DNA from: Escherichia coli | Lineage (GTDB): Bacteria > Pseudomonadota > Gammaproteobacteria > Enterobacterales > Enterobacteriaceae | Assembly (NCBI RefSeq): GCF_001677475.2 | Contig: NZ_CP015229.1 | Length of the DNA: 64,000 nt | Direction: 5' to 3' (one strand) | Shown: one piece after another, positions 1-64,000 of the stretch | Layout of the letters: the number at the start of each line of letters is the position of its first letter | Position numbering within the stretch: the stretch's first letter is position 1 | Program-made: the position numbers and the translations under genes | Notes under the pieces: generated by a model | What the model saw: only the letters and a program-made list of their open reading frames with translations | Told to the model about the DNA's origin: nothing | The model's database searches: none

Positions 1-1091
1 TGGACACCACGCAAACCGCCGGACAACCGAACTGGAATCAGTCCGGCACGCTGTTTGAAGGCATTGAACGCTGGGCCGAGCGCAAAGCGTTATTAACCCA
101 TGACGATGTGAAACAACGCGCATGGCAAACGCTGAAATGGCAGATTGCCAACGGCATTCAGCATGTACGTACCCATGTCGATGTTTCGGATGCAACGCTG
201 ACCGCGCTGAAAGCAATGCTGGAAGTGAAGCAGGAAGTCGCGCCGTGGATTGATCTGCAAATCGTCGCCTTCCCGCAGGAAGGGATTTTGTCGTATCCCA
301 ACGGTGAAGCGTTGCTGGAAGAGGCGTTACGCTTAGGGGCAGACGTAGTGGGGGCGATTCCGCATTTTGAATTTACCCGCGAATACGGCGTGGAGTCGCT
401 ACATAAAACCTTCGCCCTGGCGCAAAAATACGACCGTCTCATCGACGTTCACTGTGATGAGATCGATGACGAGCAGTCGCGCTTTGTCGAAACCGTTGCT
501 GCCCTGGCGCACCGTGAAGGAATGGGCGCGCGAGTCACCGCCAGCCACACCACGGCAATGCACTCCTATAACGGGGCGTATACCTCACGCTTGTTCCGTT
601 TGCTGAAAATGTCCGGTATTAACTTTGTCGCCAACCCGCTGGTCAATATTCATCTGCAAGGACGTTTCGATACCTATCCAAAACGTCGCGGCATCACGCG
701 CGTTAAAGAGATGCTGGAGTCCGGCATTAACGTCTGCTTTGGTCACGATGATGTCTTCGATCCGTGGTATCCGCTGGGAACGGCGAATATGCTGCAAGTG
801 CTGCATATGGGGCTGCATGTTTGTCAGCTGATGGGCTACGGGCAAATTAACGATGGCCTGAATTTAATCACCCACCACAGTGCCAGAACGTTGAATTTGC
901 AGGATTACGGCATTGCCGCCGGAAACAGCGCCAACCTGATTATCCTGCCTGCAGAAAATGGGTTTGATGCGCTGCGCCGTCAGGTTCCTGTACGTTATTC
1001 GGTACGTGGCGGTAAGGTGATTGCCAGCACACAACCGGCACAAACCACCGTATATCTGGATCAGCCAGAAGCCATCGATTACAAACGGTAA
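1..1091 (+). CDS. codA: cytosine deaminase, 3' portion (start lies upstream of window)
   Basis: Reading frame is open from base 1 to the stop at 1089-1091; translated sequence matches CodA C-terminal ~360 aa (amidohydrolase family). Confidence 0.93.
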
Positions 1092-1108
1092 TTTCCTCTG
1101 TGTTGAAG

Positions 1109-1132
1109 AGCCACTGACCTGTGTCAGTGGCT
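1109..1132. terminator. hairpin between convergent codA and cynR (10-bp perfect stem agccactgac / gtcagtggct, 4-nt loop)
   Basis: Perfect inverted repeat read directly; overlaps the cynR stop codon; no clear U-tract on either side. Confidence 0.5.
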
Positions 1133-2030
1133 ACCGTGATTCATTCTCGCCAACAACCGCGCATTCCTCCAACGCCATGTGCAAAAATGCCTTCGCGGCG
1201 GCTGTCTGCCAGCTATTTTTCCGCCGCAACAAAACCGCCGTTCTCTCCAGTAGTGGAGGGGCAAGAGAAATAGCTTTAAGCCCGTCATGTTGTGTGGCAA
1301 TAGCTGCTGGTAATAATGTGGAAAGGGAAGTGCGGCGAATCAACTCCAGAACCGCGCTAATTGAGTTCGCCTCAATGACCACCTGTGGATGTAGCCCCGC
1401 TTTCTCGCAGTAGTGGTCAATTTGCTCTCTGGTGGCAAATTCCGCGCTGAGCAGGACCAGTTTTTCATCATGCAAGCGACTCAACGCCACCTGTTCATGG
1501 GCGGCCAGCGGATGATGTTGCGCCACGACTAACGCTAAACTTTCTGTTAGTAAAGGAATTGCCTCCAGCTCCGGCGAATGCACAGGCGCGAAGGCAATCC
1601 CAACGTCCAACTCGTCGCGACAAAGCAGATCTTCGATTTTCTCCTGCGACATTTCCTGTAGCTGGAGCGTGATGCCGGGGTAGCGCGCATAGAAATCTGC
1701 CATTAAAGGGCCGATAAAGTAGCTCGTAAAGGTGGGGGTGACGGCGATACGCAGCGATCCTCGCGTCAGATCGGCAACATCATGAATCGCCCGTTTACCC
1801 GCCCCCAGTTCCTGTAACGCCCGGCTGGCGTACTGTCGCCAGACTTCTCCTGCATCAGTGAGACGAATCGTTCGCCCGCTACGGTCAAACAGCGGCACGC
1901 CCAAACTTTCCTCTAACTGGCGAATCTGCTGGGAAAGCGCAGGCTGGGAGACGTGCAACGCACTGGCGGCACGGGTAAAGCTGCCATGTTCAGCCACGGC
2001 AAGAAAATAATTGATATGTCGAGAGAGCAT
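1131..2030 (-). CDS. cynR: LysR-family transcriptional activator of the cyn operon
   Basis: ORF 1131..2054 trimmed to internal Met giving 299 aa; N-terminal HTH ([23 protein letters not shown]) typical of LysR regulators; divergent from cynT. Confidence 0.92.
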
Positions 2031-2139
2031 TCGCCAACCTATAAGTAAACCCAATAGAACTCATCATAAATGAGTCTTTTACCTTATGACAATCGGCGAG
2101 TAGTCTGCCTCTCATTCCAGAGATAGACAGAGGTTAACG

Positions 2140-2799
2140 GTGAAAGAGATTATTGATGGATTCCTTAAATTCCAGCGCGAGGCATTTCCGAAGCGGGAAG
2201 CCTTGTTTAAACAGCTGGCGACACAACAAAGCCCGCGCACACTTTTTATCTCCTGCTCCGACAGCCGTCTGGTTCCTGAGCTGGTGACGCAACGTGAACC
2301 TGGCGATCTGTTCGTTATTCGCAACGCGGGCAATATTGTCCCTTCCTACGGGCCGGAACCCGGTGGCGTTTCTGCTTCGGTGGAGTATGCCGTCGCTGCG
2401 CTTCGGGTATCTGACATTGTGATTTGCGGTCATTCCAACTGTGGCGCGATGACCGCCATTGCCAGCTGTCAGTGCATGGACCATATGCCTGCCGTCTCCC
2501 ACTGGCTGCGTTATGCCGATTCAGCCCGCGTCGTTAATGAGGCGCGCCCGCATCCCGATTTACCGTCAAAAGCTGCGGCGATGGTACGTGAAAACGTGAT
2601 TGCTCAGTTGGCTAATCTGCAAACGCATCCATCGGTGCGCCTGGCGCTCGAAGAGGGGCGGATCGCCCTGCACGGCTGGGTCTACGACATTGAAAGCGGC
2701 AGCATCGCAGCTTTTGACGGCGCAACCCGCCAGTTTGTGCCACTGGCCGCTAATCCTCGCGTTTGTGCCATACCGCTACGCCAACCGACCGCAGCGTAA
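2140..2799 (+). CDS. cynT: beta-class carbonic anhydrase
   Basis: 219-aa ORF with beta-carbonic-anhydrase zinc-site motifs (CSDSR, HSNCG); first gene after the cynR divergent promoter. Confidence 0.93.
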
Positions 2800-2811
2800 C
2801 CTTATTTTTAA

Positions 2812-3300
<489 letters not shown>

Positions 3301-3332
3301 CGGCCATGCGTAATCATCAAAAGACGTTCACG

Positions 3333-4487
3333 ATGCTGCTGGTTCTGGTGCTGATTGGTCTTAATATGCGACCACTGCTCACCTCCGTCGGGCCACTGCT
3401 ACCGCAATTGCGCCAGGCAAGCGGAATGAGCTTTAGCGTGGCTGCCCTGTTGACCGCTCTGCCGGTGGTTACCATGGGCGGGCTGGCGCTGGCCGGAAGC
3501 TGGCTTCATCAGCATGTCAGCGAACGTCGCAGCGTCGCCATCAGTTTGTTACTGATTGCCGTCGGTGCATTGATGCGTGAGCTTTACCCCCAAAGTGCGC
3601 TGCTGCTTAGCAGCGCACTGCTTGGTGGAGTGGGGATCGGCATCATTCAGGCGGTGATGCCTTCGGTAATTAAGCGGCGGTTTCAGCACCGTACGCCACT
3701 GGTGATGGGGCTGTGGTCCGCGGCTCTGATGGGCGGCGGTGGACTTGGTGCCGCCATTACGCCCTGGTTAGTTCAACATAGCGAAACCTGGTATCAAACA
3801 CTCGCCTGGTGGGGGCTGCCTGCCGTTGTTGCGCTCTTTGCCTGGTGGTGGCAAAGCGCCCGCGAGGTCGCCTCTTCTCACAAGACAACAACCACTCCGG
3901 TTCGCGTGGTATTTACTCCCCGCGCGTGGACGCTGGGTGTTTACTTCGGTCTGATTAACGGCGGTTACGCCAGCCTGATTGCCTGGTTACCCGCTTTCTA
4001 TATTGAGATTGGTGCCAGCGCGCAGTACAGCGGTTCCTTGCTGGCATTGATGACGCTTGGGCAAGCCGCAGGAGCTATGCTGATGCCTGCTATGGCTCGC
4101 CATCAGGATCGGCGCAAACTTTTGATGCTGGCGCTGGCGTTACAACTGGTGGGTTTCTGCGGCTTTATCTGGCTGCCGCTGCAATTGCCGGTATTGTGGG
4201 CGATGGTGTGTGGGTTAGGTCTGGGCGGCGCATTTCCGCTCTGTTTGCTGCTGGCGCTCGATCACTCTGCTCAACCCGCTATTGCTGGCAAACTGGTGGC
4301 GTTTATGCAGGGGATCGGTTTTATCATCGCCGGGCTTGCCCCGTGGTTTTCTGGTGTGCTGCGTAGTATCAGCGGCAATTACCTGATGGACTGGGCGTTT
4401 CATGTGCTGTGCGTCGTTGGGCTGATGATCATAACCCTGCGTTTTGCACCAGCACGTTTTCCGCAACTGTGGGTCAAAGAGGCATGA
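3333..4487 (+). CDS. cynX: MFS cyanate transporter
   Basis: Multi-span hydrophobic MFS-like protein; start chosen at internal Met giving 384 aa; longest ORF begins at 3306. Confidence 0.88.
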   Translation: MLLVLVLIGLNMRPLLTSVGPLLPQLRQASGMSFSVAALLTALPVVTMGGLALAGSWLHQHVSERRSVAISLLLIAVGALMRELYPQSALLLSSALLGGVGIGIIQAVMPSVIKRRFQHRTPLVMGLWSAALMGGGGLGAAITPWLVQHSETWYQTLAWWGLPAVVALFAWWWQSAREVASSHKTTTTPVRVVFTPRAWTLGVYFGLINGGYASLIAWLPAFYIEIGASAQYSGSLLALMTLGQAAGAMLMPAMARHQDRRKLLMLALALQLVGFCGFIWLPLQLPVLWAMVCGLGLGGAFPLCLLLALDHSAQPAIAGKLVAFMQGIGFIIAGLAPWFSGVLRSISGNYLMDWAFHVLCVVGLMIITLRFAPARFPQLWVKEA

Positions 4488-4509
4488 TGCGACGCTTGTT
4501 CCTGCGCTT

Positions 4510-4580
4510 TGTTCATGCCGGATGCGGCTAACGTAGATCACTGAACTTGTAGGCCTGATAAGCGCAGCGCATCAGGCAAT
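4510..4580. repeat. REP/BIME palindromic units between cynX and lacA
   Basis: gccggatgcggc and gtaggcctgataagcgcagcgcatcaggc motifs typical of enterobacterial REP elements. Confidence 0.75.
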
Positions 4581-4589
4581 TTTTATAAT

Positions 4590-5201
4590 TTAAACTGACG
4601 ATTCAACTTTATAATCTTTGTAATAATAGTGCTTATCCCGGTCGTTTATTTCGCGAATAACCCGACAAGGAACGCCAGCGGCCACGACGTTTGGTGGAAT
4701 GTCTTTTGTGACGACACTACCCGCGCCAATAACAGAATTATCCCCGATGGTGACGCCAGGATTAATGACCACATGACTTCCGATCCAGACGTTATTGCCA
4801 ATCGTTATCGGAAAAGAGTACATCTCACCGTTTTTTCTCAATTCATGGTGCACAGGGTGTCCCGTAACGGAAAGAGTAACGTTGGGTGCAATCAGTACGT
4901 TATCACCGATCGTTACCGTGTAGTCGTCTACAATGGTTAAATTGAAATTTGCATAAAAATTGCGGCCTATATGGATGTTGGAACCGTAAGAGAAATAGAC
5001 GGGAGGTTCTACCCAGGCGTTTTCCCCTACCGTTGCAAACATTTCTTTAATCAGGCTTTCTCTTTTTTCAACTTCTGATGGATGCGAGTGATTAAACTCA
5101 TACATTAACGTTTTCCCACGAAGTCTTTTTTCCGGTAAGCCTTCGCACATATCGGTAAATAGCTTGCCTGCTTTTATTCTTTCGGTCATTGGCATGTTCA
5201 T
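4590..5201 (-). CDS. lacA: galactoside O-acetyltransferase (thiogalactoside transacetylase)
   Basis: Hexapeptide-repeat acetyltransferase; start placed at MNMPMTERI giving 203 aa; last gene of lacZYA. Confidence 0.95.
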   Translation of the reverse strand: MNMPMTERIKAGKLFTDMCEGLPEKRLRGKTLMYEFNHSHPSEVEKRESLIKEMFATVGENAWVEPPVYFSYGSNIHIGRNFYANFNLTIVDDYTVTIGDNVLIAPNVTLSVTGHPVHHELRKNGEMYSFPITIGNNVWIGSHVVINPGVTIGDNSVIGAGSVVTKDIPPNVVAAGVPCRVIREINDRDKHYYYKDYKVESSV

Positions 5202-5225
5202 TGCGATCATTCCGTCCTGATATGT

Positions 5226-5260
5226 TGGTCGGATAAGGCGCTCGCGCCGCATCCGACATT
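5226..5260. repeat. REP-like palindrome in the lacY-lacA intercistronic region
   Basis: ggtcggataaggcgctcgcgccgcatccgac inverted-repeat motif of REP type. Confidence 0.6.
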
Positions 5261-5266
5261 AATTGC

Positions 5267-6565
<1,299 letters not shown>

Positions 6566-6571
6566 TTATTA

Positions 6572-9771
<3,200 letters not shown>

Positions 9772-10854
9772 TCACTGCCCGCTTTCCAGTCGGGAAACTT
9801 GTCGTGCCAGCTGCATTAATGAATCGGCCAACGCGCGGGGAGAGGCGGTTTGCGTATTGGGCGCCAGGGTGGTTTTTCTTTTCACCAGTGAGACGGGCAA
9901 CAGCTGATTGCCCTTCACCGCCTGGCCCTGAGAGATTTGCAGCAAGCGGTCCACGCTGGTTTGCCCCAGCAGGCGAAAATCCTGTTTGATGGTGGTTAAC
10001 GGCGGGATATAACACGAGCTGTCTTCGGTATCATCGTATCCCACAACCGAGATATCCGCACCAACGCGCAACCCGGACTCGGTAATGGCGCGCATTGCGC
10101 CCAGCGCCATCTGATCGTTGGCAACCAGCATCGCAGTGGGAACGATGCCCTCATTTAGCATTTGCATGGTTTGTTGAAAACCGGACATGGCACTCCAGTC
10201 GCCTTCCCGTTCCGCTATCGGCTGAATTTGATTGCGAGTGAGATATTTATGCCAGCCCGCCAGACGCAGACGCGCCGAGACAGAACTTAATGGGCCCGCT
10301 AACAGCGCGATTTGCTGGTGACCCAATGCGACCAGATGCTCCACGCCCAGTCGCGTACCGTCTTCATGAGAGAAAATAATACTATTGATGGGAGTCTGGT
10401 CGGAGACATCAAGAAATAACGCCGGAACATTAGCGCAGGCTGCTTCCACAGCAGTGGCATCCTGGTCATCCAGCGGATAGTTAATGATCAGCCCACTGAC
10501 GCGTTGCGCGAGAAGATTGTGCACCGCCGCTTTACAGGCTTCGACGCCGCTTCGTTCTACCATCGACACCACTACGCTGGCACCCAGTTGATCGGCGCGA
10601 GATTTAATCGCCGCGACAATTTGCGACGGCGCGTGCAGAGCCAGACTGGAGGTGGCAACGCCAATCAGCAACGACTGTTTGCCCGCCAGTTGTTGTGCCA
10701 CGCGGTTGGGAATGTAATTCAGCTCCGCCATCGCCGCTTCCACTTTTTCCCGCGTTTTCGCAGAAACGTGGCTGGCCTGGTTTACCACGCGGGAAACGGT
10801 CTGATAAGAGACACCTGCATACTCTGCGACATCGTATAGCGTTACTGGTTTCAC
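9772..10854 (-). CDS. lacI: lactose operon repressor (LacI/GalR family)
   Basis: GTG-initiated VKPVTLYDVAEYAGVSYQTVSRVVN HTH N-terminus, 360 aa; the lacI promoter sequence is recognisable in 10855..10930. Confidence 0.97.
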   Translation of the reverse strand: MKPVTLYDVAEYAGVSYQTVSRVVNQASHVSAKTREKVEAAMAELNYIPNRVAQQLAGKQSLLIGVATSSLALHAPSQIVAAIKSRADQLGASVVVSMVERSGVEACKAAVHNLLAQRVSGLIINYPLDDQDATAVEAACANVPALFLDVSDQTPINSIIFSHEDGTRLGVEHLVALGHQQIALLAGPLSSVSARLRLAGWHKYLTRNQIQPIAEREGDWSAMSGFQQTMQMLNEGIVPTAMLVANDQMALGAMRAITESGLRVGADISVVGYDDTEDSSCYIPPLTTIKQDFRLLGQTSVDRLLQISQGQAVKGNQLLPVSLVKRKTTLAPNTQTASPRALADSLMQLARQVSRLESGQ

Positions 10855-10930
10855 ATTCACCACCCTGAATTGACTCTCTTCCGGGCGCTATCATGCCATA
10901 CCGCGAAAGGTTTTGCGCCATTCGATGGTG

Positions 10931-11764
10931 TCAACGTAAATGCACGCCGCTTCGCCGTCCGGCCACCAGAATAGCCTGCGATTCAACCCCTTCTTCGATC
11001 TGTTTTGCTACCCGTTGTAGCGCCGGAAGATGCTTTTCCGCGGCCTGTTCGATGGTCATTGCGCTCGCCATATACACCAGATTCAGACAGCCAATCACCC
11101 GTTGTTCACTGCGCAGCGGTACGGCGATAGAGGCGATCTTCTCCTCCTGATCCCAGCCGCGGTAGTTCTGTCCGTAACCCTCTTTGCGCGCGCGCGCCAG
11201 AATGGCTTCCAGCTTTAACGGTTCTCGTGCCAGTTGATAGTCATCACCGGGGCGGGAGGCTAACATCTCGATTAATTCCTTGCGTTCTTGTTCCGGGCAA
11301 AAGGCCAGCCAGGTCAGGCCCGAGGCGGTTTTCAGAAGCGGTAACCGTCGCCCGACCATTGCCCGGTGAAAAGATAAGCGGCTGAAACGATGGGTGGTTT
11401 CGCGTACCACCATTGCATCAACATCCAGGGTGGACACATCTGTCGGCCATACCACTTCGCGCAACAGATCGCCCAGCAGTGGGGCCGCCAGTGCAGAAAT
11501 CCACTGTTCGTCACGAAATCCTTCGCTTAATTGCCGCACTTTGATGGTCAAACGGAAACTGTCATCGGAGGGACTACGCCGGACATATCCCTCTTCCTGC
11601 AGCGTCTCCAGCAGTCGCCGCACAGTGGTGCGATGCAGGCCGCTGAGTTCCGCCAGCAGCCCGACGCTGGCACCGCCGTCAAGTTTATTTAACATATTTA
11701 ATAACATTAGACCGCGGGTTAAGCCGCGCACGGTTTTGTATTCCGTCTGCTCATTGTTCTGCAT
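10931..11764 (-). CDS. mhpR: IclR-family transcriptional activator of the mhp operon
   Basis: ORF 10931..11776 trimmed to MQNNEQTEYK giving 277 aa; divergent from mhpA. Confidence 0.9.
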   Translation of the reverse strand: MQNNEQTEYKTVRGLTRGLMLLNMLNKLDGGASVGLLAELSGLHRTTVRRLLETLQEEGYVRRSPSDDSFRLTIKVRQLSEGFRDEQWISALAAPLLGDLLREVVWPTDVSTLDVDAMVVRETTHRFSRLSFHRAMVGRRLPLLKTASGLTWLAFCPEQERKELIEMLASRPGDDYQLAREPLKLEAILARARKEGYGQNYRGWDQEEKIASIAVPLRSEQRVIGCLNLVYMASAMTIEQAAEKHLPALQRVAKQIEEGVESQAILVAGRRSGVHLR

Positions 11765-11796
11765 ATTAATTGACATTTATATAGTTAAAACAACGT

Positions 11797-11813
11797 TGTG
11801 CACCTGGTGCACA
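11797..11813. promoter_or_regulatory. perfect 17-bp palindrome TGTGCACCTGGTGCACA in the mhpR-mhpA divergent region (candidate MhpR operator)
   Basis: Palindrome read directly, about 140 bp upstream of the mhpA start; assignment to MhpR is by position. Confidence 0.65.
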
Positions 11814-11954
11814 TTCGGGCATGTTTTGATTGTAGCCGAAAACACCCTTCCTATACTGAGCGCACAATAAAAAATCATTTACATGTTTTTAACAAAATAA
11901 GTTGCGCTGTACTGTGCGCGCAACGGCATTTTGTCCGAGTCGTGAGGTACTGAA

Positions 11955-13619
11955 ATGGCAATACAACACCCTGACATCCAGCCTGCTGTTAACCATAGCG
12001 TTCAGGTGGCGATCGCTGGTGCCGGTCCGGTTGGGCTGATGATGGCGAACTATCTCGGCCAGATGGGCATTGACGTGCTGGTGGTGGAGAAACTCGATAA
12101 GTTGATCGACTACCCGCGTGCGATTGGTATTGATGACGAGGCGCTGCGCACCATGCAGTCGGTTGGCCTGGTCGATAATGTTCTGCCGCACACTACGCCG
12201 TGGCATGCGATGCGTTTTCTTACCCCAAAAGGCCGCTGTTTTGCTGATATTCAGCCAATGACCGATGAATTTGGCTGGCCGCGCCGTAACGCCTTTATTC
12301 AGCCTCAGGTCGATGCGGTGATGCTGGAAGGATTGTCGCGTTTTCCGAATGTGCGCTGCCTGTTTTCCCGCGAGCTGGAGGCCTTCAGCCAGCAAGATGA
12401 CGAAGTGACCTTGCACCTGAAAACGGAAGAAGGGCAGCGGGAAACGGTCAAAGCCCAGTGGCTGGTGGCCTGTGATGGTGGGGCAAGTTTTGTCCGTCGC
12501 ACCCTGAATGTGCCGTTTGAAGGTAAAACTGCGCCAAATCAGTGGATTGTGGTAGATATCGCCAACGATCCGTTAAGTACGCCGCATATCTATTTGTGTT
12601 GTGATCCGGTGCGCCCGTATGTTTCTGCCGCGCTGCCTCATGCGGTACGTCGCTTTGAATTTATGGTGATGCCAGGAGAAACCGAAGAACAGCTGCGTGA
12701 GCCGCAAAATATGCGCAAGCTGTTAAGCAAAGTGCTGCCTAATCCGGACAATGTTGAATTGATTCGCCAGCGTGTCTACACCCATAACGCGCGACTGGCG
12801 CAACGTTTCCGTATTGATCGCGTACTGCTGGCGGGCGATGCCGCGCACATCATGCCGGTGTGGCAGGGGCAGGGCTATAACAGTGGTATGCGCGACGCCT
12901 TTAACCTCGCCTGGAAACTGGCGTTGGTTATCCAGGGGAAAGCCCGCGATGCGCTGCTCGATACCTATCAACAAGAACGTCGCGATCACGCCAAAGCGAT
13001 GATTGACCTGTCTGTGACGGCGGGCAACGTGCTGGCTCCGCCGAAACGCTGGCAGGGTACGTTACGTGACGGCGTTTCCTGGCTGCTGAATTATCTGCCG
13101 CCAGTAAAACGCTACTTCCTCGAAATGCGCTTCAAGCCGATGCCGCAATATTACGGCGGTGCGCTGGTGCGTGAGGGCGAAGCGAAGCACTCTCCGGTCG
13201 GCAAGATGTTTATTCAGCCGAAAGTCACGCTGGAAAACGGCGACGTGACGCTGCTCGATAACGCGATCGGCGCGAACTTCGCGGTAATTGGCTGGGGATG
13301 CAATCCACTGTGGGGGATGAGCGACGAGCAAATCCAGCAGTGGCGCGCGTTGGGCACACGCTTCATTCAGGTGGTGCCGGAAGTGCAAATTCATACCGCA
13401 CAGGATAACCACGACGGCGTACTACGCGTGGGCGATACGCAAGGTCGCCTGCGTAGCTGGTTCGCGCAACACAATGCTTCGCTGGTGGTGATGCGCCCGG
13501 ATCGCTTTGTTGCCGCCACCGCCATTCCGCAAACCTTGAGTAATACGCTGAATAAACTGGCGTCGGTGATGACGCTGACCCGCCCTGATGCCGACGTTTC
13601 TGTCGAAAAGGTAGCCTGA
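11955..13619 (+). CDS. mhpA: 3-(3-hydroxyphenyl)propionate hydroxylase (FAD monooxygenase)
   Basis: 554-aa ORF with N-terminal FAD-binding GxGxxG ([12 protein letters not shown]). Confidence 0.95.
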
Positions 13620-13620
13620 T

Positions 13621-14565
13621 ATGCACGCTTATCTTCACTGTCTTTCCCACTCGCCGCTGGTGGGATATGTCGACCCGGCGCAAGAGGTACTCGATGAGGT
13701 CAATGGCGTGATTGCCAGCGCCCGCGAGCGTATTGCGGCTTTCTCCCCTGAACTGGTGGTGCTGTTTGCGCCAGATCACTACAACGGCTTTTTCTATGAC
13801 GTGATGCCACCGTTCTGTTTAGGCGTTGGAGCGACGGCAATTGGTGATTTCGGCAGTGCGGCAGGAGAGCTGCCCGTGCCTGTGGAGCTGGCGGAGGCCT
13901 GTGCGCATGCTGTCATGAAGAGCGGGATCGATCTTGCCGTTTCTTACTGTATGCAGGTGGACCACGGGTTCGCCCAGCCGCTGGAGTTCCTGCTCGGCGG
14001 GCTGGATAAGGTGCCAGTACTGCCGGTGTTCATCAACGGTGTCGCCACGCCGCTGCCCGGTTTCCAGCGTACCCGCATGTTGGGGGAAGCCATTGGACGT
14101 TTCACCAGCACTCTCAATAAACGCGTGCTGTTCCTTGGGTCCGGTGGGCTTTCCCATCAGCCGCCGGTGCCAGAACTGGCGAAAGCCGATGCCCATATGC
14201 GCGACCGTCTATTGGGGAGCGGGAAAGATTTACCCGCCAGTGAGCGCGAATTGCGTCAGCAACGGGTGATTAGCGCCGCTGAGAAGTTTGTTGAGGATCA
14301 GAGAACGCTGCATCCGCTCAACCCGATTTGGGATAACCAGTTCATGACTTTGCTGGAGCAGGGACGCATACAGGAACTGGATGCCGTCAGTAACGAAGAG
14401 CTTTCTGCTATTGCCGGAAAGTCGACACATGAAATCAAAACCTGGGTCGCCGCTTTTGCCGCTATTTCTGCGTTTGGCAACTGGCGTAGCGAAGGGCGTT
14501 ATTACCGCCCAATCCCGGAGTGGATTGCCGGATTTGGCTCGTTAAGCGCCAGAACAGAGAACTGA
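13621..14565 (+). CDS. mhpB: 2,3-dihydroxyphenylpropionate 1,2-dioxygenase (extradiol)
   Basis: 314-aa ORF, translationally coupled to mhpA (stop/start 1 bp apart). Confidence 0.95.
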
Positions 14566-14582
14566 ATATGCAGGAGAAGATG

Positions 14583-15449
14583 ATGAGTTATCAGCCACAA
14601 ACCGAAGCCGCCACCAGCCGTTTTCTGAATGTAGAAGAAGCGGGTAAAACGCTGCGCATCCATTTTAATGACTGCGGACAAGGCGACGAAACTGTTGTCC
14701 TGCTGCATGGTTCCGGCCCGGGTGCTACTGGCTGGGCGAACTTCAGCCGCAATATCGATCCGCTGGTAGAGGCGGGCTATCGGGTGATCCTGCTGGATTG
14801 TCCGGGTTGGGGTAAGAGCGATTCGATCGTTAATAGTGGTTCGCGATCGGATCTTAATGCGCGAATCCTGAAAAGCGTGGTGGATCAACTGGATATCGCC
14901 AAAATCCACCTGCTGGGCAACTCGATGGGCGGCCATAGTTCTGTGGCGTTCACCCTTAACTGGCCGGAGCGCGTCGGCAAACTGGTGCTGATGGGCGGCG
15001 GTACGGGCGGCATGAGTTTGTTTACGCCGATGCCAACCGAAGGTATTAAGCGACTGAATCAGCTTTATCGTCAGCCTACTATCGAAAACCTGAAGCTGAT
15101 GATGGATATCTTCGTTTTTGATACCAGCGATTTGACCGACACCCTGTTTGAAGCGCGCCTGAATAATATGCTGTCGCGCCGCGATCACCTGGAAAACTTC
15201 GTTAAGAGCCTGGAAGCTAATCCGAAACAGTTCCCGGATTTTGGCCCACGTCTGGCGGAAATCAAAGCGCAAACCCTGATTGTCTGGGGACGCAACGACC
15301 GCTTTGTGCCGATGGATGCGGGTCTGCGTCTGCTGTCCGGCATTGCCGGTTCTGAACTGCATATCTTCCGCGACTGTGGTCACTGGGCGCAGTGGGAACA
15401 TGCCGACGCTTTCAATCAACTGGTGCTGAATTTCCTCGTACGTGCTTAA
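14583..15449 (+). CDS. mhpC: 2-hydroxy-6-ketonona-2,4-dienedioate hydrolase (alpha/beta hydrolase)
   Basis: GNSMGG nucleophile-elbow motif; start chosen at [14 protein letters not shown] giving 288 aa; alternative upstream start at 14568. Confidence 0.92.
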
Positions 15450-17211
<1,762 letters not shown>

Positions 17212-17215
<4 letters not shown>

Positions 17216-18225
17216 ACGGTAAAAAACTTTATATCTCGGACGTCACGTTGCGTGACGGTATGCACGCCATTCGTCATCAGTATTCGCTGGAAAACGTTCG
17301 CCAGATTGCCAAAGCACTGGACGATGCCCGCGTGGATTCGATTGAAGTGGCCCATGGCGACGGTTTGCAGGGGTCCAGCTTTAACTATGGTTTCGGCGCA
17401 CATAGCGACCTTGAATGGATTGAAGCAGCGGCGGATGTGGTGAAGCACGCCAAAATCGCGACGTTGTTGCTGCCAGGAATCGGCACTATTCACGATCTGA
17501 AAAATGCCTGGCAGGCTGGCGCGCGGGTGGTTCGTGTGGCAACACACTGTACCGAAGCTGATGTTTCCGCCCAGCATATTCAGTATGCCCGCGAGCTCGG
17601 AATGGACACCGTTGGTTTTCTGATGATGAGCCATATGACCACGCCGGAGAATCTCGCAAAGCAGGCAAAGCTGATGGAAGGCTACGGTGCGACCTGTATT
17701 TATGTGGTGGATTCTGGCGGTGCGATGAACATGAGCGATATCCGTGACCGTTTCCGCGCCCTGAAAGCAGTGCTGAAACCAGAAACGCAAACCGGCATGC
17801 ACGCTCACCATAACCTAAGTCTTGGCGTGGCGAACTCTATCGCGGCGGTGGAAGAGGGCTGCGACCGAATCGACGCCAGTCTTGCGGGAATGGGCGCGGG
17901 TGCAGGTAACGCGCCGCTGGAAGTATTTATTGCCGCCGCGGATAAACTGGGCTGGCAGCATGGGACCGATCTCTATGCGTTAATGGATGCCGCTGACGAC
18001 CTGGTGCGTCCGTTGCAGGATCGTCCGGTACGAGTCGATCGCGAAACGCTGGCGCTGGGATACGCTGGTGTTTACTCCAGCTTCCTGCGTCACTGTGAAA
18101 CGGCGGCGGCGCGTTATGGCTTAAGTGCGGTGGATATTCTCGTTGAGCTGGGCAAACGCCGGATGGTCGGCGGCCAGGAGGATATGATCGTCGACGTGGC
18201 GCTGGATCTGCGCAACAACAAATAA
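17212..18225 (+). CDS. mhpE: 4-hydroxy-2-oxovalerate aldolase
   Basis: 337-aa ORF, 4-bp overlap with mhpF. Confidence 0.95.
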
Positions 18226-18269
18226 TATTGACTGCCGAGAACGTGCATTTTGTATGCCCATCCCAGCAC

Positions 18270-18420
18270 GACTGCCGGATGCGGCGTAAACACCTTATCC
18301 GGCCTACGGGTGGCGTGAGAATTTGTAGGCCTGATAAGACGCGTTAGCGTCGCATCAGGCATCTGCACACGACTGCCGGATGCGGTAAACGTCTTGTCCG
18401 GCCTACATTTCGCCCGTAGG
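18270..18420. repeat. REP/BIME cluster between mhpE and mhpT
   Basis: Multiple gccggatgcggcg / gtaggcctgataagacgcg / cgcatcaggc units in alternating orientation. Confidence 0.85.
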
Positions 18421-18499
18421 TAGTCATTAAATAGTTCTGATTACGCGGCTGGCAATGTATCAGTCGCGATTCACCTGCACTCGCAATGAGGTTCATCTT

Positions 18500-19711
18500 A
18501 TGTCGACTCGTACCCCTTCATCATCTTCATCCCGCCTGATGCTGACTATCGGGCTTTGTTTTTTGGTCGCTCTGATGGAAGGGCTGGATCTTCAGGCGGC
18601 TGGCATTGCGGCGGGTGGCATCGCCCAGGCTTTCGCACTCGATAAAATGCAAATGGGCTGGATATTCAGCGCCGGAATACTCGGTTTGCTACCCGGCGCG
18701 TTGGTTGGCGGAATGCTGGCGGACCGTTATGGTCGCAAGCGCATTTTGATTGGCTCAGTTGCGCTGTTTGGTTTGTTCTCACTGGCAACGGCGATTGCCT
18801 GGGATTTTCCCTCGCTGGTCTTTGCGCGGCTGATGACCGGTGTCGGGCTGGGGGCGGCGTTGCCGAATCTGATCGCCCTGACGTCTGAAGCCGCGGGGCC
18901 ACGTTTTCGTGGGACTGCAGTGAGCCTGATGTATTGCGGTGTCCCCATTGGCGCAGCGCTGGCGGCGACGCTGGGTTTCGCGGGGGCAAACTTAGCCTGG
19001 CAAACGGTGTTTTGGGTAGGTGGTGTGGTGCCGTTGATTCTGGTGCCGCTATTAATGCGCTGGCTGCCGGAGTCGGCGGTTTTCGCTGGCGAAAAACAGG
19101 CTGCGCCACCACTGCGTGCGTTATTTGCGCCAGAAACGGCAACCGCGACGCTGCTGCTGTGGTTGTGTTATTTCTTCACTCTGCTGGTGGTCTACATGTT
19201 GATCAACTGGCTGCCGCTGCTTTTAGTGGAGCAAGGATTCCAGCCATCGCAGGCGGCAGGGGTGATGTTTGCCCTGCAAATGGGTGCGGCAAGCGGGACG
19301 TTAATGTTGGGTGCATTGATGGATAAGCTGCGTCCAGTAACCATGTCGCTACTGATTTATAGTGGCATGTTAGCTTCGCTGCTGGCGCTGGGAACGATGT
19401 CGTCATTTAACGGTATGTTGCTGGCGGGATTCGTCGCGGGGTTGTTTGCGACAGGTGGGCAAAGCGTTTTGTATGCCCTGGCACCGTTGTTTTACAGTTC
19501 GCAGATCCGCGCAACAGGTGTGGGAACAGCCGTGGCGGTAGGACGTCTGGGGGCTATGAGCGGTCCGTTACTGGCCGGGAAAATGCTGGCATTAGGCACT
19601 GGCACGGTTGGCGTAATGGCCGCTTCTGCACCGGGTATTCTTGTTGCTGGGGTGGCGGTGTTTATTTTGATGAGTCGGAGATCAAGAATGCAGCCGTGTG
19701 CCGATGCCTGA
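18500..19711 (+). CDS. mhpT: MFS 3-hydroxyphenylpropionate transporter
   Basis: Start chosen at MSTRTPSSSSSRLM giving 403 aa; multi-span membrane protein. Confidence 0.9.
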   Translation: MSTRTPSSSSSRLMLTIGLCFLVALMEGLDLQAAGIAAGGIAQAFALDKMQMGWIFSAGILGLLPGALVGGMLADRYGRKRILIGSVALFGLFSLATAIAWDFPSLVFARLMTGVGLGAALPNLIALTSEAAGPRFRGTAVSLMYCGVPIGAALAATLGFAGANLAWQTVFWVGGVVPLILVPLLMRWLPESAVFAGEKQAAPPLRALFAPETATATLLLWLCYFFTLLVVYMLINWLPLLLVEQGFQPSQAAGVMFALQMGAASGTLMLGALMDKLRPVTMSLLIYSGMLASLLALGTMSSFNGMLLAGFVAGLFATGGQSVLYALAPLFYSSQIRATGVGTAVAVGRLGAMSGPLLAGKMLALGTGTVGVMAASAPGILVAGVAVFILMSRRSRMQPCADA

Positions 19712-19812
19712 CGCGCCTTATTAAGCAGGGGCGAAAGGGACTTGCCCCCAATACACCCACGGCGTTTACAGGTATACTCGCTAAAAATTATTCAGCGGGT
19801 TTGGAAACAAAG

Positions 19813-20352
19813 ATGGCAAAACTTACCTTACAAGAGCAGTTGCTCAAAGCAGGATTAGTCACCAGCAAAAAAGCGGCGAAGGTCGAGAGAACGGCGAAAA
19901 AATCGCGCGTTCAGGCGCGTGAAGCTCGGGCAGCGGTAGAAGAAAATAAAAAGGCCCAGCTTGAGCGTGATAAACAGCTTAGCGAGCAACAAAAACAAGC
20001 GGCGTTGGCGAAAGAATATAAAGCGCAGGTGAAGCAGCTTATTGAAATGAACCGGATCACCATTGCCAATGGCGATATTGGTTTTAACTTCACTGACGGC
20101 AATCTGATTAAGAAGATTTTTGTCGATAAGCTCACACAGGCGCAGTTGATTAATGGTCGTCTGGCGATTGCCCGCTTGTTGGTCGATAACAATAGCGAAG
20201 GTGAATACGCCATTATTCCCGCCAGCGTTGCCGATAAAATTGCTCAGCGTGATGCCAGCAGTATAGTGTTGCACAGCGCGCTCAGCGTCGAAGAGCAGGA
20301 TGAAGACGACCCGTATGCCGACTTCAAAGTGCCTGATGATTTGATGTGGTAA
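19813..20352 (+). CDS. yaiL: DUF2058-type protein, nucleoprotein/polynucleotide-associated enzyme
   Basis: Start chosen at MAKLTLQEQLLKAG giving 179 aa; K/E/Q-rich coiled-coil N-terminal half. Confidence 0.85.
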   Translation: MAKLTLQEQLLKAGLVTSKKAAKVERTAKKSRVQAREARAAVEENKKAQLERDKQLSEQQKQAALAKEYKAQVKQLIEMNRITIANGDIGFNFTDGNLIKKIFVDKLTQAQLINGRLAIARLLVDNNSEGEYAIIPASVADKIAQRDASSIVLHSALSVEEQDEDDPYADFKVPDDLMW

Positions 20353-20372
20353 ACATAGATAAGTCGTGCGCA

Positions 20373-20472
20373 GATGCCTGATGCGACGCTATGCGCGTCT
20401 TATCATGCCTACGGCCTGCGGGCGAAATGTAGGCCGGAGAAGGCGTTTACGCCGCATCCGGCAGTCGTGCAC
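20373..20472. repeat. REP/BIME elements between yaiL and frmB
   Basis: gcctgatgcgacgc, gtaggccggag, gccgcatccggc motifs. Confidence 0.8.
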
Positions 20473-20474
20473 TA

Positions 20475-21311
20475 TTACCAACGCATATTCAGTTTATTGG
20501 CGTGGTAGGCAATATGCTCGCCAATAAGACTGGAGACAAAATAATAGCTGTGATCATAACCCTCGTGATAACGGATTAACGTCTTGATATTCATCTCCTG
20601 GCAGATCTTTTCAAGATTTTGAGTCCGCAGCTGTTCCGCGTAAAAATCATCATTCAATCCCTGATCAACCATGATTTCCGCAACGCGTTGACCTTGTGAA
20701 ATAAGGCTCATCGGATCGTAATCCAACCAGGCATCTTTATTTTCACCAAGATATGCGGCAAAGGCTTGCTGTCCCCACGGTACTTGCGATGGGGAGACAA
20801 TGGGCGAAAACGCCGAGACGCTGACATATTCATCTGGGTTACGTAACGCCAGCACCAGCGCGCCCAGTCCGCCCATAGAATGACCTGAGATAGACTTTCT
20901 GGCCGTTGCCGGAAAATGATGCATCACTAAATCCGGCAGCTCGTTGCGGATATAGTCATACATTTTGTAATTTTCATTCCACGGCGCTTGCGTTGCGTTC
21001 AGGTAAAACCCGGCACCTTGCCCGAGATCGTAACGGTCAGCATCTGCGACATGACTGCCTCGCGGACTGGTGTCCGGCGCAACAACAATAATGTTGTGCT
21101 CAGCCGCGTAACGCTGCATCCCCGATTTAGTAATGAAATTCTGCTCGTTGCAGGTCAGGCCTGAAAGCCAGTACAGCACCGGCAATTTTTCATTCGCGGC
21201 TTTTGGTGGGAGATAGACGCCGACATTCATTTCACATTTCAGTGATTGGGAATAATGCCGATACACATTTTGCCAGCCGCCAAAGCTGGCATGTTTTTCA
21301 ATGAGTTCCAT
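20475..21311 (-). CDS. frmB: S-formylglutathione hydrolase (esterase D family)
   Basis: 278-aa ORF with GHSMGG serine-hydrolase motif. Confidence 0.94.
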   Translation of the reverse strand: MELIEKHASFGGWQNVYRHYSQSLKCEMNVGVYLPPKAANEKLPVLYWLSGLTCNEQNFITKSGMQRYAAEHNIIVVAPDTSPRGSHVADADRYDLGQGAGFYLNATQAPWNENYKMYDYIRNELPDLVMHHFPATARKSISGHSMGGLGALVLALRNPDEYVSVSAFSPIVSPSQVPWGQQAFAAYLGENKDAWLDYDPMSLISQGQRVAEIMVDQGLNDDFYAEQLRTQNLEKICQEMNIKTLIRYHEGYDHSYYFVSSLIGEHIAYHANKLNMRW

Positions 21312-21404
21312 CAGTCATTATCTCACGGTTAATCCCCCGGGCGGCTGCCCGGGGAGAGTATTAAGAACCCCGCCTGAACTGGACGGGGTAAAACCTGCGG
21401 GAAA

Positions 21405-22544
<1,140 letters not shown>

Positions 22545-22548
22545 TCAG

Positions 22549-22824
22549 CTATTTAAGATAGGCTCGAACCAGTTCAATAGTGTCGTCAACGGATTGGCTG
22601 ACTTCGCGGCTGTAGCAGTCATTTCGGTCAAACGTTTCCCGGATATGGCTTTCAAGCACTTCTGCCATCAGCCCGTTAGCCGCGCCCCGAACGGCAGCGA
22701 TCTGTTGGAGTATGGCACGGCATTCGGCATCACCCTCCAGCGACCGTTCCAGAGCATCAATCTGCCCCCGAATACGACGAACTCGAGTAAGGACCTTTTT
22801 CTTCTCTTCCGGAGTACTGGGCAT
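22549..22824 (-). CDS. frmR: formaldehyde-responsive repressor (CsoR/RcnR family)
   Basis: Start chosen at [21 protein letters not shown] giving 91 aa. Confidence 0.93.
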
Positions 22825-22850
22825 TTCGCACCTCATCATCTGTATGCAAT

Positions 22851-22899
22851 ATACTATAGGGGGGTATGCTATATGTCAATCCATACCCCTGTATAGTAT
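22851..22899. promoter_or_regulatory. long inverted repeat just upstream of frmR (candidate frmRAB promoter/FrmR operator)
   Basis: atactataggggggtatg ... catacccctgtatagtat, near-perfect 18-bp arms around a 13-bp spacer, 27 bp upstream of the frmR start. Confidence 0.7.
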
Positions 22900-23012
22900 A
22901 TAACACTGGAGAATAAAATTTATCCGGTGAATGTGGTCGGAAAACAAAGAGGAAAGGGGGTGGGGGCTAATCGGCAGGGAAGGCCGCCCCGGATAGCGGG
23001 CGGCAGAAGGAA

Positions 23013-23786
23013 TCAGAATTTCCAGGTCAGATGGGCTGCAAGTTGCAGACCGTTATAATCATCGGTTGGGGTGTCGTACCACACTTTACCTGCCGTCAGC
23101 CCGAGATTAAGTTGCTCAGTCAGCGGTTGAATACGTTGCAGACTGACGCTCTTCATGCTGCCGTAGCGTGTTTCTGGCGTCCAGTCATAGGTATAAGCGC
23201 CTGTTCCGCGGCTTAGCCATAGTTGCGTATAACCAATGCCGCGCGGGTCATTCAGACGCACGGAAATCATATTGCTATAACTACCACCTGCATCGCTGGA
23301 GTCATAATGGGTATAGCGGTAGCTGGTGATCACCGGGCCAGTATAGAGTGATACGCCGCCTTGCCAGGCATCGACTTCGACATCATCGTAATATTTAGTG
23401 TAGCGATAACCGGTCGTGAAAAGCGTTTTTGGTAACAGGGCCAGGTTAATATCCTGACGAAAATCCTGGCGGGCAAAGACCGGCGTATTATCCGCAAAGG
23501 CAATACCCGTTCGGGTTGTCAGCCAGTTATTCCATTTATACCAGACCGCACCCTGACCGCGAGTGGCATTGAAATGTTCAGTTTCATAATCACGACGCCC
23601 CTGGGAAAGATTAAAAAGCAGCGTTGCGTTATCAACTTTCGCCACCAGTTCAGCATACGCTAAATTACGGTTGCCATGATCGCCAGAATAATCGGTAAAA
23701 TCGTAGCCCGCGGTAATGGAAGTTAACCCGGCATAAGCGGGCAATGCGCTAAAAATGGCCGCCGCTAATAACGTCCGTTTTATCAT
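23013..23786 (-). CDS. yaiO: outer-membrane beta-barrel protein
   Basis: 257-aa ORF with signal peptide (MIKRTLLAAAIFSALPAYA) and C-terminal aromatic residue (..HLTWKF). Confidence 0.9.
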   Translation of the reverse strand: MIKRTLLAAAIFSALPAYAGLTSITAGYDFTDYSGDHGNRNLAYAELVAKVDNATLLFNLSQGRRDYETEHFNATRGQGAVWYKWNNWLTTRTGIAFADNTPVFARQDFRQDINLALLPKTLFTTGYRYTKYYDDVEVDAWQGGVSLYTGPVITSYRYTHYDSSDAGGSYSNMISVRLNDPRGIGYTQLWLSRGTGAYTYDWTPETRYGSMKSVSLQRIQPLTEQLNLGLTAGKVWYDTPTDDYNGLQLAAHLTWKF

Positions 23787-23787
23787 T

Positions 23788-24498
23788 TTAATCTCCTGTA
23801 CGGATAATTTCTTGTCGGAGTGAATAAGTTCCGGTAGGTAAATTACGTTCTACAATCACGCGCGGGCCAAGTTGCGTGTTCGGGGAAATAATTCGCCCAG
23901 GCAAAATAATAACTTGTACGCCAAGGCGTGAACGCTGCCCGATATAACAACCTAATTTATCGCATCCGGTAGCGAAAATTCCCTCTGGAGTTCGAACAGA
24001 CACGGGCTGTTCATCCAGACGATGATTACTGGTACGTACTTGTGCGCCTAAATATGCCTGGTTTTCAACTACCGAGTCGGCAATAAAACATTGCGGACCA
24101 ATCGTTGCTTCCGCTTCAATAACCGCATTTTTAATCTCGGTGGCAAAACCAATTTTTACGCCATTACTGATTATTGTGCCAGGACGAATAAACGCATAAT
24201 TACCTATCAGGCAGTTTGCGCCAATCACTACCGGACCCTGAATAACGGCACCATGACAAATACGGGTATTCGCGCCGATAACAACTTCACCTGCAGTTTC
24301 ATCAATAATTACCTGGTCTGCAATCTGAATATTTTTCTCTTTAACATTAAGCTTCAGATAGTTTTTCAGTTCCTGTGACAGAAGGTTGGGAATAAGCGGT
24401 TGACGCTTCCACCAGTGCGGAATAGCGGGTGGGTTTGTCGCGCTGAGGTTCGCGTCCAGTAAAAAAGGCAATAAGTCCATAAATAATCCAGATGGCAT
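23788..24498 (-). CDS. yaiX: hexapeptide-repeat (left-handed beta-helix) acyl/acetyltransferase; start uncertain because the longest ORF overlaps yaiP by 152 bp
   Basis: Repeated [LIV]-G-x-x-x-x hexapeptide motifs (VIGANTRI, VIGANCLIGNYAFIRPG, IGDN-like); single uninterrupted frame with no IS insertion. Confidence 0.8.
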   Translation of the reverse strand: MPSGLFMDLLPFLLDANLSATNPPAIPHWWKRQPLIPNLLSQELKNYLKLNVKEKNIQIADQVIIDETAGEVVIGANTRICHGAVIQGPVVIGANCLIGNYAFIRPGTIISNGVKIGFATEIKNAVIEAEATIGPQCFIADSVVENQAYLGAQVRTSNHRLDEQPVSVRTPEGIFATGCDKLGCYIGQRSRLGVQVIILPGRIISPNTQLGPRVIVERNLPTGTYSLRQEIIRTGD

Positions 24499-25543
24499 AA
24501 GCTAATAATACATACACAACGGAAAGCGGCGCTAAAGGCACCAACAACCAGCAACGATGAAACCAGGCGCTAAAAGCACCAATAACACAAACTACGCCGA
24601 CCCAGATAAGCGGAAACATTGCCAACACCACACCATGCGGCCCGGTGGTGATGAATTCATTAAACCAGGTAGTGAGATAAATCCCAACGCCATAAAGCAC
24701 AACCAACAGCATAGGAAATATACTGAAGATACCAAAGCGGCTAAATAAAAGTCTTTTATGCAGGCGCATACAGACCGCGTAGCCCACAATCCAACGCCGC
24801 CAGCGACGCCACTCCTCACGCGGGCTGTTGCATTCCTGTGGGTATACGATGCAGCGATTCGCCTGCCGAATACGGTAGCCGTTTGCCACTAATGTCCAGG
24901 TGAGATCAAGGTCTTCGACTTTAGTACGATCCGAGAAACCGAACTTACGCAATACATCAGTACGGAACATCCCGCAGGCACCGCTGATGATAAACGGTGC
25001 GCCGCCCAGGAGCTGCTGTAGCGTGCGCTTCATAACAATCATCGGCAACTTTACGGTCGCGCGGATGTGCGGTAACAGCCCCGCGCCTTTCAACGCAGTA
25101 GAGGGAATGCCGCCTACGGCATCAGCACCGCGCTCAATTTCTGCCAGCATATAGCCCATTCCGTCTTGATCGGGCGGAACATAGGTGTCGGCATCACTTA
25201 AAAAAACCTGGTCGCAGGTGGCGTAATTGAGGCCATTCATCAGCGCACCACCTTTACCGGTATTTTTTTGCGTGACGGCAACAAAGCGGTCGCCCCATTT
25301 GCGTTTGACTTTCGCCATGACCGCTTCGGTATTGTCCGTGGAGCCGTCGTTAACGCAAATTACCCGGCAAAAATAAGGGTTACGCAGTAGATTATCCAGT
25401 GACTGCGCCAGACACGGGCCTTCGTTATACGCAGGTATAATGGCGTCAATACAGCCTTTGTTTTGACTGGGTTTACGTCTTAGCGTACTTAAAAACCATA
25501 GCAACATTGCTATGGACATACAGATAAATATCCAGGTTTTCAT
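24347..25543 (-). CDS. yaiP: family-2 glycosyltransferase with N- and C-terminal transmembrane segments
   Basis: 398-aa ORF; GT2 signatures (IIPAYNEG, VNDGSTDNT, DAD); hydrophobic N-terminus and several C-terminal TM helices. Confidence 0.88.
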   Translation of the reverse strand: MKTWIFICMSIAMLLWFLSTLRRKPSQNKGCIDAIIPAYNEGPCLAQSLDNLLRNPYFCRVICVNDGSTDNTEAVMAKVKRKWGDRFVAVTQKNTGKGGALMNGLNYATCDQVFLSDADTYVPPDQDGMGYMLAEIERGADAVGGIPSTALKGAGLLPHIRATVKLPMIVMKRTLQQLLGGAPFIISGACGMFRTDVLRKFGFSDRTKVEDLDLTWTLVANGYRIRQANRCIVYPQECNSPREEWRRWRRWIVGYAVCMRLHKRLLFSRFGIFSIFPMLLVVLYGVGIYLTTWFNEFITTGPHGVVLAMFPLIWVGVVCVIGAFSAWFHRCWLLVPLAPLSVVYVLLAYAIWIIYGLIAFFTGREPQRDKPTRYSALVEASTAYSQPSVTGTEKLSEA

Positions 25544-25552
25544 GCAATTTGC

Positions 25553-26224
25553 TCAAAGAATCATTTTATGAATTACAAAGCCTTCACCCAGATCGCTATT
25601 GACCTGTTGCCCGCGAAATTGTGCAACTGCACGCAGGCGATCATGACGCATATAATCACGTCGTTCCTGGCTTTTATGTTTTTTTAATGCAGCAAGTTTG
25701 ACTGTGAAATATTCTTCTTTAACGGATTCAAAAACCTGAGGCATAAATGAAAGCCAGGTACTTGGGGTTTCGTAGCCGAGAATTTGTGGAATAGTGCGGC
25801 AGGCAACCATTGAAGCTTGATAAACAGCGAGATGATCCTGATGGCGGTCGGCATCATGCATGGTATATACCCGCATGATTTCAACATCAGAAGGAATTTG
25901 ATTTTTAATGATGTCTTCCAGGGCGGAAATCATATCATTGAGCTGTAAATGCGCGCGGGTGTCAGCAAAATTAAGATGAATAGTTTGGTGGCACCCTAAT
26001 ATCTTTAGGGCGTTGCGAGATTCTTCATGGCGATCGATTATTCCATCTGTGCCAGAGTTGCCGGTAGTCATCACCACGGCTGCGATATAAATTCCTTTTT
26101 GCGCAAGACGAGCAAGCGATGCGCCACAGCCTAATTCTATATCGTCAGGATGTGCGCCAATAGCAAGGATACCCTTTCTTTTATTTGCCGAAGAAAGGAG
26201 GGCTGAATCTAAAACTTTATCCAC
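25553..26224 (-). CDS. yaiS: PIG-L/LmbE-family N-acetylglucosaminyl deacetylase
   Basis: 223-aa ORF with N-terminal AIGAHPDDIELGCG motif characteristic of LmbE-like deacetylases. Confidence 0.85.
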   Translation of the reverse strand: MDKVLDSALLSSANKRKGILAIGAHPDDIELGCGASLARLAQKGIYIAAVVMTTGNSGTDGIIDRHEESRNALKILGCHQTIHLNFADTRAHLQLNDMISALEDIIKNQIPSDVEIMRVYTMHDADRHQDHLAVYQASMVACRTIPQILGYETPSTWLSFMPQVFESVKEEYFTVKLAALKKHKSQERRDYMRHDRLRAVAQFRGQQVNSDLGEGFVIHKMIL

Positions 26225-26839
26225 TTAATGACACTCCATTTTATTTATTATACTACAAGCACAACGATGCACTCAGAGACGTAATCTCTGGCGCAGTCAG
26301 ATGCTAATTTATAAGTGTTAAATGTTGCTCATAACTGAAAAGCCAGGGCTTTCAGACCCGGGGGTTCGACTGGGTAATGTTTTTATGCAATTCATATGTT
26401 AAGTGTTTGTATGTTTGGTATGTATAGTTATTTTGTTTTATACATTGTATTTAGATGTGATTTAGTTTGTCAATTAATTGCATTTAAAAAATATGTTCTG
26501 TGAACAAGCATTGTTTATATACATTATGTGAATGTAATATGCGGGTGATTGAGAATGATACAGTGACATATGTAATGCGAATATAATAATTTTATTATAT
26601 GTATTGATATTGATAGAAATAGTGAAGTAATAAATCTCATAATATGGTTGTTTATGCATCACTAGAATGAAGCATAGTAATTTTCTCAATTGTTAGGGCA
26701 GGGTAATTGCATATTTAATCTTTCCTTTGCCACTTTTTCGCTAAGAATAAAATCATCTGTGCGATAACAACTAATTCTTTTAATGAATGTTTTTATTCCT
26801 GAATACTGCTCCCATAACAAGACAGGGGAGCAGACAATC

Positions 26840-27802
26840 ATGGCAATTTCTTCGCGTAACACACTTCTTGCCGCACTGGCATTCATCGCTTTTCAGGCAC
26901 AGGCGGTGAACGTCACTGTGGCGTATCAAACTTCAGCCGAACCGGCGAAAGTGGCTCAGGCCGACAACACCTTTGCTAAAGAGAGCGGGGCGAGCGTTGA
27001 CTGGCGTAAGTTTGACAGCGGAGCCAGCATCGTGCGGGCGCTGGCTTCTGGCGACGTGCAAATCGGCAACCTCGGTTCCAGCCCGTTAGCGGTTGCAGCC
27101 AGCCAACAGGTGCCGATTGAAGTCTTCTTGCTGGCGTCAAAACTGGGTAACTCCGAAGCGCTGGTGGTGAAGAAAACTATCAGCAAACCGGAAGATCTGA
27201 TTGGCAAGCGCATCGCCGTACCGTTTATCTCCACCACCCACTACAGCCTGCTGGCGGCGCTGAAACACTGGGGTATTAAACCCGGGCAAGTGGAGATTGT
27301 GAACCTGCAGCCGCCCGCGATTATCGCTGCATGGCAGCGGGGAGACATTGATGGTGCTTATGTCTGGGCACCGGCGGTTAACGCCCTGGAAAAAGACGGC
27401 AAGGTGCTGACCGATTCTGAACAGGTCGGGCAGTGGGGCGCGCCGACACTGGACGTCTGGGTGGTGCGCAAAGATTTTGCCGAGAAACATCCAGAGGTCG
27501 TGAAAGCGTTCGCCAAAAGCGCGATCGATGCTCAGCAACCGTACATTGCTAACCCAGACGCGTGGCTGAAACAGCCTGAAAACATCAGCAAACTGGCGCG
27601 GTTAAGCGGCGTGCCTGAAGGTGACGTTCCGGGGCTGGTGAAGGGGAATACCTATCTGACGCCGCAGCAGCAAACGGCAGAACTGACCGGACCGGTGAAC
27701 AAAGCGATCATCGACACCGCGCAGTTTTTGAAAGAGCAGGGCAAAGTCCCGGCTGTAGCGAACGATTACAGCCAGTACGTTACCTCGCGCTTCGTGCAAT
27801 AA
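26840..27802 (+). CDS. tauA: taurine ABC transporter periplasmic binding protein
   Basis: Start chosen at MAISSRNTLLAALAFIAFQAQA (signal peptide) giving 320 aa. Confidence 0.93.
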   Translation: MAISSRNTLLAALAFIAFQAQAVNVTVAYQTSAEPAKVAQADNTFAKESGASVDWRKFDSGASIVRALASGDVQIGNLGSSPLAVAASQQVPIEVFLLASKLGNSEALVVKKTISKPEDLIGKRIAVPFISTTHYSLLAALKHWGIKPGQVEIVNLQPPAIIAAWQRGDIDGAYVWAPAVNALEKDGKVLTDSEQVGQWGAPTLDVWVVRKDFAEKHPEVVKAFAKSAIDAQQPYIANPDAWLKQPENISKLARLSGVPEGDVPGLVKGNTYLTPQQQTAELTGPVNKAIIDTAQFLKEQGKVPAVANDYSQYVTSRFVQ

Positions 27803-27814
27803 AAGGAGGCGCAG

Positions 27815-28582
27815 ATGCTGCAAATCTCTCATCTCTATGCCGATTATGGCGGCAAACCGGCGCTGGAAGATATCAACCTGACGCTGGAAAGCAGCGAGCT
27901 ACTGGTGGTGCTGGGGCCGTCCGGCTGCGGTAAAACCACCCTGCTGAATCTGATTGCCGGTTTTGTGCCTTATCAGCACGGCAGTATTCAACTGGCGGGC
28001 AAACGCATTGAGGGGCCGGGAGCAGAGCGTGGCGTAGTTTTTCAGAATGAAGGGCTGCTACCGTGGCGTAATGTACGGGACAACGTGGCGTTCGGCCTGC
28101 AACTGGCAGGTGTTGAGAAAATGCAGCGACTGGAAATCGCGCACCAGATGCTGAAAAAAGTGGGGCTGGAAGGGGCAGAAAAACGCTATATCTGGCAGCT
28201 TTCCGGCGGTCAACGTCAGCGGGTGGGGATTGCCCGCGCGCTGGCGGCGAATCCCCAGCTGTTATTACTCGACGAACCGTTTGGCGCGCTGGACGCCTTC
28301 ACCCGCGATCAGATGCAAACCCTGCTGCTGAAACTCTGGCAGGAGACAGGTAAGCAGGTGCTGTTGATTACCCACGATATAGAAGAAGCGGTGTTTATGG
28401 CAACCGAACTGGTTCTGCTTTCACCCGGCCCTGGCCGTGTGCTGGAGCGGCTGCCGCTCAACTTCGCCCGCCGCTTTGTTGCCGGGGAACCGAGCCGCAG
28501 CATCAAGTCCGATCCACAATTCATCGCCATGCGCGAATATGTTTTAAGCCGCGTATTTGAGCAACGGGAGGCGTTCTCATGA
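27815..28582 (+). CDS. tauB: taurine ABC transporter ATP-binding protein
   Basis: Walker A (GPSGCGKTT), ABC signature (LSGGQRQR), Walker B (LLLLDEP). Confidence 0.95.
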
Positions 28583-29406
28583 GTGTGCTTATTAATGAAA
28601 AACTGCATTCGCATCGGCTGAAATGGCGCAGGCCGCTCTCGCGTCAGGTGACCTTAAGCATTGGCACGTTAGCGGTTTTACTCACTGTATGGTGGACGGT
28701 GGCGGCGCTGCAACTGATTAGCCCGCTGTTTTTGCCGCCGCCGCAACAAGTACTGGCAAAACTGCTCACCATTGCCGGACCGCAGGGATTTATGGACGCC
28801 ACGCTGTGGCAGCATCTGGCCGCCAGCCTGACGCGCATTTTGCTGGCGCTACTCGCGGCGGTGTTGATTGGTATTCCGGTCGGGATCGCTATGGGGCTAA
28901 GCCCGACGGTGCGTGGCATTCTCGATCCGATCATCGAGCTTTATCGTCCGGTGCCGCCGCTGGCTTATTTGCCGCTGATGGTGATCTGGTTTGGTATTGG
29001 TGAAACCTCGAAGATCTTACTGATCTATTTAGCGATTTTTGCGCCGGTGGCGATGTCGGCGCTGGCAGGGGTGAAAAGTGCACAGCAGGTTCGCATTCGT
29101 GCCGCCCAGTCGCTGGGTGCCAGCCGTGCGCAGGTGCTGTGGTTTGTCATTTTGCCCGGCGCGCTGCCGGAAATTCTCACCGGATTACGCATTGGTCTGG
29201 GTGTGGGCTGGTCTACGCTGGTGGCGGCGGAGCTGATTGCCGCGACGCGCGGTTTAGGATTTATGGTTCAGTCAGCGGGTGAATTTCTCGCGACTGACGT
29301 GGTGCTGGCGGGGATCGCGGTGATTGCGATTATCGCCTTTCTTTTAGAACTGGGTCTGCGCGCGTTACAGCGCCGCCTGACGCCCTGGCATGGAGAAGTA
29401 CAATGA
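28579..29406 (+). CDS. tauC: taurine ABC transporter permease
   Basis: 275-aa multi-span membrane protein, 4-bp overlap with tauB. Confidence 0.94.
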
Positions 29407-30254
29407 GTGAACGTCTGAGCATTACCCCGCTGGGGCCGTATATTGGCGCACAAATTACGGGTGCCGACCTGACGCGCCCGTTAAGTGATAACCAGTTTGA
29501 ACAGCTTTACCATGCGGTACTGCGTCATCAGGTGGTGTTTCTGCGTGAACAGGCCATTACGCCGCAGCAGCAACGCGCGCTGGCCCAACGTTTTGGCGAA
29601 CTGCATATTCACCCTGTTTACCCTCATGCCGAAGGAGTTGACGAGATCATCGTGCTGGATACTCATAACGATAATCCGCCGGATAACGACAACTGGCATA
29701 CCGATGTGACATTTATTGAAACGCCACCCGCAGGGGCGATTCTGGCGGCAAAAGAGTTACCCTCGACCGGCGGCGATACGCTCTGGACCAGCGGTATTGC
29801 GGCCTATGAGGCGCTCTCTGTTCCCTTCCGCCAGCTGCTGAGCGGGTTGCGTGCGGAGCATGATTTCCGTAAATCGTTCCCGGAATACAAATACCGCAAA
29901 ACCGAGGAGGAGCATCAACGCTGGCGCGAGGCGGTCGCGAAAAATCCGCCGTTGCTACATCCGGTGGTGCGAACGCATCCGGTGAGCGGTAAACAGGCGC
30001 TGTTTGTGAATGAAGGCTTTACCACGCGAATTGTTGATGTCAGCGAGAAAGAGAGCGAAGCCTTGCTGGGCTTTTTATTTGCCCACATCACCAAACCGGA
30101 GTTTCAGGTGCGCTGGCGCTGGCAACCAAATGATATTGCGATTTGGGATAACCGCGTAACCCAGCACTATGCCAATGCGGATTACCTGCCACAGCGGCGG
30201 ATAATGCATCGGGCGACGATCCTTGGGGATAAACCGTTTTATCGGGCGGGGTAA
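29403..30254 (+). CDS. tauD: taurine dioxygenase (Fe(II)/alpha-ketoglutarate dependent)
   Basis: 283-aa ORF (HTDVTF iron-binding motif), 4-bp overlap with tauC. Confidence 0.95.
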
Positions 30255-30261
30255 GGGGGAA

Positions 30262-30285
30262 ATGCCGGGTTGGATAACCCGGCAT
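30262..30285. terminator. bidirectional hairpin between convergent tauD and hemB (10-bp perfect stem atgccgggtt / aacccggcat, 4-nt loop)
   Basis: Perfect palindrome read directly in the 39-bp gap between the two stop codons. Confidence 0.6.
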
Positions 30286-30293
30286 AATGAACA

Positions 30294-31268
30294 TTAACGC
30301 AGAATCTTCTTCTCAGCCAAATCCAGCGCAAAGTAGCTGAAAATCAGATCCGCACCCGCACGCTTAATCGAACCTAAGCTTTCGAGCACGACTTTCTCTT
30401 CATCTATAGCACCCGCCAGCGCGGCGAACTTAATCATCGCGTACTCACCGCTCACCTGATACGCGCCAATCGGCAATTCAGTACGTTCACGCAGCTCACG
30501 CACGATGTCGAGGTACGCTCCAGCAGGTTTAACCATCAGGCAGTCTGCGCCCTGGGCTTCATCCAGCAGTGACTCACGAATCGCCTCACGACGGTTCATT
30601 GGGTTCATCTGATAGCTTTTGCGGTCGCCTTTTAATGCGCTTCCGGCAGCTTCACGGAACGGGCCATAAAAGGAGGAGGCGAACTTGGTCGAATACGACA
30701 TAATCGCCGTATCTTTAAAGCCCGTAGCGTCCAGCGCCTGGCGAATTGCCTGTACCTGGCCGTCCATCGCGGCGGAAGGGGCGATGAAGTCTGCGCCTGC
30801 AGCAGCTGCAACCACGGCTTGCTTGCCTAAATTTTCCAGAGTCGCGTCGTTGTCGACGCCATGCTCGCACAGCACACCGCAGTGACCGTGAGAAGTGTAT
30901 TCACAGAAACAAGTGTCTGACATGACGATCATTTCTGGCACAGTCTGCTTGCAGATGCGCGACATACGCGCCACCAGTCCATCTTCCCGCCAGGCGTCGC
31001 TGCCGGTTTCATCGGTATGGTGAGAGATGCCGAAAGTCATCACCGAACGAATACCGGCGTTGGCGATGCGTTCAATTTCGCGTGCCAGATGTTTCTCTGG
31101 AATGCGCATCACGCCTGGCATGGCTTCAACGGCTTTATAGTCGTCAATTTCTTCTTCAACAAAGATCGGCAACACCAGGTCGTTAAGGCTAAGTGTTGTC
31201 TCTTCAAACATAGCGCGCAGCGCAGGAGATTTGCGCAGGCGACGAGGGCGTTGGATTAAGTCTGTCAT
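30294..31268 (-). CDS. hemB: porphobilinogen synthase (delta-aminolevulinate dehydratase)
   Basis: Start chosen at [13 protein letters not shown] giving 324 aa. Confidence 0.95.
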
Positions 31269-31793
31269 GGTCTGCCTGATGTTTGTGGAATCGAGGGGCA
31301 TAGTATACCTGAAGCAGGCTGGGTGTGTTTTACGAAAGTTGTCGCGATGTTGACAAGAAGAGAATGAAAGACCGGCCTGGACATGTTTTTAATATAAATA
31401 GCAATATTTTTATATTCACTGAAAATATTTTTAATCTTTATTTATAGCTATTGGTTATTATTTTTTTTGGAGTTTGGTTGCGTTGCTATAAATTGAATAA
31501 TTAAAACTTTGTTGCATATTGATAGGATATTTATCTGGTTTGTGTCTGTGATATTTATGATGCGTATGTTTCAAAAATAACATCATCTGCAACATATTGA
31601 AATGTGGTGTTTTTATCAATTTGATGCGTGTTTTTCTCCATAAATTATATATGTCCACATTCGGACTTAGGGGAAAGAATAATTGAACCATTCGTCTGTA
31701 ACGCAGCATAATCGTTAGCGCGAAACATAATATGTTTTCTATGCATTGATAATTGATGGATCAACTTATTACGTCCCTGAGGAGGGATGACAA

Positions 31794-34693
<2,900 letters not shown>

Positions 34694-34704
34694 GCGAAGA
34701 AATA

Positions 34705-35391
<687 letters not shown>

Positions 35392-36549
35392 TCAGGATGC
35401 GGGGATAACCAACGGTTTATTCCCGCTTAGCTCGGTCACCAGGTCATTGATGCCATCGCTCATATTTTTAAAGCGAGTCAACGGCGAGCGAGTGACGACC
35501 ACAAAAGCACCAATATTTTTTTGCGGGATCATCGCCATATAGGTAATGAATCCGCCGCCGCCACCAGTTTTCTGAATAATTCCCGGACGCCCATCTTTCG
35601 GCTCCATATATACCCAGCCTAAACCGAGCGCATCCGCTCTGCCAGGTACATCCATGCCGATCACTTTCGTAAACTGCGCGCGTTGATAAATCAGCGTCTG
35701 CATACGATCCGCCTGGTTACTGCGCTGATAAAAATCAGACGACAAATACTGCTGCATCCAGCGCATCATATCGCCAGGCGTGGAATAGACTCCGCCGCTG
35801 CCAATTGCCGCCAGCGTGTTATTGCACGGACTGGCACCACGCTCAGCAACCATTAAACGGCGGCACTGATCCGGCGAGGGGGTGTAGGTGGTGTCTTTCA
35901 TCCCCAATGGACGAGTAATCTGCTCTTCAAACAGCTGGGTATAAGGCTTGCCGGACGCATTCGCCAGTGCATCTGCCAGCAGGTCGAACGCAAGGTTAGA
36001 GTACGCCGCCTGACTGCCTGGCGCGGCTTTCAGCTTCGCCGTAGAAAGGTATTTCCAGCGTTGTTCGCGTGTCGGCCAGACAAACACCGGACGATTTGCT
36101 GCACCGCCAGGCTGTTCACGCGGCAGGGCGCTGGTATGGGTTGCCAGATTCACCAGCGTAATGGGCTTTCCATTGTAGGTCGGCACGCGTGTGCCTGGTG
36201 GAGCATATTTACTTAACGGGTCGTTTAACTTCACCGTGCCTTGATCGAGCAGCTTAACCAGCATTTCACTGGTCATCAGTTTAGTGAGGGACGCAATTCG
36301 GACTACAGAGTCTAATTGTGGGCGAACGTTATTACCGGGACGCGTTTCCCCATAACTGCGAAAGACGCGCTGATTACCGTCAATAACGACCAGTGCCATC
36401 CCCGTGGCACCGCTGCCGTAAAAAATATGATCGGCATAGCGATCGACAATATCAGAGGCGAACTCCGGTTCGGTGATCGGCTGTGCCGCATGGACGGAGG
36501 TCAATGACGCCGCACACAGCACGGCAGAAAAAAGCAGACTACGTTTCAA
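35392..36549 (-). CDS. ampH: class C penicillin-binding protein / D-alanyl-D-alanine carboxypeptidase-endopeptidase
   Basis: 385-aa ORF with signal peptide and SxxK active-site motif (SLTK), beta-lactamase fold family. Confidence 0.94.
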   Translation of the reverse strand: MKRSLLFSAVLCAASLTSVHAAQPITEPEFASDIVDRYADHIFYGSGATGMALVVIDGNQRVFRSYGETRPGNNVRPQLDSVVRIASLTKLMTSEMLVKLLDQGTVKLNDPLSKYAPPGTRVPTYNGKPITLVNLATHTSALPREQPGGAANRPVFVWPTREQRWKYLSTAKLKAAPGSQAAYSNLAFDLLADALANASGKPYTQLFEEQITRPLGMKDTTYTPSPDQCRRLMVAERGASPCNNTLAAIGSGGVYSTPGDMMRWMQQYLSSDFYQRSNQADRMQTLIYQRAQFTKVIGMDVPGRADALGLGWVYMEPKDGRPGIIQKTGGGGGFITYMAMIPQKNIGAFVVVTRSPLTRFKNMSDGINDLVTELSGNKPLVIPAS

Positions 36550-36900
36550 CGGTGGTGTCCATAGATTGAATGAAGGTAACTGAGCGTATTTATACTACTC
36601 ATTGATAGATTGCAAAGGGCGAATTAGTGCAATAATAGTGTTAAAAACGTAACGGCGCGTAAACACGATCTTTTTCCTGCTCACCAATGCCTGCATTTGT
36701 GATCCTGCGCGTGTTAATCCGCTTATGTAAACAATCTTTGGTTTGTGAAATCCGTCGAAACAATTCTTATGGTCAGGCTGGCGAACTAAGCGCCTTGCTA
36801 TGGGTCACAATGGGCGGTTTCATTTGGCTGACGCTTTGTAGCGGTCATGCGGTTAATACACAGCAGTTGTTAAAACGATAAGAAGTTAGCAGGAGTGCAT

Positions 36901-38121
36901 ATGTTTAAGTCTTTTTTCCCAAAGCCGGGAACGTTTTTTCTCTCGGCCTTTGTTTGGGCATTGATTGCCGTTATCTTCTGGCAAGCCGGTGGGGGGGACT
37001 GGGTGGCGCGTATCACCGGCGCTTCCGGGCAGATCCCGATTAGCGCCGCGCGTTTCTGGTCGTTGGATTTCCTGATTTTTTACGCTTACTACATTGTTTG
37101 CGTAGGACTTTTTGCATTGTTCTGGTTTATCTACAGCCCGCATCGTTGGCAATACTGGTCAATACTCGGTACTGCGCTGATTATCTTCGTCACTTGGTTT
37201 TTGGTGGAAGTCGGGGTTGCCGTCAACGCCTGGTATGCGCCGTTCTATGATCTGATTCAAACCGCGCTAAGTTCGCCGCATAAAGTCACCATCGAACAAT
37301 TTTACCGCGAAGTGGGCGTCTTTCTGGGGATTGCGCTGATCGCGGTGGTGATCAGTGTGCTGAACAACTTCTTTGTCAGTCACTACGTGTTCCGCTGGCG
37401 TACGGCGATGAACGAATATTACATGGCGAACTGGCAACAACTGCGTCATATCGAAGGTGCCGCACAGCGTGTGCAGGAAGACACTATGCGTTTTGCTTCA
37501 ACGCTGGAGAATATGGGCGTCAGTTTTATCAACGCCATCATGACGTTGATCGCCTTCCTGCCGGTGCTGGTCACGCTCTCCGCGCATGTGCCGGAGCTGC
37601 CGATTGTTGGGCACATTCCGTATGGTCTGGTGATTGCCGCTATCGTCTGGTCGATGATGGGGACCGGGTTACTGGCAGTGGTAGGGATCAAACTGCCGGG
37701 GCTGGAGTTTAAAAACCAGCGTGTAGAGGCTGCCTATCGTAAAGAGCTGGTTTATGGTGAAGACGATGCCACGCGCGCGACGCCGCCTACGGTACGTGAG
37801 TTGTTCAGCGCCGTACGGAAAAACTATTTCCGCCTCTATTTTCACTATATGTATTTCAACATCGCCCGCATTCTCTATTTGCAGGTCGATAACGTTTTCG
37901 GTTTGTTCTTGCTGTTTCCGTCAATTGTTGCCGGTACGATTACGCTCGGCCTGATGACGCAAATTACCAACGTTTTCGGTCAGGTTCGTGGTGCTTTCCA
38001 GTACCTGATTAACTCATGGACCACACTGGTTGAGTTGATGTCTATCTACAAACGTCTGCGCAGCTTTGAACATGAGCTGGATGGTGACAAAATTCAGGAA
38101 GTAACCCATACCTTGAGCTAA
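36901..38121 (+). CDS. sbmA: inner-membrane peptide antibiotic/microcin transporter
   Basis: Start chosen at [17 protein letters not shown] giving 406 aa. Confidence 0.95.
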
Positions 38122-38133
38122 AAAGGAGAAGTA

Positions 38134-39228
38134 ATGTCGCGCGTCAATCATCTATCTTCGCTGTCATTGTTGGCGGTTCTGGTTTTAGCGGGGTGTAGTA
38201 GTCAGGCTCCGCAACCGTTGAAAAAGGGCGAAAAAGCGATAGATGTGGCGAGCGTCGTGCGGCAGAAGATGCCTGCGAGCGTGAAAGACCGCGATGCCTG
38301 GGCGAAAGATCTCGCCACCACGTTTGAAAGTCAGGGGCTGGCACCGACGCTGGAAAACGTCTGCTCGGTGCTGGCGGTGGCGCAGCAGGAGTCAAATTAT
38401 CAGGCAGATCCGGCCGTTCCGGGCTTAAGCAAGATCGCCTGGCAAGAGATTGACCGTCGTGCTGAACGGATGCACATTCCTGCTTTTCTGGTGCATACCG
38501 CGCTAAAAATCAAATCGCCAAACGGCAAAAGTTATAGCGAACGGTTAGATTCGGTGCGTACTGAAAAGCAATTGAGCGCGATTTTTGACGATCTGATCAG
38601 CATGGTGCCAATGGGGCAGACGCTGTTTGGTTCGCTTAATCCGGTGCGCACCGGTGGGCCGATGCAGGTCAGCATTGCTTTTGCCGAACAGCATACCAAA
38701 GGGTATCCGTGGAAAATGGACGGTACAGTCCGTCAGGAAGTCTTCAGTCGTCGCGGCGGGTTGTGGTTTGGTACTTACCATTTACTGAATTATCCCGCCA
38801 GCTATAGCGCGCCGATATACCGTTTTGCTGATTTTAACGCTGGCTGGTACGCCAGCCGTAATGCCGCGTTTCAGAACGCGGTCAGTAAGGCCAGCGGCGT
38901 GAAGCTGGCACTGGACGGTGATTTAATTCGTTACGACAGTAAAGAGCCCGGGAAAACCGAACTGGCAACGCGCAAACTGGCGGGAAAACTGGGGATGAGC
39001 GACAGTGAAATTCGCCGCCAGTTAGAGAAAGGGGACAGCTTCTCTTTTGAGGAGACGGCGCTGTACAAGAAAGTTTATCAACTTGCCGAAGCGAAAACGG
39101 GTAAATCACTACCCCGCGAAATGTTGCCTGGCATTCAACTGGAAAGCCCGAAAATCACCCGCAACCTGACTACGGCCTGGTTTGCGAAGCGCGTAGACGA
39201 ACGGCGGGCGCGTTGTATGAAACAGTGA
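38134..39228 (+). CDS. yaiW: surface-exposed outer-membrane lipoprotein
   Basis: 364-aa ORF with lipobox (LVLAGCSSQ); 12 bp after sbmA, so likely co-transcribed. Confidence 0.92.
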   Translation: MSRVNHLSSLSLLAVLVLAGCSSQAPQPLKKGEKAIDVASVVRQKMPASVKDRDAWAKDLATTFESQGLAPTLENVCSVLAVAQQESNYQADPAVPGLSKIAWQEIDRRAERMHIPAFLVHTALKIKSPNGKSYSERLDSVRTEKQLSAIFDDLISMVPMGQTLFGSLNPVRTGGPMQVSIAFAEQHTKGYPWKMDGTVRQEVFSRRGGLWFGTYHLLNYPASYSAPIYRFADFNAGWYASRNAAFQNAVSKASGVKLALDGDLIRYDSKEPGKTELATRKLAGKLGMSDSEIRRQLEKGDSFSFEETALYKKVYQLAEAKTGKSLPREMLPGIQLESPKITRNLTTAWFAKRVDERRARCMKQ

Positions 39229-39286
39229 TCAAACAGGAATGTCAGGCCAGATAAGGCGTTTCAGGCCGCATCTGGCAACGTTAATC

Positions 39287-39595
39287 TTACTGGTGGCGAT
39301 GTCGCCAGCGCAGCCATAGCGCCACCACTGCAAAAATGAGGCAGCCTACTAAAAACGGGATCAGCCCGAAAATGGTGCCGACACCTAAACCAATTTCCAC
39401 CCGTGGGCGACCTGTTTCCTGGACCTGCATTAAACGCTCATAGACGCCGGGCGCATGCACTAACAGGTTCAGCAATTGCGCCCCAGCCCAAAAGCAAAAC
39501 AGCACAAACAACGCATAGGCAATGTTGCCTGGCGTTGAAGAGGCATTGCGATATTTTCCGCTAAACAGCGATTTTGACAGGGTGAAATCAGCCAT
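39287..39595 (-). CDS. yaiY: DUF2755 inner-membrane protein
   Basis: 102-aa ORF with two hydrophobic segments. Confidence 0.85.
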
Positions 39596-39854
39596 AAAAA
39601 CCTCCGGAAGTCATCTGCTTCTCTTCTGGTGTGATACCAGCGGCTTATGGCAAGTCTGACAGGTCATTTAGATTGTCAATATCAGAATCATGGTAAATTG
39701 ATGTTGGGAATATTCCCGAAGCGTGAATCTTCGTTGTGAGTCACAAAATGGCAACCTTAAGTTAAATTTATTAACAATTACGAAAATGTTGTCTACACCA
39801 CAGACGGTTGTTACAGAATATGCAAGGATGTTGTTTTTCGTTAACGGAGCTGCC

Positions 39855-40067
39855 ATGAATCTGCCTGTAAAAATCCGTCGTGACTGGCACTACTATGCGT
39901 TCGCCATTGGCCTTATATTCATTCTTAATGGCGTGGTGGGTTTACTGGGATTTGAAGCAAAAGGTTGGCAGACCTATGCCGTCGGTCTGGTGACGTGGGT
40001 GATTAGTTTCTGGCTGGCGGGGCTGATTATTCGTCGTCGCGATGAAGAAACTGAAAACGCCCAATAA
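39855..40067 (+). CDS. yaiZ: DUF2754 small membrane protein
   Basis: Start chosen at MNLPVKIRRDWHYYAF giving 70 aa; two TM segments. Confidence 0.8.
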   Translation: MNLPVKIRRDWHYYAFAIGLIFILNGVVGLLGFEAKGWQTYAVGLVTWVISFWLAGLIIRRRDEETENAQ

Positions 40068-40090
40068 GAATATTATCGGGCGTTAAAATA

Positions 40091-41185
40091 TTACATTGTG
40101 GTTTTCAATGCGTTATCCGCAGCGTGACGCTCCAGCGCCAGCTCAATCAAACGTGTGATCAGATCGGTGTAACCCAAACCGCTGGCTTGCCACAGCTTCG
40201 GATACATACTGATGTTGGTGAAGCCAGGCAGGGTGTTGATCTCGTTGATCACCACTTCGTTCTCTGGGGTTAAAAACACGTCTACACGCGCCATGCCTGC
40301 GCATCCCAACGTCTGATAAGCCTGAACGGCAATCGCCCGGATCTTATCGTTGATTTCTGGCCCAATGGCTGCCGGAACTACCACTTTCGCGCCATCTTCG
40401 TCAATGTACTTGGTGTCGTAGGCATAGAAATCGCTGGTGAGTACGATCTCGCCACAGGTGCTGGCTTGCGGATTGTCGTTGCCCAGAACTGCGCATTCGA
40501 TCTCACGACCTTTGATCCCTTGCTCAACGATCACTTTATGATCGAACTCGAACGCCAGATCGACGGCAATTGCGTACTGTTCTTCACTGGTTACTTTGCT
40601 GACACCAACAGAAGAGCCCTGATTAGCCGGTTTTACAAACAGCGGTAACCCCAGTTTAGACTCCACTTCGGCAAAACTGATGTTGTGACGATTAGCGCGC
40701 GTCAGGGTAATAAATGGCGCAATGTTCAGCCCGGCATCGCGCAGCAGACGTTTGGTGACATCTTTATCCATACAGGCCGCTGAAGCCAGAACATCAGAAC
40801 CTACAAACGGTAAATTGGCGACCCGCAGCATTCCCTGCAAGGAACCATCTTCGCCCAGCGTACCGTGGACAATCGGGAAAATGACATCCACCGTCGGCAA
40901 CGGCTGACCGTTTTGCGCGTCGATAAGCTGATGTTCATGTTTACCAGGCACCTGCGCAAGGCTGGTCGCCGAAGGGCGCAACGCAATATGGGCAGGATCG
41001 TCTGCATTTAGCAGATAATTGCTGGCATCGCTGACGTGCCATTGCCCTTGTTTATCAATGCCCAGCAGCACAACGTCGAAGCGACTTTTATCAATGGCAT
41101 CGACAATGTTTTTTGCCGATTGCAGAGACACTTCATGTTCCGCTGATTTACCACCAAAAACGATTCCTACCCGCAGTTTTTCCAT
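40091..41185 (-). CDS. ddlA: D-alanine--D-alanine ligase A
   Basis: 364-aa [30 protein letters not shown]-terminus, ATP-grasp family. Confidence 0.96.
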
Positions 41186-41646
41186 CTTAAAAACCTATCC
41201 CGTCTAACACAAAGTGCATACATTACCACGACAAAACGGGGGATTCGCGGCCTTCTGACAGAATGTTGCAATCTTCTGCTGACAAAGCGTGCAACGTACT
41301 GGTGAAGAAAGTGCGTTATCTCAATGATGTGCGCAAGATCACAAAAATGATGAACGGGAAGCTAATTTATTCCTGGCTTGTATGGCCATGCAATGAGTTT
41401 TTTCTCTTAATTATAAGTTAACGAAGAGAATATATTTCATAACTTTTATTTATAATAAAGGTTGATAATTAAAAGCCTATATTTTGTGTGGGTAATTATT
41501 AAAATAAGAGAAACGTTTCGCTGGTAATCAAACAAAAAATATTTGCGCAAAGTATTTCCTTTGTCATAAAAATAATACTTCCAGACACTATGAAGTTGTG
41601 AAACATAATGTTAACTTCTCCATACTTTGGATAAGGAAATACAGAC

Positions 41647-41907
41647 ATGAAAAATCTCATTGCTGAGTTGTTATTTAAGCTTGCCCAAAAAGAAGAAGAG
41701 TCGAAAGAACTGTGCGCGCAGGTAGAAGCTTTGGAGATTATCGTCACTGCAATGCTTCGCAATATGGCGCAAAATGACCAACAAAGGTTGATTGATCAGG
41801 TAGAGGGGGCGCTGTACGAGGTAAAGCCCGATGCCAGCATTCCTGACGACGATACGGAGCTGCTGCGCAATTATGTAAAGAAGTTATTGAAGCATCCTCG
41901 TCAGTAA
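41647..41907 (+). CDS. iraP: anti-adaptor protein stabilising RpoS
   Basis: 86-aa [25 protein letters not shown]... Confidence 0.93.
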
Positions 41908-41927
41908 AAAGTTAATCTTTTCAACAG

Positions 41928-41961
41928 CTGTCATAAAGCTGTCACGGCCGAGACTTATAGT
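41928..41961 (+). promoter_or_regulatory. phoA promoter: Pho box (41928..41945) and -10 tatagt (41956..41961)
   Basis: ctgtcataaagctgtcac direct-repeat Pho box replaces the -35, followed by tatagt. Confidence 0.85.
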
Positions 41962-42007
41962 CGCTTTGTTTTTATTTTTTAATGTATTTGTACATGGAGA
42001 AAATAAA

Positions 42008-43423
42008 GTGAAACAAAGCACTATTGCACTGGCACTCTTACCGTTACTGTTTACCCCTGTGACAAAAGCCCGGACACCAGAAATGCCTGTTCTGGAAAAC
42101 CGGGCTGCTCAGGGAGATATTACTGCACCCGGCGGTGCTCGCCGCTTAACGGGTGATCAGACCGCTGCTCTGCGTGATTCTCTTAGCGATAAACCTGCCA
42201 AAAATATTATTTTGCTGATTGGCGATGGGATGGGGGACTCGGAAATTACTGCTGCACGCAATTATGCCGAAGGTGCGGGCGGCTTTTTTAAAGGTATCGA
42301 TGCCTTACCGCTTACCGGACAATACACACACTATGCGCTGAATAAAAAAACCGGCAAACCGGACTACGTTACCGACTCGGCTGCATCAGCAACCGCCTGG
42401 TCAACTGGTGTCAAAACCTATAACGGTGCGCTGGGCGTCGATATTCACGAAAAAGATCACCCAACGATTCTGGAAATGGCAAAAGCCGCAGGTCTGGCGA
42501 CCGGTAACGTTTCTACCGCAGAGTTGCAGGATGCCACGCCCGCCGCGCTGGTGGCGCATGTGACCTCGCGCAAATGCTACGGTCCGAGCGCGACCAGTGA
42601 AAAATGTCCGGGTAACGCTCTGGAAAAAGGCGGAAAAGGATCGATTACCGAACAGCTGCTTAATGCTCGTGCCGATGTTACGCTTGGCGGCGGCGCAAAA
42701 ACCTTTGCTGAAACGGCAACCGCCGGTGAATGGCAGGGAAAAACGCTGCGTGAACAGGCACAGGCGCGTGGTTATCAGTTGGTGAACGATGCCGCCTCAC
42801 TGAATTCGGTGACGGAAGCGAATCAGCAAAAACCCCTGCTTGGCCTGTTTGCTGACGGCAATATGCCAGTGCGCTGGCAAGGACCGAAAGCAACGTACCA
42901 TGGCAATATCGATAAGCCCGCAGTCACCTGTACGCCTAATCCGCAACGTAATGACAGCGTACCGACCCTGGCGCAGATGACAGATAAAGCCATTGAATTG
43001 TTGAGTAAAAATGAGAAAGGCTTTTTCCTGCAAGTTGAAGGTGCATCAATCGATAAACAGGATCACGCTGCGAATCCTTGTGGGCAAATTGGCGAGACGG
43101 TCGATCTCGACGAAGCCGTACAACGGGCGCTGGAATTCGCTAAAAAGGATGGCAACACGCTGGTCATAGTCACCGCTGATCACGCCCACGCCAGCCAGAT
43201 TGTCGCGCCGGACACCAAAGCGCCGGGCCTCACCCAGGCGCTAAATACCAAAGATGGCGCAGTGATGGTGATGAGTTACGGGAACTCCGAAGAGGATTCA
43301 CAAGAACATACCGGCAGTCAGTTGCGTATTGCGGCGTATGGCCCACATGCCGCCAATGTCGTTGGACTGACCGACCAGACCGATCTCTTCTACACCATGA
43401 AAGCAGCCCTGGGGCTGAAATAA
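42008..43423 (+). CDS. phoA: alkaline phosphatase
   Basis: GTG-initiated [21 protein letters not shown] signal peptide, 471 aa; longest ORF begins at 41966. Confidence 0.96.
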
Positions 43424-43430
43424 AACCGCG

Positions 43431-43467
43431 CCCGGCCGTGAATTTTCGCTGTCGGGTGGTTTTTTTG
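43431..43467 (+). terminator. phoA intrinsic terminator (imperfect GC stem followed by a 7-T run)
   Basis: cccggccgtgaattttcgctgtcggg then tggtttttttg. Confidence 0.6.
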
Positions 43468-43541
43468 CTGTTAGCAACCAGACTTAATGGCAGATCACGG
43501 GCGCAAACGCTCATGGTTAAAACATGAAGAGGGATGGTGCT

Positions 43542-43862
43542 ATGAAAATAACATTACTGGTTACCTTGCTTTTCGGACTGGTTTTTTTAACCACCGTCGG
43601 CGCTGCCGAGAGAACCTTAACCCCGCAACAACAGCGTATGACCTCCTGTAATCAGCAGGCGACGGCGCAGGCGTTGAAAGGGGATGCTCGTAAGACCTAC
43701 ATGAGTGATTGCCTGAAGAACAGCAAGTCTGCGCCTGGTGAAAAAAGTTTGACGCCACAGCAGCAAAAGATGCGCGAATGTAATAATCAAGCAACGCAAC
43801 AATCTCTGAAAGGTGATGATCGTAATAAGTTTATGAGCGCCTGCCTCAAGAAAGCCGCCTGA
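43542..43862 (+). CDS. psiF: phosphate-starvation-inducible periplasmic protein
   Basis: Start chosen at MKITLLVTLLFGLVFL giving 106 aa; internal tandem repeat of the motif TPQQQ[RK]M..CN.QAT.Q.LKGD.R...MS.CLK. Confidence 0.92.
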   Translation: MKITLLVTLLFGLVFLTTVGAAERTLTPQQQRMTSCNQQATAQALKGDARKTYMSDCLKNSKSAPGEKSLTPQQQKMRECNNQATQQSLKGDDRNKFMSACLKKAA

Positions 43863-43878
43863 TACCTGATAGTGCTAA

Positions 43879-43906
43879 CGGGTGAGCTACGAAAATGGCT
43901 CACCCG
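43879..43906 (+). terminator. hairpin after psiF (9-bp stem cgggtgagc / gctcacccg)
   Basis: Perfect 9-bp inverted repeat with a 10-nt loop, 17 bp after the psiF stop. Confidence 0.5.
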
Positions 43907-43963
43907 AAATTTCATACTTCTGCCTTTAGCCCCGTCTCTATAATTTGGGAAAATTGTTTCTGA

Positions 43964-45079
43964 ATGTTCCCAAAAATAATGAATGATGAAAACTTTTTCA
44001 AAAAAGCGGCGGCGCATGGGGAGGAACCTCCTTTAACTCCTCAAAACGAACATCAGCGATCCGGGCTGCGCTTCGCCCGTCGCGTCAGACTACCCCGCGC
44101 GGTTGGCCTGGCTGGCATGTTCTTACCGATTGCTTCAACACTGGTTTCGCACCCGCCGCCGGGCTGGTGGTGGCTGGTGTTGGTCGGCTGGGCGTTCGTC
44201 TGGCCGCATTTAGCCTGGCAGATAGCGAGCAGGGCCGTCGATCCGCTTAGCCGGGAAATTTACAACTTAAAAACCGATGCAGTATTAGCGGGAATGTGGG
44301 TAGGCGTAATGGGCGTAAACGTACTGCCTTCCACCGCGATGTTGATGATTATGTGTCTGAATTTGATGGGGGCTGGCGGCCCCCGTCTGTTTGTCGCGGG
44401 TCTGGTGTTGATGGTGGTTTCCTGCCTTGTCACCCTCGAGCTGACGGGCATTACCGTGTCGTTCAATAGTGCGCCGCTGGAATGGTGGCTCTCCCTTCCC
44501 ATTATTGTCATTTATCCTCTGCTGTTTGGCTGGGTCAGCTACCAGACGGCAACCAAACTGGCGGAACATAAACGCAGGTTGCAGGTCATGAGTACCCGCG
44601 ACGGTATGACGGGCGTGTATAACCGACGTCATTGGGAAACTATGTTACGCAATGAATTTGATAACTGTCGGCGGCATAATCGCGATGCGACATTACTGAT
44701 TATCGATATCGACCATTTCAAGAGCATCAACGATACCTGGGGCCATGATGTAGGCGATGAAGCGATTGTGGCGCTTACCCGACAGTTACAAATAACCCTG
44801 CGCGGTAGCGATGTGATTGGTCGGTTTGGCGGCGATGAGTTTGCGGTAATCATGTCCGGTACACCAGCTGAGAGCGCCATTACCGCCATGTTACGGGTGC
44901 ATGAAGGGCTAAACACGTTACGTTTGCCGAATACGCCACAGGTAACATTACGGATTAGTGTGGGGGTTGCGCCGCTGAACCCACAAATGAGTCACTATCG
45001 TGAGTGGTTGAAATCGGCAGATTTGGCGCTTTACAAAGCAAAGAAAGCCGGACGTAACCGCACCGAAGTGGCGGCCTGA
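43964..45079 (+). CDS. dgcC: diguanylate cyclase with N-terminal MASE2 membrane domain
   Basis: 371-aa ORF with membrane N-terminal half and GGDEF active site (RFGGDEFAV). Confidence 0.94.
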   Translation: MFPKIMNDENFFKKAAAHGEEPPLTPQNEHQRSGLRFARRVRLPRAVGLAGMFLPIASTLVSHPPPGWWWLVLVGWAFVWPHLAWQIASRAVDPLSREIYNLKTDAVLAGMWVGVMGVNVLPSTAMLMIMCLNLMGAGGPRLFVAGLVLMVVSCLVTLELTGITVSFNSAPLEWWLSLPIIVIYPLLFGWVSYQTATKLAEHKRRLQVMSTRDGMTGVYNRRHWETMLRNEFDNCRRHNRDATLLIIDIDHFKSINDTWGHDVGDEAIVALTRQLQITLRGSDVIGRFGGDEFAVIMSGTPAESAITAMLRVHEGLNTLRLPNTPQVTLRISVGVAPLNPQMSHYREWLKSADLALYKAKKAGRNRTEVAA

Positions 45080-45095
45080 CGTCCGGCAAAAGTCA

Positions 45096-45905
45096 TCAGG
45101 ATTTACTGAGTTTTTCTGATTTTTCCATACACTTCGTCATCGCTTCGATCACTGCGGCACGGAAGCCTTTCTCTTCCAGTACGCGTACCGCCTCAATGGT
45201 GGTGCCTCCCGGTGAGCAGACCATATCTTTCAGTGCCCCCGGATGTTCTCCCGTTTCCAGCACCATTTTTGCGGAACCCATTACCGCCTGAGCGGCAAAT
45301 TTATACGCCTGGGCGCGTGGCATCCCGCCCAGCACGGCAGCGTCGGCCATCGCTTCGATAAACATAAAGACGTAGGCTGGGGAAGAACCGCTCACACCGA
45401 CCACCGGGTGGATCATCGGCTCAGCAATTACTTCCGCTTCGCCAAAGCAGCGGAAAATATTCAGCACATCAGCGGTATCTTCTGGGGTTACCAGCGCGTT
45501 TGGCGTTACGGAGGTCATCCCGGCATTAACCAGCGCGGGAGTGTTCGGCATGGCGCGGATAATTTTCCGGTCATGGCCCAGCGCACGGGCAAGCTGGTCG
45601 AGCGTGACACCTGCTGCAATAGAAACGACCAGAGAGTCTTTATTCAGGCTGGAGGTGATTTCGCTAAGCACTTTAATCATGATGCCTGGTTTAACGGCGG
45701 CAAAAATGATGTCGGCGATTTGCGCCACTTCTTGCGCCGATTCTGCGGCGTTGATGCCGAACTGGTCATGCAGGGCGGCGACTTTATCCGGGGAGGGGGT
45801 ATATACCCAGATTTGCCCTGGAAGCACCTGACCGCTGGCAATCAGACCGCCGAGAATGGCTTTTCCCATATTGCCGCAGCCAATAAAACCGATTTTCTTT
45901 TCCAT
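45096..45905 (-). CDS. proC: pyrroline-5-carboxylate reductase
   Basis: Start chosen at [20 protein letters not shown] (NADPH-binding) giving 269 aa. Confidence 0.95.
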
Positions 45906-46024
45906 TGCCTCACTCCTGCCGTGAAATTCATTGTTTTGATAATCGCTGGCAGAAGCATAAACAGAACTATGCCGGAAGGCAAAAGCGCGACACAATAGAG
46001 AATTACCCAACAAAGGATGACTTT

Positions 46025-46483
46025 ATGACAATTTGGGTGGATGCCGACGCGTGTCCCAATGTAATTAAAGAGATTTTGTATCGCGCGGCTGAACGTATGC
46101 AGATGCCGCTGGTACTGGTAGCAAACCAGAGTTTACGCGTACCGCCTTCGCGATTTATTCGAACGCTGCGCGTCGCGGCAGGTTTCGACGTTGCCGATAA
46201 CGAAATTGTCCGGCAGTGTGAAGCTGGCGATTTGGTGATCACCGCAGATATTCCTTTGGCTGCTGAAGCCATCGAGAAAGGCGCGGCGGCGCTTAATCCT
46301 CGTGGCGAACGTTACACGCCAGCGACCATTCGTGAGCGCCTGACGATGCGCGATTTTATGGATACCTTACGTGCCAGTGGGATCCAGACCGGAGGACCAG
46401 ATAGTCTTTCACAACGTGACCGCCAGGCCTTTGCTGCGGAGCTGGATAAGTGGTGGCTGGAAGTGCAACGTAGTCTTGGCTAA
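46025..46483 (+). CDS. yaiI: UPF0178 family protein
   Basis: Start chosen at [16 protein letters not shown] giving 152 aa. Confidence 0.88.
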
Positions 46484-46484
46484 A

Positions 46485-46606
46485 TGTAATTTATTATTTA
46501 CACTTCATTCTTGAATATTTATTGGTATAGTAAGGGATGTATTGAGATTTTCACTTTAAGTGGAATTTTTTCTTTACAATCGAAATTGTACTAGTTTGAT
46601 GGTATG
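46485..46606 (+). promoter_or_regulatory. aroL regulatory region: TyrR boxes at 46485..46502 (TGTAATTTATTATTTACA) and 46561..46578 (TGGAATTTTTTCTTTACA), TrpR-like site near 46586..46606
   Basis: Matches to TyrR consensus TGTAAA-N6-TTTACA and a GTACTAGTT half-site; candidate -10 tatgat follows. Confidence 0.75.
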
Positions 46607-46665
46607 ATCGCTATTCTCATGATACCGGCTTTCGCCGCATTGCGACCTATTGGGGAAAACCCACG

Positions 46666-47190
46666 ATGACACAACCTCTTTTTCTGATCGGGCCTCGGGG
46701 CTGTGGTAAAACAACGGTCGGAATGGCCCTTGCCGATTCGCTTAACCGTCGATTTGTCGATACCGACCAGTGGTTGCAATCACAGCTCAATATGACGGTC
46801 GCGGAGATCGTCGAAAGGGAAGAGTGGGCGGGATTCCGCGCCAGAGAAACGGCGGCGTTGGAAGCGGTAACTGCGCCATCCACCGTTATCGCCACGGGCG
46901 GCGGCATTATCCTGACGGAATTTAATCGTCACTTTATGCAAAATAACGGGATCGTGGTTTATTTGTGTGCGCCAGTATCAGTCCTGGTTAACCGACTGCA
47001 AGCTGCACCGGAAGAAGATTTACGGCCAACCTTAACGGGAAAACCGCTGAGCGAAGAAGTTAAGGAAGTGCTGGAAGAACGCGATGCGCTATATCGCGAA
47101 GTTGCGCATATTATCATCGACGCAACAAACGAACCCAGCCAGGTGATTTCTGAAATTCGCAGCGCCCTGGCACAGACGATCAATTGTTGA
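46666..47190 (+). CDS. aroL: shikimate kinase II
   Basis: 174-aa ORF with P-loop GPRGCGKTT. Confidence 0.96.
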
Positions 47191-47230
47191 TTTTCGAGCG
47201 CCTATACTTAACGTTCATCCCGTGAAATAA

Positions 47231-47431
<201 letters not shown>

Positions 47432-47688
47432 CCGCATCAGACTGCTCGGAAGGGATTCTGAGTGCCACCACAAGGGATCTGCGTCACATTTTTCACAATT
47501 CATGTTTTTCAAATAATTAGAATATTAAACAATAACAATCCATTACTGGAATCATTTGGAATCTTTACATTATGCCGTGCAGGTCTGCTGCTACGCTTTT
47601 TGTCATTTGTAGCACAGGTAAGTGTCAGCAGTGGTGCTTAGCGCTTGCCCGGTAATTAACGACGAAATAAAAGTAAGGTGGAAGAACA

Positions 47689-48366
47689 ATGAGTGCGTCG
47701 TTGGCGATCCTGACCATCGGCATTGTACCTATGCAGGAAGTTTTGCCGCTCCTGACAGAATACATTGACGAAGATAATATTTCCCATCATAGCCTGCTGG
47801 GGAAGTTAAGCCGCGAAGAAGTGATGACGGAGTACGCGCCAGAAGCAGGCGAAGACACAATTCTCACATTATTAAATGACAACCAGCTGGCCCATGTTTC
47901 GCGTCGTAAAGTGGAACGAGACCTGCAAGGTGTGGTTGAAGTGCTCGATAATCAGGGTTATGACGTCATTTTATTAATGAGTACAGCAAACATTAGTAGT
48001 ATGACTGCGCGTAATACGATCTTTCTTGAACCGTCGCGAATATTGCCTCCGCTGGTTTCTTCTATTGTTGAAGATCATCAGGTGGGGGTTATCGTTCCGG
48101 TTGAGGAGATGCTGCCCGTTCAGGCGCAAAAATGGCAAATTTTGCAGAAATCGCCGGTATTTTCATTGGGTAACCCCATTCATGATTCAGAACAAAAAAT
48201 CATTGATGCCGGGAAAGAATTACTGGCAAAAGGGGCTGATGTCATCATGCTGGATTGTTTAGGATTTCACCAACGTCATCGCGATTTACTGCAAAAACAG
48301 CTCGATGTTCCTGTCTTGCTCTCTAACGTATTGATTGCACGGCTGGCTGCGGAATTACTGGTGTAA
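47689..48366 (+). CDS. aroM: AroM family protein
   Basis: 225-aa ORF with RBS (ggtggaagaacaATG). Confidence 0.9.
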
Positions 48367-48437
48367 TTTTGCGTGACAGCCAGCGCCTCTGGCCCCTATA
48401 GTGAAGTAGATGTTCAACTACCAGACAGGGCCAGTTT

Positions 48438-48722
48438 ATGCTTCAAAGTAATGAGTACTTTTCAGGCAAAGTGAAATCGATCGGCTTTTCCAGCAGCAGC
48501 ACTGGTCGCGCCAGCGTGGGTGTTATGGTTGAAGGTGAATACACCTTCAGCACCGCTGAGCCTGAAGAGATGACGGTAATCAGTGGCGCGCTGAATGTGT
48601 TACTGCCTGACGCGACCGACTGGCAAGTGTATGAAGCCGGTTCGGTGTTTAATGTTCCCGGTCACAGCGAGTTTCATCTGCAAGTTGCCGAACCCACCTC
48701 TTATCTGTGCCGCTATCTGTAA
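48438..48722 (+). CDS. ppnP: pyrimidine/purine nucleoside phosphorylase (cupin, DUF1255)
   Basis: 94-aa [20 protein letters not shown]... Confidence 0.92.
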
Positions 48723-48929
48723 TTCCTCGCCTTCCCCTTGAACGGGAGGGCATTTTTCTGAAATGTCCTCTCTTTAACCCATAATAATATTTCCTTTGCT
48801 GGGATTTTTTCGATTTCCGATATATTCATAATTCATCAAGGTTGATATAAATATCAGCGAAGATCTCCAGATATTGTTGCGGAACTGGCTACGATAAAAG
48901 ATAAATCAGATGATGAATGGTGGCGTGCA

Positions 48930-49208
48930 TTGCTGCAAAGTCGCAATGATCATTTGCGCCAAACGGCATTGCGCAACGCACATACCCCGGTGTTGTTAAC
49001 GGCATTGACTGAGTCTCAGGATCGGTCGCTGGCTATTAATAATCCACAGCTGGCTGCCGATGTGAAAACGGTGTGGCTAAAAGAGGAGCCATCATTACTT
49101 TTATTTGTCGATCAACCCGCTCTTCCGCAGTTACGGGATTTAGTGAAAAACGGGGCAACGCGGAAAATTCGCAGTGAAGCGCGTCACCGGCTTGAGGAAA
49201 AACAATGA
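48930..49208 (+). pseudogene. short ORF with TTG start and no convincing RBS; possibly a frameshifted remnant (ykiA-like)
   Basis: 92-aa frame begins at TTG; an ATGATG at 48910 is in a different frame and stops after about 29 codons. Confidence 0.35.
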
Positions 49209-49304
49209 CACAACGCCCCTGGAGCAAGTTACAGCGTAAAACGCATAATATTGCTGCGCTAAAAATTATTGCCCGCCGTAGCGAATAATTATATTCCTGG
49301 TGTG

Positions 49305-49350
49305 GCTTCGTACGCCGGATAAGACGCGGCAGGCGTCGCATCCGGCATTA
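49305..49350. repeat. REP element downstream of rdgC
   Basis: tacgccggataagacgcggcaggcgtcgcatccggcatt motif. Confidence 0.75.
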
Positions 49351-49365
49351 AAGGAAAATCAGCAA

Positions 49366-50277
49366 TTAACGTTGTGCTTCGCCACCTAATCCTTCGATCA
49401 GGTTTTGAATTAACGCTGCCAGTTCACCAGTCATCAGGATGAAATCGGCATCAAAACGCTGGGCGAAATCTTCACGGTCGATATCTTCGTTTTGATCGCG
49501 CAGCTCGTCGCAGAACTTCAGACGCTTGAGCGAACCATCGTCGCACATCACAAACTGAATGCGCTGCTGCCAGTCGAGCGCCAGTTTAGTCACCACTTTT
49601 CCGGCTTCAATGTGATTAGTGATCTCTTCGCTGGTCAGATCTTGTTTCTTCGCGCGGATCACGCCGCCATCTTCCAGCAACGATTTCAGCTCGGCTTCAT
49701 CAAGCAGCTGGAAGCCCTGTGCCGCACTACCGGAACGTACCCATTCGGTCAGCGTCAGTTCAATCGGGTTTTCCATGCTCAATGGTACAACCGGTAACGA
49801 CCCCAGGCTTTTACGCAGCAGTGCCAGCGTATCTTCCGCTTTTTTGGCACTGGCGCAGTCCACCATAATCAAACCATTAACCGTGTCGATCCACATCATT
49901 GTCTGGCTAAAACGGCTGAAAGCACGCGGCAGCAGAGAGTGCAGCACTTCGTCTTTCAGCGAATCTTTTTCGGTTTTCTTCAGCTTACGCGCCTGTTCCG
50001 CTTCCAGTTTGGCGATTTTCGCTTCCAGCGCCTGTTTAATCACCGGAGACGGGAGGATTTTTTCTTCTTTGCGTGCGCAGATAACAATTTGACCATTGGC
50101 AACGTGCGTTAACGCATCGCTGTGCGATCCCATCGGAGGAACCCAGCCCATCTTCGCCATGTCCTGGCTGCCGCATGGGGTAAATGCCATCGAGGCTAGC
50201 TGTTTTTCCATCTCTTCTGCACGCAGCGAAATCTCGCGGCTAAGACGGTAAACCATTAAATTTTTGAACCACAGCAT
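49366..50277 (-). CDS. rdgC: recombination-associated nucleoid protein
   Basis: Start chosen at [16 protein letters not shown] giving 303 aa. Confidence 0.94.
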
Positions 50278-50401
50278 GATAATTTCCACGGCCTTGTCGT
50301 TAAATTTAGCGGGCATGATAACGAATTGTCGGCGGCCTTGCATTGCCAATCCGGTTGTCCGTCTCTACGCTATTGATATTGAAAAAAATAAGGAGAGTAC
50401 C

Positions 50402-51310
50402 GTGCGTATAGGTATCGATTTAGGCGGCACCAAAACTGAAGTGATTGCACTGGGCGATGCAGGGGAGCAGTTGTACCGCTATCGTCTGCCCACGCCGCGT
50501 GATGATTACCAGCAGACTATTGAAACGATCGCCACGTTGGTTGATATGGCGGAGCAGGCGACAGGGCAGCGCGGAACGGTAGGTATGGGCATTCCAGGTT
50601 CGATTTCGCCCTACACCGGTGTGGTGAAGAATGCCAATTCAACCTGGCTCAACGGTCAGCCATTCGATAAAGACTTAAGCGCGAGGTTGCAGCGGGAAGT
50701 GCGGCTGGCAAATGACGCCAACTGTCTGGCGGTTTCAGAAGCAGTAGATGGCGCGGCAGCAGGAGCGCAGACGGTATTTGCCGTGATTATCGGCACGGGA
50801 TGCGGCGCGGGCGTGGCATTCAATGGGCGGGCGCATATCGGCGGCAATGGTACGGCAGGCGAGTGGGGACACAATCCGCTACCGTGGATGGACGAAGACG
50901 AACTGCGTTATCGCGAGGAAGTCCCTTGTTATTGCGGTAAACAAGGTTGTATTGAAACCTTTATTTCGGGCACGGGATTTGCGACGGATTATCGTCGTTT
51001 GAGCGGACATGCGCTGAAAGGCAGTGAAATTATCAGCCTGGTTGAAGAAAGCGATCCGGTAGCGGAACTGGCATTGCGTCGCTACGAGCTGCGGCTGGCA
51101 AAATCGCTGGCACATGTCGTGAATATTCTCGATCCGGATGTGATTGTCCTGGGGGGCGGGATGAGCAATGTAGACCGTTTATATCAAACGGTTCCGCAGT
51201 TGATTAAACAATTTGTCTTCGGCGGCGAATGTGAAACGCCGGTGCGTAAGGCGAAGCACGGTGATTCCAGCGGCGTACGCGGCGCTGCGTGGTTATGGCC
51301 ACAAGAGTAA
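50402..51310 (+). CDS. mak: fructokinase/manno(fructo)kinase (ROK family)
   Basis: GTG start at [14 protein letters not shown] (ROK ATP-binding N-terminus) giving 302 aa; upstream part of the longest ORF overlaps rdgC. Confidence 0.9.
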
Positions 51311-51330
51311 AAAACCCAGGCAATTGGCGC

Positions 51331-51430
51331 ATCATGCCTGATGCGACGCTTGCCGCGTCTTATCAGGCCTACAAAATGTGCCAGAACCGCGTAGGGCGGA
51401 TAAGGCGTTCACGCCGCATCCGGCAATAAG
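51331..51430. repeat. REP/BIME elements between mak and araJ
   Basis: gcctgatgcgacgcttgccgcgtcttatcaggcctac and gcggataaggcgttcacgccgcatccggc units. Confidence 0.85.
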
Positions 51431-51452
51431 TAATTAGCACCGAGACTATAAC

Positions 51453-52637
51453 CTACCCCAGTGGTTTCGCCAGCACCGGAGTATCCGCCGCTTGCTGGCG
51501 CTTATAGCGACCATACAGCAGCAATGACGACATAGCAGCAAACGAAAGCAGGGCGGCAGGCAGCGCCACGTAATTATATGTCAGCCCCAGCGTCAGCATC
51601 ATACCACCGCAATATGCGCCGACGGCGCTACCGAGGTTAAACGCTATTTGCCCACCTGCGGCACCTAATAACTCTCCGCCTTTGGCGTTTTGCAGTAACA
51701 ATATTTGTAGAGGTGCTGAAAGGGCAAATAATCCCGCGCAACAAATAAATGCAAAAATAAGCGACGTTGTTTTCATGCCGCCGAAGAAAAAGAGCATCAG
51801 CAGTGCCAGGACAATGATAAAGTCAGTCACTGCTGCAATGCGCAGTGGTGAATAACGTCCTGAAATCCTGCCACTTAGCATATTTCCCAGCACCATCCCT
51901 AGCCCAACTAACATCATAATAAAGGTCATCGCCGTTTCCGAAAAACCGGAAATAAACATCATGTATGGCTTTACGTAGCTGAACCAGGCAAACACACCTG
52001 CGTTGCCAAACATGGTGGCGGCGAAAATTAACCACGGGGCCGGGCTGCGTAAAAAGTGAAATTGTTCGCGCAGCTTTCCTTTCGTCTCGTCGCGAATATC
52101 CGGCACCCAAAAATAGACCGATGCCATCACCGCAATATTAAAAACAGCGATCAATAAAAAGGTGTAACGCCAGCTAAATTCCTGACTTAAATACGTTCCC
52201 AGCGGAATGCCCAGCAAATTGGCGACTGTCATCCCGGAAACCATCCCCGCCACGGCGGCGGTGACTTTTCCGGGTTTGATAATTTTCGATAACACGATCG
52301 CGCCGACGCCAAAAAATGCGCCATGCGGAAAGCCGGAAACCAGGCGACCAATGGCAAGCATCAGGTAAGACGAAGAGAGCGTGAACATGGCGTTACCAAT
52401 GACGCACAACGCCACCAGAAACAACAAGATATGTTTGAGTGAGTAGCGGCTGGAAAAGAGAGCGATGATTGGCGCACCGACCACCACCCCCAGCGCATAA
52501 TACGAGATCATATGCCCGGCGGCAGGAATCGAAATTCCTACGTTATGCGCCAGCTCCGTGAGCACGCCCATAATGCCAAATTCGGCCATCCCCAAACCAA
52601 ACGTGCCCAGAGCCAAAGATAAAATGACTTTTTTCAT
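51453..52637 (-). CDS. araJ: MFS transporter (arabinose-inducible)
   Basis: Start chosen at MKKVILSLALGTFGLG giving 394 aa. Confidence 0.9.
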   Translation of the reverse strand: MKKVILSLALGTFGLGMAEFGIMGVLTELAHNVGISIPAAGHMISYYALGVVVGAPIIALFSSRYSLKHILLFLVALCVIGNAMFTLSSSYLMLAIGRLVSGFPHGAFFGVGAIVLSKIIKPGKVTAAVAGMVSGMTVANLLGIPLGTYLSQEFSWRYTFLLIAVFNIAVMASVYFWVPDIRDETKGKLREQFHFLRSPAPWLIFAATMFGNAGVFAWFSYVKPYMMFISGFSETAMTFIMMLVGLGMVLGNMLSGRISGRYSPLRIAAVTDFIIVLALLMLFFFGGMKTTSLIFAFICCAGLFALSAPLQILLLQNAKGGELLGAAGGQIAFNLGSAVGAYCGGMMLTLGLTYNYVALPAALLSFAAMSSLLLYGRYKRQQAADTPVLAKPLG

Positions 52638-52762
52638 ACCACCATCACAACCACCAGAACGGCTACCAATCACCGTAGCCAATAAAGTGATAGCTTGCAG
52701 GATAACGACCAGCAAGGCCAAGAGATAATTCGCCCCTCTGTATTCATTATCCTGCTGAATAG

Positions 52763-55700
52763 TTATTTCACTGCAAACGTACTTTCCAGTTTGCTGTAGC
52801 CCAGGCCGTTGATCTTTTTCACTTTGATCTGCACCGGAATACGCTCTTTCATCGCTTCTACGTGGCTAATCACACCGATGGTTTTGCCACTGGCGTTCAG
52901 GGCATCCAGCGCATCAAGGGCGGTATCCAGCGTTTCGCTATCCAGCGTGCCAAAACCTTCATCAAGGAACAGCGAGTCAATACGTGTTTTATGGCTGACC
53001 AGATCCGAAAGCGCCAGCGCCAGCGCCAGACTGACGAGGAAACTTTCGCCTCCGGAAAGGGTACGGGTATCGCGTACCGCATCTGCCTGCCAGGTATCAA
53101 CAACCTCGACTTCCAGCGCCTCGCTGGCTTTGCGCTGTAACAGATAGCGCCCGTGCAGCCGGGTAAGTTGCTGATTAGCGAGATGGACTAAATTATCCAG
53201 CGTCAGCCCCTGGGCAAACTTGCGGAATTTATCGCCCTCTTTGGAACCTATTAGCGAATTCAGATATCCCCAGTCCTCAACCTGCTGCGTCATTTGAGCA
53301 ATTTGCTGCATTAAGGTTTGTTGTTGCTGACGGTTATCTGCATCCTGCTTCAGCTGCTGGCGAATCTCGCCTTGACTCGTGGTGTTTTCACGCAACTTTT
53401 GGTGAGTTTGCGCTAACTCTTGCTGAATCTGCTCCACCGTCACAGTGAGAGCCAACCCGCCAGGTCGGTGTTGCTGATGCTGTGCCAGCGTTTCTGCTGT
53501 CTGAGTGACCAGCGTTTGCGCCTGACGGCGCTGGTTTTCCAGATTCTGCTTGAGCTGTTCCAGCTGCGTTAGTGTTTGTTCATCCATTAGCGCCGCAAGG
53601 AACGCCTGCTGATCGTCAAAGACGCTGGCCTGTAGCGCGGTGTCAAACTGCGCCTGGGCTTTTTGCAGACTTTGCGCCGCCAGAACGTCCTGTTGCTGTA
53701 ACGTCTGCTGCTGGCTGTGTAATGCGAGACATTGTTCATGTACCTGCCGCCAGTTTTCCAGTACCACAGTTTCTTCGCAGTGCGGGAGTTCATCACTTTG
53801 CGGCAACGTTTCCAGAATCGGCGTCAGCTGCTGAATACGGTTTTGCAGCGCGGTTAATTCGTTCTGGCGATGTTGCCAGCTCTGCGCTTCTTGCTGACGT
53901 GTCGCCAACCAGCTCTCTTCTTCATCTTCCTGTGGCAATGTCAGTGCATAACCCGCCAATGCCGTTAAGAGCTGCTGCTGGCGTTGTTCAATTTGCTGTT
54001 GATACTGGATAATTTGCTGATTATGTGCGGCAATCTGCCCTTGTAATTCATGTCGTTGGCTGAGTAACCGCAGCTGGCGTTCGTGCTCATCTTGTGCATC
54101 TAGCCACGGTTGAATATCGTCCTGTGGCTGCAAGGTGATATTGAGGCTGGCCGTGACGGCTTGCCATTGTTGAGTAAGTGCTTGCTCATCTTGTCGGAGG
54201 CTTTGCGCTTCGTTTTCATCACGCTGAAGCTGCTTTGTTAAGGCGTCCAGTTGCCCACGTAGCGTCGCACCTTCTTCACCGAGCTTTTTAACTTCGTTTT
54301 CCAGCGCCAGTAATCGAGACTGATTAACACCAGGCTCCAGCGCCTGATACGCCTCGACCGCCGGGTGGCTGGTGGAACCACAAAGTGGGCAAGGCTGACC
54401 CGCCTGTAACTGCGCGCGCTGGGCTTCCAGCGTTTTAATGCGCGCTTCCTGCTCGCAAATGGTTTTCACATCGGCAAGTTGCTGCGTCTTTTCTTTATAA
54501 CGCTGGCGCATTTCGTTAAGTGCGGCATTACGTTGCGTCTGTTCCAGAGTGACATTCTGGATAGTGACCATTAACTGCGCCAGACGTTTTTGTTGGGGAA
54601 CAATCTGCCCATGCAGCGCGACCAGGTGCTGACGCAGTGGGCGTTGCTCAGCATGTTGCGCCAGGGCGGTAGCAACTTCATCGGCGGTTAACGTCAACGT
54701 AATAGCCGCAAGCGCATTAAGTTTTTGCTCAGCATGGGTTAACTGTTGCTGCCATTGCCGCAGATGCTCGCGATCGCTGGTTTGTTGGGAGAACTGCGCA
54801 CGCCAACCCGCCAGTTCGTTGTTCCACTGACGGAAGCGGTCGTGTTCCTGTAACCAGGTATTCAGGCTTTGTTGCTGCTGCTGTAATTCTGCTGACTGCT
54901 TCGCCGCGTGGTGGCGAATGCTCGCGCGAAGCGCCATTGTGCTCTGTAAGCGAGTATTTACTTCTTCAATCTGCTGGCGAGTATGCGCCAGCGCCGCGCT
55001 GTGTTCTGCGATGCGTTCCCAGTGCGGACGAAGATTTCGTGCCGGTTGTGCCAGACTGAGCGCCGCCAGTTGAGGTTGCGCTTTTTCTTCTTCGGCTAAC
55101 GCCTGTTGCAAGGCCTGCTGACGGCGGCTGGCTTCTTGCTGCAATTCGTCCAGACGCGTTAACCAGTTTAGCGATTGTTGTTCTTGCTGCTGCGCGGTAA
55201 GTAACTGTTTTTCTTCGTCAGTAAGTACCTGCAAACTCGCTGTCAGCGATTGCACTTGTTCCGGCGTGAGCAACGCGACGCCGCTGGCCTGCGCTTGCAG
55301 CTTCTCCAGCTCAGTGCGGGCCGATTTGTGCTGCTCAAAAACCATCGCCGAGATTTGCCCGTAGATTTCAGTGCCGGTTAACTCCTCAAGCAATTCCGCG
55401 CGTTCTTTGGGTTTGGCATTCAGGAAGGCAGCAAATTGCCCCTGCGAAAGCAGCATCGAACGGGTGAAGCGCCCGTAATCCAGCCCGGTTAACGTCGCTG
55501 TCAGTTCCAGCTTATCTTTCACTTTGTCGGCGAGAATTTTGCCGTCGGCGCAACGCGCCAGCTCTACGCGTGGCACCTGCAAATTACCGTCGGGTTGGTT
55601 ACGCGCCCGATTCTGGCTCCAGAACGCGCGATACGCTTCACCTTTCACTTCAAACTCCACCTCCGCCAGACATTCGGCGGTATCGCGGGTCATGAGATCA

Positions 55701-55906
55701 TTTTGCGATTGTGAAACGTTAGAGAGGCGCGGAGTTTCGTGATACAGCGCCAGACAAATGGCGTCCAGCAGGGTGGTTTTCCCCGCACCGGTCGGGCCGG
55801 TAATTGCAAACAGCCCGTTGCTGGCGAACGGCTCGCGGGTGAAATCAATCTTCCATTCGCCTTTTAATGAGTTCAGGTTTTTCAGGCGCAGGCTGAGAAT
55901 TTTCAT
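52763..55906 (-). CDS. sbcC: SbcCD nuclease ATPase subunit (SMC-like)
   Basis: 1047-aa ORF with N-terminal Walker A (GPTGAGKTT), long Q/E-rich coiled coil with central CPLCGS zinc hook, C-terminal signature/Walker B ([28 protein letters not shown]). Confidence 0.96.
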
Positions 55907-57105
55907 GCTTCGTGTTCTCCGGCGAGGGTATGCAACGTCGTGGCGAAAAGATGCTGCAGACGTTGCTGCTGCGATTCATCCAGTTCTTCCAGTGCCAGAC
56001 GGCGATTGAACACCTCTTCGACGCTGAGTTCGCTGAGGGTTTCACGCTGTTGGCTGGCTAACACTCGCTCGCGCTGTTCACGACTCCGGCGTACCAGCAA
56101 TACTTCGACAGGTAATGATTCGGTTAATGCCTGGATTTTGCGCTGAATATCATGCAGATACTCATCAGTAGTGATTTCGATATCCAGCCAGACAGGTGGC
56201 TCCTGTGATACATCGCGCCACTGTTCCAGCTGTGCGGTAATCGACGCCAGATCGCCTTTCAGCACCGCCATGGGTTGCGTTACCGGTACGTTCAGGTTTT
56301 CCACGCTCTCTAATTTGCCGTTTGAAAATGTCACCAGATGGACATATTTACTCTTACCGCATTCATCAAAACTCAGTGGAATGGGGGAACCGCAATAGCG
56401 AACATGTTCCATGCCGCCAATAATCTGTGCGCGGTGAATATGCCCGAGCGCGATGTAGTCGGCTGGTGGAAAGTTTTGTGCCGGAAACGCGTCCAGCGTG
56501 CCAATATAGATGTCACGCACGGCATCACTTTTACTGGCACCCACAGTTGTTAAATGTCCCGTGGCGATGATGGGCAGAGGCTGATCGCCGCGCAGTTTGC
56601 AGGCATCGGCATAGTGTTGTTGATAATAATCAGTAATAGCCGCCAGCAAATGCTGCTGTTTTTCAATACCGTTAAGCCCCGCCTGGCTGGTAATAATGTC
56701 ACGCGGGCGTAAAAAAGGTATGGGACACAGTACTGCGCCTGGCGTCCCGTCGCGACGAGGCAAGATTTGCGGCGCATGTCCGGCGCTGGCGACCACGGTA
56801 GTATTGAGGAACGCCATGATATCGCGCGATTCATTCAGCGTGGCGACCGAGTCATGGTTTCCTGCCAGTACCACCAGATGACAGCCAGTTTGCTGTAAAT
56901 TGACAACAAAACGGTTGTATAACGTGCGGGCGTAACTGGGCGGCGAGCCGGTATCGAAAACATCACCGGCAACAATAATCGCATCCACCTGATGGGTTTG
57001 TGCTGTCTCCAGCAGCCAGTCAAGAAAAGCCTGATGTTCAGCTTCGCGGCTTTTACTGTAGAAGTTCTGGCCGAGATGCCAGTCTGAGGTGTGAAGGATG
57101 CGCAT
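55903..57105 (-). CDS. sbcD: SbcCD nuclease subunit (Mre11-like phosphoesterase)
   Basis: Start chosen at [13 protein letters not shown] giving 400 aa; 4-bp overlap with sbcC. Confidence 0.95.
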
Positions 57106-57212
57106 AACGGTTCCCTGGCGAAAAAGCATGGGCGCGATTATACCCAAACAGATGTGCCATTTGCTTTTTTCTGCGCCACGGAAATCAATAACCTGAAGAT
57201 ATGTGCGACGAG

Positions 57213-57240
57213 CTTTTCATAAATCTGTCATAAATCTGAC
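57213..57240 (+). promoter_or_regulatory. Pho box (tandem CTGTCATAAA repeats) in the phoB promoter
   Basis: cttttcataaatctgtcataaatctgac, two direct 11-bp repeats about 55 bp upstream of the phoB start. Confidence 0.88.
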
Positions 57241-57294
57241 GCATAATGACGTCGCATTAATGATCGCAACCTATTTATTACAACAGGGCAAATC

Positions 57295-57984
57295 ATGGCG
57301 AGACGTATTCTGGTCGTAGAAGATGAAGCACCAATTCGCGAAATGGTCTGCTTCGTGCTCGAACAAAATGGCTTTCAGCCGGTCGAAGCGGAAGATTATG
57401 ACAGTGCTGTGAATCAACTGAATGAACCCTGGCCGGATTTAATTCTCCTTGACTGGATGTTACCTGGCGGCTCCGGTATCCAGTTCATCAAACACCTCAA
57501 GCGCGAGTCGATGACCCGGGATATTCCAGTGGTGATGTTGACCGCCAGAGGGGAAGAAGAAGATCGCGTGCGCGGCCTTGAAACCGGCGCGGATGACTAT
57601 ATCACCAAGCCGTTTTCGCCGAAGGAGCTGGTGGCGCGAATCAAAGCGGTAATGCGTCGTATTTCGCCAATGGCGGTGGAAGAGGTGATTGAGATGCAGG
57701 GGCTAAGTCTGGACCCGACATCTCACCGGGTGATGGCGGGCGAAGAACCGCTGGAGATGGGGCCGACAGAATTTAAACTGCTGCACTTTTTTATGACCCA
57801 TCCTGAGCGCGTGTACAGCCGCGAGCAGCTGTTAAACCACGTCTGGGGAACCAACGTGTATGTGGAAGATCGTACGGTCGATGTCCACATTCGTCGCCTG
57901 CGTAAAGCACTGGAGCCCGGCGGGCATGACCGCATGGTGCAGACTGTGCGCGGTACAGGATATCGTTTTTCAACCCGCTTTTAA
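57295..57984 (+). CDS. phoB: phosphate regulon response regulator (OmpR family)
   Basis: 229-aa [20 protein letters not shown]... Confidence 0.97.
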
Positions 57985-58041
57985 CGCCTTGCTCATCGGA
58001 CGCAGAGCAGGGCTTATGATTTCTTAACTGGAGTATCTTAC

Positions 58042-59337
58042 GTGCTGGAACGGCTGTCGTGGAAAAGGCTGGTGCTGGAGCTGCTACTTTGCTGCCTCCC
58101 GGCTTTCATCCTGGGTGCATTTTTTGGTTACCTGCCCTGGTTTTTGCTGGCATCGGTAACGGGACTGCTTATCTGGCATTTCTGGAATTTATTGCGCCTT
58201 TCATGGTGGCTGTGGGTGGATCGTAGTATGACCCCGCCACCGGGGCGTGGTAGCTGGGAACCGCTGCTATACGGCTTACACCAGATGCAGCTGCGAAATA
58301 AAAAACGCCGCCGTGAACTGGGCAATCTGATTAAACGCTTTCGTAGCGGCGCGGAGTCGCTACCCGACGCGGTGGTGCTGACCACGGAAGAGGGCGGTAT
58401 TTTCTGGTGTAACGGTCTGGCGCAACAGATTCTTGGTTTGCGCTGGCCGGAAGATAACGGGCAGAACATCCTTAACCTGCTGCGTTACCCGGAGTTTACG
58501 CAATATCTGAAAACGCGTGATTTTTCTCGCCCGCTCAATCTGGTGCTCAACACCGGGCGGCATCTGGAAATTCGCGTCATGCCTTATACCCACAAACAGT
58601 TGCTGATGGTGGCGCGTGATGTCACACAAATGCATCAACTGGAAGGGGCGCGGCGTAACTTTTTTGCCAACGTGAGCCATGAGTTACGTACGCCATTGAC
58701 CGTGTTACAGGGTTACCTGGAGATGATGGATGAGCAACCGCTGGAAGGCGCGGTACGTGAAAAAGCGTTGCACACCATGCGCGAGCAGACCCAGCGGATG
58801 GAAGGGCTGGTGAAGCAATTGCTGACGCTGTCGAAAATAGAAGCCGCACCGACGCATTTGCTCAATGAAAAGGTTGATGTGCCGATGATGCTGCGCGTTG
58901 TTGAGCGCGAGGCTCAGACTCTGAGTCAGAAAAAACAGACATTTACCTTTGAGATAGATAACGGCCTCAAGGTGTCTGGCAACGAAGATCAGCTACGCAG
59001 TGCGATTTCGAACCTGGTCTATAACGCCGTGAATCATACACCAGAAGGCACGCATATCACCGTACGCTGGCAGCGAGTGCCGCACGGTGCCGAATTTAGC
59101 GTTGAAGATAACGGACCGGGCATTGCACCGGAGCATATTCCGCGCCTGACCGAACGTTTTTATCGCGTTGATAAAGCGCGTTCCCGGCAAACCGGCGGTA
59201 GCGGATTAGGATTAGCGATCGTGAAACATGCGGTGAATCATCACGAAAGTCGCCTGAATATTGAGAGTACAGTAGGAAAAGGAACACGTTTCAGTTTTGT
59301 TATCCCGGAACGTTTAATTGCCAAAAACAGCGATTAA
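58042..59337 (+). CDS. phoR: phosphate regulon sensor histidine kinase
   Basis: 431-aa ORF with N-terminal TM segments, H-box ([14 protein letters not shown]) and ATPase G-boxes. Confidence 0.96.
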
Positions 59338-59363
59338 TCCGCCTTTGTCATCTTTTATTGCCA

Positions 59364-59395
59364 TAAGCCAGCCGATGCTGGCTTATTTTCTTTGC
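59364..59395 (+). terminator. phoBR intrinsic terminator (10-bp perfect stem ataagccagc / gctggcttat, loop cgat, T-rich tail)
   Basis: Perfect palindrome followed by tttctttg, 27 bp after the phoR stop. Confidence 0.85.
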
Positions 59396-59743
59396 AGTCA
59401 AAATACGGGCGTTAGATTTTACAACGGTTGGTGATTTTTTGTTCGCATGATTAGCCATGTCTTTTTCACGGAAATAGTGTTTTATACTGGTTGGTGATTT
59501 CTTATCGCTATATACCTCTGGTTTTTAGATCCCTCCTTGCTTTAAAACGTTATAAGCGTTTAAATTGCGCTTCAGGTGCTGTCATACTGACTGCATTAAC
59601 GCGGTAAATCGAAAAACTATTCTTCGCCGCGCCTGGTTGGGAGTATTTCCCGCTAATATTGTTTAAATATACCGCTGTATCATCCCCAGGGATTGGCACA
59701 AAAATTTAACGTTACAACACCACATCCACAGGCAGTATGATTT

Positions 59744-61063
59744 ATGACCCATCAATTAAGATCGCGCGATATCATCGCTCTGGGCTTTATGACATTTGCG
59801 TTGTTCGTCGGCGCAGGTAACATTATTTTCCCTCCAATGGTCGGCTTGCAGGCAGGCGAACACGTCTGGACTGCGGCATTCGGCTTCCTCATTACTGCCG
59901 TTGGTCTGCCGGTATTAACGGTAGTGGCGCTGGCGAAAGTTGGCGGCGGTGTTGACAGCCTCAGCACGCCAATCGGTAAAGTCGCTGGCGTACTGCTGGC
60001 AACGGTTTGTTACCTGGCGGTGGGGCCCCTTTTCGCTACGCCGCGTACAGCTACCGTTTCTTTTGAAGTGGGGATTGCGCCGCTGACGGGGGATTCCGCG
60101 CTGCCGCTGTTTATCTACAGCCTGGTCTATTTCGCTATCGTTATTCTGGTTTCGCTCTATCCGGGCAAGCTGCTGGATACCGTGGGCAACTTCCTTGCGC
60201 CGCTGAAAATTATCGCGCTGGTCATCCTGTCTGTTGCCGCAATTATCTGGCCGGCGGGTTCTATCAGCACGGCGACTGAGGCTTATCAAAACGCTGCGTT
60301 TTCTAACGGCTTCGTCAACGGCTATCTGACCATGGATACGCTGGGCGCAATGGTGTTTGGTATCGTTATTGTTAACGCGGCGCGTTCTCGTGGCGTTACC
60401 GAAGCGCGTCTGCTGACCCGTTATACCGTCTGGGCTGGCCTGATGGCGGGTGTTGGTCTGACTCTGCTGTACCTGGCGCTGTTCCGTCTGGGGTCAGACA
60501 GCGCGTCGCTGGTCGATCAGTCTGCAAACGGCGCTGCTATTCTGCATGCTTACGTTCAGCACACCTTTGGCGGCGGCGGTAGCTTCCTGCTGGCGGCGTT
60601 AATCTTCATCGCCTGCCTGGTAACGGCAGTTGGCCTGACCTGTGCTTGTGCAGAATTCTTTGCCCAGTACGTACCGCTCTCTTATCGTACGCTGGTGTTT
60701 ATCCTCGGTGGCTTCTCGATGGTGGTGTCTAACCTCGGCTTGAGCCAGCTGATTCAGATCTCCGTACCGGTGCTGACCGCTATTTATCCGCCGTGTATCG
60801 CACTGGTTGTATTAAGTTTTACACGCTCATGGTGGCATAATTCGTCCCGCGTGATTGCTCCGCCGATGTTTATCAGCCTGCTTTTTGGTATTCTCGACGG
60901 GATCAAAGCATCTGCATTCAGCGATATCTTACCGTCCTGGGCGCAGCGTTTACCGCTGGCCGAACAAGGTCTGGCGTGGTTAATGCCAACAGTGGTGATG
61001 GTGGTTCTGGCCATTATCTGGGATCGCGCGGCAGGTCGTCAGGTGACCTCCAGCGCTCACTAA
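59744..61063 (+). CDS. brnQ: branched-chain amino acid transporter (LIVCS family)
   Basis: 439-aa multi-span membrane protein. Confidence 0.95.
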
Positions 61064-61083
61064 ATCACTGAACATTTGTTTTA

Positions 61084-61116
61084 ACCACGGGGCTGCGATG
61101 CCCCGTGGTTTTTTAT
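61084..61116 (+). terminator. brnQ intrinsic terminator (10-bp perfect GC-rich stem, 6-nt loop, 7-T run)
   Basis: accacggggc tgcgat gccccgtggt followed by ttttttatt. Confidence 0.9.
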
Positions 61117-61138
61117 TGTGTTGATGGGTTAGGAATTG

Positions 61139-62512
61139 ATGGAAAGTAAGAACAAGCTAAAGCGTGGGCTAAGTACCCGCCACATACGCTTTATGGCACT
61201 GGGTTCAGCAATTGGCACCGGGCTGTTTTACGGTTCGGCAGACGCCATCAAAATGGCCGGTCCGAGTGTGTTGTTGGCCTATATTATCGGTGGTATCGCG
61301 GCGTATATCATTATGCGTGCGCTGGGGGAAATGTCGGTACATAACCCGGCCGCCAGCTCTTTCTCGCGTTATGCGCAGGAAAACCTCGGCCCGCTGGCAG
61401 GTTACATTACTGGCTGGACCTATTGCTTTGAAATCCTTATTGTCGCCATCGCCGATGTGACCGCTTTTGGTATCTATATGGGTGTCTGGTTCCCGACGGT
61501 GCCGCACTGGATTTGGGTACTGAGCGTGGTGCTGATCATTTGCGCCGTAAACCTGATGAGCGTGAAGGTATTCGGTGAGCTGGAATTCTGGTTCTCGTTC
61601 TTTAAAGTCGCCACTATCATCATCATGATTGTCGCCGGTTTCGGCATCATCATCTGGGGAATTGGCAACGGCGGGCAACCGACCGGGATTCATAACCTGT
61701 GGAGCAACGGCGGCTTCTTCAGTAACGGCTGGCTTGGGATGGTGATGTCGTTGCAAATGGTGATGTTTGCTTATGGTGGGATCGAAATTATCGGGATTAC
61801 CGCCGGTGAAGCGAAAGATCCTGAGAAATCTATTCCGCGTGCGATTAACTCCGTGCCGATGCGTATACTGGTGTTCTATGTTGGTACGCTGTTCGTCATT
61901 ATGTCTATCTACCCGTGGAATCAGGTTGGCACTGCCGGTAGCCCGTTCGTGCTGACGTTCCAGCATATGGGCATTACCTTTGCTGCCAGCATTCTTAACT
62001 TTGTTGTGCTGACCGCTTCGCTGTCGGCAATTAACAGTGATGTATTTGGCGTAGGCCGTATGCTCCACGGTATGGCAGAGCAGGGCAGCGCGCCGAAAAT
62101 TTTCAGCAAAACGTCGCGTCGCGGTATTCCGTGGGTTACGGTGCTGGTGATGACTACCGCGCTGCTGTTTGCGGTGTATCTGAACTACATCATGCCGGAA
62201 AACGTCTTCCTGGTGATCGCTTCGCTGGCAACCTTCGCCACGGTGTGGGTGTGGATTATGATCCTGCTGTCGCAAATCGCCTTCCGTCGCCGTTTGCCGC
62301 CAGAAGAAGTTAAAGCGCTGAAATTTAAAGTGCCGGGTGGGGTAGCAACGACCATCGGCGGGCTGATTTTCCTGCTCTTTATTATCGGGTTGATTGGTTA
62401 TCACCCGGATACGCGTATCTCGCTGTATGTCGGTTTCGCGTGGATTGTTGTGCTGTTGATTGGCTGGATGTTTAAGCGCCGCCACGATCGTCAGCTGGCT
62501 GAAAACCACTAA
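61139..62512 (+). CDS. proY: proline-specific permease (APC family)
   Basis: Start chosen at [22 protein letters not shown] giving 457 aa. Confidence 0.95.
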
Positions 62513-62670
62513 TCCTTGCGTTCTGTAAGCCGGTTCAGGAGGAAATCCTGATCCGGCTATTCCGAAAGTTATCCGCCCCCGTCCTCCTCCCCCAAATATC
62601 CTTCAGATGATGAGTGATCCTGCATTAGGCTATGGCAAGGTGATCAGATTTTCATCACAGGGGAGTTATG

Positions 62671-64000
62671 ATGTTAAATGCATGGCACCTGCCGGTGCCC
62701 CCATTTGTTAAACAAAGCAAAGATCAACTGCTCATTACGCTGTGGCTGACGGGCGAAGACCCACCGCAGCGCATTATGCTGCGTACAGAACACGACAACG
62801 AAGAAACGTCAGTAGCGATGCATAAGCAGCGCAGTCAGCCGCAGCCTGGCGTTACCGCATGGCGGGCGGCGATCGATCTCTCCAGCGGACTACCTCGGCG
62901 GCGTTATAGTTTCAAATTGCTGTGGCACGATCGCCAGCGTTGGTTTACACCGCAGGGCTTCAGCCGAATGCCGCCAGCACGACTGGAGCAGTTTGCCGTC
63001 GATGTCCCGGATATCGGCCCACAATGGGCTGTGGATCAGATTTTTTATCAGATCTTCCCTGATCGTTTCGCGCGTAGTCTTCCTCGTGAAGCAGAACAGG
63101 ATCATGTCTATTACCATCACGCAGCCGGACAAGAGATCATCTTGCGTGACTGGGATGAACCGGTCACGGCGCAGGCGGGCGGATCAACGTTCTATGGCGG
63201 CGATCTGGACGGTATCAGCGAAAAACTGCCGTATCTGAAAAAGCTCGGCGTGACGGCGCTGTATCTCAATCCGGTGTTTAAAGCTCCCAGCGTACATAAA
63301 TACGATACCGAGGATTATCGCCATGTCGATCCGCAGTTTGGCGGTGATGGGGCGTTGCTGCGCTTACGCCACAATACGCAGCAGCTGGGAATGCGGCTGA
63401 TGCTGGACGGCGTGTTTAACCACAGTGGCGATTCCCATGCCTGGTTTGACAGGCATAATCGTGGCACGGGGGGGGCTTGTCACAACCCCGAATCCCCCTG
63501 GCGCGACTGGTACTCGTTTAGTGACGATGGCACGGCGCTTGACTGGCTGGGCTATGCCAGCTTGCCGAAGCTGGATTATCAGTCGGAAAGTCTGGTGAAT
63601 GAAATTTATCGCGGGGAAGACAGTATTGTCCGCCACTGGCTGAAAGCGCCGTGGAATATGGACGGCTGGCGGCTGGATGTGGTGCATATGCTGGGAGAAG
63701 CGGGTGGCGCGCGCAATAATTTGCAGCACGTTGCTGGGATCACCGAAGCGGCGAAAGAAACCCAGCCGGAAGCGTATATAGTTGGAGAGCATTTTGGCGA
63801 TGCACGGCAATGGTTACAGGCCGATGTGGAAGATGCCGCCATGAACTATCGCGGCTTCACATTCCCGTTGTGGGGATTTCTTGCCAATACCGACATCTCT
63901 TATGATCCGCAGCAAATTGACGCCCAAACCTGTATGGCCTGGATGGATAATTACCGCGCAGGGCTTTCTCATCAACAGCAATTACGTATGTTTAATCAGC
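62671..64000 (+). CDS. malZ: maltodextrin glucosidase, 5' portion (continues beyond window)
   Basis: Frame opening [33 protein letters not shown] with RBS (caggggagttATGATG) is open to the end of the window; GH13 motifs ([16 protein letters not shown]). Confidence 0.93.

What the first reader, a model, noticed from the sequence alone, without database searches (positions are those of the whole stretch)
21335..21354. Perfect 8-bp GC hairpin in the frmA-frmB intercistronic gap
ccccgggc-ggct-gcccgggg sits in the 93-bp gap between the frmA stop and the frmB start on the operon strand and has no U-tract, so it is unlikely to be a terminator. It may be an mRNA stability or processing element setting the relative expression of frmA and frmB.
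Basis: seen in the sequence. Interest (0 to 1): 0.2.

Follow-up and report, generated by a model that had tools for sequence, protein, structure and literature searches.

The report
Conserved RNA hairpin upstream of frmB
The GC-rich hairpin between the two formaldehyde-detoxification genes frmA and frmB is real and is kept by evolution as a stem-loop in the messenger RNA just ahead of frmB. It is most likely an ordinary stability or processing element that adjusts the relative output of the two genes, not a terminator.

Summary
CCCCGGGC-AGCC-GCCCGGGG (operon strand, window 21335..21354) lies in the 93-nt frmA-frmB gap, has no U-tract, and is the second most stable compact hairpin in the 64-kb window.

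Two corrections are needed. First, the perfect all-GC stem is a rare allele. The exact 40-mer occurs in 126 of 5417 E. coli records, and K-12 and most other sampled alleles carry a G.U wobble (GUCCGGGG).

The main new result is that the stem is conserved. A homologous stem-loop sits at the same 23-nt distance from the frmB AUG in the mobile frmR-frmA-VOC-frmB cluster found on 426 plasmid records.
- Two base pairs show compensatory changes (G-C / G.U / A-U and G-C / U-A).
- The loops are unconserved.
- 98% of pair cells are paired on the operon strand, against 88% on the antisense strand.

It is not a REP element, not an Rfam family, not an FrmR operator and not a canonical terminator. The best reading is an intercistronic decay-barrier or processing-boundary hairpin of the malE-malF or papBA kind, which uncouples the fates of frmRA and frmB mRNA. 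The existence and conservation of the structure are shown. The mechanism is inferred, and no transcript data exist for the induced operon. This is a new member of a known kind, of low to moderate interest.

The parts
21335..21354 (-). Hairpin B core: CCCCGGGC-AGCC-GCCCGGGG, 8 G-C pairs with a 4-nt loop. This is the reported feature.
   Evidence: In K-12 and most other sampled E. coli alleles the right arm is GUCCGGGG, giving a G.U pair.
21334..21355 (-). Hairpin B as conserved: a 9-bp helix that includes a closing U.G (or U-A) pair.
   Evidence: Model R1 and alignment A6. 98.0% of cells are paired, two pairs carry compensatory changes, and slid registers reach at most 67% paired. RNAalifold predicts the same helix on its own.
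21312..21333 (-). The frmB leader between the hairpin and the AUG: AUUAACCGUGAGAUAAUGACUG. It holds the probable weak Shine-Dalgarno GAGA at 21321..21324. Its length and most of its sequence are shared with the plasmid-borne cluster.
   Evidence: Alignments A3 and A6. The Shine-Dalgarno assignment is inferred from position.
21355..21366 (-). A/U-rich, single-stranded 12-nt spacer (UCUUAAUACUCU) between the two hairpins. It is a candidate endonuclease entry site.
   Evidence: Unpaired in both the MFE and the centroid fold. There is no exact RN|WUU motif (my reading). The role is inferred.
21367..21389 (-). Hairpin A: ACCCCGUC-CAGUUCA-GGCGGGGU, 15 nt after the frmA stop. It is followed by a U-rich tail (UUCUUAAU if the closing A-U pair is left open). 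Possibly a weak terminator or a 3' protective hairpin for frmRA.
   Evidence: Within Escherichia it varies as U.G/U-A and C-G/U.G, with 99% of cells paired. The terminator scan does not call it. It is absent from the plasmid cluster.
21405..22514 (-). frmA, S-(hydroxymethyl)glutathione dehydrogenase, 369 aa.
   Evidence: ORF list and RefSeq annotation of matching E. coli loci.
20475..21311 (-). frmB/fghA, S-formylglutathione hydrolase, 278 aa in this window.
   Evidence: ORF list, translation and RefSeq annotation.
22851..22899 (-). The frmRAB promoter with two FrmR operator sites (ATAC-N9-GUAU). This is the only promoter-like site of the operon, and there is none in the frmA-frmB gap.
   Evidence: The operator definition comes from Denby et al. 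2016, PMC5146963.

Best explanation
Hairpin B is a conserved stem-loop in the polycistronic frmRAB mRNA, 23 nt upstream of the frmB start codon. It does not stop RNA polymerase.

It most likely acts after transcription as a decay barrier or processing boundary. Once an endonuclease (RNase E) cuts the transcript in frmB or in the unstructured leader, the very stable stem, together with hairpin A in Escherichia, would stop 3'-to-5' exonucleases. The frmR-frmA part would then outlive the frmB part, so FrmA is made in excess of FrmB (the malE-malF or puf type). A cut in the A/U-rich spacer just upstream would instead leave the stem near the 5' end of the frmB segment (the papBA type). Either way the stem uncouples the fates of the two halves of the operon.

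Shown: the structure, its strand, its conservation and covariation, and the lack of terminator, promoter and operator features.

Inferred: the nucleases, the direction of protection, and any effect on the FrmA:FrmB ratio.
For: 1. Exceptional stability, on a strand that is transcribed as part of one operon.
- The hairpin folds at -20.2 kcal/mol and ranks second in 64 kb.
- It is present in both the MFE and the centroid structure of the gap.
- Pfrm is the only promoter-like site, and there is none in the gap.
- The literature treats frmRAB as one formaldehyde-induced transcript.

2. Selection on pairing, over 22 distinct sequences from Escherichia and the mobile cluster.
- 98.0% of cells are paired, against 92.7 +/- 1.2 in shuffles (0 of 500 reach the observed value).
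- The covariation score is 0.285, against at most 0.062 for slid registers.
- One pair is UA:10, GC:8, GU:1, UG:1. Another is AU:11, GU:8, GC:3.
- RNAalifold finds the same helix.

3. Strand asymmetry. There are 22 wobble cells on the operon strand, so pairing is 98.0% there against 88.3% on the antisense strand. For the common E. coli allele the energies are -17.5 against -13.3 kcal/mol, and for the O157 allele -14.5 against -6.8.

4. Loops are not conserved (AGCC, AACC, UUCG, UCACU, UCCCU and others). The stem itself is therefore what is kept, as expected of a generic structural barrier and not of a ligand- or protein-specific motif.

5. E. albertii has a weakened hairpin B (-12.6 kcal/mol) but carries an extra strong hairpin (-19.6) and a REP-like insert in the same gap.

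6. In 38 of 50 other frmA-frmB gaps of 40-300 nt, unrelated sequences form a hairpin stronger than 95% of shuffles. Most of these end 12-32 nt before the frmB AUG.

7. The known framework exists. [quoted passage not shown]
Against: - There are no transcript-level data for this operon in the induced state. The held Term-seq tables show no 3' end at either hairpin, and the differential-decay study gives no result for frmRAB.
- There is no exact RNase E RN|WUU motif in the spacer upstream of the hairpin. GG|AUU occurs just 3' of it in E. coli but not in most plasmid alleles, and by my estimate it would arise by chance about one time in four in a leader of this length (my reading).
- The compensatory changes trace to few independent events, essentially two deep lineages plus some within-lineage transitions.
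- One E. coli strain (MS10860) and E. albertii carry mismatches in the stem.
- The fixed 23-nt distance to the AUG would also fit a role in translation.
Confidence: 0.45

Rival explanations
1. Transcriptional attenuation. Hairpin A with its U-rich tail, possibly helped by hairpin B as a pause or second hairpin, terminates a fraction of polymerases after frmA. This would give a frmRA transcript plus a smaller amount of full-length frmRAB.
For: - Hairpin A is an 8-bp G/C-rich stem followed by UUCUUAAU, 5 U in 8 if the closing A-U pair is left open.
- In Proteus and Photorhabdus the analogous gap hairpins are followed by U-rich tails such as UCUUUGUU and UAUGUUUU. A terminator-like role at this junction therefore recurs.
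Against: - The consensus scan calls neither hairpin terminator-like.
- Hairpin B has no U-tract in any allele.
- The plasmid cluster keeps hairpin B but has no hairpin A.
- No 3' end within these sequences appears in the held Term-seq tables, although the operon is repressed there.
Confidence: 0.17
2. Translation control of frmB. The stem is part of the frmB translation-initiation region. It could insulate the weak ribosome-binding site from pairing with upstream sequence, or provide a standby platform. A weak second helix that pairs C(A/G)UGAG with CUGAUG would cover the start codon.
For: - The distance from the stem to the AUG is fixed at 23 nt, and the leader is shared between E. coli and the plasmid cluster although the upstream gene differs.
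- Similarity between the two lineages starts at or a few nucleotides upstream of the hairpin.
- RNAalifold adds a 5-bp helix that includes the AUG, with A-U/G.U variation at one pair.
- Many unrelated lineages place a hairpin 12-32 nt before the frmB AUG.
Against: - Neither the Shine-Dalgarno region nor the AUG lies inside hairpin B.
- The second helix is weak and is broken in K-12 (C-U) and in two ACG alleles.
- The leader differs at 5 of 23 positions between the window and plasmid allele L096 (my count), roughly in line with the 78-80% FrmB amino-acid identity between the lineages. The shared spacing may therefore be plain common descent.
Confidence: 0.17
3. No function. The hairpin is a G/C-rich palindrome that arose by chance, or as a scar of rearrangement at a junction that is prone to insertions, and it persists by descent.
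For: - One all-G/C 8-bp hairpin per 64 kb occurs in about 10% of simulations.
- The gap is a site of rearrangement: an IS421 insertion in one strain, a REP-like insert in E. albertii, and a VOC gene in the plasmid cluster.
- Within E. coli alone there is no compensatory change.
Against: - Pairing is kept at 98% across lineages that differ at 9 of 24 positions in the hairpin region (my count).
- Two pairs changed on both sides and there is a wobble intermediate series.
- Substitutions are tolerated in the loops but not in the stems.
- The stem is more stable on the operon strand than on the antisense strand.
Confidence: 0.13
4. A DNA-level palindrome. It would be a binding site for FrmR or another dimeric protein, or a cruciform or recombination site.
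For: - It is a perfect inverted repeat in this window, flanked by TTAAT...ATTAA.
- CsoR/RcnR-family operators are G/C tracts flanked by A/T-rich inverted repeats.
Against: - The FrmR operator motif ATAC-N9-GTAT occurs exactly twice, at the promoter. It is absent from the gap even with one mismatch.
- K-12 and most other sampled E. coli alleles break the DNA palindrome with changes that are wobble pairs only in the operon-strand RNA.
- The sequence is single-copy per genome.
Confidence: 0.03

Closest known systems
3' protective intercistronic stem-loops: the malE-malF REP hairpins (Newbury et al. 1987), the puf operon stem-loop (Chen et al. 1988), and the conserved protective structures of Dar & Sorek 2018 (PMC5927463)
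   Same: A very stable stem-loop on the mRNA strand at the boundary between two cistrons of one operon. It has no terminator U-tract and is conserved across relatives. Its predicted effect is that the upstream genes outlast the downstream one.
   Different: - It is not a REP sequence and is single-copy per genome.
- It lies in the gap, whereas most cases in Dar & Sorek lie inside the downstream coding sequence.
- Differential decay of frmRAB has not been measured.
The papB-papA 5' stem-loop after RNase E cleavage (Bricker & Belasco 1999, as summarised in PMC5927463)
   Same: A hairpin just upstream of the downstream cistron, preceded by an unstructured A/U-rich segment. It travels with the downstream gene, which in the plasmid cluster follows a different upstream neighbour.
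   Different: No RNase E site has been mapped, and the spacer has no exact RN|WUU motif. It is not known whether frmB is the more stable segment.
Intrinsic (Rho-independent) terminators and attenuators
   Same: A G/C-rich stem of 8-9 bp with a 4-nt loop. The neighbouring hairpin A has a partial U-rich tail.
   Different: Hairpin B lacks the U-tract in every allele, and the scan does not call it.
REP/BIME elements
   Same: G/C-rich palindromes in E. coli intergenic regions that can stabilise upstream mRNA. Real REP-like elements lie just downstream of frmB (20375..20503).
   Different: There is no sequence similarity. The Rfam naRNA4/REP model hits only the region after frmB and not the gap. 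The hairpin occurs at one place per genome.

Membership tests
Intrinsic (Rho-independent) terminator | G/C-rich stem-loop with a short loop | tested here: met
   8-9 bp stem with a 4-nt loop, -20.2 kcal/mol.
Intrinsic (Rho-independent) terminator | Run of U immediately 3' of the stem on the transcribed strand | tested here: not met
   The tail is GAUUAACCGU in E. coli and AAAUAACCAU in the plasmid alleles. The scan does not call it.
Intrinsic (Rho-independent) terminator | RNA 3' ends mapped a few nucleotides after the stem | tested here: inconclusive
   No 3' end with these sequences, and none named frmA, appears in the held supplement of Adams et al. 2021. The operon is repressed in those conditions.
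REP/BIME repeat | Matches the REP consensus and is dispersed in many copies per genome | tested here: not met
   Rfam naRNA4 (REP-derived) hits fall only at 20375..20503. The 93-nt gap and the 40-mer occur at a median of one place per genome, at most two, in 5416 genomes.
Decay-barrier / protective intercistronic stem-loop (malE-malF, puf, Dar & Sorek type) | Stable structure on the mRNA strand at a cistron boundary inside one transcription unit | tested here: met
   The operon status comes from the literature.
Decay-barrier / protective intercistronic stem-loop (malE-malF, puf, Dar & Sorek type) | Structure conserved in relatives | tested here: met
   98.0% paired over 22 distinct sequences, with compensatory changes at two pairs.
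Decay-barrier / protective intercistronic stem-loop (malE-malF, puf, Dar & Sorek type) | Different half-lives or abundances of the flanking segments that depend on the stem | not testable with these tools
   No decay or coverage data for induced frmRAB were found.
papBA-type 5' protective hairpin | RNase E cleavage in an unstructured RN|WUU site immediately upstream of the hairpin | tested here: inconclusive
   A 12-nt A/U-rich unpaired spacer is present. It has no exact RN|WUU, and no cleavage map covers it.
FrmR (CsoR/RcnR family) operator | ATAC-N9-GTAT with a G/C tract (Denby et al. 2016) | tested here: not met
   There are two exact sites at 22851..22899 only. The gap has none, even with one mismatch.
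Any Rfam 15 family | Covariance-model match | tested here: not met
   The only match overlapping the gap is anti-hemB at 21360..21402, with 14.6 bits against a gathering score of 49.5 and E = 4.9. That is a chance-level hit.

The most novel reading that the evidence does not exclude
Hairpin B and its 23-nt leader form a dedicated cis-regulatory module of frmB that moves with the gene, on the chromosome in Escherichia and on hundreds of conjugative plasmids in Klebsiella, Enterobacter and others. Its function would be specific: for example, a recognition site for an RNA-binding protein or RNase that ties FrmB synthesis to aldehyde or glutathione stress. A generic decay barrier would not count.
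Probability: 0.08. Interest if true: 0.5.

Novelty: new member of a known kind. Interest (0 to 1): 0.27.

Why it matters
FrmA and FrmB act in sequence to detoxify formaldehyde, and E. coli has a second hydrolase, YeiG. The cell may therefore need less FrmB than FrmA.

A conserved stem-loop at the junction would be a simple built-in device that sets that ratio from a single promoter. That is relevant to groups who use or delete frmRAB for formaldehyde biosensors and synthetic methylotrophy.

The same element rides with frmB on many conjugative plasmids of clinical Enterobacteriaceae, which carry a frmR-frmA-VOC-frmB cluster. In that setting it is a ready-made natural test of whether the stem works independently of the upstream gene.

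Apart from that, it is an ordinary example of a well-known class.

Tried and rejected
1. Rfam scan of 20300..23100 at E <= 10. Nothing credible falls in the gap, and REP-like hits occur only after frmB.

2. Dispersed-repeat idea. The gap and the 40-mer are single-copy per E. coli genome. The covariance model found only orthologous sites in 350 kb of held sequence.

3. FrmR binding site. I raised this because the G/C tract is flanked by TTAAT/ATTAA and preceded by ATAC. The operator motif is confined to the promoter.

4. Internal promoter for frmB. None is called in the gap.

5. Terminator call. The scan lists neither hairpin.

6. Upstream mini-ORF (AUG/GUG-AGA-UAA) in the leader. The first codon varies among AUG, GUG, CUG and ACG, so it is not a conserved ORF.

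7. Long-range pairing of the frmA 3' end with the frmB start region in the MFE fold. It lies in coding sequence that does not vary, and it is absent from the plasmid cluster, so it cannot be tested.

8. Literature searches.
- Nothing on structures in this gap turned up.
- Herring & Blattner 2004 is not held.
- The supplements of Dar & Sorek 2018 (NAR) and of the 3'-UTR Term-seq paper are not held.
- The Adams 2021 tables hold no 3' end here.

9. Covariation within E. coli alone gives no signal beyond the shuffles, only one-sided wobble changes. The signal comes from adding the plasmid lineage and other Escherichia species.

Full report
**What is in the sequence**

The window carries the E. coli frmRAB operon on the minus strand.
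- frmR lies at 22549..22824. The ORF tool extends it to 22839.
- frmA lies at 21405..22514.
- frmB (annotated fghA in RefSeq) lies at 20475..21311.
- The gap between frmA and frmB is 93 nt, 21312..21404.

The reported inverted repeat is present at exactly 21335..21354. On the operon strand it reads CCCCGGGC-AGCC-GCCCGGGG and is followed by GAUUAACCGU, which is not a U-tract.

Three measures of how unusual it is:
- It is the only perfect all-G/C 8-bp hairpin in the window.
- It is the second most stable 26-nt hairpin on either strand, at -20.2 kcal/mol against a window mean of -3.3 and sd of 2.6.
- Simulated sequences of the same first-order composition contain at least one such hairpin per 64 kb in about 10% of cases.

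Its existence alone is therefore not decisive. Its position and its conservation are.

It lies 15 nt after the frmA stop and 12 nt upstream of the reported hairpin. Both hairpins appear in the MFE and centroid folds of the gap.

**Variation within E. coli**

The locus is single-copy and present in 5416 of 5426 complete E. coli genomes. The perfect stem is a minority allele. The exact 40-mer around it occurs in 126 of 5417 records. K-12 and most other sampled strains have GUCCGGGG in the right arm, which gives a G.U pair.

Other alleles have a C-to-U change in the left arm, and each change creates a U.G pair:
- O157: CUCCGGGC.
- Two strains: CCCUGGGC.
- Escherichia sp. E1V33: CCUCGGGC.

The divergent E. 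coli SCPM-O-B-8794 has GGAC/GUCC, an A-U pair where the window has G-C. One strain, MS10860, has an A.C mismatch.

Each of these wobble pairs would be an A.C mismatch on the antisense strand or in a DNA cruciform. Within E. coli and its closest relatives alone, this is one-sided variation with no statistical signal beyond shuffling.

**Conservation beyond Escherichia**

A scan for FrmB relatives in one genome per species returned 80 loci. They fall into three groups:
- Three Escherichia loci.
- A group of seven with 78-80% FrmB identity, from Edwardsiella, Aeromonas, Enterobacter, Morganella, Serratia and Providencia. One of them is on a plasmid.
- Many more distant lineages with about 60-66% identity.

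In the 78-80% group the frmA-frmB interval is about 505 nt. It holds an extra gene for a VOC/glyoxalase-family protein.

Directly after that gene lies the stem-loop (U)UCCCCUGAC-loop-GUCAGGGGA(A), followed by the leader AAUAACCAUGAGA...GGCUG-AUG. This is homologous to the E. coli stem-loop and leader, and it sits at the same 23-nt distance from the frmB AUG. Sequence similarity between the two lineages starts at or a few nucleotides upstream of the hairpin.

This cluster is common on plasmids. It matched 426 PLSDB records, mostly conjugative plasmids of Klebsiella and Enterobacter. A metagenome pattern scan added further alleles.

I built a covariance model from eight Escherichia sequences and aligned 44 sites, 22 of them distinct, in a structure-aware way. 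On that alignment:
- 98.0% of pair cells form standard pairs, against 92.7 +/- 1.2 in shuffles. No shuffle out of 500 reached the observed value.
- Pairing falls to at most 67% when the register is slid by one to three columns.
- The covariation score is 0.285, against at most 0.062 for the slid registers.
- Two pairs changed on both sides. One is UA:10, GC:8, GU:1, UG:1, with two unpaired. The other is AU:11, GU:8, GC:3.

Three caveats apply:
- The alignment was fitted to the model's structure.
- RNAalifold nevertheless predicted the same helix on its own.
- The independent events are few: two deep lineages plus several within-lineage transitions.

Pairing is 98.0% on the operon strand (171 Watson-Crick plus 22 wobble cells of 197) and 88.3% on the antisense strand. 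The operon-strand hairpin is more stable than its antisense version in 18 of the 22 distinct alleles and within about 1 kcal/mol in the other four. Examples are -17.5 against -13.3 kcal/mol for the common E. coli allele and -14.5 against -6.8 for the O157 allele.

Loops differ freely: AGCC, AACC, UUCG, UCACU, UCCCU and UUCCG. The conserved thing is therefore a stem in the operon-strand RNA, not a sequence motif.

**What it is not**

- It is not an Rfam family.
- It is not a REP/BIME element. REP-like matches lie only downstream of frmB, and the hairpin is single-copy.
- It is not an FrmR operator. ATAC-N9-GTAT occurs exactly twice at the promoter and nowhere in the gap.
- It is not next to a promoter-like site.
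- It is not a canonical intrinsic terminator, because it has no U-tract in any allele and is not called by the scan.

Hairpin A is a borderline case. Its tail is UUCUUAAU if the closing A-U pair is left open. The scan does not call it, and it is absent from the plasmid cluster.

**Mechanism**

Published work treats frmRAB as a single FrmR-repressed, formaldehyde-induced transcript. I found no description of structures in this gap.

The available end-mapping data are uninformative:
- The held tables of Adams et al. 2021 list no 3' end named frmA and none containing either hairpin sequence. Those cultures were not induced.
- Dar & Sorek 2018 list frmRAB only among the operons they considered.

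The best-fitting known framework is the one that study reviews and extends. It has two forms:
- Stable structures at cistron boundaries block 3'-to-5' exonucleases after an endonucleolytic cut. This is the malE-malF or puf type, and it stabilises the upstream gene.
- Alternatively, the structure ends up near the 5' end of the downstream fragment after RNase E cleavage. This is the papBA type, and it stabilises the downstream gene.

I commit to the following reading. Hairpin B, with hairpin A in Escherichia, is a decay-barrier or processing-boundary element that uncouples the fate of frmRA from that of frmB. The upstream-protecting direction is somewhat more likely, for two reasons:
- Analogous hairpins in Proteus and Photorhabdus are terminator-like, which marks the end of the upstream message.
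- E. coli has a back-up hydrolase, YeiG.

The mechanism is inferred. Only the structure, its strand and its conservation are shown.

Three observations support a generic structural role:
- The loops are unconserved.
- E. albertii has a weakened hairpin B together with a new strong hairpin and a REP-like insert in the same gap.
- In 38 of 50 other frmA-frmB gaps of 40-300 nt, from many unrelated lineages, a hairpin stronger than 95% of shuffles is present. It usually ends 12-32 nt before the frmB AUG.

Rivals that remain open are partial transcription termination centred on hairpin A, and a role in frmB translation initiation. The fixed 23-nt spacing, and a weak predicted helix covering the AUG, fit the second. 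A DNA-level role and pure chance are unlikely, for the reasons given above.

**Verdict**

The element is a previously undescribed but ordinary member of a well-known class of intercistronic mRNA stem-loops. What adds some value is its conservation with compensatory changes and its spread with frmB on plasmids. Interest is low to moderate.

Noticed in passing
window 20375..20503: REP/BIME-like palindromes immediately downstream of frmB. They give sub-threshold Rfam naRNA4 (REP-derived) hits on both strands, the best at 38.9 bits against a gathering score of 59.5. In K-12, Adams et al. 2021 list a very strong minus-strand 3' end at 377325 (score 100650) whose listed upstream sequence contains REP-type palindromes and which is labelled antisense to yaiL. 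It is probably the stabilised 3' end of the operon transcript.
   Followed up: partly
L012-L018, L110-L113 (for example L110:1156-1554): A mobile variant of the operon, frmR-frmA-VOC(glyoxalase-family)-frmB, is found on 426 plasmid records. They are mostly conjugative plasmids of Klebsiella and Enterobacter, with others from Salmonella, Citrobacter, Serratia, Yersinia ruckeri and more. It also occurs in scattered chromosomes. The role of the extra VOC gene in aldehyde detoxification is not known to me.
   Followed up: partly
L008 (E. coli Br_167_kylling, NZ_CP182378.1): In strain Br_167_kylling, similarity to the frmA-frmB gap starts only at GGGTTCTTAAT, the 3' edge of hairpin A. An IS421 (IS4-family) transposase gene lies immediately upstream in place of frmA. 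The promoter-proximal genes are therefore separated from hairpin B and frmB.
   Followed up: no
L010 (E. albertii) gap 1807..2000: The gap is 194 nt instead of 93. It holds an extra strong hairpin (CCCCGCCCU-GUC-AGGGCGGGG, -19.6 kcal/mol) right after frmA and a REP-like palindrome (GCCUGAUGUGCUACACCUGUCAGGCCUAC). Hairpin B is weakened by a 2x2 internal loop.
   Followed up: partly
window 22979..23008: Another G/C-rich hairpin without a U-tract (GCCGCCCGCUAUCCGGGGCGGC on the minus strand, about -17 kcal/mol). It lies just after the 257-aa ORF at 23013..23786 (probably yaiO) and upstream of the frm promoter.
   Followed up: no
window 22822..22839: The mechanical ORF for frmR starts 5 codons too early ([14 protein letters not shown]). 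The functional start must be the ATG at 22824, so that Pro2, the formaldehyde-sensing residue in Denby et al. 2016, is the second residue. That gives the 91-aa protein.
   Followed up: partly
window 20475..20480: FrmB in this window ends ...HANKLNMRW, 278 aa. That is one residue longer than the 277-aa product implied by the 834-nt fghA CDS annotated in K-12 and other E. coli.
   Followed up: no
window 21309..21328: RNAalifold predicts a weak 5-bp helix pairing C(A/G)UGAG with CUGAUG, which would cover the frmB start codon. One pair varies A-U/G.U, but the helix is broken in K-12 and in two ACG alleles.
   Followed up: partly
window 21312..21404 compared with E. coli genomes: The whole 93-nt gap of this window is a rare allele. 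It is 100% identical in only 4 of 5417 records, and most are 90-95% identical. It shares features (GGUUUUACC, the C at the G-C pair) with Escherichia sp. E1V33 and not with typical E. coli, which may reflect recombination at this locus.
   Followed up: no

Follow-up and report, generated by a model that had tools for sequence, protein, structure and literature searches.

Where yaiX begins: a long out-of-frame overlap with yaiP in Escherichia coli and its probable origin

Where does translation of yaiX begin, and how much of the gene is shared with its upstream neighbor? In the window, the whole 64,000-nt stretch of Escherichia coli DNA analyzed here, yaiX belongs to an operon of four genes encoding a PIG-L deacetylase, a family-2 glycosyltransferase (GT2; YaiP), YaiX, and the YaiO outer-membrane barrel. 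A sequence-only reading of the locus proposed two explanations for a yaiX reading frame that opens inside yaiP: either an unusually long out-of-frame overlap suggestive of translational coupling, or a true yaiX start at a non-ATG codon just after the yaiP stop.

Layout of the junction and candidate starts of yaiX

We found the reported overlap again on the minus strand at 24347..24498, where the two reading frames share 152 nt (50 codons plus 2 nt) and the yaiX frame lies one base downstream of the yaiP frame (+1). The yaiP product matches Pfam PF00535 (E=6.7e-28), and the RefSeq coordinates of yaiP coincide with those derived from its ORF (Table 1). Because yaiP contains no earlier stop, its tail should be translated. 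The chance of a 50-codon open extension in random sequence is ~(61/64)^50, or ~0.09, which is unremarkable by itself; the significance of the overlap thus comes from comparative evidence rather than from ORF length.

Table 1. Features of the yaiP/yaiX junction, in window coordinates
Feature	Coordinates	Strand	Description
yaiP	25543..24347	-	GT2 with membrane C-terminal part, 398 aa; ORF call
yaiP stop	24349..24347	-	TAA
Longest yaiX ORF (sequence-only reading)	24498..23788	-	236 aa, ATG start (M1)
Proposed true yaiX CDS	24480..23788	-	230 aa, ATG 24480 (M7), MDLLPFLLD...
Predicted YaiX N-terminal peptide from ATG 24480			(M)DLLPFLLDANLSATNPPAIPHWWK
Proposed real overlap, two frames	24347..24480	-	134 nt, from the putative yaiX start to the yaiP stop
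Weak SD-like UGGA	24487..24490	-	6 nt upstream of ATG 24480; from yaiP Trp-Ile codons
Segment 1	24455..24480	-	26-nt block ATGGAnnTATTGCCTTTTT(T/C)ACTGGA, invariant across seven enteric lineages; yaiP YGxIAFFTG, yaiX M-D/E-L-L-P-F-L/S-L-D/E
Segment 2	24415..24454	-	yaiP frame dominant (R-E-P-x-R-D-K-P-T-R-Y motif); variable, predicted-disordered linker in yaiX
ATT, yaiX codon 26	24421..24423	-	counterpart of the proximal ATG in MLPWW/MPPRWW relatives; putative decayed ancestral-type start
Segment 3	24350..24414	-	yaiX codons 29-50; yaiX frame selected, structured in the protein model
TGG TGG (W29 W30)	24409..24414	-	family N-terminal motif; yaiP has Leu-Val there (Val-Val in most relatives)
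yaiP 3' extension	24347..24406	-	codons 379-398 and the stop, beyond the end of non-enteric orthologues
CTG, yaiX codon 44	24367..24369	-	RefSeq start of the 193-aa model; AGGA 1 nt upstream
yaiX/yaiO junction	23784..23797	-	SD AGGAGA, yaiX TAA (23790..23788), 1 nt, yaiO ATG (23786)

The sequence-only reading was right that no ATG lies near 24347, as the yaiX frame is devoid of ATG, GTG, and TTG between codon 11 and codon 90. It overlooked two in-frame starts, ATG 24480 (codon 7) and TTG 24471 (codon 10), which together with ATG 24498 are the only canonical in-frame starts in the window upstream of the Trp-Trp (WW) motif. We found no downstream start that would restore an orthologue-like length of yaiX, and the codon homologous to the proximal ATG of relatives is ATT. 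Among the start candidates, only ATG 24480 has an SD-like match at usable spacing. Its UGGA forms a predicted duplex of -3.1 kcal/mol with the anti-SD at the correct distance, whereas the other candidates reach -1.9 kcal/mol or higher or are badly spaced. This match is a weak one, and the yaiP coding sequence dictates it; a 2026 study did not identify an SD upstream of yaiX (PMC13058169). Our search of the literature found no mapped yaiX start. Equilibrium RNA folding around the candidate starts gave no basis for preferring any one of them, and the stretch of 101 nt around 24480 is no more stably folded than its shuffled counterparts (z=+0.97), a measure of accessibility that is uninformative for a translated region.

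Selection on the shared bases

Comparison with homologues points to dual reading inside yaiP. The E. coli WW codons (yaiX codons 29-30) lie within yaiP; WW is present in 69 of 85 aligned homologues, and the protein begins one residue before it in 49. Relative to this modal N-terminus, the E. coli ORF carries 22 (from M7) or 28 (from M1) extra residues, so that yaiX extends beyond its orthologues at the 5' end, as a misannotated gene would. Between genera, however, yaiX codons 31-43 have an identity of 0.47 in the yaiX frame versus 0.20 in the yaiP frame, and their nucleotide variation amounts to 0.67 at yaiX third positions versus 0.39 and 0.36 at the others. Selection in the yaiX frame over these codons indicates that translation starts upstream of codon 31. 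Given that both the WW motif and the selected codons lie inside yaiP, at least ~68 nt should be read in both frames with any start.

The protein model agrees with this assignment for the part downstream of WW. YaiX matches Pfam Hexapep PF00132 (E=4.4e-18; 64.6 bits versus a cut-off of 27), its AlphaFold model has a pLDDT >90 over the left-handed beta-helix (LbH), and the best Foldseek matches of the model are ST0452 and GlmU, with 33% identity to the ST0452 LbH domain (E=4.6e-12). By its repeats and modeled fold, YaiX is a predicted GlmU-like hexapeptide-repeat (LbH) acyltransferase. Residues 31-50 (pLDDT 79-91) are part of the fold, and residues 1-25 have a pLDDT <50. Since about 12 sequences cover residues 1-28, for which confidence is low, the model gives no verdict on translation of the leader.

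For the bases upstream of WW, we analyzed synonymous sites in seven long-tail enteric lineages, which are not independent of one another. The lowest synonymous variation in all of yaiP was found at codons 347-365 (observed/expected 0.27; permutation P<5e-5, 0/20000). The invariant 26-nt block in this region starts exactly at ATG 24480, and the codons between 24498 and 24480 are free to vary at synonymous sites. At yaiP codon 357, the yaiP residue may be L, F, P, or I, while yaiX is constant in D/E-L. The first nine codons after ATG 24480 are nucleotide-invariant across the seven lineages, and no yaiX-frame constraint was seen in the next 13 codons, a linker comprising codons 16-28; between M7 and WW, variation is highest at yaiP third positions, as in DNA that encodes only yaiP. 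In a sister clade with a proximal ATG (MPWW), which served as a control, the block was not suppressed (observed/expected 0.87). The minimum of this short-tail clade was located around its own proximal start, as expected, with a permutation P of 0.16 that is not significant. Apparent conservation of the long N-terminus in tblastn matches (query residues 1-4, distant taxa) was rejected as an alternative-frame shadow of yaiP TGREPxRDKPTRY.

The invariant block could, in principle, serve another function at the nucleotide level. A scan of 24250..24750 detected no sigma-70 promoter, so that an internal promoter is no obvious explanation for the block, and an Rfam search at a permissive threshold returned no known RNA element. 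We consider it possible but doubtful that the 134-nt overlap is a genuine three-part dual-coding region in which the first nine codons (M-D/E-L-L-P-F-L-L-D) encode a new, selected YaiX peptide overprinted on YaiP YGxIAFFTG. If so, this peptide might, for example, dock the acetyltransferase to the membrane synthase.

The same data bear on initiation at ATG 24498, which would make the full 152-nt overlap and the 236-aa protein of the KEGG type correct. This codon is the in-frame ATG that heads the open frame, and the 236-aa variant occurs in a set of 58 E. coli genomes from KEGG, and its overexpression gave some resistance to ampicillin (PMC13058169). Nevertheless, ATG 24498 is confined to Escherichia, with TAC-TCT, TAC-GCT, or similar sequences in Citrobacter, Enterobacter, and Superficieibacter; it has no SD-like match (+0.9 kcal/mol), and invariance begins only at 24480. 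A start at 24498 is thus unlikely. On this comparative evidence, ATG 24480, with a 134-nt overlap, is most likely the yaiX start and is better supported than ATG 24498.

A probable origin by stop loss and start relocation

The same four-gene operon has a 14-nt junction in Pseudomonas, Acinetobacter, Sphingomonas, and several MAGs. The non-enteric acetyltransferase starts with (A/G)TG-TGG-TGG (MWW): in nine non-enteric or MAG loci, ATG or GTG stands directly before TGGTGG, and the seven of these with an upstream GT2 have the 14-nt overlap and an AGG SD. The position of the ancestral GT2 stop corresponds to GCG at 24406..24404 in E. coli. Measured from the start of WW, the end of GT2 lies 11 nt downstream in Pseudomonas, Acinetobacter, Sphingomonas, and others, but 17, 32, 68, or 83 nt downstream in enteric lineages; the yaiX frame stays open in enterics while the yaiP stop shifts. 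A junction with both frames open occurs in Escherichia, three Citrobacter lineages, Enterobacter, Superficieibacter, and one Ignatzschineria MAG. Across lineages, the yaiX start moves from directly before WW to one to three codons before it and then to 22 codons before it. The proximal start has decayed in E. coli, with AGG replaced by CGC and ATG by ATT.

These comparisons suggest the following course. In an ancestral state like that of the non-enteric relatives, GT2 would have ended in ...RDKPTRY-x-x-V-V-x-stop, and the acetyltransferase would have started at (A/G)TG-TGG-TGG, 14 nt before the end of the GT2 stop, with its AGG(T) SD provided by the Arg codon of TRY. In the lineage of E. coli, Citrobacter, Enterobacter, and Superficieibacter, the comparison shows that the GT2 stop was lost, and yaiP consequently became 20 codons longer, extending across the N-terminal coding region of yaiX. 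In the same lineage, the proximal SD and ATG decayed, and initiation appears to have shifted 22 codons upstream to ATG 24480, an ATG that was already present because the conserved Tyr-Gly of yaiP is written TAT-GG. The weak UGGA from Trp-Ile would serve this relocated start. The overlap may accordingly be viewed as a mosaic of three segments, namely a 26-nt block constrained in both frames, a linker constrained only by yaiP, and a WW-containing segment constrained by yaiX, over which the yaiP tail would be a free-riding extension. Initiation of yaiX would occur de novo inside the translated yaiP mRNA rather than by termination-reinitiation, and expression of yaiX is probably low. Taken together, we think it rather likely that a real overlap came about through two ordinary mutational steps, and that yaiX starts at 24480, giving a protein of 230 aa with 44 codons plus 2 nt located in yaiP.

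The decayed proximal codon itself might still be used. Initiation at the near-cognate ATT 24423 (codon 26) would yield a protein of ~211 aa with a family-typical N-terminus and a 77-nt overlap, at very low expression. This ATT corresponds in position to the proximal ATG found in Enterobacter (MLPWW) and Superficieibacter (MPPRWW) (lineages L022 and L008), the codon for yaiP Tyr374, from which it arises, reads TAT in each of the seven long-tail lineages, and the RefSeq pseudogene feature of K-12 starts there. ATT and ATA are, however, poor initiators; the E. coli codon has no SD, and two lineages carry ATA at this position. Moreover, a start at 24423 leaves unexplained both the invariant block at 24480 and the conservation of D/E-L over a variable yaiP residue, and we regard it, too, as unlikely, although ATG 24498 and ATT 24423 may each serve as a start in addition to 24480. 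Each of the three candidate starts considered so far falls on a yaiP Tyr TAT codon and can therefore be removed without altering YaiP.

Decay of the ancestral SD and ATG could also mean that E. coli yaiX is itself decaying, with its initiation signals lost and the open frame a relic that yields little or no protein. The SD reported to be lacking (PMC13058169) fits such a view, as do the IS2 that disrupts yaiX in K-12 and the IS1 under the locus match in SCEC020023. Of 5426 complete E. coli genomes, 4830 contain the junction at ≥80% coverage and about 11% lack it; the 1-kb locus reaches ≥80% coverage in 4456 genomes. These counts measure coverage and not ORF integrity. The nonsynonymous share is also higher in yaiX (24/85) than in yaiP (4/25). 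Within Escherichia, six of the eight variants between WW and the yaiP stop are nonsynonymous in yaiX, and only one variant falls in the invariant block; no preference for the yaiX frame was seen in this polymorphism, for which the variants are too few, so that within-species constraint is either weak or not measurable. On the other hand, the yaiX ORF was intact in all 12 Escherichia loci examined, with 61 synonymous versus 24 nonsynonymous variants. The junction is also more conserved than its flanks: 4364 of 4861 matching records (90%) have ≥99% identity over the 181-nt junction, compared with only about 20% over the surrounding 1 kb. Across genera, the minimum of synonymous variation lies at the new start. 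Finally, EcoGene 3.0 (PMC3531124), whose source is a meeting abstract (Dague et al., 2011), states that the K-12 yaiX, once repaired, facilitates vegetative clumping and that this requires yaiP as well, which, as far as that summary goes, indicates that intact yaiX is expressed. Decay of yaiX to a relic is thus distinctly unlikely. The overlap does not account for the biology of this polysaccharide operon, which is associated with clumping.

Annotation, coupling, and known overlaps

Public databases hold at least six N-termini for yaiX (236, 230, 197, 193, and 174 aa, and a pseudogene feature from codon 26). The form of 230 aa makes up a cluster of 1737 members drawn from ENA assemblies, and the RefSeq models of 197, 193, and 174 aa start at CTG (codons 40 and 44) or at codon 63, a strain-specific GTG. 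If these models were correct, the true start would be CTG 24381, CTG 24369, or the strain-specific GTG 24312, at or near the yaiP stop, and the upstream ORF would be an untranslated accident. An AGGA adjoins CTG 24369, and long co-directional overlaps were classed as mispredicted starts in a large survey (PMC2478687). Only 1 nt, however, separates the AGGA from the CTG, near-identical yaiX alleles are given different starts in RefSeq, and the window contains no in-frame ATG, GTG, or TTG from codon 11 to 90. Such starts would also cut off the family-wide WW, the yaiX-selected codons 31-43, and the confidently folded residues 31-50. For the same reasons, the non-ATG start just after the yaiP stop offered as an alternative by the sequence-only reading is not supported: no canonical start is found there, and conserved, selected sequence would be removed. 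We consider these starts very unlikely, and the RefSeq yaiX starts are probably wrong, as they would truncate what appears to be conserved, selected coding sequence. Work that expresses or deletes the gene, such as the 2026 overexpression study, depends on the right start, and edits within 24347..24480 alter yaiP too.

It is highly improbable that YaiX is made at least partly as a YaiP-YaiX fusion by +1 slippage on a U6 run (GCC UUU UUU ACU, 24468..24459). The +1 position of the yaiX frame relative to yaiP would fit slippage, as would the location of the run in the region of lowest synonymous variation and the spelling of Phe-Phe, which is TTT TTT in six of seven long-tail lineages but mostly TTC TTT in the sister clade. 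However, lineage L022 has TTT TTC, neither a slow nor a stop codon follows the slippery codon (UUU and ACU, both common, come next), no Rfam element was detected, and the four codons upstream of the run are also invariant, from the ATG exactly, which a frameshift would not explain.

With ATG 24480 as the preferred start, the relationship between the two genes differs from that of coupled pairs. In reporters with starts downstream of the stop, termination-reinitiation was almost abolished at a start-stop distance of ~20 nt (Huber et al., 2023; PMC10666635). This distance is 11 nt in the non-enteric relatives, whose 14-nt overlap, with the SD located in the upstream gene, resembles short-overlap coupling of the ATGA/TAATG type (PMC10666635). 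E. coli yaiP/yaiX is unlike such pairs, as the short junction is found only in the non-enteric relatives and ATG 24480 lies 131 nt upstream of the yaiP stop (74 nt for ATT). Extrapolating the rule of Huber et al. to a start upstream of a stop, we find classical termination-reinitiation coupling of yaiP and yaiX unlikely. From the long overlap proposed by the sequence-only reading, dual reading inside yaiP, marked by WW and codons 31-43, is thus supported, but translational coupling in its classical form is not.

The predicted protein, too, both resembles and departs from its best-known relatives. YaiX shares hexapeptide repeats and predicted fold with GlmU-type LbH acetyltransferase domains (S. 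tokodaii ST0452, PDB 5z09/2ggo; E. coli GlmU). Unlike these, it is a stand-alone domain of ~205-230 aa with no nucleotidyltransferase domain, encoded alongside a PIG-L deacetylase, a GT2, and the YaiO barrel in one operon.

Among co-directional overlaps, the closest comparison is holD/rimI, at 32-56 nt the longest accepted in a survey of 338 prokaryotic genomes that found no real co-directional overlap >60 nt (PMC2478687). Like holD/rimI, yaiP/yaiX consists of conserved genes on the same strand, with nucleotide-level conservation across enteric genera and a genus-specific length. It differs in extent, at ≥68 nt with any start and 134 nt with the best-supported start, and, if the three-part dual-coding reading is true, the 134-nt overlap exceeds that longest accepted case. 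Both yaiP and yaiX are longer than their distant orthologues, and the ortholog-length rule of the survey would flag them as a class v misannotation.

According to Fonseca et al. (2013; PMC3887535), unidirectional overlaps arise by stop-codon loss, which elongates the upstream gene at its 3' end, and by start-codon replacement, which elongates the downstream gene at its 5' end. The mechanism at yaiP/yaiX is therefore not new, and the locus is a tidy example of a known process, with both steps visible in the yaiP stop at 17, 32, 68, or 83 nt and in the yaiX start moved upstream. It goes beyond that scheme in that both steps occurred at one junction with intermediates in living lineages, and in that the new start would reuse an ATG from the conserved Tyr-Gly of the upstream protein. 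With its living intermediates, yaiP/yaiX offers a clean, testable teaching case of stop loss combined with start relocation.

Reading frames and annotation of the yaiP/yaiX junction

ORF and domain searches of the window revealed yaiS, yaiP, yaiX and yaiO arranged head to tail, with an uninterrupted yaiX, unlike K-12. The longest yaiX ORF, counted from ATG 24498 (codon 1), shares 152 nt with yaiP, confirming the coordinates of the overlap in the sequence-only reading (24347-24498). Two further in-frame starts absent from that reading are ATG 24480 (codon 7) and TTG 24471 (codon 10). A start-codon scan of the window detected no ATG, GTG or TTG in the yaiX frame past codon 10 before codon 91, which does not support the proposal that yaiX starts at a non-ATG codon just after the yaiP stop.

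Features of the yai operon in the window
Feature	Coordinates	Strand	Description
yaiS	26224..25553	-	PIG-L deacetylase; intact, 223 aa, GTG start
YkiC	~25568..25687	+	39 aa; antisense to yaiS 3' end
yaiP	25543..24347	-	family-2 glycosyltransferase; TAA stop at 24349..24347
yaiX, longest ORF	24498..23788	-	hexapeptide-repeat/LbH acetyltransferase, 236 aa
yaiX/yaiO junction	23784..23797	-	SD AGGAGA within yaiX 3' end, TAA, 1 nt, ATG
yaiO	23786..23013	-	outer-membrane barrel

Elsewhere, yaiS is flagged as an incomplete pseudogene (ETEC1716 and AST46) or encodes 185 aa (K-12). YkiC, annotated by RefSeq in related strains, is below the length of the ORFs in the window's ORF list. The yaiX/yaiO junction is tightly spaced and has a strong Shine-Dalgarno (SD) sequence, in contrast to the SD-poor yaiX start.

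Public records differ in the yaiX N-terminus. RefSeq models start at CTG codon 44 (193 aa; window position 24369), at CTG codon 40 (197 aa) or, in strains with GTA changed to GTG, at GTG codon 63 (174 aa), and codons 31-43 are missing from all RefSeq models. For K-12, RefSeq gives an IS2-interrupted pseudogene feature with codon 26 as its first codon. The 230-aa form, starting at codon 7, represents a cluster of 1737 members from ENA assemblies, while a 2026 paper covering 58 KEGG E. coli genomes reported a 236-aa variant and found no SD (PMC13058169). Even near-identical alleles are given different RefSeq starts: three E. coli records, 0-1 residue apart in the junction and all with GTG at codon 63, start at CTG codon 40 (L026 and L027) or GTG codon 63 (L025). 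This comparison covered the Trp-Trp (WW) region, the yaiP tail, the invariant block described below and the candidate start codons.

The IS2 disruption in K-12 (L004 4014..5239) and an IS1 transposase under the 1-kb match in SCEC020023 (H1, NZ_CP025950.3) suggest recurrent IS disruption of the yaiX locus. The EcoGene 3.0 statement (PMC3531124), citing a 2011 meeting abstract, is that repaired K-12 yaiX facilitates vegetative clumping, for which yaiP is also required; according to this statement, intact yaiX has an effect.

The junction in relatives

A search with the 236-aa ORF identified 530 homologues of yaiX. WW aligned with E. coli codons 29-30 (24414..24409) in 69 of 85 aligned homologues, 49 of which start exactly one residue ahead of it (MWW or VWW). 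Scanning a single genome for each species gave 15 loci; at least the family-2 glycosyltransferase (GT2), the acetyltransferase and the conserved junction are found again in a Pseudomonas, an Acinetobacter, Sphingomonas/Sphingomonadaceae MAGs and other proteobacterial MAGs. In these non-enteric loci the junction is uniform: the GT2 C-terminus reads ...RDKPTRY-x-x-V-V-x-stop, and the acetyltransferase starts with (A/G)TG TGG TGG, 14 nt before the end of the GT2 stop. The SD, AGG(T), lies ~7 nt upstream of the start and is supplied by the Arg codon AGG of TRY, while the same six bases encode the acetyltransferase WW and the GT2 VV. Matches to residues 1-28 in distant loci were rejected as a sign of a conserved long N-terminus, being an alternative-frame reading of the GT2 motif TGREPxRDKPTRY. 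Acetyltransferase homologues with an MWW/VWW start and a clear AGGA SD were also seen, with no GT2 tail upstream, in two candidate-phyla-radiation MAG loci (L015, Candidatus Kaiserbacteria; L016, Paceibacterota; ~2998..3610).

Among enterics, the GT2 stop position is labile. Measured after the first W codon, GT2 ends at 17 nt and 32 nt in two Salmonella/Enterobacter-type lineages, at 68 nt in Escherichia, three Citrobacter lineages, an Enterobacter and Superficieibacter, and at 83 nt in an Ignatzschineria MAG and the second E. coli operon copy (L023; close relative P0051). The ancestral stop site reads GCG in E. coli (24406..24404), and yaiP is 20 codons longer. The proximal yaiX start varies by lineage as well (MPWW, MLPWW, MPPRWW, TTG-FAWW, and elsewhere an ATG directly after WW) and is missing in E. 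coli and Citrobacter; E. coli has ATT (24423) at the proximal-start codon and CGC at the Arg codon that once gave the SD. The PIG-L/GT2/LbH/YaiO operon is present twice in Citrobacter braakii ATCC 51113 (L006, L009), and E. coli has diverged copies (L023); an E. coli plasmid record carries the L023-related protein P0051. Among E. coli genomes, 27-30 of the matches are on plasmids.

Frame-specific constraint and the yaiX start

We compared nucleotide variability per codon position among lineages with a 68-nt or 83-nt yaiP tail. From ATG 24480 to WW, changes are distributed as in yaiP-only DNA, with minimum changes of 3, 17 and 8 at yaiP positions 2, 3 and 1, compared to 28, 143 and 63 across 100 yaiP codons upstream. 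Between WW and the yaiP stop this distribution is reversed (mean pairwise difference 0.29, 0.30 and 0.50 at yaiX positions 1, 2 and 3). For yaiX codons 31-43, amino-acid identity is 0.47 in the yaiX frame versus 0.20 in the yaiP frame, and yaiX third-position variability is 0.67 versus 0.39 and 0.36. The yaiP tail thus behaves as a free rider, and conservation of codons 31-43 requires yaiX translation to begin upstream of codon 31. We consider a start upstream of WW very likely. Within Escherichia, WW-to-stop variants are few, and six of eight are nonsynonymous in yaiX. The AlphaFold model of YaiX, with pLDDT 79-91 for residues 31-50, >90 for the beta-helix and <50 for residues 1-25, agrees with yaiX translation from upstream of codon 31; the first 28 columns of the yaiX alignment are covered by few sequences. 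The predicted fold matches the GlmU-like acetyltransferase domain of S. tokodaii ST0452 (33% identity).

Synonymous variation, normalised by codon degeneracy over all yaiP codons in seven non-independent long-tail lineages (yaiP identity 73-87%), reaches its global minimum at codons 347-365 (obs/exp 0.27; reached in 0 of 20000 within-class permutations). Here a 26-nt block, ATGGAnnTATTGCCTTTTT(T/C)ACTGGA (24480..24455), is invariant in the alignment; its first base is that of the codon-7 ATG, and third-position variation is normal in the codons that immediately precede the ATG. YaiP has L, F, P or I at yaiP codon 357, where the yaiX frame is constant D/E-L. The same block is unsuppressed (obs/exp 0.87) in a sister clade with a proximal ATG (MPWW, five sequences), whose own minimum surrounds its start (codons 368-382; obs/exp 0.42) and is not significant (P=0.16). 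Among the candidates, only ATG 24480 has an SD-like match at usable spacing (UGGA, -3.1 kcal/mol), which is weak and forced by yaiP coding; ATG 24498 is confined to Escherichia. Candidate starts 24498, 24480 and 24423 are created by yaiP TAT codons (Tyr349, Tyr355 and Tyr374), so each is removable by a yaiP-synonymous TAT-to-TAC change. Among complete E. coli genomes, the 181-nt junction is at least 99% identical in 4364 of 4861 matching records, but the surrounding 1 kb in only 972 of 4941. No further information on the yaiX start region came from promoter scanning, Rfam or RNA folding.

With moderate confidence, we favor ATG 24480 as the yaiX start. We infer that ribosomes would initiate there and that selection may act on the nine-residue peptide itself; the invariant block could instead have another nucleotide-level role. 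Ribosomes could slip by +1 out of the yaiP frame into that of yaiX on a U6 run within the block (CCUUUUUUAC, 24459..24468, minus strand), where Phe-Phe is TTT TTT in six of the seven long-tail lineages and usually TTC TTT in the sister clade, but the run lacks a following stall codon and invariance starts four codons upstream of it, at ATG 24480.

Origin of the overlap and comparison with known overlaps

The best reading of these data is a genuine yaiP/yaiX overlap made by stop loss and start relocation. The sequences show that the yaiP stop moved and that the proximal yaiX start decayed; the yaiX start would have moved to ATG 24480, which exists because the conserved Tyr-Gly of YaiP is written TAT-GG. 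The relocated start would yield a 230-aa YaiX. The long out-of-frame overlap of the sequence-only reading stands, with its length revised from 152 to a predicted 134 nt. It would comprise a block at the new start constrained in both frames, a linker under yaiP constraint only, and the WW segment under yaiX constraint. That reading also suggested translational coupling. In reporter experiments in which the start came after the stop, termination-reinitiation was almost abolished at a distance of ~20 nt (PMC10666635); extrapolated to E. coli, yaiP and yaiX probably cannot use such coupling, which argues against its classical form, and yaiX initiation would occur de novo within translated mRNA.

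In the standard model, overlaps originate when a lost stop elongates a gene at its 3' end and when a start is replaced (PMC3887535). Among 338 surveyed genomes, no co-directional overlap >60 nt was judged real, the longest accepted being holD/rimI at 32-56 nt (PMC2478687). The survey's ortholog-length rule would class yaiP/yaiX as an error combining 5' and 3' extension; here both extensions are real sequence features throughout a clade, and at least 68 nt would have to be read in both frames. We therefore file yaiP/yaiX within a known kind of overlap, whose mechanism is not new but which is useful for annotation correction and as a testable example.

Follow-up and report, generated by a model that had tools for sequence, protein, structure and literature searches.

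The yaiS–tauA intergenic region of an Escherichia coli genome as a probable composite of the tauABCD promoter and the AT-rich edge of the yaiS cluster

The tauABCD promoter of Escherichia coli K-12 is reportedly activated by Cbl and CysB during sulfate starvation. Cbl is said to protect positions -112 to -68 of the tau promoter, and CysB to bind several sites. A second system that bears on this locus is the fold-back inhibition of IS10, in which an RNA structure blocks the translation of read-through transcripts only and protects the transposase from outside transcription.

Promoter islands, described by Shavkunov, Panyukov, and Ozoline, are AT-rich and H-NS-bound segments with dense promoter-like signals that lie beside horizontally acquired genes, and they are defined by the density of PlatProm start points over at least 300 bp. 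The K-12 gap between yaiS and tauA is one of the 78 published islands (383994_309, U00096.2; PMC3661553, Table 1). It is H-NS-bound "according to all studies" by ChIP and is associated with genes predicted to be foreign by three methods (PMC3661553). The same table lists island 996773_328, adjoining the other Cbl-controlled operon ssuEADCB, and island 1332795_340, which is the region downstream of cysB (PMC3661553). Sulfur-starvation loci recur in the list. Three follow-up papers on promoter islands contain no mention of the yaiS–tauA locus. An RpoD SELEX study in K-12 found that the holoenzyme binds between yaiS and tauA, at a peak flagged H-NS, and assigned TTGACA-18-TACAAT as the promoter of yaiS and TTGAGA-16-TACAAT as that of tauA. 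All three features of this gap, namely its tauA promoter, its H-NS-bound promoter island, and its binding of RNA polymerase, are already published for K-12.

In the window, which denotes the whole 64-kb stretch of DNA analysed here, yaiS (minus strand) and tauA (plus strand) diverge from the gap at 26225–26839 that is mapped in Table 1. The start codon of yaiS is a GTG at 26224–26222, and the ATG of tauA is at 26840. Pfam assigns yaiS to the PIG-L deacetylases and tauA to the ABC substrate-binding proteins, in agreement with the initial annotation, which had described a long AT-rich gap between divergent yaiS and tauA. The minus-strand ORF 25553–26224 is YaiS, a PIG-L family deacetylase, and behind it lie YaiP (family-2 glycosyltransferase) and YaiX (hexapeptide acyltransferase). 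On the plus strand, the taurine-binding protein TauA is followed by tauB and tauC in the same gene order as in K-12, which places the tauABCD operon directly downstream of the gap, as is the case for the Cbl/CysB-dependent promoter. The K-12 counterpart (NC_000913.3, 384617–385231) is of the same length and differs from the window gap at 4.6% of positions, and the DNA identity to K-12 is 98.7% for yaiS and 97.2% for tauA.

The flanking genes show several differences from K-12. The window carries an intact yaiS of 223 aa with a full PIG-L domain, and the K-12 gene is annotated at 185 aa because its codon 186 is an in-frame stop. On the plus strand, the small gene ykiC (39 aa, 25568–25687) runs antisense to the stretch of yaiS that K-12 does not translate, and a plus-strand Cappable-seq start at K-12 U00096.2 383338 (+) is antisense inside yaiS, downstream of ykiC. 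The hexapeptide acyltransferase gene yaiX (23788–24498, 236 aa) is uninterrupted in the window and is split by IS2 in K-12; the predicted yaiX ORF shares about 150 nt with yaiP.

Table 1. Positions of the features mapped in the yaiS–tauA gap (window coordinates).
Feature	Position	Strand	Remarks
yaiS–tauA divergent intergenic region, whole	26225..26839	.	615 bp, 31.2% G+C; 95.4% identity to the K-12 gap
yaiS Shine-Dalgarno GGAG	26234..26237	-	9 nt before the GTG at 26224; invariant in four alleles
Candidate proximal yaiS -10, perfect TATAAT, no recognisable -35	26247..26252	-	Leader of about 16 nt; suggested by sequence
Perfect 6-bp palindrome CAGAGA-cgtaa-TCTCTG	26274..26290	.	Arms invariant in four alleles; the loop alone varies
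G+C-richer islet with two hairpins and a T-run, terminator-like	26334..26375	+	Terminator scan; not conserved
Equivalent of K-12 promoter island 383994_309	26378..26686	.	Coordinates transferred from the U00096.2 gap 383841-384455
Distal yaiS sigma-70 promoter in near-invariant core	26388..26492	-	-35 TTGACA 26473-26468; -10 TACAAT 26449-26444; predicted start near 26437
Promoter-like TTGAGA-16-TGTAAT toward tauA	26549..26576	+	K-12 -10 is TACAAT; not conserved as a promoter
Cbl-footprint-equivalent position (-112 to -68), putative	26702..26746	+	Reported footprint; most of the cross-genus block CCnTTGCCnnTTTTTnnCTAAnAA (26723-26748) lies within it
Second cross-genus block TAATTCnTTTA	26772..26782	+	About -42 to -32 of the start; overlaps the weak -35
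tauA -10 AATACT	26802..26807	+	7 nt upstream of the start; also where yaiS-type/O157-type identity begins
Inverted repeat	26806..26833	+	CTGCTCCC 26806-26813, 12-nt loop, GGGAGCAG 26826-26833; 8-bp perfect stem
tauA transcription start (A), 26-nt leader	26814	+	K-12 Cappable-seq start transferred

We consider it probable (about 0.85) that the gap is a composite region, in which the tauABCD sulfate-starvation promoter occupies about 140 bp and an H-NS-coated edge of the yaiS cluster the other 480 bp or so. The two parts of this divergent regulatory region would be of different origin. Its anatomy, its conservation, and the boundary of the island come from the present analysis, while the start site and the binding of RNA polymerase and H-NS come from the K-12 literature; by transfer from K-12, we infer the same start site and the same binding for the strain of the window.

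The start of tauA is placed by the K-12 Cappable-seq table at U00096.2 384430(+); as the ATG is at 384456, the leader is 26 nt long. This is the only plus-strand start among the entries listed between 383338 and 388394 (U00096.2). Since K-12 and the window are identical over 26770–26839, the K-12 start corresponds to A26814, and the core promoter and the start position are thus as mapped in K-12. The Shine-Dalgarno sequence GGGGAG lies at 26825–26830. Loci of tauA were gathered from 80 species, and the upstream 220 bp were aligned for 29 taxa. From Escherichia to Cedecea, and less strongly in Pantoea, these 29 enterobacterial taxa share about 125 bp of conserved sequence upstream of tauA. The conserved blocks are CTAnCnnTTGCCGnTTTTTTTCTAAAAACG (26720–26749), TTTTAATTCCTTTATCAAA (26770–26788), the leader with GGGGAGCAGAC, and GAAATACTGC in the -10 region, which does not vary among 43 enterobacterial sequences. 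Klebsiella michiganensis and Enterobacter sp. JUb54 have a different sequence right upstream of the tauA Shine-Dalgarno, without the conserved GAAATACTGC, which suggests that the tauA promoter may be rearranged in these two.

With a start at 26814, the Cbl footprint would presumably fall on 26702–26746. Among four yaiS-type alleles there is a conservation peak over this segment that begins exactly at 26702. The window has the orthologous position, the 615-bp gap, and the start-site position of the K-12 promoter said to respond to Cbl and CysB under sulfate starvation; the two are identical from 26770 to the ATG, and the block of the putative activator site is conserved. In contrast, the footprint-equivalent segment of the window carries three substitutions relative to K-12, and the tauA promoter of O157:H7 and other genera shows no more than about 50% identity upstream of the -10. 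A comparison of the tau footprint with the K-12 ssuE upstream region gave a best match of 23/45, which equals the shuffle mean, and no Cbl motif was derived from it. The initial annotation had expected CysB/Cbl sites for tauABCD in the gap. The K-12 start 26 nt before the ATG and the conserved blocks are in line with such control, with the tauA control elements confined to 26702–26839, the last 140 bp or so. This segment would be the sulfate-starvation promoter of tauABCD, with a weak -35, the -10 AATACT, the start A26814, an unstructured 26-nt leader, and a strong Shine-Dalgarno. The site for the LysR-type activators Cbl and CysB would lie at about -112 to -66, where the exact contacts are putative.

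The inverted repeat over the tauA ribosome-binding site had been pointed out before at approximately the right coordinates, and its true arms are those in Table 1. The repeat folds at -14.5 kcal/mol (z = -4.9), and its right arm covers the Shine-Dalgarno. Its left arm, CTGCTCCC, covers positions -8 to -1 relative to the start (26814); since this arm lies upstream of the start site, the normal tauA mRNA is unable to form the hairpin. The native leader, 26814–26875, is predicted to be open (z = +1.1, open centroid). The repeat could accordingly serve translational control by folding only read-in transcripts begun within the AT-rich island and burying their Shine-Dalgarno, while the proper mRNA stays open. 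In support of such a role, any RNA that starts at or before 26806 is predicted to fold its Shine-Dalgarno into the stem, promoter-like sites directed toward tauA exist upstream, and the GCAGAC after the Shine-Dalgarno is conserved beyond what ribosome binding needs. Of 62 enterobacterial sequences, nearly all are also predicted to form a related CUGC...GCAG stem, with energies of -7 to -14.5 kcal/mol. However, covariation is absent, as 84.9% of cells are paired versus 85.6% in shuffles, with one double change and with the fifth pair unpaired in 35 of 43 sequences. Moreover, the K-12 Cappable-seq entries listed include no upstream plus-strand start. The arms are separately constrained, the left as the -10 and discriminator and the right as the Shine-Dalgarno. 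In a leader hairpin that sequesters the ribosome-binding site, both arms lie within the gene's own transcript and the pairing is kept by compensatory changes; neither is found here. The closest analogy is IS10 fold-back, as the tauA stem likewise has its left arm just outside the gene's own transcript and its right arm over the ribosome-binding site, but the tauA repeat shows no covariation and is not in a transposon. Translational control by this hairpin is therefore unlikely.

The boundary between the two parts of the composite region is seen in other lineages. O157:H7 matches the window only from about 26802 onward, and upstream of its tauA are genes for a response regulator, a sensor kinase, and a UhpC-like protein instead of the yaiS cluster. 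Citrobacter, Klebsiella, and Enterobacter have the O157:H7-type neighbour, with a gap of 230–340 bp and about 44% G+C. Between -38 and the ATG, identity of the window to O157 is 100%. Over -125 to -38 it falls to 52%, a stretch in which O157 and Citrobacter portucalensis are 87% identical. This break at about 26802, together with the 52% identity upstream of it, indicates that the yaiS-type island reaches the tauA -10 element. The K-12-type and O157-type promoters nevertheless share 41 of 87 positions in register versus 25 +/- 4 expected by chance, and the shared positions are concentrated in two motif blocks. On these comparisons, the K-12-type activator region appears to be a diverged or replaced version that keeps only the functional motifs. 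The remaining 480 bp or so would be the AT-rich edge of a horizontally acquired yaiS-yaiP-yaiX-yaiO polysaccharide-modification cluster. The association with horizontally acquired genes that is typical of promoter islands is found here, as the yaiS cluster is replaced in O157:H7 and in other genera.

Among 5426 complete E. coli genomes, 4254 carry at least 80% of the gap, in two allele classes with about 95% and about 85% identity, and the best full-length identity of the gap to any of the 5426 is 95.8%. The TauA of the window is 99% identical to that of "Escherichia sp. E1V33", whose upstream region is of the O157/albertii type. The window may therefore represent an Escherichia lineage that is unusual or mosaic.

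The composition of the gap sets it apart from the rest of the window, which has 51.8% G+C. It is the AT-richest 615-bp stretch of the 64 kb, and only 0.1% of 615-bp windows equal it, all of which overlap the gap. Its core at 26381–26700 has 25% G+C, and the plus strand of this core has 58 G versus 22 C. The many short A/T tracts that the initial annotation had noted are present, but not in excess over composition (12 runs of at least 4 versus 11.4 +/- 2.9 in shuffles). The curvature check that it had proposed gave an unremarkable result, with a mean of 18 degrees in the region versus 21 for the window by a wedge model; one local peak lies near 26674. The idea of intrinsic curvature was dropped on this average value and on the absence of A-tract phasing in the gap (AA/TT periodicity, p = 0.54). 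A repeat search of the gap gave only short repeats at chance level.

The expectation of nucleoid-protein binding holds for the K-12 orthologue, which H-NS occupies in all ChIP sets (PMC3661553). In the window gap, the high-affinity H-NS motif TCGATAAATT has one match with at most 2 mismatches (8/10), and the case for H-NS that can be made from the window's own letters is the AT-richness of the gap. Like the promoter islands, the gap core at 26378–26686 is AT-rich, at 25% G+C, and adjoins a gene cluster that other lineages replace. Unlike the diffuse signals of generic islands, it has one sharply conserved near-consensus promoter. A simple sigma-70 consensus scan of the window gap shows no excess over composition, with 4 promoter-like sites versus 3.8 +/- 1.9 expected. 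At 25–30% G+C, the second part of the composite region would be full of promoter-like hexamers and coated by H-NS, which would keep yaiS and spurious transcription silent.

This second part would also carry the promoter or promoters of yaiS, chiefly the near-consensus sigma-70 promoter at 26473..26444 (-). The promoter scan finds the SELEX-assigned TTGACA-18-TACAAT of yaiS at this position with 11/12 matches, within the best-conserved part of the gap, which supports the yaiS promoter that the initial annotation had predicted there. In the 105-bp core at 26388–26492, the four alleles compared (the window, K-12, strain FEX669, and E. whittamii, with divergence up to about 15%) agree in 87–97% of columns, versus 40–77% in the flanks. 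The promoter-sized pattern of this conservation argues for a real and selected yaiS promoter. The ROSE and Romero data sets list no start-site entry for the yaiS–tauA locus. Nearer to yaiS, the candidate TATAAT (26252..26247) sits within a conserved block at 26210–26255, and the palindrome CAGAGA-N5-TCTCTG may serve as an operator or, within a long yaiS leader, form a hairpin. Toward tauA, the TTGAGA-16-TGTAAT at 26549..26576 was rejected as a functional tauA promoter, as the key second-position A of its -10 is missing in three of the four alleles (the window and two others) and K-12 has no plus-strand Cappable-seq start there.

The AT-rich stretch could alternatively be neutral junk at an island junction, a target of insertion sequences with no regulatory role of its own. 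Alternative islands do occupy the site in different lineages, the two allele classes are about 15% apart, and several genomes have an IS1 inside the gap. BL21 (BL21-AI) has an IS1 in place of yaiX-yaiP-yaiS and of the gap as far as about 26733, which cuts into the putative Cbl site, and the regulation of the taurine operon in BL21 may be altered. The IS1 copies and this IS1-linked deletion show that the AT-rich DNA of the gap is also an insertion target. Yet conservation in the gap is strongly patterned, peaking at the yaiS start and the near-consensus promoter core on one side and at the putative Cbl site and the tauA leader on the other, and the K-12 region binds both RNA polymerase (RpoD SELEX) and H-NS (PMC3661553). 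A purely neutral stretch is thus improbable, more so than translational control by the hairpin.

None of the ORFs in the gap survives as a protein in all four alleles, in agreement with the initial annotation, which had seen no plausible ORF. All ORFs of at least 20 aa differ or break among the alleles except that at 26396–26503 (30–35 aa), which keeps its ATG in the four diverged alleles and spans the conserved core. However, it has no Shine-Dalgarno, its six substitutions comprise five non-synonymous and one synonymous, and its C-terminus is variable. Databases hold only sporadic automatic "hypothetical protein" calls for the gap ORFs, and the small ORFs were rejected as genes on their conservation pattern and this database status. 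K-12 RefSeq annotates nothing in the gap, yet annotates the small ykiC nearby. With regard to RNA genes, the gap has no Rfam family match at E <= 10, and ARAGORN finds no tRNA or tmRNA over 25500–27500. The plus-strand terminator-like hairpins with their T-run (26334–26385) are among the most variable segments of the gap, and FEX669 has lost the pairing of hairpin 2. The K-12 3'-end tables of Adams et al. show no RNA 3' end at the gap locus, and the plus-strand Cappable-seq entries listed give no start for these hairpins. An unannotated small RNA or small protein, for which these hairpins and the 35-aa ORF are the candidates, is thus very improbable: neither its structure nor its ORF is conserved as a gene would be, no RNA family matches, and the tables list no transcript ends. 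The small transcript or protein that would have spoken against the initial annotation was not found in Rfam, ARAGORN, ORF conservation, or the 3'-end tables.

The composite region and the inverted repeat can be joined in a further and doubtful reading, in which E. coli has two non-equivalent tauA control regions and the repeat acts as an insulator against read-in transcription from the island. The K-12/yaiS type would have been replaced or have diverged (52%) upstream of the -10 in H-NS-bound DNA, the O157 type would be the Citrobacter-like one (87%), and only two short motifs would remain in register. If the insulator is true, only transcripts from the Cbl-dependent start would be translated.

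The finding has little significance beyond correct annotation, and its added value is a base-level map that joins separate literatures on one sequence. The map confines the tauA elements to about 140 bp and places the yaiS promoter core under strong constraint. What lies upstream of the tauA -10 is markedly different from one E. coli lineage to another, and the sulfur-starvation control of taurine uptake could therefore be strain-dependent.

Follow-up and report, generated by a model that had tools for sequence, protein, structure and literature searches.

Control of RpoS by anti-adaptors is a well-studied paradigm, and the anti-adaptor gene iraP is reported to be directly activated by ppGpp/DksA (Bougdour & Gottesman 2007 and Girard et al. 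2018, cited in PMC10957080). In Salmonella, transposon insertions and deletions in iraP or rbsR permit growth on succinate, and ΔrbsR and ΔiraP each reduce the amount of RpoS protein (PMC10965054). The ΔrbsR mutation leaves rpoS transcription unchanged, and the authors of this 2024 study left the route from RbsR to RpoS open, so that the link stands unexplained (PMC10965054). In E. coli, a preprint describes a pathway in which ribose induces rbsD mRNA and thereby lowers RpoS translation via DsrA and ArcZ; the ribose effect requires rbsD. This rbsD-mRNA route could explain the Salmonella ΔrbsR phenotype without any participation of iraP.

The operator of the E. coli rbsDACBKR operon, rbsO, reads TCAGCGAAACGTTTCGCTGA in the K-12 sequence upstream of rbsD, and the same sequence was used as rbsO in RbsR-DNA crystals. 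It is a palindrome of 16-20 bp with a central CG, placed downstream of the rbsD promoter and before the start codon, where it serves repression. Operators of Cra (FruR), such as the proximal operator of fruB, TTCTTGAAACGTTTCAGC, share the core GAAACGTTTC and have T…A flanks with AGC in the outer half-site. The PurR half-site is GTTTGCGT. Cra, itself a LacI-family protein, activates when bound upstream of a promoter and provides a precedent for a LacI-type site in that position. In class II CRP promoters a near-consensus TGTGA-N6-TCACA site, bound tightly by CRP in vitro, is followed about 30 bp from its centre by a −10-like hexamer, and transcription of the downstream gene starts about 41.5 bp beyond the centre.

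We compared with these systems the spacer that separates the divergent genes ddlA and iraP in a 64-kb stretch of E. coli DNA (the window), which is 99.8% identical to E. coli strain 042 across the region considered here. The spacer is ordinary regulatory DNA, and all of its components are of known kinds, namely promoters, a CRP site and a LacI-family operator motif (Table 1). It is probably a composite of three regulatory pieces that were joined when the Escherichia lineage lost two genes. The first-pass annotation had described a long AT-rich region between divergent genes with the Pho box of phoA just past iraP. The divergent arrangement and the length are exact (461 bp, 41186 to 41646), and the Pho box, CTGTCATAAAGCTGTCAC at 41928-41945, does begin 21 bp after the iraP stop codon. 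The AT-richness applies only to the part next to iraP: positions 41381-41646 (266 bp) have 27.1% GC, which places them in the lowest 0.4% of 266-bp windows by GC in the 64 kb, whereas positions 41186-41380 (195 bp) have 44.1%. The entire spacer has 34.3% GC and the window 51.8%. Equal AT-richness is seen at two further intergenic spots in the window, one upstream of tauA and one between hemB and an autotransporter gene.

Table 1. Features of the ddlA–iraP spacer and its flanking genes, in window coordinates; promoter hexamers and evolutionary assignments are predictions from comparative analysis.
Feature	Position	Strand	Basis or details
ddlA	40091..41185	−	5' neighbour of the spacer
ddlA promoter and leader block	41186..41267 (82 bp)	−	blastn and multi-genus alignment
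Spurious ORF WP_001300163.1	41263..41465	+	PGAP annotation
Putative gene-loss scar	41268..41400 (right end approximate)	.	no counterpart outside Escherichia except the island at 41327-41365
Putative orphaned upstream region of the lost MFS gene (CRP island)	41327..41365	+	nhmmer profile, comparative position
CRP site TGTGCGCAAGATCACA	41328-41343, centre 41335.5		9 of 10 core positions of TGTGA-N6-TCACA match
Putative ancestral AT-rich iraP control region	~41400..41646	+	corresponds to the MFS–iraP spacer of other genera
RbsR-type (LacI-family) operator motif AGAGAAACGTTTCGCT	41507..41522	.	rbsO match, conservation; candidate site
Distal iraP promoter	41543..41580	+	predicted −35 TTGCGC 41543-48, 18-bp spacer, predicted −10 TAAAAA 41567-72, start 41580
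Proximal iraP promoter	41609..41624	+	extended −10 TGtTAACTT, TG 41609-10, hexamer 41612-17, start 41624
iraP CDS (anti-adaptor IraP, 86 aa)	41647..41907	+	ORF list, RefSeq annotation, Ribo-RET initiation peak at ATG

The comparison set consisted of 80 IraP-encoding Enterobacteriaceae loci, one genome per species, in each of which ddlA, iraP and phoA were located. The distance between ddlA and iraP is 450-464 bp in all six species-level Escherichia loci and about 2.4 kb in most other genera. There the gap is filled by two genes, both on the iraP strand, of which the first encodes an extensin-like protein (227-235 aa, with a PF06904 C-terminal domain) and the second an MdtG-like MFS transporter (403-410 aa). 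The transporter scores 543 bits on the MdtG model, just below the cut-off of 571, and is therefore considered an MdtG paralogue. The MFS gene stands directly upstream of iraP in 66 of the 80 loci, which represent about 25 genera and include Cedecea and Franconibacter; both genes are present in 52 loci, and neither lies within 2.5 kb in 13 (six Escherichia, three NCU1-type Citrobacter, C. koseri, Intestinirhabdus, K. oxytoca and K. michiganensis). Since the MFS–iraP adjacency is so widespread and extends to Cedecea and Franconibacter, which we take to be early-branching genera, and since so few loci are without both genes, the parsimonious reading is that the two genes were lost in Escherichia. 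The Escherichia lineage would have lost the extensin-like and MdtG-like genes from between ddlA and iraP, and the ddlA promoter, a scar with an orphaned CRP island and the ancestral iraP control region would thereby have become one spacer. This model requires two separate deletions.

The piece next to ddlA is shared far beyond Escherichia. Blastn searches against all loci matched spacer positions 1-82 to the DNA upstream of ddlA in Citrobacter, Salmonella, Kosakonia, Leclercia, Silvania and others, and the matches end invariably at position 82-83; the extensin-like gene of other genera begins some 25 bp past this block. Read on the minus strand, the block contains an extended −10 of ddlA, TGG-TAATGT (hexamer 41220-41225, TGG 41226-41228), and a second conserved motif upstream of it at 41240-41266. 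Alignment in the ddlA direction showed CGTGnTAnnnT to be kept in all 15 of the 15 genera aligned, and a ddlA start site is predicted near 41213. A sigma-54 reading of TGGCAG in this block was discarded because its GC is at the wrong spacing.

Apart from its island, the putative scar has no blastn match in other genera among the 80 loci. It also diverges fast, with only 5-40% of columns invariant within Escherichia at 41286-41316 and 41376-41396. Searches for remnants of the lost coding sequences by tblastx and spliced alignment recovered only the inter-gene island, and short alignment blocks elsewhere in the scar, which were inconsistent among reference genomes, were dropped as noise. Recognisable homology in the scar amounts to only about 40 bp with modest E-values, and about 60 bp on each side matches nothing assignable. 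At the iraP end, spliced alignment placed spacer positions ~230/245-461 on the spacer between the MFS stop codon and iraP in Salmonella and Citrobacter, and blastn found positions 323-457 kept upstream of iraP in the same two genera. In the MFS-bearing loci where it could be measured, this MFS-stop-to-iraP spacer ranges in length from 83 to 296 bp, with a median of 236 bp, and its GC content is about 36%. Because the AT-rich half of the Escherichia spacer aligns to it, we regard that half as ancestral iraP upstream DNA.

These assignments bear on the earlier suggestion that the size of the region signals a complex promoter architecture. With about 82 bp belonging to the ddlA promoter and about 150-200 bp to the gene-loss scar, size is not evidence of complexity. 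The architecture itself is nonetheless composite, with two strong iraP starts and one weak one, a conserved LacI-family operator motif and a CRP site of high affinity in vitro.

To trace the island within the scar, an nhmmer profile was made from 34 loci in which both genes persist. It matches spacer positions 141-180 in 10 of 10 Escherichia sequences (E = 4e-5 to 6e-3); in the NCU1-type Citrobacter spacer it matches 100 bp (E = 3e-16), reaching up to the stop-codon region of the extensin-like gene. In gene-bearing genera the island lies between the extensin-like and MFS genes and consists of the CRP site followed by AATATGATGACTGGGAAGATAAAA; the conserved tail in the present spacer reads AAAAATGATGAACGGGAAGCTAA. 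The TGTGA-N6-TCACA core is perfect in 35 loci and carries one mismatch in 11 loci, including all Escherichia, and a −10-like hexamer is found about 30 bp from the centre of the CRP site in all genera. Thus the island shares the layout of class II CRP promoters, and its ancestral role was most likely that of a CRP-dependent promoter of the transporter gene. In Escherichia a possible −10, TAATTT, is present at 41363-68, from which a start would be expected near 41375. Positions 41338-41353 are invariant across Escherichia and are flanked by the fastest-evolving parts of the spacer. Furthermore, in vitro Footprint-seq described in a 2026 preprint lists precisely the CRP site of this island (K-12 position 401077, ttTGTGAtcttgcGCACAtct) as novel, with an estimated Kd of 1.2 nM (PMC12871828 Table 1). 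The Escherichia island differs from class II promoters in that it has lost the gene it served and that no start was detected from it in glucose.

Start sites of iraP were taken from Cappable-seq data for the plus strand (M9 glucose, mid-log), with U00096.2 coordinates converted by +776 to U00096.3 and by −359739 to the window; the conversion was verified on the K-12 sequence. Starts were mapped at U00096.2 positions 400543 (score 297.7), 400561 (score 3.3) and 400587 (score 167.6), corresponding to window positions 41580, 41598 and 41624, or 67, 49 and 23 nt before the ATG. An independent start-site data set, also from glucose minimal medium, has the same 23-nt iraP leader (Kim 2012); iraP and ddlA go unmentioned in the SMRT-Cappable-seq supplements. 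The hexamers of the distal promoter (Table 1) are our own predicted assignment; the block that contains them, TAAAAATAnTAC, is conserved across genera, and the discriminator TAATACT is AT-rich, with one G/C in seven bases. The ppGpp-activated iraP promoter is reportedly expected to carry an AT-rich discriminator. The start at 41580 combines a mapped start with such a discriminator, as a ppGpp-activated sigma-70 promoter of the same gene and region would, and its ppGpp dependence is taken from the literature. A TGnTAAC(G/T)TC-like element marks the proximal promoter in 58 of the 60 loci that carry the operator motif, and the Shine-Dalgarno sequence of iraP, AAGGA, follows at 41633-41637. In a scan for consensus promoters and terminators the number of hits did not exceed that in shuffled sequence, and the CATAAT that it proposed is not the −10 that fits the mapped starts.

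Upstream of both iraP promoters lies a palindrome that closely resembles rbsO. The 20-mer TAAGAGAAACGTTTCGCTGG (41505-41524) is identical to rbsO at 15 of 16 central and 17 of 20 overall positions, and it is to this extent that 41507-41522 matches the palindrome AGCGAAACGTTTCGCT with its central CG. The centre of the motif, 41514.5, has the coordinate −65.5 relative to the distal start and −109.5 relative to the proximal one. Shuffling the window 100 times produced no match with one mismatch or fewer to rbsO (0/100). The exact core AAACGTTTCG is located 114-132 bp before the ATG in 60 of the 80 loci, and of 606 control windows of 300 bp taken from these loci, only 10 contained a 20-mer match that reached 14/20. 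The motif lies 91-94 bp from the proximal TG in 49 loci and 78-82 bp from it in nine, and the sequence in between is not conserved. The motif, whose information content is confined to 16 bp, is invariant within Escherichia, is also present upstream of Salmonella iraP, and is the most conserved element of the iraP upstream region besides the promoters. A reading of the palindrome as a terminator was rejected, since it is loopless and a hairpin is impossible.

The details of the motif point to rbsO rather than to other LacI-family operators. Its right half, GTTTCGCTG, equals that of rbsO, where Cra operators have GTTTCAGC. The GAAACGTTTC core is common to Cra operators, but the flanks at iraP, …TTTCGCTG, are of the rbsO type and not the Cra type (…TTTCAGC), with A/C…G and GCT in place of T…A and an outer AGC. 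The left half is degenerate, with AGAG or AGAA versus AGCG, so that the iraP motif carries a C→A difference from rbsO. It differs from rbsO also in position, being upstream of both promoters and not between promoter and start codon. Upstream of purH, add and udk, which are reported RbsR targets, the best rbsO match is only 9-11 of 16 positions.

It had been proposed that the spacer has room for an unannotated small RNA or a leader peptide, and inspection of start-site maps and ribosome profiling speaks against both. In the plus-strand Cappable-seq data from glucose minimal medium, the three starts given above are the only ones for iraP, and no plus-strand start occurs from U00096.2 398889 to 400543, that is, from yaiZ to 41580. 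The table of Ribo-RET (retapamulin ribosome profiling) peaks lists plus-strand initiation at yaiZ, iraP and phoA and none between them. Additionally, a permissive Rfam scan of the spacer gave nothing but eukaryotic families at chance level, a terminator scan found no intrinsic terminator in it, and the iraP leader folds no better than shuffles (z = −1.1). The available data give no sign that any part of the spacer is translated or gives rise to an RNA of its own. The start-site data all come from glucose minimal medium, and a start from the CRP island is possible in other media.

That the region holds no credible ORF remains correct, though PGAP annotates one here. WP_001300163.1, a 67-aa protein with a TTG start, is a PGAP call in genomes of K-12 and O157; nothing is annotated in the spacer in the curated K-12 record NC_000913.3. 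In 042-like strains, including the present one, PGAP marks 41263-41465 as a frameshifted pseudogene, and the present strain has an ATG ORF of 52 aa (41263..41421). The strain difference in frame comes down to a run of T6 versus T7 at 41398-41403. Translation of ten Escherichia sequences revealed stops or frameshifts in strain DE17, E. albertii, E. whittamii and the cryptic clades. The 67-aa ORF matches no Pfam or NCBIfam family, and its database clusters have 677 and 66 members, those listed being named only from E. coli and Shigella. Like other spurious small ORFs of automatic annotation, from which it does not differ in any respect, it is lineage-restricted, unstable in frame, without family and overlapping regulatory DNA. 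We conclude that it is an annotation artefact.

Several other explanations were weighed against these conclusions. The two genes could have been inserted in the other lineages, the short Escherichia spacer being ancestral; two events are needed under either model, and C. koseri, Intestinirhabdus, K. oxytoca and K. michiganensis are also without both genes within 2.5 kb. However, the MFS–iraP adjacency across about 25 genera, the presumed early-branching ones among them, argues for loss, as does the correspondence of the Escherichia island to the inter-gene spacer and the reach of the Citrobacter NCU1 match to the stop-codon region of the extensin-like gene, and we consider insertion quite improbable. 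Given gene loss, the CRP island could have been put to new use in Escherichia, for example as a CRP-dependent promoter toward iraP or as a distant input to ddlA or iraP. It has stayed invariant amid fast-evolving sequence although its downstream gene was lost, it binds CRP tightly in vitro, and the spacing of site and hexamer would fit a class II promoter. From this we infer that the island has been retained because it is still functional; it may fire toward iraP at high cAMP, or act as a decoy site. On the other hand, Cappable-seq contains no plus-strand start near 41375-41377 in glucose-grown cells, in which CRP-dependent promoters are weak, and the site centre, at about −122 relative to the predicted ddlA start and −244 relative to the distal iraP start, is out of range for standard CRP activation. 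Core matches with one mismatch are moreover expected about twice per 64 kb by chance. We therefore hold re-use of the island to be possible rather than probable.

A small RNA or translated leader peptide that regulates iraP might still be hidden in so long a region, and tiny ORFs do occur in both iraP leaders (ATGAAGTTGTGA at 41590-41601 and a 22-aa GTG ORF at 41598..41666), with start-site data limited to glucose minimal medium. Yet no ORF holds its frame across Escherichia, and together with the lack of plus-strand starts, Ribo-RET peaks, Rfam matches, terminators and a stable leader fold this makes such a product very improbable. That WP_001300163.1 is a real gene, merely frameshifted in the present strain, is scarcely credible. 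It is annotated in the PGAP-annotated E. coli genomes examined, under every match listed, and it has sizeable database clusters, but in K-12 it begins with TTG, its frame hinges on a homopolymer run and is broken elsewhere in the genus, it spans a scar without counterpart in other genera, and it has neither a protein family nor a Ribo-RET peak; conservation within it peaks on the CRP island, without a codon-position pattern. As for the operator motif, the palindrome could be bound by another LacI-family regulator (Cra, PurR or a MalI-like protein) or another factor, or RbsR could bind it without consequence. The core shared with Cra operators and the degenerate left half leave room for this, as do a position atypical for a simple repressor, the lack of any report of RbsR at iraP in the literature searched, and the alternative route from RbsR to RpoS via rbsD mRNA. 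In contrast, most genera share with rbsO an identical right half, …ACGTTTCGCTG(A), which is unlike that of Cra (…TTTCAGC) or PurR (…TTTGCGT), and the match of 15 of 16 positions is far closer than those at purH, add and udk. We judge a different regulator, or binding without effect, to be unlikely, though it deserves to be kept in mind.

We return to RbsR as the candidate ligand of the motif. The literature searched contains no mention of RbsR binding at iraP/yaiB, and genomic SELEX is reported to give only five RbsR sites; published data tables may already include the iraP site. In K. pneumoniae a start has been mapped immediately after the motif (centre at −8.5) that is active in glucose medium, and the left half of the motif forms the extended −10 for that start. 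Because this start is active in glucose, where RbsR should be bound, it counts against strong repression by RbsR in that species. A simple repressor role is also unlikely in E. coli because the motif lies upstream of the polymerase footprint. Any effect of the motif on iraP is more likely to be activation or modulation, and we infer from its resemblance to rbsO that RbsR may bind there and modulate iraP. The Salmonella genetics suggest a positive effect, in which case RbsR at the motif would raise iraP, and ribose would lower IraP and hence the stability of RpoS. If RbsR activates iraP, this route and the rbsD-mRNA route would act in the same direction. We thus offer, as a tentative proposal with somewhat less than even chances, that RbsR helps to set the level of IraP and that ribose controls RpoS proteolysis directly via iraP, in parallel with the rbsD-mRNA route, across much of the Enterobacteriaceae.

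Taken together, the results give the length of the ddlA–iraP spacer a concrete evolutionary explanation, which is history and not hidden genes. They indicate that a widely propagated 'hypothetical protein' annotation between ddlA and iraP is spurious, and an orphaned CRP site explains the 'novel' high-affinity CRP site that genome-wide binding maps place there. The deeply conserved candidate RbsR motif at iraP is apparently undescribed. We know of no mention, in the 2007 work of Bougdour and Gottesman or the 2018 work of Girard and colleagues, of an RbsR-type operator, a CRP site or a gene-loss origin for this region. If the proposed role of RbsR is true, it would supply the missing mechanism for RbsR-dependent RpoS accumulation in Salmonella, and the question of how RbsR acts on RpoS becomes testable through a conserved site whose spacing to the iraP promoters is fixed.

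In K. pneumoniae MGH78578, the yaiB/iraP start has been mapped at NC_009648 position 366604 (PMC3415461 supplement). This position lies 102 nt 5' of the ATG and immediately downstream of TGGTAAAACGTTTCGCT. Because the mapped start directly follows this sequence, the RbsR-type motif, a putative operator, overlaps both the −10 and the start site in Klebsiella, an iraP promoter arrangement that differs from the one in E. coli.

Across the IraP-encoding loci compared, the centre of the putative operator lies 91-94 bp from the proximal iraP promoter in one class of loci and 78-82 bp from it in a second. The shorter class comprises loci L011, L060, L062, L064, L073-L075, L077 and L083, set against the remaining loci, and represents several genera. 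The gap between the classes is 11-14 bp, which corresponds only roughly to one helical turn, and the difference between E. albertii and E. coli is exactly 11 bp.

Additional elements were located in the iraP control region. The conserved block that E. coli has in common with Citrobacter and Salmonella contains a perfect TATAAT at 41451-41456, for which there is no recorded start site. A 2010 bioinformatics paper (PMC3098098) used FITBAR to predict a 'strong' NagC site between iraP and ddlA; the sequence at this position is variable among Escherichia. Two tiny ORFs are present in the distal iraP leader, where the sequence differs from genus to genus, and neither has a peak in the published Ribo-RET (retapamulin ribosome-profiling) table consulted.

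Features of the ddlA-iraP spacer and the iraP start (window coordinates)
Feature	Position	Sequence	Remarks
Upstream ddlA motif	41240-41266 (−)	AACATTATGGCAGAAGGCCGCGAA; E. coli version CATTCTGTCAGAAGG	upstream of ddlA extended −10
CRP-site tail, 20-25 bp	41344-41365	AAATATGATGACTGGGAAGATAAAA; E. coli version AAAAATGATGAACGGGAAGCTAA	equivalents in comparison loci L029:956-980, L016:873-897
Conserved block	41436-41470	TTCATAACTTTTATTTATAATAAAGGTTGATAATT; consensus CATAACTTTnnATTATGnnAnnGCGTGAnnATT	also in Citrobacter and Salmonella
Predicted NagC site	41480-41502	aataattacccacacaaaatata	FITBAR
Tiny ORF	41590-41601	ATG-AAG-TTG-TGA	within distal iraP leader
22-codon ORF	41598-41666		GTG start in distal iraP leader; overlaps iraP start out of frame

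The extensin-like and MdtG-like MFS genes are also missing in Citrobacter sp. NCU1, Awk 4 and R56 (L012:1903-2500, L013 and L014), where a ddlA-iraP spacer of ~600 bp is collinear with that of Escherichia and the inter-gene relic is longer (about 100 bp). The absence in these Citrobacter may reflect either an independent deletion or sharing by recombination.

Elsewhere in the window, GC content falls to a minimum of 23-24% in two further strongly AT-rich stretches, 26271-26850 and 31271-31770. In the strain 042 annotation, the first lies upstream of tauA beside a pseudogene for a PIG-L deacetylase, and the second separates hemB from an autotransporter gene. The longest yaiZ ORF (39723-40067, GTG start) encodes 114 aa and the annotated protein is shorter, at 70 aa; its ATG (MNLPVKIRRD…) is backed by the Ribo-RET table.

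On the ddlA side, the motif upstream of the extended −10 was found in nearly all genera compared. It is inconsistent with a sigma-54 promoter and may be where a regulator of ddlA binds. In the cross-genus comparison, the left half-site of the CRP site was less strongly conserved than the tail 3' of it. Manual translation from the ATGATG within this tail gave ORFs of 7, 8 and 25 codons, and this variable length rules out a conserved peptide. The CRP-site tail may instead be a second protein-binding site or a promoter spacer.

Follow-up and report, generated by a model that had tools for sequence, protein, structure and literature searches.

How is PsiF, a small protein of Escherichia coli encoded directly downstream of the alkaline phosphatase gene phoA, built, and what does its architecture allow us to say about its role? 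The question is raised by the sequence itself: a first-pass annotation made from the DNA had read the mature protein as essentially two copies of a module of about 40 residues with two cysteines each, suggesting a duplicated disulfide-stabilised periplasmic domain. Self-alignment, structure prediction and a look for single-module homologues were proposed there as checks, and one continuous fold without repeated units was named as the outcome that would speak against it.

Positions 43542..43862 (+) of the window, by which we mean the whole stretch of 64,000 nucleotides that was analysed, coincide exactly with the psiF coding sequence of the RefSeq annotation, 106 codons and a stop. The surrounding gene order is ddlA-iraP-phoA-psiF-adrA(dgcC)-proC-yaiI, in which phoA ends at 43423 on the same strand as psiF and the succession phoA-psiF-adrA is that of annotated E. 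coli genomes. An 801-bp query around the gene gave matches in 5425 of the 5426 complete E. coli genomes, the best being 99.6% identical and annotated phoA/psiF/adrA, and the encoded protein shares 99% identity with the PsiF sequence common in E. coli. The features of the locus are collected in Table 1.

An in-frame ATG at 43524 (+), 18 nt upstream of the annotated start, would give a 112-aa PsiF (MKRDGAMKITLL...), and an upstream start is used in some database entries (P0002; 124-aa versions). The position of the Shine-Dalgarno-like element favours the start at 43542, which is also the one used by RefSeq. The hairpin in the spacer before psiF is probably a leaky intrinsic terminator between both genes of the phoA-psiF operon, as judged from the sequence and its predicted fold; a simple terminator scan made no call for it on the plus strand. 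The stem-loop between psiF and adrA/dgcC may be either a stabiliser or a weak terminator. It has been reported that CpxQ, an envelope-stress sRNA, pairs near the psiF Shine-Dalgarno, a region at about 43528-43544 of the window, and represses PsiF protein (bioRxiv 10.1101/2025.09.11.675593), which connects a Pho-regulon protein with the Cpx response.

Table 1. Features of the psiF locus, with coordinates in the window and residues of PsiF.
Feature	Coordinates	Strand	Basis and details
Hairpin followed by U-run (U7) in the 118-nt phoA-psiF spacer	43422..43466	+	imperfect stem; RNA fold -23.9 kcal/mol, z = -3.1
Shine-Dalgarno-like AGAGGGA	43528..43534	+	8 nt before ATG 43542; read from sequence
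psiF CDS	43542..43862	+	translation; RefSeq annotation; NCBIfam NF008560 equivalog
Predicted signal peptide, residues 1-21 (MKITLLVTLLFGLVFLTTVGA, then AE)	43542..43604	+	n-region, hydrophobic core, V-G-A cleavage motif; sequence features
PsiF repeat module 1, residues 27-60 (TPQQQRMTSCNQQATAQALKGDARKTYMSDCLKN), Cys36 and Cys57	43620..43721	+	Pfam PF07769 stretch 27-59; predicted helices 28-42, 47-63
Inter-module linker, residues 61-70 (SKSAPGEKSL)	43722..43751	+	low pLDDT in both predictions: 49 (single sequence) and 57 (with alignment)
PsiF repeat module 2, residues 71-104 (TPQQQKMRECNNQATQQSLKGDDRNKFMSACLKK), Cys80 and Cys101	43752..43853	+	second PF07769 stretch; predicted helices 72-86, 91-104
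Perfect 11-bp stem-loop	43879..43906	+	17 nt after psiF stop; RNA fold -20.1 kcal/mol, z = -3.8; no clear U-run

The 106-residue protein consists of the predicted signal peptide and then the two modules, which align with each other gap-free, with 24 of 37 positions identical and 29 of 37 positive (BLASTP with compositional adjustment, E 8e-18). Each carries two cysteines in the spacing C-x20-C (codons at 43647, 43710, 43779 and 43842), and the turn glycines are Gly47 and Gly91, respectively. The half-versus-half Smith-Waterman score is 131 (z = 21), the shuffled sequences having a mean of 24.5 and a standard deviation of 5.0 (n=5000), and our own module HMM gives 65.8 bits for module 2. The self-alignment is thus highly significant and the claim of two tandem copies with two cysteines each stands, while the size given for the module has to be corrected: the duplication holds, with a conserved core of 34 residues that recurs every 44 residues (132 nt). 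The two peptides singled out in the first-pass annotation correspond to residues 27-60 and 71-104. No other PsiF modules were found encoded in the 64-kb window.

The mature protein, of about 9.5 kDa and pI 9.7, is rich in glutamine (12 of 85 residues) and in lysine and arginine (15 of 85), and the likeness of its halves could in principle come from such low complexity and not from a true duplication. This reading has practically no chance of being right, since composition-preserving shuffles reach 61 at most, the compositionally adjusted BLASTP keeps its significance, and a curated repeat HMM fits both halves; together they exclude a chance likeness. That model, Pfam PF07769 'psiF repeat' (PsiF_repeat, 34 positions), recognises two stretches in PsiF at E 8.7e-34 (115.5 bits versus a gathering score of 21), and the NCBIfam equivalog NF008560, 'phosphate starvation-inducible protein PsiF', covers residues 1-106 of 106 with 234.5 bits versus a cutoff of 165, so that the protein of the window is that very protein, with no difference. 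The repeat is therefore what defines this curated Pfam family, and it has little weight as a discovery. Its disulfide-stabilised reading is equally known from a published catalogue of SCREPs (secreted cysteine-rich repeat proteins), the ScrepYard paper, which names 'the PsiF bacterial domains' among disulfide-stabilised tandem repeats with linkers of <12 aa and includes PsiF in the linker analysis of its figure 2d, where the four domain types most frequent in each kingdom are shown (PMC9885460). Residues 5-61 also give a sub-threshold NCBIfam match to TIGR04453 'Lepto_8Cys' (E 2.4e-4, 21.5 bits versus a cutoff of 34), which could stem from remote kinship with a multi-module protein of Leptospira or from mere similarity of signal peptides.

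At the level of DNA the two copies agree at 74 of 120 positions, with only 15 of 40 third codon positions matching, and Tandem Repeats Finder reported no DNA-level repeat in psiF. The low third-position agreement and the missing DNA repeat point to an old event, and we read the internal duplication as real but old.

Structure prediction gave two repeated units and not a single continuous fold. AlphaFold2 was run on the single sequence (pLDDT 72.9) and with an alignment of 90 two-module homologues, 35-91% identical to E. coli PsiF and most of them 38-53% (pLDDT 77.9, pTM 0.38), and both runs placed the helices at 28-42/47-63 and 72-86/91-104 with the same topology. The hairpin blocks of the alignment run have pLDDT 88-95 (about 95 for the second hairpin) and are separated by the low-confidence linker at 61-70. 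The predicted PsiF is, in other words, a pair of helix-turn-helix hairpins.

The conservation pattern was taken from a profile in which 151 diverse proteins are represented by 329 modules. Nearly invariant are Gln6, Gln7, Met10, Cys13, Asn14, Ala17, Gly24, Arg27, Phe30, Met31, Cys34 and Leu35, the two methionines of each module being about 95% conserved. Exactly two cysteines are present in 324 of the 329 modules, with the spacing C-x20-C in 285 and C-x18-C in 38. Gly24, 98% conserved, forms the predicted turn, and the cysteines lie 11 and 10 residues to either side of it, so they would oppose each other across the antiparallel hairpin. The PsiF leader has the classical n/h/c layout with V-G-A before the predicted cut, and a hydrophobic signal-peptide-like leader is present in 132 of the 145 family representatives with enough N-terminus, from which we infer export to the periplasm. 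Exported proteins with paired cysteines are usually oxidised by DsbA. The leader, the two-cysteine modules and the symmetry of the cysteines about the glycine together suggest one putative disulfide per hairpin, and an intramodule bond is the natural reading of the predicted geometry.

How many such modules does a protein of this family carry? With a profile of one module, 2060 clusters were found at E <= 1e-3 among 1.84 billion representative proteins, and the detailed set of 151 proteins, composed of the best 150 of these clusters and a close E. coli match (P0001), contained two modules in 118 cases, three in 31, and four and five in one case each. There were no single-module homologues among the best 150 of the 2060 clusters, in a ranking which sums module scores and is thus biased against singles. 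A plasmid tblastn search with one module gave two apparent one-module candidates, from Methylobacterium and Azospirillum, and both proved to carry two modules.

A second sampling relied on exact matches to a degenerate DNA motif for G-D-x-R-K-x-F-M-[ST]-x-C-L, with one genome per species, and gave 120 loci, mostly from Gamma- and Betaproteobacteria with some Nitrospirae. It comprised 108 two-module genes, three three-module genes and nine apparent one-module ORFs, of which seven were rejected: five were cut by the ends of the loci, and two were halves of one gene. The latter belong to the symbiont genome of Candidatus Pantoea persica (L049, minus strand, roughly 6240-6670), where a break in the linker leaves the psiF homologue as two ORFs in different frames with one module each, probably a pseudogene or an assembly error. 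The other two ORFs are complete: a 74-aa protein of Ramlibacter humi, whose gene has its own ribosome-binding site AGGAGG, and a 53-aa protein from a Nitrosomonadales MAG, with a terminator-like hairpin and U-run 3' of its gene. A search seeded with the 53-aa protein returned 59 matches, 46 of which have one module, some on contigs up to 97 kb. Single-module homologues, the existence of which the first-pass annotation had left to be checked, are thus real, and most are laid out as a signal peptide, a spacer of 0-30 aa rich in Lys, Ala and Pro, the module and a stop.

The position of some of these genes is informative as to their origin. The single-module P0310 (68 aa; L124-L126, 3001-3207) is encoded directly downstream of rpoN-hpf-ptsN-hprK, and the same hprK-adjacent slot holds two-module genes in Accumulibacter, Zoogloea and Uliginosibacterium of the related Rhodocyclales (L094, L115, L052, L053, L091, L118), whose leader and spacer those of P0310 resemble. 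Another single-module protein, P0314, keeps a stump of module 2 ('...TQQDKMKADKKPS*'). The shared slot and the stump indicate that copy number changes within an orthologous locus, and judging by these sequences some single-module forms, at the least, seem to have lost a module. The PsiF module is a mobile unit whose copy number ranges from 1 to 5, two being dominant, and the linkers between modules are mostly 3-13 residues long, reaching 35.

Mean module identity is 0.603 for the same position, 0.600 for different positions and 0.672 within one protein, so that family-wide classes of 'first' and 'second' modules left no position signal, even as modules 1 and 2 are clearly distinct within Enterobacteriaceae. 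With 0.603 against 0.600 the number and age of the PsiF duplications cannot be fixed: a single ancient duplication does not follow from these values, and repeated duplication or loss, concerted evolution or saturation in a 31-residue core would all fit them.

The module also occurs in fusion architectures. P0215 (276 aa) begins with a region of about 185 residues devoid of PsiF modules and continues with two of them. P0146 and P0219 have two or three modules, a long Ala/Pro-rich spacer and a common C-terminal Cys-containing domain (...TVVW.NT.S..YH......YG.TKQGAYMC...). On a plasmid of Azospirillum ramasamyi (L003, 2935-3237) a two-module gene, its module 2 having the shorter C-x18-C spacing, lies among the genes of a [NiFe]-hydrogenase maturation cluster (hupU, large subunit, hyaD, hypC).

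The name of the protein points to phosphate, and phoA-psiF is reported to be positively regulated by PhoB (PMC10294691). Among the 120 motif-sampled loci phoA adjoins the psiF homologue in one only, that of Kluyvera (L070), and such adjacency was seen in none of the Yersinia, Serratia, Rahnella, Pantoea, Budvicia, Pseudomonas and betaproteobacterial loci. Pho boxes in the 200 nt upstream of 109 homologues scored no better than in shuffled sequence, in a crude test with the E. coli consensus only. A Pfam survey of upstream neighbours gave a heterogeneous collection, with EamA transporters, HPr kinase and ArgRS among its members, and showed no functional partner to be conserved. Taken together, these three results suggest that the phosphate link is local and not ancestral. 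The connection to phosphate starvation looks like an acquisition in the close relatives of E. coli, and outside of them the label 'phosphate starvation-inducible' may be a misnomer; it is also unlikely that the family started out with a task tied to alkaline phosphatase.

Two other readings of the same protein deserve to be weighed at this point. Both hairpins could pack as one four-helix bundle, the pair being the functional unit and the single-module proteins acting as homodimers. A lone 34-residue hairpin with one disulfide would expose a small hydrophobic face (Met10, Phe30, Met31, Leu35), two modules are by far the commonest state, and the linkers are short, as also reported in PMC9885460, all of which would suit a bundle. 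Against it, odd copy numbers (1, 3 and 5) are common and some linkers are much longer than the usual ones. The low pTM and the low-confidence linker beside confident hairpins mean, moreover, that no confident packing between the modules is predicted. We take the bundle to be somewhat unlikely, if a serious contender. Alternatively, the conserved cysteines, and the methionines with them, could form a redox-active or metal site, for instance for thiol-disulfide exchange in PhoA folding or for periplasmic Zn/Cu handling. PhoA requires disulfides and Zn and psiF is co-transcribed with it, the methionines are as conserved as described above, and psiF came up when overexpressed genes were screened for resistance to H2O2 (PMC8228696). 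Nevertheless, 20 residues separate the cysteines, which sit on opposing helices and do not resemble a CxxC redox or metal motif. The stripe of the helix-helix interface takes in the conserved Met, Phe and Leu, and the cysteines are invariant throughout the family, whereas the linkage to phoA is confined to close E. coli relatives. Such a site appears to us very improbable.

The account which we prefer, and consider highly probable as a whole, is that PsiF is an exported basic two-module protein of tandem-duplication origin, each module of which is an autonomous hairpin with a likely disulfide. According to it, this small and strongly basic protein would be exported to the periplasm, where each module of about 34 residues would fold on its own as a helix-turn-helix hairpin with Met10, Ala17, Leu22, Phe30, Met31 and Leu35 (module numbering) at the helix-helix interface. 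In the oxidising environment, through the DsbA pathway, Cys36-Cys57 and Cys80-Cys101 would most likely pair, giving one disulfide per module. The two-copy form would have arisen by tandem duplication of a one-module gene, with copy number labile thereafter.

As to function, our literature search found no paper that gives PsiF a biochemical one; a match in PMC12239559 concerned a 'PsifA' promoter and not PsiF. Overproduction of the protein is reported to alter persister resuscitation (bioRxiv 10.1101/2021.04.10.439273). The family is uniformly basic, with a median pI of 9.6 and 99% of members above 8.5. We may tentatively suggest that PsiF binds an anionic envelope or phosphate-bearing ligand in a multivalent manner, by means of a conserved Lys/Arg-rich surface; tandem copies would raise the avidity for the ligand, and in E. 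coli the protein would be expressed together with alkaline phosphatase under PhoB control. The mixed neighbours, the single phoA-adjacent locus and the lack of Pho-box enrichment described above argue against this idea, and we consider it doubtful. A more daring version, which we would call a long shot, makes the module a minimal self-sufficient periplasmic binder (of polyphosphate, nucleic acid or lipid/LPS phosphate) with its avidity tuned by 1 to 5 copies, sometimes within one locus. If true, it would provide a mechanism for a 35-year-old 'function unknown' Pho-regulon gene. In any case the results constrain every functional proposal, which has to accommodate an autonomous hairpin in 1 to 5 copies, a uniformly basic and secreted family, and a phoA/Pho-box link that is local. 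They also make PsiF a pointer to a core E. coli gene, part of one of the best-studied regulons, that is still without a function.

It would be logical to place PsiF among known proteins of similar build. A PDB sequence search gave no match to it, and Foldseek with the predicted model gave nothing at E <= 1e-3; the nearest folds of the same size, below significance and thus an analogy only, are disulfide-stapled helical hairpins, namely plant alpha-hairpinins and small Tim proteins. The alpha-hairpinins compared (vicilin-buried peptide VBP-8, 6o3q; nigellin-1.1, 2nb2; luffin P1, 6o3s) have a twin CX3C motif and two disulfides per hairpin, whereas PsiF has one cysteine per helix and no CX3C. In the mitochondrial intermembrane space, the small Tim and twin-Cx9C (CHCH) proteins, which form hexameric chaperones, likewise have two disulfides in each hairpin and a twin motif, CX3C or CX9C, which PsiF lacks, and there is neither sequence similarity nor a significant structural score between them.

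A close parallel is offered by the SCREPs (PMC9885460), defined by at least two homologous Cys-containing tandem domains, as PsiF has. Both share tandem Cys-containing domains and a short linker rich in proline, small and polar residues, the predicted leader of PsiF would correspond to the SCREP signal peptide, and the linker lengths of our family survey compare well with the limit given in that work. The SCREPs that have been studied well come from eukaryotes, where they are venom or inhibitor peptides; each of their domains has several disulfides, and their bivalent target is known. PsiF has a single putative disulfide in each domain and is without a known target. Should the proposed binder with copy-tuned avidity prove right, PsiF would be to bacteria what the bivalent SCREP ligands are to eukaryotes.

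Follow-up and report, generated by a model that had tools for sequence, protein, structure and literature searches.

The short TTG-initiated frame between ppnP and rdgC of Escherichia coli belongs to the ykiA pseudogene, very probably the tail of a 759-residue protein gene whose front was lost by deletion

We analysed a stretch of 64,000 nt from the E. coli contig NZ_CP015229.1 (hereafter the window), in which a short frame opening with TTG lies between ppnP and rdgC. The feature is very probably the pseudogene ykiA, that is, the C-terminal 113 codons of a gene for a 759-residue protein whose front was lost by deletion. In the scheme that we propose, the ancestral locus would have held a gene for an exported protein (with a signal peptide, a beta-helix and an LRV/HEAT-like alpha-solenoid), followed by a translationally coupled gene of the SF0329 family. 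A single deletion of ~1.94 kb, which began one base ahead of the ATG and reached codon 646, would then have brought the AT-rich promoter region of that gene right up to codon 647, leaving no start codon. The remaining frame would be open only because it is young, and the TTG at 48930, the first canonical start in that frame, would be an internal Leu codon, not a real initiation site. Finally, a later deletion of 372 nt between 10-nt direct repeats would have cut the SF0329 gene down to the 27-aa ykiD. The parts of the locus are listed in Table 1.

Table 1. Features at the ppnP–rdgC site, in window coordinates
Feature	Position	Strand	Details and evidence
ppnP, intact upstream neighbour, locus anchor	48438..48722	+	ORF list; annotation; dN/dS ≤ 0.1
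ppnP intrinsic terminator	48729..48757	+	8-bp GC-rich stem, then ATTTTTCTGA; conserved in all aligned strains
AT-rich 5′ flank of the ancestral gene, with the ykiA promoter region	48752..48864	+	retained intact; collinear with O157
Deletion 1 junction, filler CTCCA	48865..48869	+	between GAAGAT (ancestral −7..−2) and GATATT (codons 647–648)
ykiA pseudogene	48870..49208	+	112 codons + stop; PGAP/RefSeq, alignment to O157 protein, blastn, Pfam
29-aa ATG (ATGATG) ORF	48910..48999	+	other frame; ORF list
92-aa ORF	48930..49208	+	TTG start; ORF list
ykiD, 27 aa	49205..49288	+	annotation; alignment to intact SF0329 gene
Deletion 2 junction	49227..49236	+	surviving copy of the imperfect direct repeat AGTTAC(A/G)GCG

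An earlier note, made from the letters of the window, had described the TTG frame as a decayed gene. Both frames on which it relied were recovered in the ORF list, namely the 92-aa ORF as described and, starting at an ATGATG 20 bp upstream of the TTG, a frame of 29 codons in a different phase. The decay was borne out by annotation and comparison alike: RefSeq/PGAP carries the pseudogene ykiA (b0392) in K-12 and labels the locus in other strains as 'DUF2773 domain-containing protein; incomplete; missing N-terminus', with ykiD (27 aa) coming next, and an intact 759-aa homologue occupies the same ppnP–rdgC position in O157:H7 and other strains. The 92-aa ORF matched the Pfam family DUF2773 (PF10971) with E = 1.4e-37 and 128.1 bits against a cut-off of 25, the match spanning the whole model (1–81 of 81; residues 13–92 of the ORF), and the corresponding NCBIfam search gave no match. 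The same 92-aa translation is deposited in GenBank as ANO87607.1 ('hypothetical protein GJ11_02380 [Escherichia coli]'). An intact homologue of 92 aa sharing this start was not found, and the ORF is not an orphan either. A TTG start, a weak ribosome binding site and shortness are what would be expected of a spurious ORF in non-coding DNA, without gene ancestry; however, the full-length DUF2773 match, the identity of 84% to the C-terminus of the 759-aa protein and relatives reaching down to 21–35% identity leave this reading with a negligible probability, and we regard it as refuted by the Pfam match together with the homology to the 759-aa protein.

The intact arrangement shows what the window has lost. 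At the same site, O157:H7 carries a gene of 2,280 nt encoding a 759-aa DUF2773 protein (WP_120795310.1), overlapped at an ATGA by a 450-nt gene for an 'SF0329 family protein'. The same gene pair is found between ppnP and rdgC in strain LHM10-1, with an SF0329 protein of 151 aa (456 nt), and Escherichia sp. E4930 has the 759-aa gene alone at this site, with no SF0329 gene called. The intact pair is present at ≥80% coverage in 444 of 5,426 complete E. coli genomes, O157:H7 included. Compared with the O157:H7 protein, the window remnant corresponds to residues 647–759 minus one codon near residue 687, and it retains the same upstream flank and the same ATGA-coupled downstream start. Along with codons 1–646, the window has lost the start codon, the regions for signal peptide and beta-helix, and the greater part of the solenoid; 124 codons of the SF0329 gene are gone too. 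What the remnant still encodes are the final alpha-solenoid repeats (helices 646–758 of the AF2 model).

Alignment of the window to the O157 locus (L003) by blastn yielded three collinear pieces. The first pairs 48400–48864 with L003:97–561 (97.2% identity) and ends one base before the ATG at 563; the second pairs 48870–49236 with L003:2501–2870 (96.2%), and the third 49227–49450 with L003:3233–3457. Between the first two, ~1.94 kb holding the start codon and codons 1–646 is absent from the window, and the junction can be read directly as GAAGAT-CTCCA-GATATT. For the CTCCA filler, only matches of 6–7 nt were found in the intact locus, indistinguishable from chance. A tblastn search of the whole 64-kb window with the 759-aa protein found only residues ~636–759, and the homology stops at 48870, with no continuation upstream in any frame.

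These alignments also decide against a frameshift, the mechanism that the earlier note had proposed. According to this idea, a gene started by the ATG at 48910 was broken so that its halves now lie in different frames, as the 29-codon frame opening 20 nt upstream and overlapping the 92-aa ORF might indeed suggest. The homology, however, runs in one frame only, from 48870 to 49205, and the ancestral protein continues without a break across this spot in the same frame as the 92-aa ORF (…KSDDEWWRALLQ…), with no indel relative to the intact alleles between 48870 and 48930. The DNA upstream of 48870 matches the ancestral 5′ flank and not coding sequence, and the 29-aa frame has no match in Pfam or NCBIfam. 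The ATGATG is the +1 reading of the ancestral Asp660-Asp661-Glu662 (KSDDEWW), which is conserved in the frame of the 92-aa ORF; the 29-aa frame is a chance frame within former coding sequence. Comparison with an intact homologue, suggested as a way of locating the frameshift, thus revealed the ~1.94-kb deletion instead. We consider a frameshift origin extremely improbable, refuted as it is by the alignment to the intact 759-aa gene.

The description of the upstream region (48723..48929) as AT-rich and non-coding held in its first part, given a GC content of 0.30–0.34 across 48750–48899 versus ~0.5 to either side, and had to be amended in its second. Positions 48870–48929 are former coding sequence and 48729–48751 form a GC-rich hairpin with a T run, so that only 48752–48864 is truly intergenic. 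The frame of the 92-aa ORF stays open back to 48846.

The deletion appears to have happened once. Nine alleles with the deletion were examined, seven remnants and two with SF0329 only, and in every one the junction starts with GAAGAT-CTCCA; it is shared with K-12, 2014C-3338, EC20, clone D i2, 14EC029, S. flexneri, NADC1036 and GF50, and only the bases just after it differ slightly among alleles. This common junction start points to one ancestral deletion event. Altogether, four allelic states were found: intact, deletion 1, deletions 1 and 2 combined, and deletion 1 with loss of the remnant. S. flexneri, where deletion 1 is accompanied by an intact 151-aa SF0329 gene, represents the intermediate state. 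NADC1036 and GF50 underwent an alternative second deletion from the same junction, in which the rest of the ykiA remnant was lost and SF0329 was kept, although frameshifted by an extra C. The locus thus shows stepwise decay from a single old deletion.

Further details were noticed at this site. In the third allelic type (L012:734–1357 and L004:1523–2146), which has the deletion 1 junction and no ykiA remnant, the sequence …GCGGAACTG abuts the SF0329 ATG, and SF0329 is itself frameshifted through an extra C in CGCCCCCTGG. In CUWW10 (L013:581–1562), an IS1-associated rearrangement joins DNA from the iraP/phoA side to ykiD, and in the stretch beside ykiD neither aroM nor ppnP nor the ykiA remnant is annotated. 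Since the remnant is not annotated there, it appears to have been lost from CUWW10 and to be dispensable. Judged by its deletion in the NADC1036 type and in CUWW10, the ykiA remnant is dispensable. In strain EC0026B, an IS1A is inserted in the region.

The ancestor belongs to a family of large proteins. A HMMER search of 1.84 billion representatives returned 169 relatives at E ≤ 1e-3, of which ~40 are full-length (735–820 aa) and share 21–35% identity. An AlphaFold model of the 759-aa protein (pLDDT 90.8, pTM 0.79) consists of a signal-peptide-like N-terminal helix, a beta-helix at ~68–176 and an alpha-solenoid at 240–759. Matches to the Pfam families LRV_2, LRV or HEAT were obtained for 8–10 of 30 family members, and the E. 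coli protein falls below the cut-off of every repeat family (HEAT, 15.5 bits versus 23.5). Foldseek matched the model to designed armadillo, PP2A-A and importin structures with TM-scores ≤0.28, low values which make the likeness to ARM/HEAT solenoids a generic one that carries no functional assignment. With its predicted alpha-solenoid, the 759-aa protein may resemble LRV, HEAT and armadillo proteins, and it adds a signal peptide and an N-terminal beta-helix that these do not have. Judging from this predicted architecture, the ancestor may have been exported and have acted as a scaffold or in binding. Neither the 759-aa protein nor the SF0329 protein had a significant match in sequence searches of the PDB or any match in PHROGs or PADLOC, and no conserved gene neighbours were found for the distant relatives of the 759-aa protein. 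The SF0329 partner of the 759-aa gene was seen only in E. coli and Shigella.

The Pfam model DUF2773 covers only the last 81 residues of these ~760-aa proteins, and it looks as if the truncated E. coli fragment had served as the basis of the model. The family is in effect defined by a piece of a pseudogene, and DUF2773 is better regarded as the C-terminal cap in a family of exported beta-helix/solenoid proteins of ~760 aa. Many database 'proteins' of 66–102 aa are remnant ORFs, and the 92–93-aa 'hypothetical proteins' at this locus (e.g. ANO87607.1) are gene-caller artefacts in which an internal Leu codon was taken as the start. As for initiation of the ancestral gene, its start region (L003:543–565) has almost no Shine–Dalgarno (SD) complementarity (−1.0 kcal/mol) and sits just downstream of a TATAAAT-like box; together, these two features suggest that the mRNA leader may be very short or absent.

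The downstream partner has decayed as well. An intact SF0329 gene encodes 149–151 aa (450–456 nt), and ykiD consists of its codons 1–11 joined to the last 16 (residues 1–11 and 136–151 of 151). The intervening deletion 2 measures 372 nt, is in frame and lies between imperfect 10-nt direct repeats, AGTTAC(A/G)GCG. The ykiD start overlaps the ykiA stop in an ATGA and is preceded by a GAGGA SD motif. The 27-aa sequence encoded in the window is identical to YkiD (b4732), which has been detected in K-12 by chromosomal epitope tagging (PMC6001520). Rather than a free-standing small gene, ykiD is a chimera in which both ends of a gene for a 151-aa SF0329-family protein are joined. Searches of Pfam and NCBIfam with the 27-aa YkiD gave no match, including to SF0329 (PF25753 / NF049912); judging from the alignment, YkiD is derived from the SF0329 family without being a member of it. 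That it is experimentally detected and yet a deletion chimera calls for caution in small-protein catalogues.

The YkiD ending, KIIARRSE, is the ancestral one. Near the 3′ end of SF0329 in O157:H7 (L003 ~3266–3288) there is a run of A6, compared with A5 in LHM10-1, S. flexneri and the window; the longer run changes the last residues from KIIARRSE to KNYCPP, a terminal frameshift in a gene that is nonetheless annotated as intact. Outside this locus, members of the SF0329 family (PF25753) from Prevotellaceae, Bradymonadia, Paenibacillus, Zoogloeaceae and Leminorella share 56–68% identity although these span distant phyla. The SF0329 loci inspected (L009:2878–3333; L017, L018 and L019, with the gene at 4001–4483) place the gene in arrays of small unannotated genes, next to Imm10, WGR+DUF4240, DUF2314 and an integrase, and these surroundings resemble orphan-immunity islands. 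A Foldseek search with the SF0329 AF2 model (pLDDT 89) gave no PDB match at E ≤ 1e-3.

We then come to whether the remnant is expressed and translated. In K-12, the ppnP–ykiA intergenic fragment is a promoter activated by BglJ-RcsB, with a transcription start site (TSS) mapped by 5′-RACE and a BglJ-RcsB site centred 79 bp upstream of the TSS and verified by mutagenesis; that study treated ykiA as a 113-aa protein of unknown function (PMC3950696). Consensus scanning gave a sole promoter-like match, at 48758–48785, which we take as a candidate. We infer that the remnant is still transcribed from the promoter that survived upstream of it, and that translation of ykiD begins with the help of the SD sequence left over from SF0329 (GAGGA, −6.2 kcal/mol). 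The ykiA remnant would then make no functional protein and probably serves as a vestigial transcribed leader of ykiD. Given the regulated promoter and a stop codon overlapping the translated ykiD, initiation at the TTG, or at a non-canonical codon, may give some translation.

The TTG itself is a poor candidate for an initiation site. The earlier remark that it lacks a clear ribosome binding site is fair, as the 20 nt upstream offer only GGUGG, located 6 nt from the TTG, with a predicted duplex of −4.9 kcal/mol with the 16S 3′ end versus −6.2 for ykiD and −7.7 for aroM, against a background in which ~21% of random 20-mers from the window reach −4.0 kcal/mol or lower. In addition, the TTG at 48930 is the codon of the ancestral Leu667, a nearly invariant position of the family.

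We also considered whether the fragment could have been domesticated, that is, whether a cytoplasmic helical-repeat protein of 92–113 aa is made from the TTG or a non-canonical start and has acquired a function, perhaps together with YkiD. All seven remnant alleles sampled have kept an open frame, and the one indel among them preserves it, as would be expected of a functional protein; however, the remnants diverge by ≤5%, which makes the open frame weak evidence either way. The BglJ-RcsB-regulated promoter, the ATGA overlap with the translated YkiD and the GGUGG 6 nt before the TTG would likewise be compatible with domestication, but the SD is weak, the TTG corresponds to a Leu codon inside the ancestral gene and the remnant has been lost without trace in other lineages. 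Furthermore, with the signal peptide gone, the fragment cannot reach the ancestral compartment.

Substitution patterns speak against domestication as well. Between O157:H7 and Escherichia sp. E4930, dN/dS is 0.12 over the whole intact gene and 0.24 within its final 113 codons, and the intact 759-aa gene is under purifying selection. Pairwise dN/dS values between remnants were too noisy (≤15 differences per pair), and a pooled test was used instead. Codon states found only in remnants are nonsynonymous in 12 cases and synonymous in one, a ratio that fits ω = 1 (P = 0.15) and rejects ω = 0.25 (P = 5e-4) in a small sample of 13 codon states with only two intact reference alleles. Constraint on the remnant is relaxed relative to the intact gene, and the pattern fits neutral drift. 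Taken together, we consider a domesticated mini-protein very unlikely and a decayed remnant by far the better reading. There is similarly only a slim chance that the 92-aa helical-repeat fragment and the 27-aa chimeric peptide constitute a newly born, envelope-stress-induced small-protein operon carried by ~84% of E. coli, which the deletion would have created by fusing the BglJ-RcsB promoter to an open 113-codon frame ending in the ATGA overlap with YkiD.

As a pseudogene, ykiA is a known one and ordinary in kind. Our analysis confirms its annotation and corrects the mechanism from frameshift to deletion, which is of little import for biology at large; only three points are mildly new, namely the reconstructed series of deletions, where YkiD came from and the finding that DUF2773 was modelled on the tail of a much larger protein. 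For the K-12 regulon, the published BglJ-RcsB target 'gene' ykiA comes down to only a promoter before a remnant, and the real regulated cargo, the 759-aa protein plus SF0329, is present only in strains such as O157:H7. Another of the ten BglJ-RcsB target loci studied, molR, is listed as 'disrupted in K12' (PMC3950696, Table 1). With ykiA and molR, two of the ten loci are broken, so that part of the K-12 regulon drives remnants.

A megablast of 48700–49400 located the region in 5,424 of the 5,426 complete E. coli genomes, flanked in every case by ppnP and rdgC, and 4,541 of the 5,426 have the arrangement of the window. Relative to K-12 ykiA, the window has the same ppnP-ykiA-ykiD-rdgC locus, deletion junction and reading frame, and the 701-nt region is ~96% identical to that of K-12-like strains. 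The window allele differs in lacking one codon near residue 687 and in three private changes, T692A, S733P and T741N, and it is unique in the collections searched (a singleton cluster). For positions 44000–52000 of the window, the best match among the 5,426 complete RefSeq genomes reached only 98.5% over 8 kb. Between ykiD and rdgC, at 49307–49348, there is a palindromic REP-like element of ~42 nt, and the O157 locus has an inverted copy of it, 88% identical, in the mak–araJ interval; an 8-kb query spanning this element matches a median of 12 places per genome.

Follow-up and report, generated by a model that had tools for sequence, protein, structure and literature searches.

The direct repeat between phoR and brnQ of Escherichia coli may form linker DNA in a conserved, probably Lrp-associated upstream region of brnQ

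The two copies of an imperfect direct repeat in the phoR-brnQ spacer of E. coli are best explained as linker or edge segments within a conserved upstream region of brnQ that is probably occupied by Lrp, and not as paired operator words; we give this reading a probability of roughly 0.55. Under this explanation, the elements held under constraint would be Lrp-like boxes centred at -124, -92 and -61 relative to the brnQ transcription start site, a weaker box at -157, a near-invariant 36-bp block, a T-rich UP-like stretch and the core promoter. The original prediction had taken the repeated 21-mers themselves for a pair of cooperative regulator binding sites acting on brnQ, with a leucine-responsive regulator given as an example.

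In the window, by which we mean the whole 64,000-nt stretch of DNA that was analysed, phoR ends at 59337 and brnQ starts at 59744 (coding sequence 59744..61063, plus strand, 439 aa), leaving a spacer of 406 bp between them. brnQ (LIV-II) is the low-affinity carrier of branched-chain amino acids. The spacer is present at 95% identity or more in 5,424 of 5,426 complete E. coli genomes, and it carries no annotated feature either in the window or in K-12 MG1655. A terminator scan placed the intrinsic terminator of phoBR at 59363..59395 on the plus strand (hairpin 59363-59386 with a 10-bp stem and a 4-base loop, then a T run), and this terminator is moderately conserved over the 80 Enterobacteriaceae loci described below. 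As had been claimed, the repeat lies after this terminator in the non-coding spacer, and both copies were found where they had been placed: copy 1 (GGTTGGTGATTTTTTGTTCGC) at 59426..59446 and copy 2 (GGTTGGTGATTTCTTATCGC) at 59489..59508, both on the plus strand, with 63 bp from start to start. The claimed distance of about 240-300 bp upstream of brnQ was roughly right, the actual range of 236-318 bp from the ATG being slightly wider.

The two copies share an exact 12-mer, GGTTGGTGATTT, as their first 12 bases, and they match in 18 of 21 columns with one 1-base gap. The likeness reaches further in the 5' direction, as a repeat search aligned 59417-59440 with 59480-59503 at 20 of 24 positions, and when two 1-base gaps are allowed, the extended units 59412-59446 and 59474-59508 (about 35 bp) agree in 28 of 36 columns. 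Copy 1 of K-12 reads GATTGGTGATTT, and the core match there is only 11/12. When the spacer was shuffled with preservation of its dinucleotides, 8 of 1000 shuffles (about 1%) contained an exact direct repeat of 12 bases or more, and 12 of 1000 reached an equal ungapped repeat score. The repeat is mildly non-random; it is nominally significant for one spacer, yet unremarkable given a 64-kb scan.

The position of the copies relative to transcription can be fixed from published data. Kim et al. 2012 (PMC3415461, supplementary file 2) reported a single brnQ start site at NC_000913.2 418,645, with 54 reads and a 170-nt 5' UTR, and the upstream 50-mer printed there is identical to the window, which puts the start site at 59574 on the plus strand. 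With the start at this base, copy 1 covers -148..-128 and copy 2 covers -85..-66. Both copies are promoter-upstream DNA, outside the transcript of the mapped brnQ promoter, and to this extent the regulatory placement proposed for them is upheld. The core promoter spans 59537..59566 on the plus strand, with a -35 hexamer TTGCTT (59537-42), a 17-bp spacer and a -10 hexamer read either as TTAAAT (59560-65) or as TAAATT (59561-66). It is of the sigma-70 type, was assigned by its place relative to the mapped start and is near-invariant in the 80 loci, and a strict consensus promoter scan did not call it. Directly upstream, the conservation profile delimits a T-rich stretch (CTGGTTTTnnGATCCC, 59518..59535, plus strand, about -56..-39) that adjoins the -35 hexamer and may act in the manner of an UP element. 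A GATC (Dam site) at 59529-59532, -45..-42, lies in an invariant GATCCC and adjoins the most promoter-proximal Lrp-like box; it was the sole GATC noticed by eye in the spacer.

For comparison we used 80 brnQ loci from Enterobacteriaceae genomes. phoR adjoins brnQ in 78 of them, the remaining two being cut by contig ends, and the spacer measures about 410 bp in nearly all. A family profile was made from 42 non-redundant sequences, namely 41 non-Escherichia representatives and the window. Over the 80 loci, conservation was extremely high in a stretch that begins at 59517, takes in the promoter and continues over the leading 77 nt of the brnQ UTR. Further upstream there is a near-invariant 36-bp block (GATTTTTTGTTCGCATGATTAGCCATGnnTTTTTC, 59432..59467, -142..-107), which begins inside copy 1 and includes its 3' half; it is kept across about 25 genera, with conservation equal to that of the core promoter and above that of the third codon positions of brnQ. 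Copy 1 accordingly has a variable 5' core (GGTTGGTGA) and a deeply conserved 3' part (TTTTTTGTTCGC).

The repeat as such followed a different course. In the 80-locus alignment, the 5' half of copy 1 was variable and positions 59493-59506 of copy 2 were almost unconstrained, with the ATA word at 59510-13 conserved, and the information content of copy 2 over the 42 non-redundant sequences was near zero. Among 11 Escherichia sequences, the 12-mer cores were the most variable of the upstream parts (5 of 12 and 6 of 12 columns variable, against 0 of 9 in the 3' part of copy 1, 0 of 15 in the stretch 5' of copy 2 and 5 of 65 in the promoter), and the core substitutions in copies 1 and 2 do not co-vary in E. 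albertii or the cryptic clades. The likeness between the copies, measured with gaps over two 63-bp units, gave z = 5.5 in the window, 4.0 in K-12 and about 1.3 in other Escherichia (E. albertii, cryptic clades), with a median z of 0.14 over all 80 loci. Same-register identity, counted over 24 positions, was 17-20 in Escherichia, 10-14 in Citrobacter, 9-13 in Enterobacter and near background elsewhere. There was some same-register similarity between the copies in Kluyvera and Kosakonia, as well as a weak excess of low percentiles in the copy-copy comparison (20% of loci at or below 0.05). The autocorrelation of the profile without Escherichia had no peak at offset 63, and an ancient family-wide tandem duplication of 63 bp was rejected on this ground. 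Judged from these alignments, it is only within Escherichia that the copies resemble each other.

The expectation that both copies would be conserved in related genomes thus failed, as copy 2 holds almost no information, the cores are the most variable parts and the copies do not resemble each other outside Escherichia. The original prediction had itself named a lack of conservation in relatives, along with unchanged brnQ expression on deletion, as grounds for giving it up; the former was found for the repeat as a repeat, but not for the 3' half of copy 1, a part of the deeply conserved block.

Binding of Lrp in this spacer has been listed before. Shimada et al. 2015 (PMC5320599, Table S1) used genomic SELEX, an in vitro tiling-array screen that yielded 314 Lrp sites, and assigned a peak at 418,534, in the phoR>brnQ spacer, to the target operon brnQ-proY. 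With the offset fixed by the mapping of the brnQ start site, this peak falls at 59463 of the window, between the two copies and at the midpoint of the box array 59417-59513. The resolution of such a peak is probably some tens of bases, roughly 50-100 bp. The coordinates of the table appear to follow an older K-12 numbering, because its entries for lrp and leuL-leuO lie at about the positions that we take these genes to have.

We scored the spacer against the Lrp SELEX consensus (YAGHAWATTWTDCTR), which has 15 positions and is degenerate and A+T-rich. The spacer holds one match of 13/15, one of 12/15 and five of 11/15, whereas the whole window predicts, per 406 bp, 0.08 matches at 13 or better, 0.45 at 12 or better and 2.6 at 11 or better. 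Averaged over the 42 sequences, the score peaked at 59506-20, 59475-89 and 59443-57, and among 1000 scrambled consensus controls, 3 reached the top mean score and 1 the sum of the top three. The first of these candidate boxes in the direction of transcription, box 1 (TGGCTAATCATGCGA, 59443..59457, minus strand, 11/15, centre -124), lies inside the 36-bp block and has a family mean of 10.4. Box 2 (TAGTGTTTTATACTG, 59475..59489, plus strand, 13/15, centre -92) forms the 5' extension of copy 2, is invariant in Escherichia and has a family mean of 10.86. Box 3 (CGCTATATACCTCTG, 59506..59520, centre -61) scores 10/15 in E. coli and has the highest family mean, 11.86; its counterparts in, for example, Klebsiella and Raoultella (TAGCATAATCATCTG) score 12-13/15 by manual count. 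The weak box 0 (CGTTAGATTTTACAA, 59410..59424, 11/15, centre -157) is the 5' extension of copy 1 and has a family mean of only 8.4. The spacing is 32 and 31 bp between boxes 1-3, with box 0 another 33 bp upstream. A Fourier test for a period of 30-33 bp over the whole spacer was not significant, as 86 of 300 scrambled controls were as high.

Two of these values count against the Lrp-box reading, namely the score of only 10/15 for box 3 in E. coli and the family-wide weakness of box 0. Inside the repeated 21-mers themselves, the best 15-mers reach 10/15 and 9/15 against the Lrp consensus, which is near background. The guess of a leucine-responsive regulator is therefore favoured for the region, with its SELEX peak and boxes, and disfavoured for the repeated words; likewise, the comparison of the repeat with known binding sites found its matches in the flanking boxes and not in the 21-mers. 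In the searchable literature, we found neither data on Lrp- or leucine-dependent expression of brnQ nor a description of its transcriptional control.

Lrp is known to assemble on several adjacent sites. We propose that it most likely occupies the Lrp-like boxes upstream of brnQ, and it may contact exactly boxes 1-3 and regulate brnQ from them. That the box sites are clear of the core promoter suggests that Lrp would act in an architectural or activating way. Each repeat unit would be made up of a box, its following linker and the opening bases of the next box, with copy 2 as the linker between boxes 2 and 3. Box 0 with its linker and the start of box 1 would in this way resemble box 2 with its linker and the start of box 3, and the period of the repeat would be 63 bp because the units recur at every second box, that is, after two steps of 31-32 bp. 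The identity of the linkers, seen in Escherichia only, would be left over from a local duplication of two boxes or from gene conversion, or be in part a matter of chance, and would not be selected. The conservation of the 36-bp block goes far past the needs of a degenerate Lrp site; hence, an additional factor or an overlapping function is likely at this block.

A natural deletion shows what the repeat can do. In E. coli A39 (NZ_CP028737.1), which came from a wild rodent, the spacer is 343 bp long (locus L086 327-669), with exactly 63 bp missing. The lost segment corresponds to 59426..59488, the breakpoint being ambiguous within the 12-bp identity (59426-37 or 59489-500); the junction, TTTTACAAC joined to GGTTGGTGATTTC, falls inside this identity and one hybrid copy is kept. 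The deletion takes out the 36-bp block and box 2 and leaves brnQ intact, and boxes 0 and 3 end up 33 bp apart, so that the box spacing is preserved. A query with the junction found this allele in 1 of 5,424 E. coli genomes. The loss of exactly one period with retention of a hybrid copy resembles RecA-independent slippage deletions, and in A39 this single event follows from the repeat and does not amount to a function of it. Serving as the substrate for a slippage-type deletion of 63 bp is the sole demonstrated effect of the repeat.

Smaller differences were also seen in the copies. Strain XJ6.1 carries T>C at the 7th base of both copies (59432 and 59495) together with A>G at the 9th base of copy 2 (59497), and FACU 2024 carries the 9th-base A>G in copy 1 (59434). 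These changes could come from gene conversion between the copies or from mutational hot spots, and the parallel T>C in XJ6.1 may be a hint that the copies are coupled in some way. Two or more differences from the window in copy 2 are present in about 151 genomes.

Several other explanations have to be weighed against the linker reading. The retention of the 36-bp block and of the box positions over about 25 genera, above the level of the third codon positions of brnQ, is difficult to reconcile with a neutral origin, in which the repeat would be a chance product or decaying relic in T-rich low-complexity DNA, the segment would have no role in E. coli and the Lrp peak would reflect non-functional binding to A+T-rich DNA. 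The uniform spacer length of about 410 bp in nearly all loci, the rarity of the deletion allele and an Lrp-likeness of the conserved columns that exceeds the scrambled controls point in the same direction. A chance of about 1% for each single spacer in a window that has many of them, the variable cores, the survival of the A39 isolate without the 63 bp and the large number of sites that Lrp binds in vitro would all agree with neutrality, and we regard it as unlikely. The proposal that the GGTTGGTGATTT-containing 21-mers themselves are paired recognition sites, six helical turns apart, by which a cooperative regulator (Lrp or another) controls brnQ, is improbable in our view. It draws on the rarity of the exact 12-mer repeat in shuffles, on the location of the copies upstream of the promoter with the Lrp SELEX peak between them, on the 17-20 of 24 positions kept throughout Escherichia and on the same T>C in both copies of XJ6.1. 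The Lrp sites of pap have been described with a loose GN2-3TTT motif, which GTGATTT would fit. However, the cores are the most variable parts within Escherichia, with substitutions that do not co-vary in E. albertii or the cryptic clades, copy 2 is almost without information family-wide, the copies do not resemble each other outside Escherichia, and their match to the Lrp consensus is just 9-10/15, with no CRP or Pho-box match.

A conservation of the block far beyond what a degenerate Lrp site would require could also mean that the block, with the T tracts of both copies, binds another specific regulator, or forms bent DNA by which DNA further upstream is positioned on RNA polymerase. Peaks of predicted local curvature near 59400, 59480 and 59520 (97th to 99.9th percentile of the window in a wedge model) and T tracts of the copies that are 62-63 bp apart and in helical phase are in keeping with this. 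Yet none of the known consensus sequences compared with the block fits it (CRP and Pho box by scanning; IHF, Fis, sigma-54, sigma-32, PurR, MetJ, ArgR and others by eye), the curvature peaks lie near and not on the repeat cores, copy 2 has a T tract that lacks conservation, and those T tracts that are conserved do not keep a consistent phase. That the region works by a non-Lrp factor or by DNA shape is in our view unlikely. It is as improbable as the paired 21-mers that the block is the site of a dedicated further regulator of branched-chain amino-acid uptake, or the promoter of an unannotated transcript, working together with Lrp, while the repeat of Escherichia would be kept alike by gene conversion as a phase-preserving slippage switch. 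On this view, the A39 allele would have removed the block and two Lrp boxes, leaving the rest 33 bp apart.

Other candidate elements were tried against the spacer. The Pho box (CTGTCATAWAWCTGTCAY) had no match in the spacer within 3 mismatches; as controls, the same scan found two overlapping boxes in the phoB promoter (57214-57242) and one box with 1 mismatch at 41928-41945, just upstream of phoA (ORF from about 41966). The word CTGTCAT at 59579 varies within the family and does not qualify as a Pho box. The CRP site TGTGA-N6-TCACA likewise had no match in the spacer within 2 mismatches. A sigma-54 promoter in the 36-bp block was dismissed by eye, since the spacing of TGGC-N8-GC is wrong, and a terminator-like hairpin of the form CATG...CATG followed by a T run was dismissed by eye as well, its pairing not being conserved. 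A dispersed repeat family was rejected, as the sequence occurs at one place per genome in 5,424 genomes. A 16-codon ORF at 59447-59497 (MISHVFFTEIVFYTGW), which starts just after copy 1 and stops in copy 2, has its ATG in only 58 of 80 loci, varies in length from 7 to 38 codons and is upstream of the only mapped start site; a minus-strand ORF of 36 aa (59348-59458) loses its start in Kluyvera, as judged by eye. An Rfam scan at E<=10 gave a spurious tmRNA fragment as the sole match and no RNA family, and for the sRNA EsrL, which was suspected at this spacer, the citing papers give no location.

The linker reading gains some context from known Lrp-controlled regions. ilvIH of E. coli is a classical multi-site Lrp-activated promoter, at which Lrp sites have been footprinted and leucine-responsive activation has been demonstrated. 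Like brnQ, it has several Lrp-consensus-like boxes 5' of a sigma-70 promoter and clear of the core promoter, and the same scoring gave 14, 12, 11, 11 and 11 of 15 for ilvIH against 13, 12 and five matches at 11 for the brnQ spacer. The difference is that Lrp binding at brnQ is known from a low-resolution in vitro SELEX peak; in addition, we know of no ilvIH counterpart of the 36-bp block. The regions of pap and related fimbriae contain two groups of three Lrp sites each, spaced by about three turns of the helix. The brnQ boxes recall these in their spacing of about 31-32 bp and in the conserved GATC at the promoter-proximal end, but brnQ has one GATC, no second GATC-bearing site set and no PapI-like partner gene nearby, and for these reasons phase variation at brnQ is not suggested. 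The liv genes have the same substrate class and candidate regulator as brnQ, and all of these genes are post-transcriptional GcvB targets; however, regulation by Lrp and leucine is experimentally established for the liv genes. In comparison with liv, box positions from -61 to -157 at brnQ do not suggest simple occlusion of the promoter.

Multi-site Lrp regions 5' of amino-acid transport genes are textbook material. The brnQ region adds one more case to them, with Lrp binding already listed for it at low resolution, and the result is largely ordinary and of small practical value. Nevertheless, the analysis places the published low-resolution peak on specific conserved boxes relative to the mapped brnQ start, and it singles out the bases of the boxes and of the 36-bp block, in place of the repeated 12-mers, as those worth mutating. 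The A39 deletion allele could serve as a ready-made natural test.

The transcribed part of the spacer has conserved features of its own. The first 77 nt of the 170-nt leader (59574-59650) are near-invariant in the 80 Enterobacteriaceae loci and have no Rfam match. They contain a candidate hairpin with stems at 59599-59604 and 59627-59632 (GCGYGG/CCRCGC) and a conserved loop (TAAATCGAAAAACTATTCTTCG), and its stems show C-G to U-A exchanges between genera; the covariation is modest, as 74% of cells are paired where shuffles give 72%, and double changes number 13 compared with 7.9. Just 5' of the brnQ start codon, the conservation profile has an invariant C/A-rich stretch (ACAACACCACATCCACAGGCAGTA, 59714..59737, plus strand), which is probably the pairing site of GcvB R1; brnQ is listed as a GcvB R1 target that was verified in Salmonella and is conserved in E. 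coli (PMC9299463). At 59694-59709, TGGCAC-N5-TTTAA resembles the -24 element of a sigma-54 promoter, lacks the -12 GC and is not conserved beyond Escherichia. A genomic SELEX peak for RpoN+NtrC at 418,832 (about 59761 of the window) has been assigned to the phoR-brnQ spacer (PMC8743547).

Two genomes differ near the phoBR end of the spacer. In Escherichia sp. MOD1-EC7003 (L004 1354-2090), about 740 bp of tandem REP/BIME-like repeats lie between the phoR stop codon and the remaining spacer; the insertion contains a spurious ORF of 232 aa with a repeating RRERLIRPTKHAISID motif, and the brnQ upstream region beyond it is intact. In E. coli GDSC2BY4G (NZ_CP136025.1), the spacer matches only from query base 51 on, in two places, which suggests an insertion or rearrangement at the phoBR terminator.
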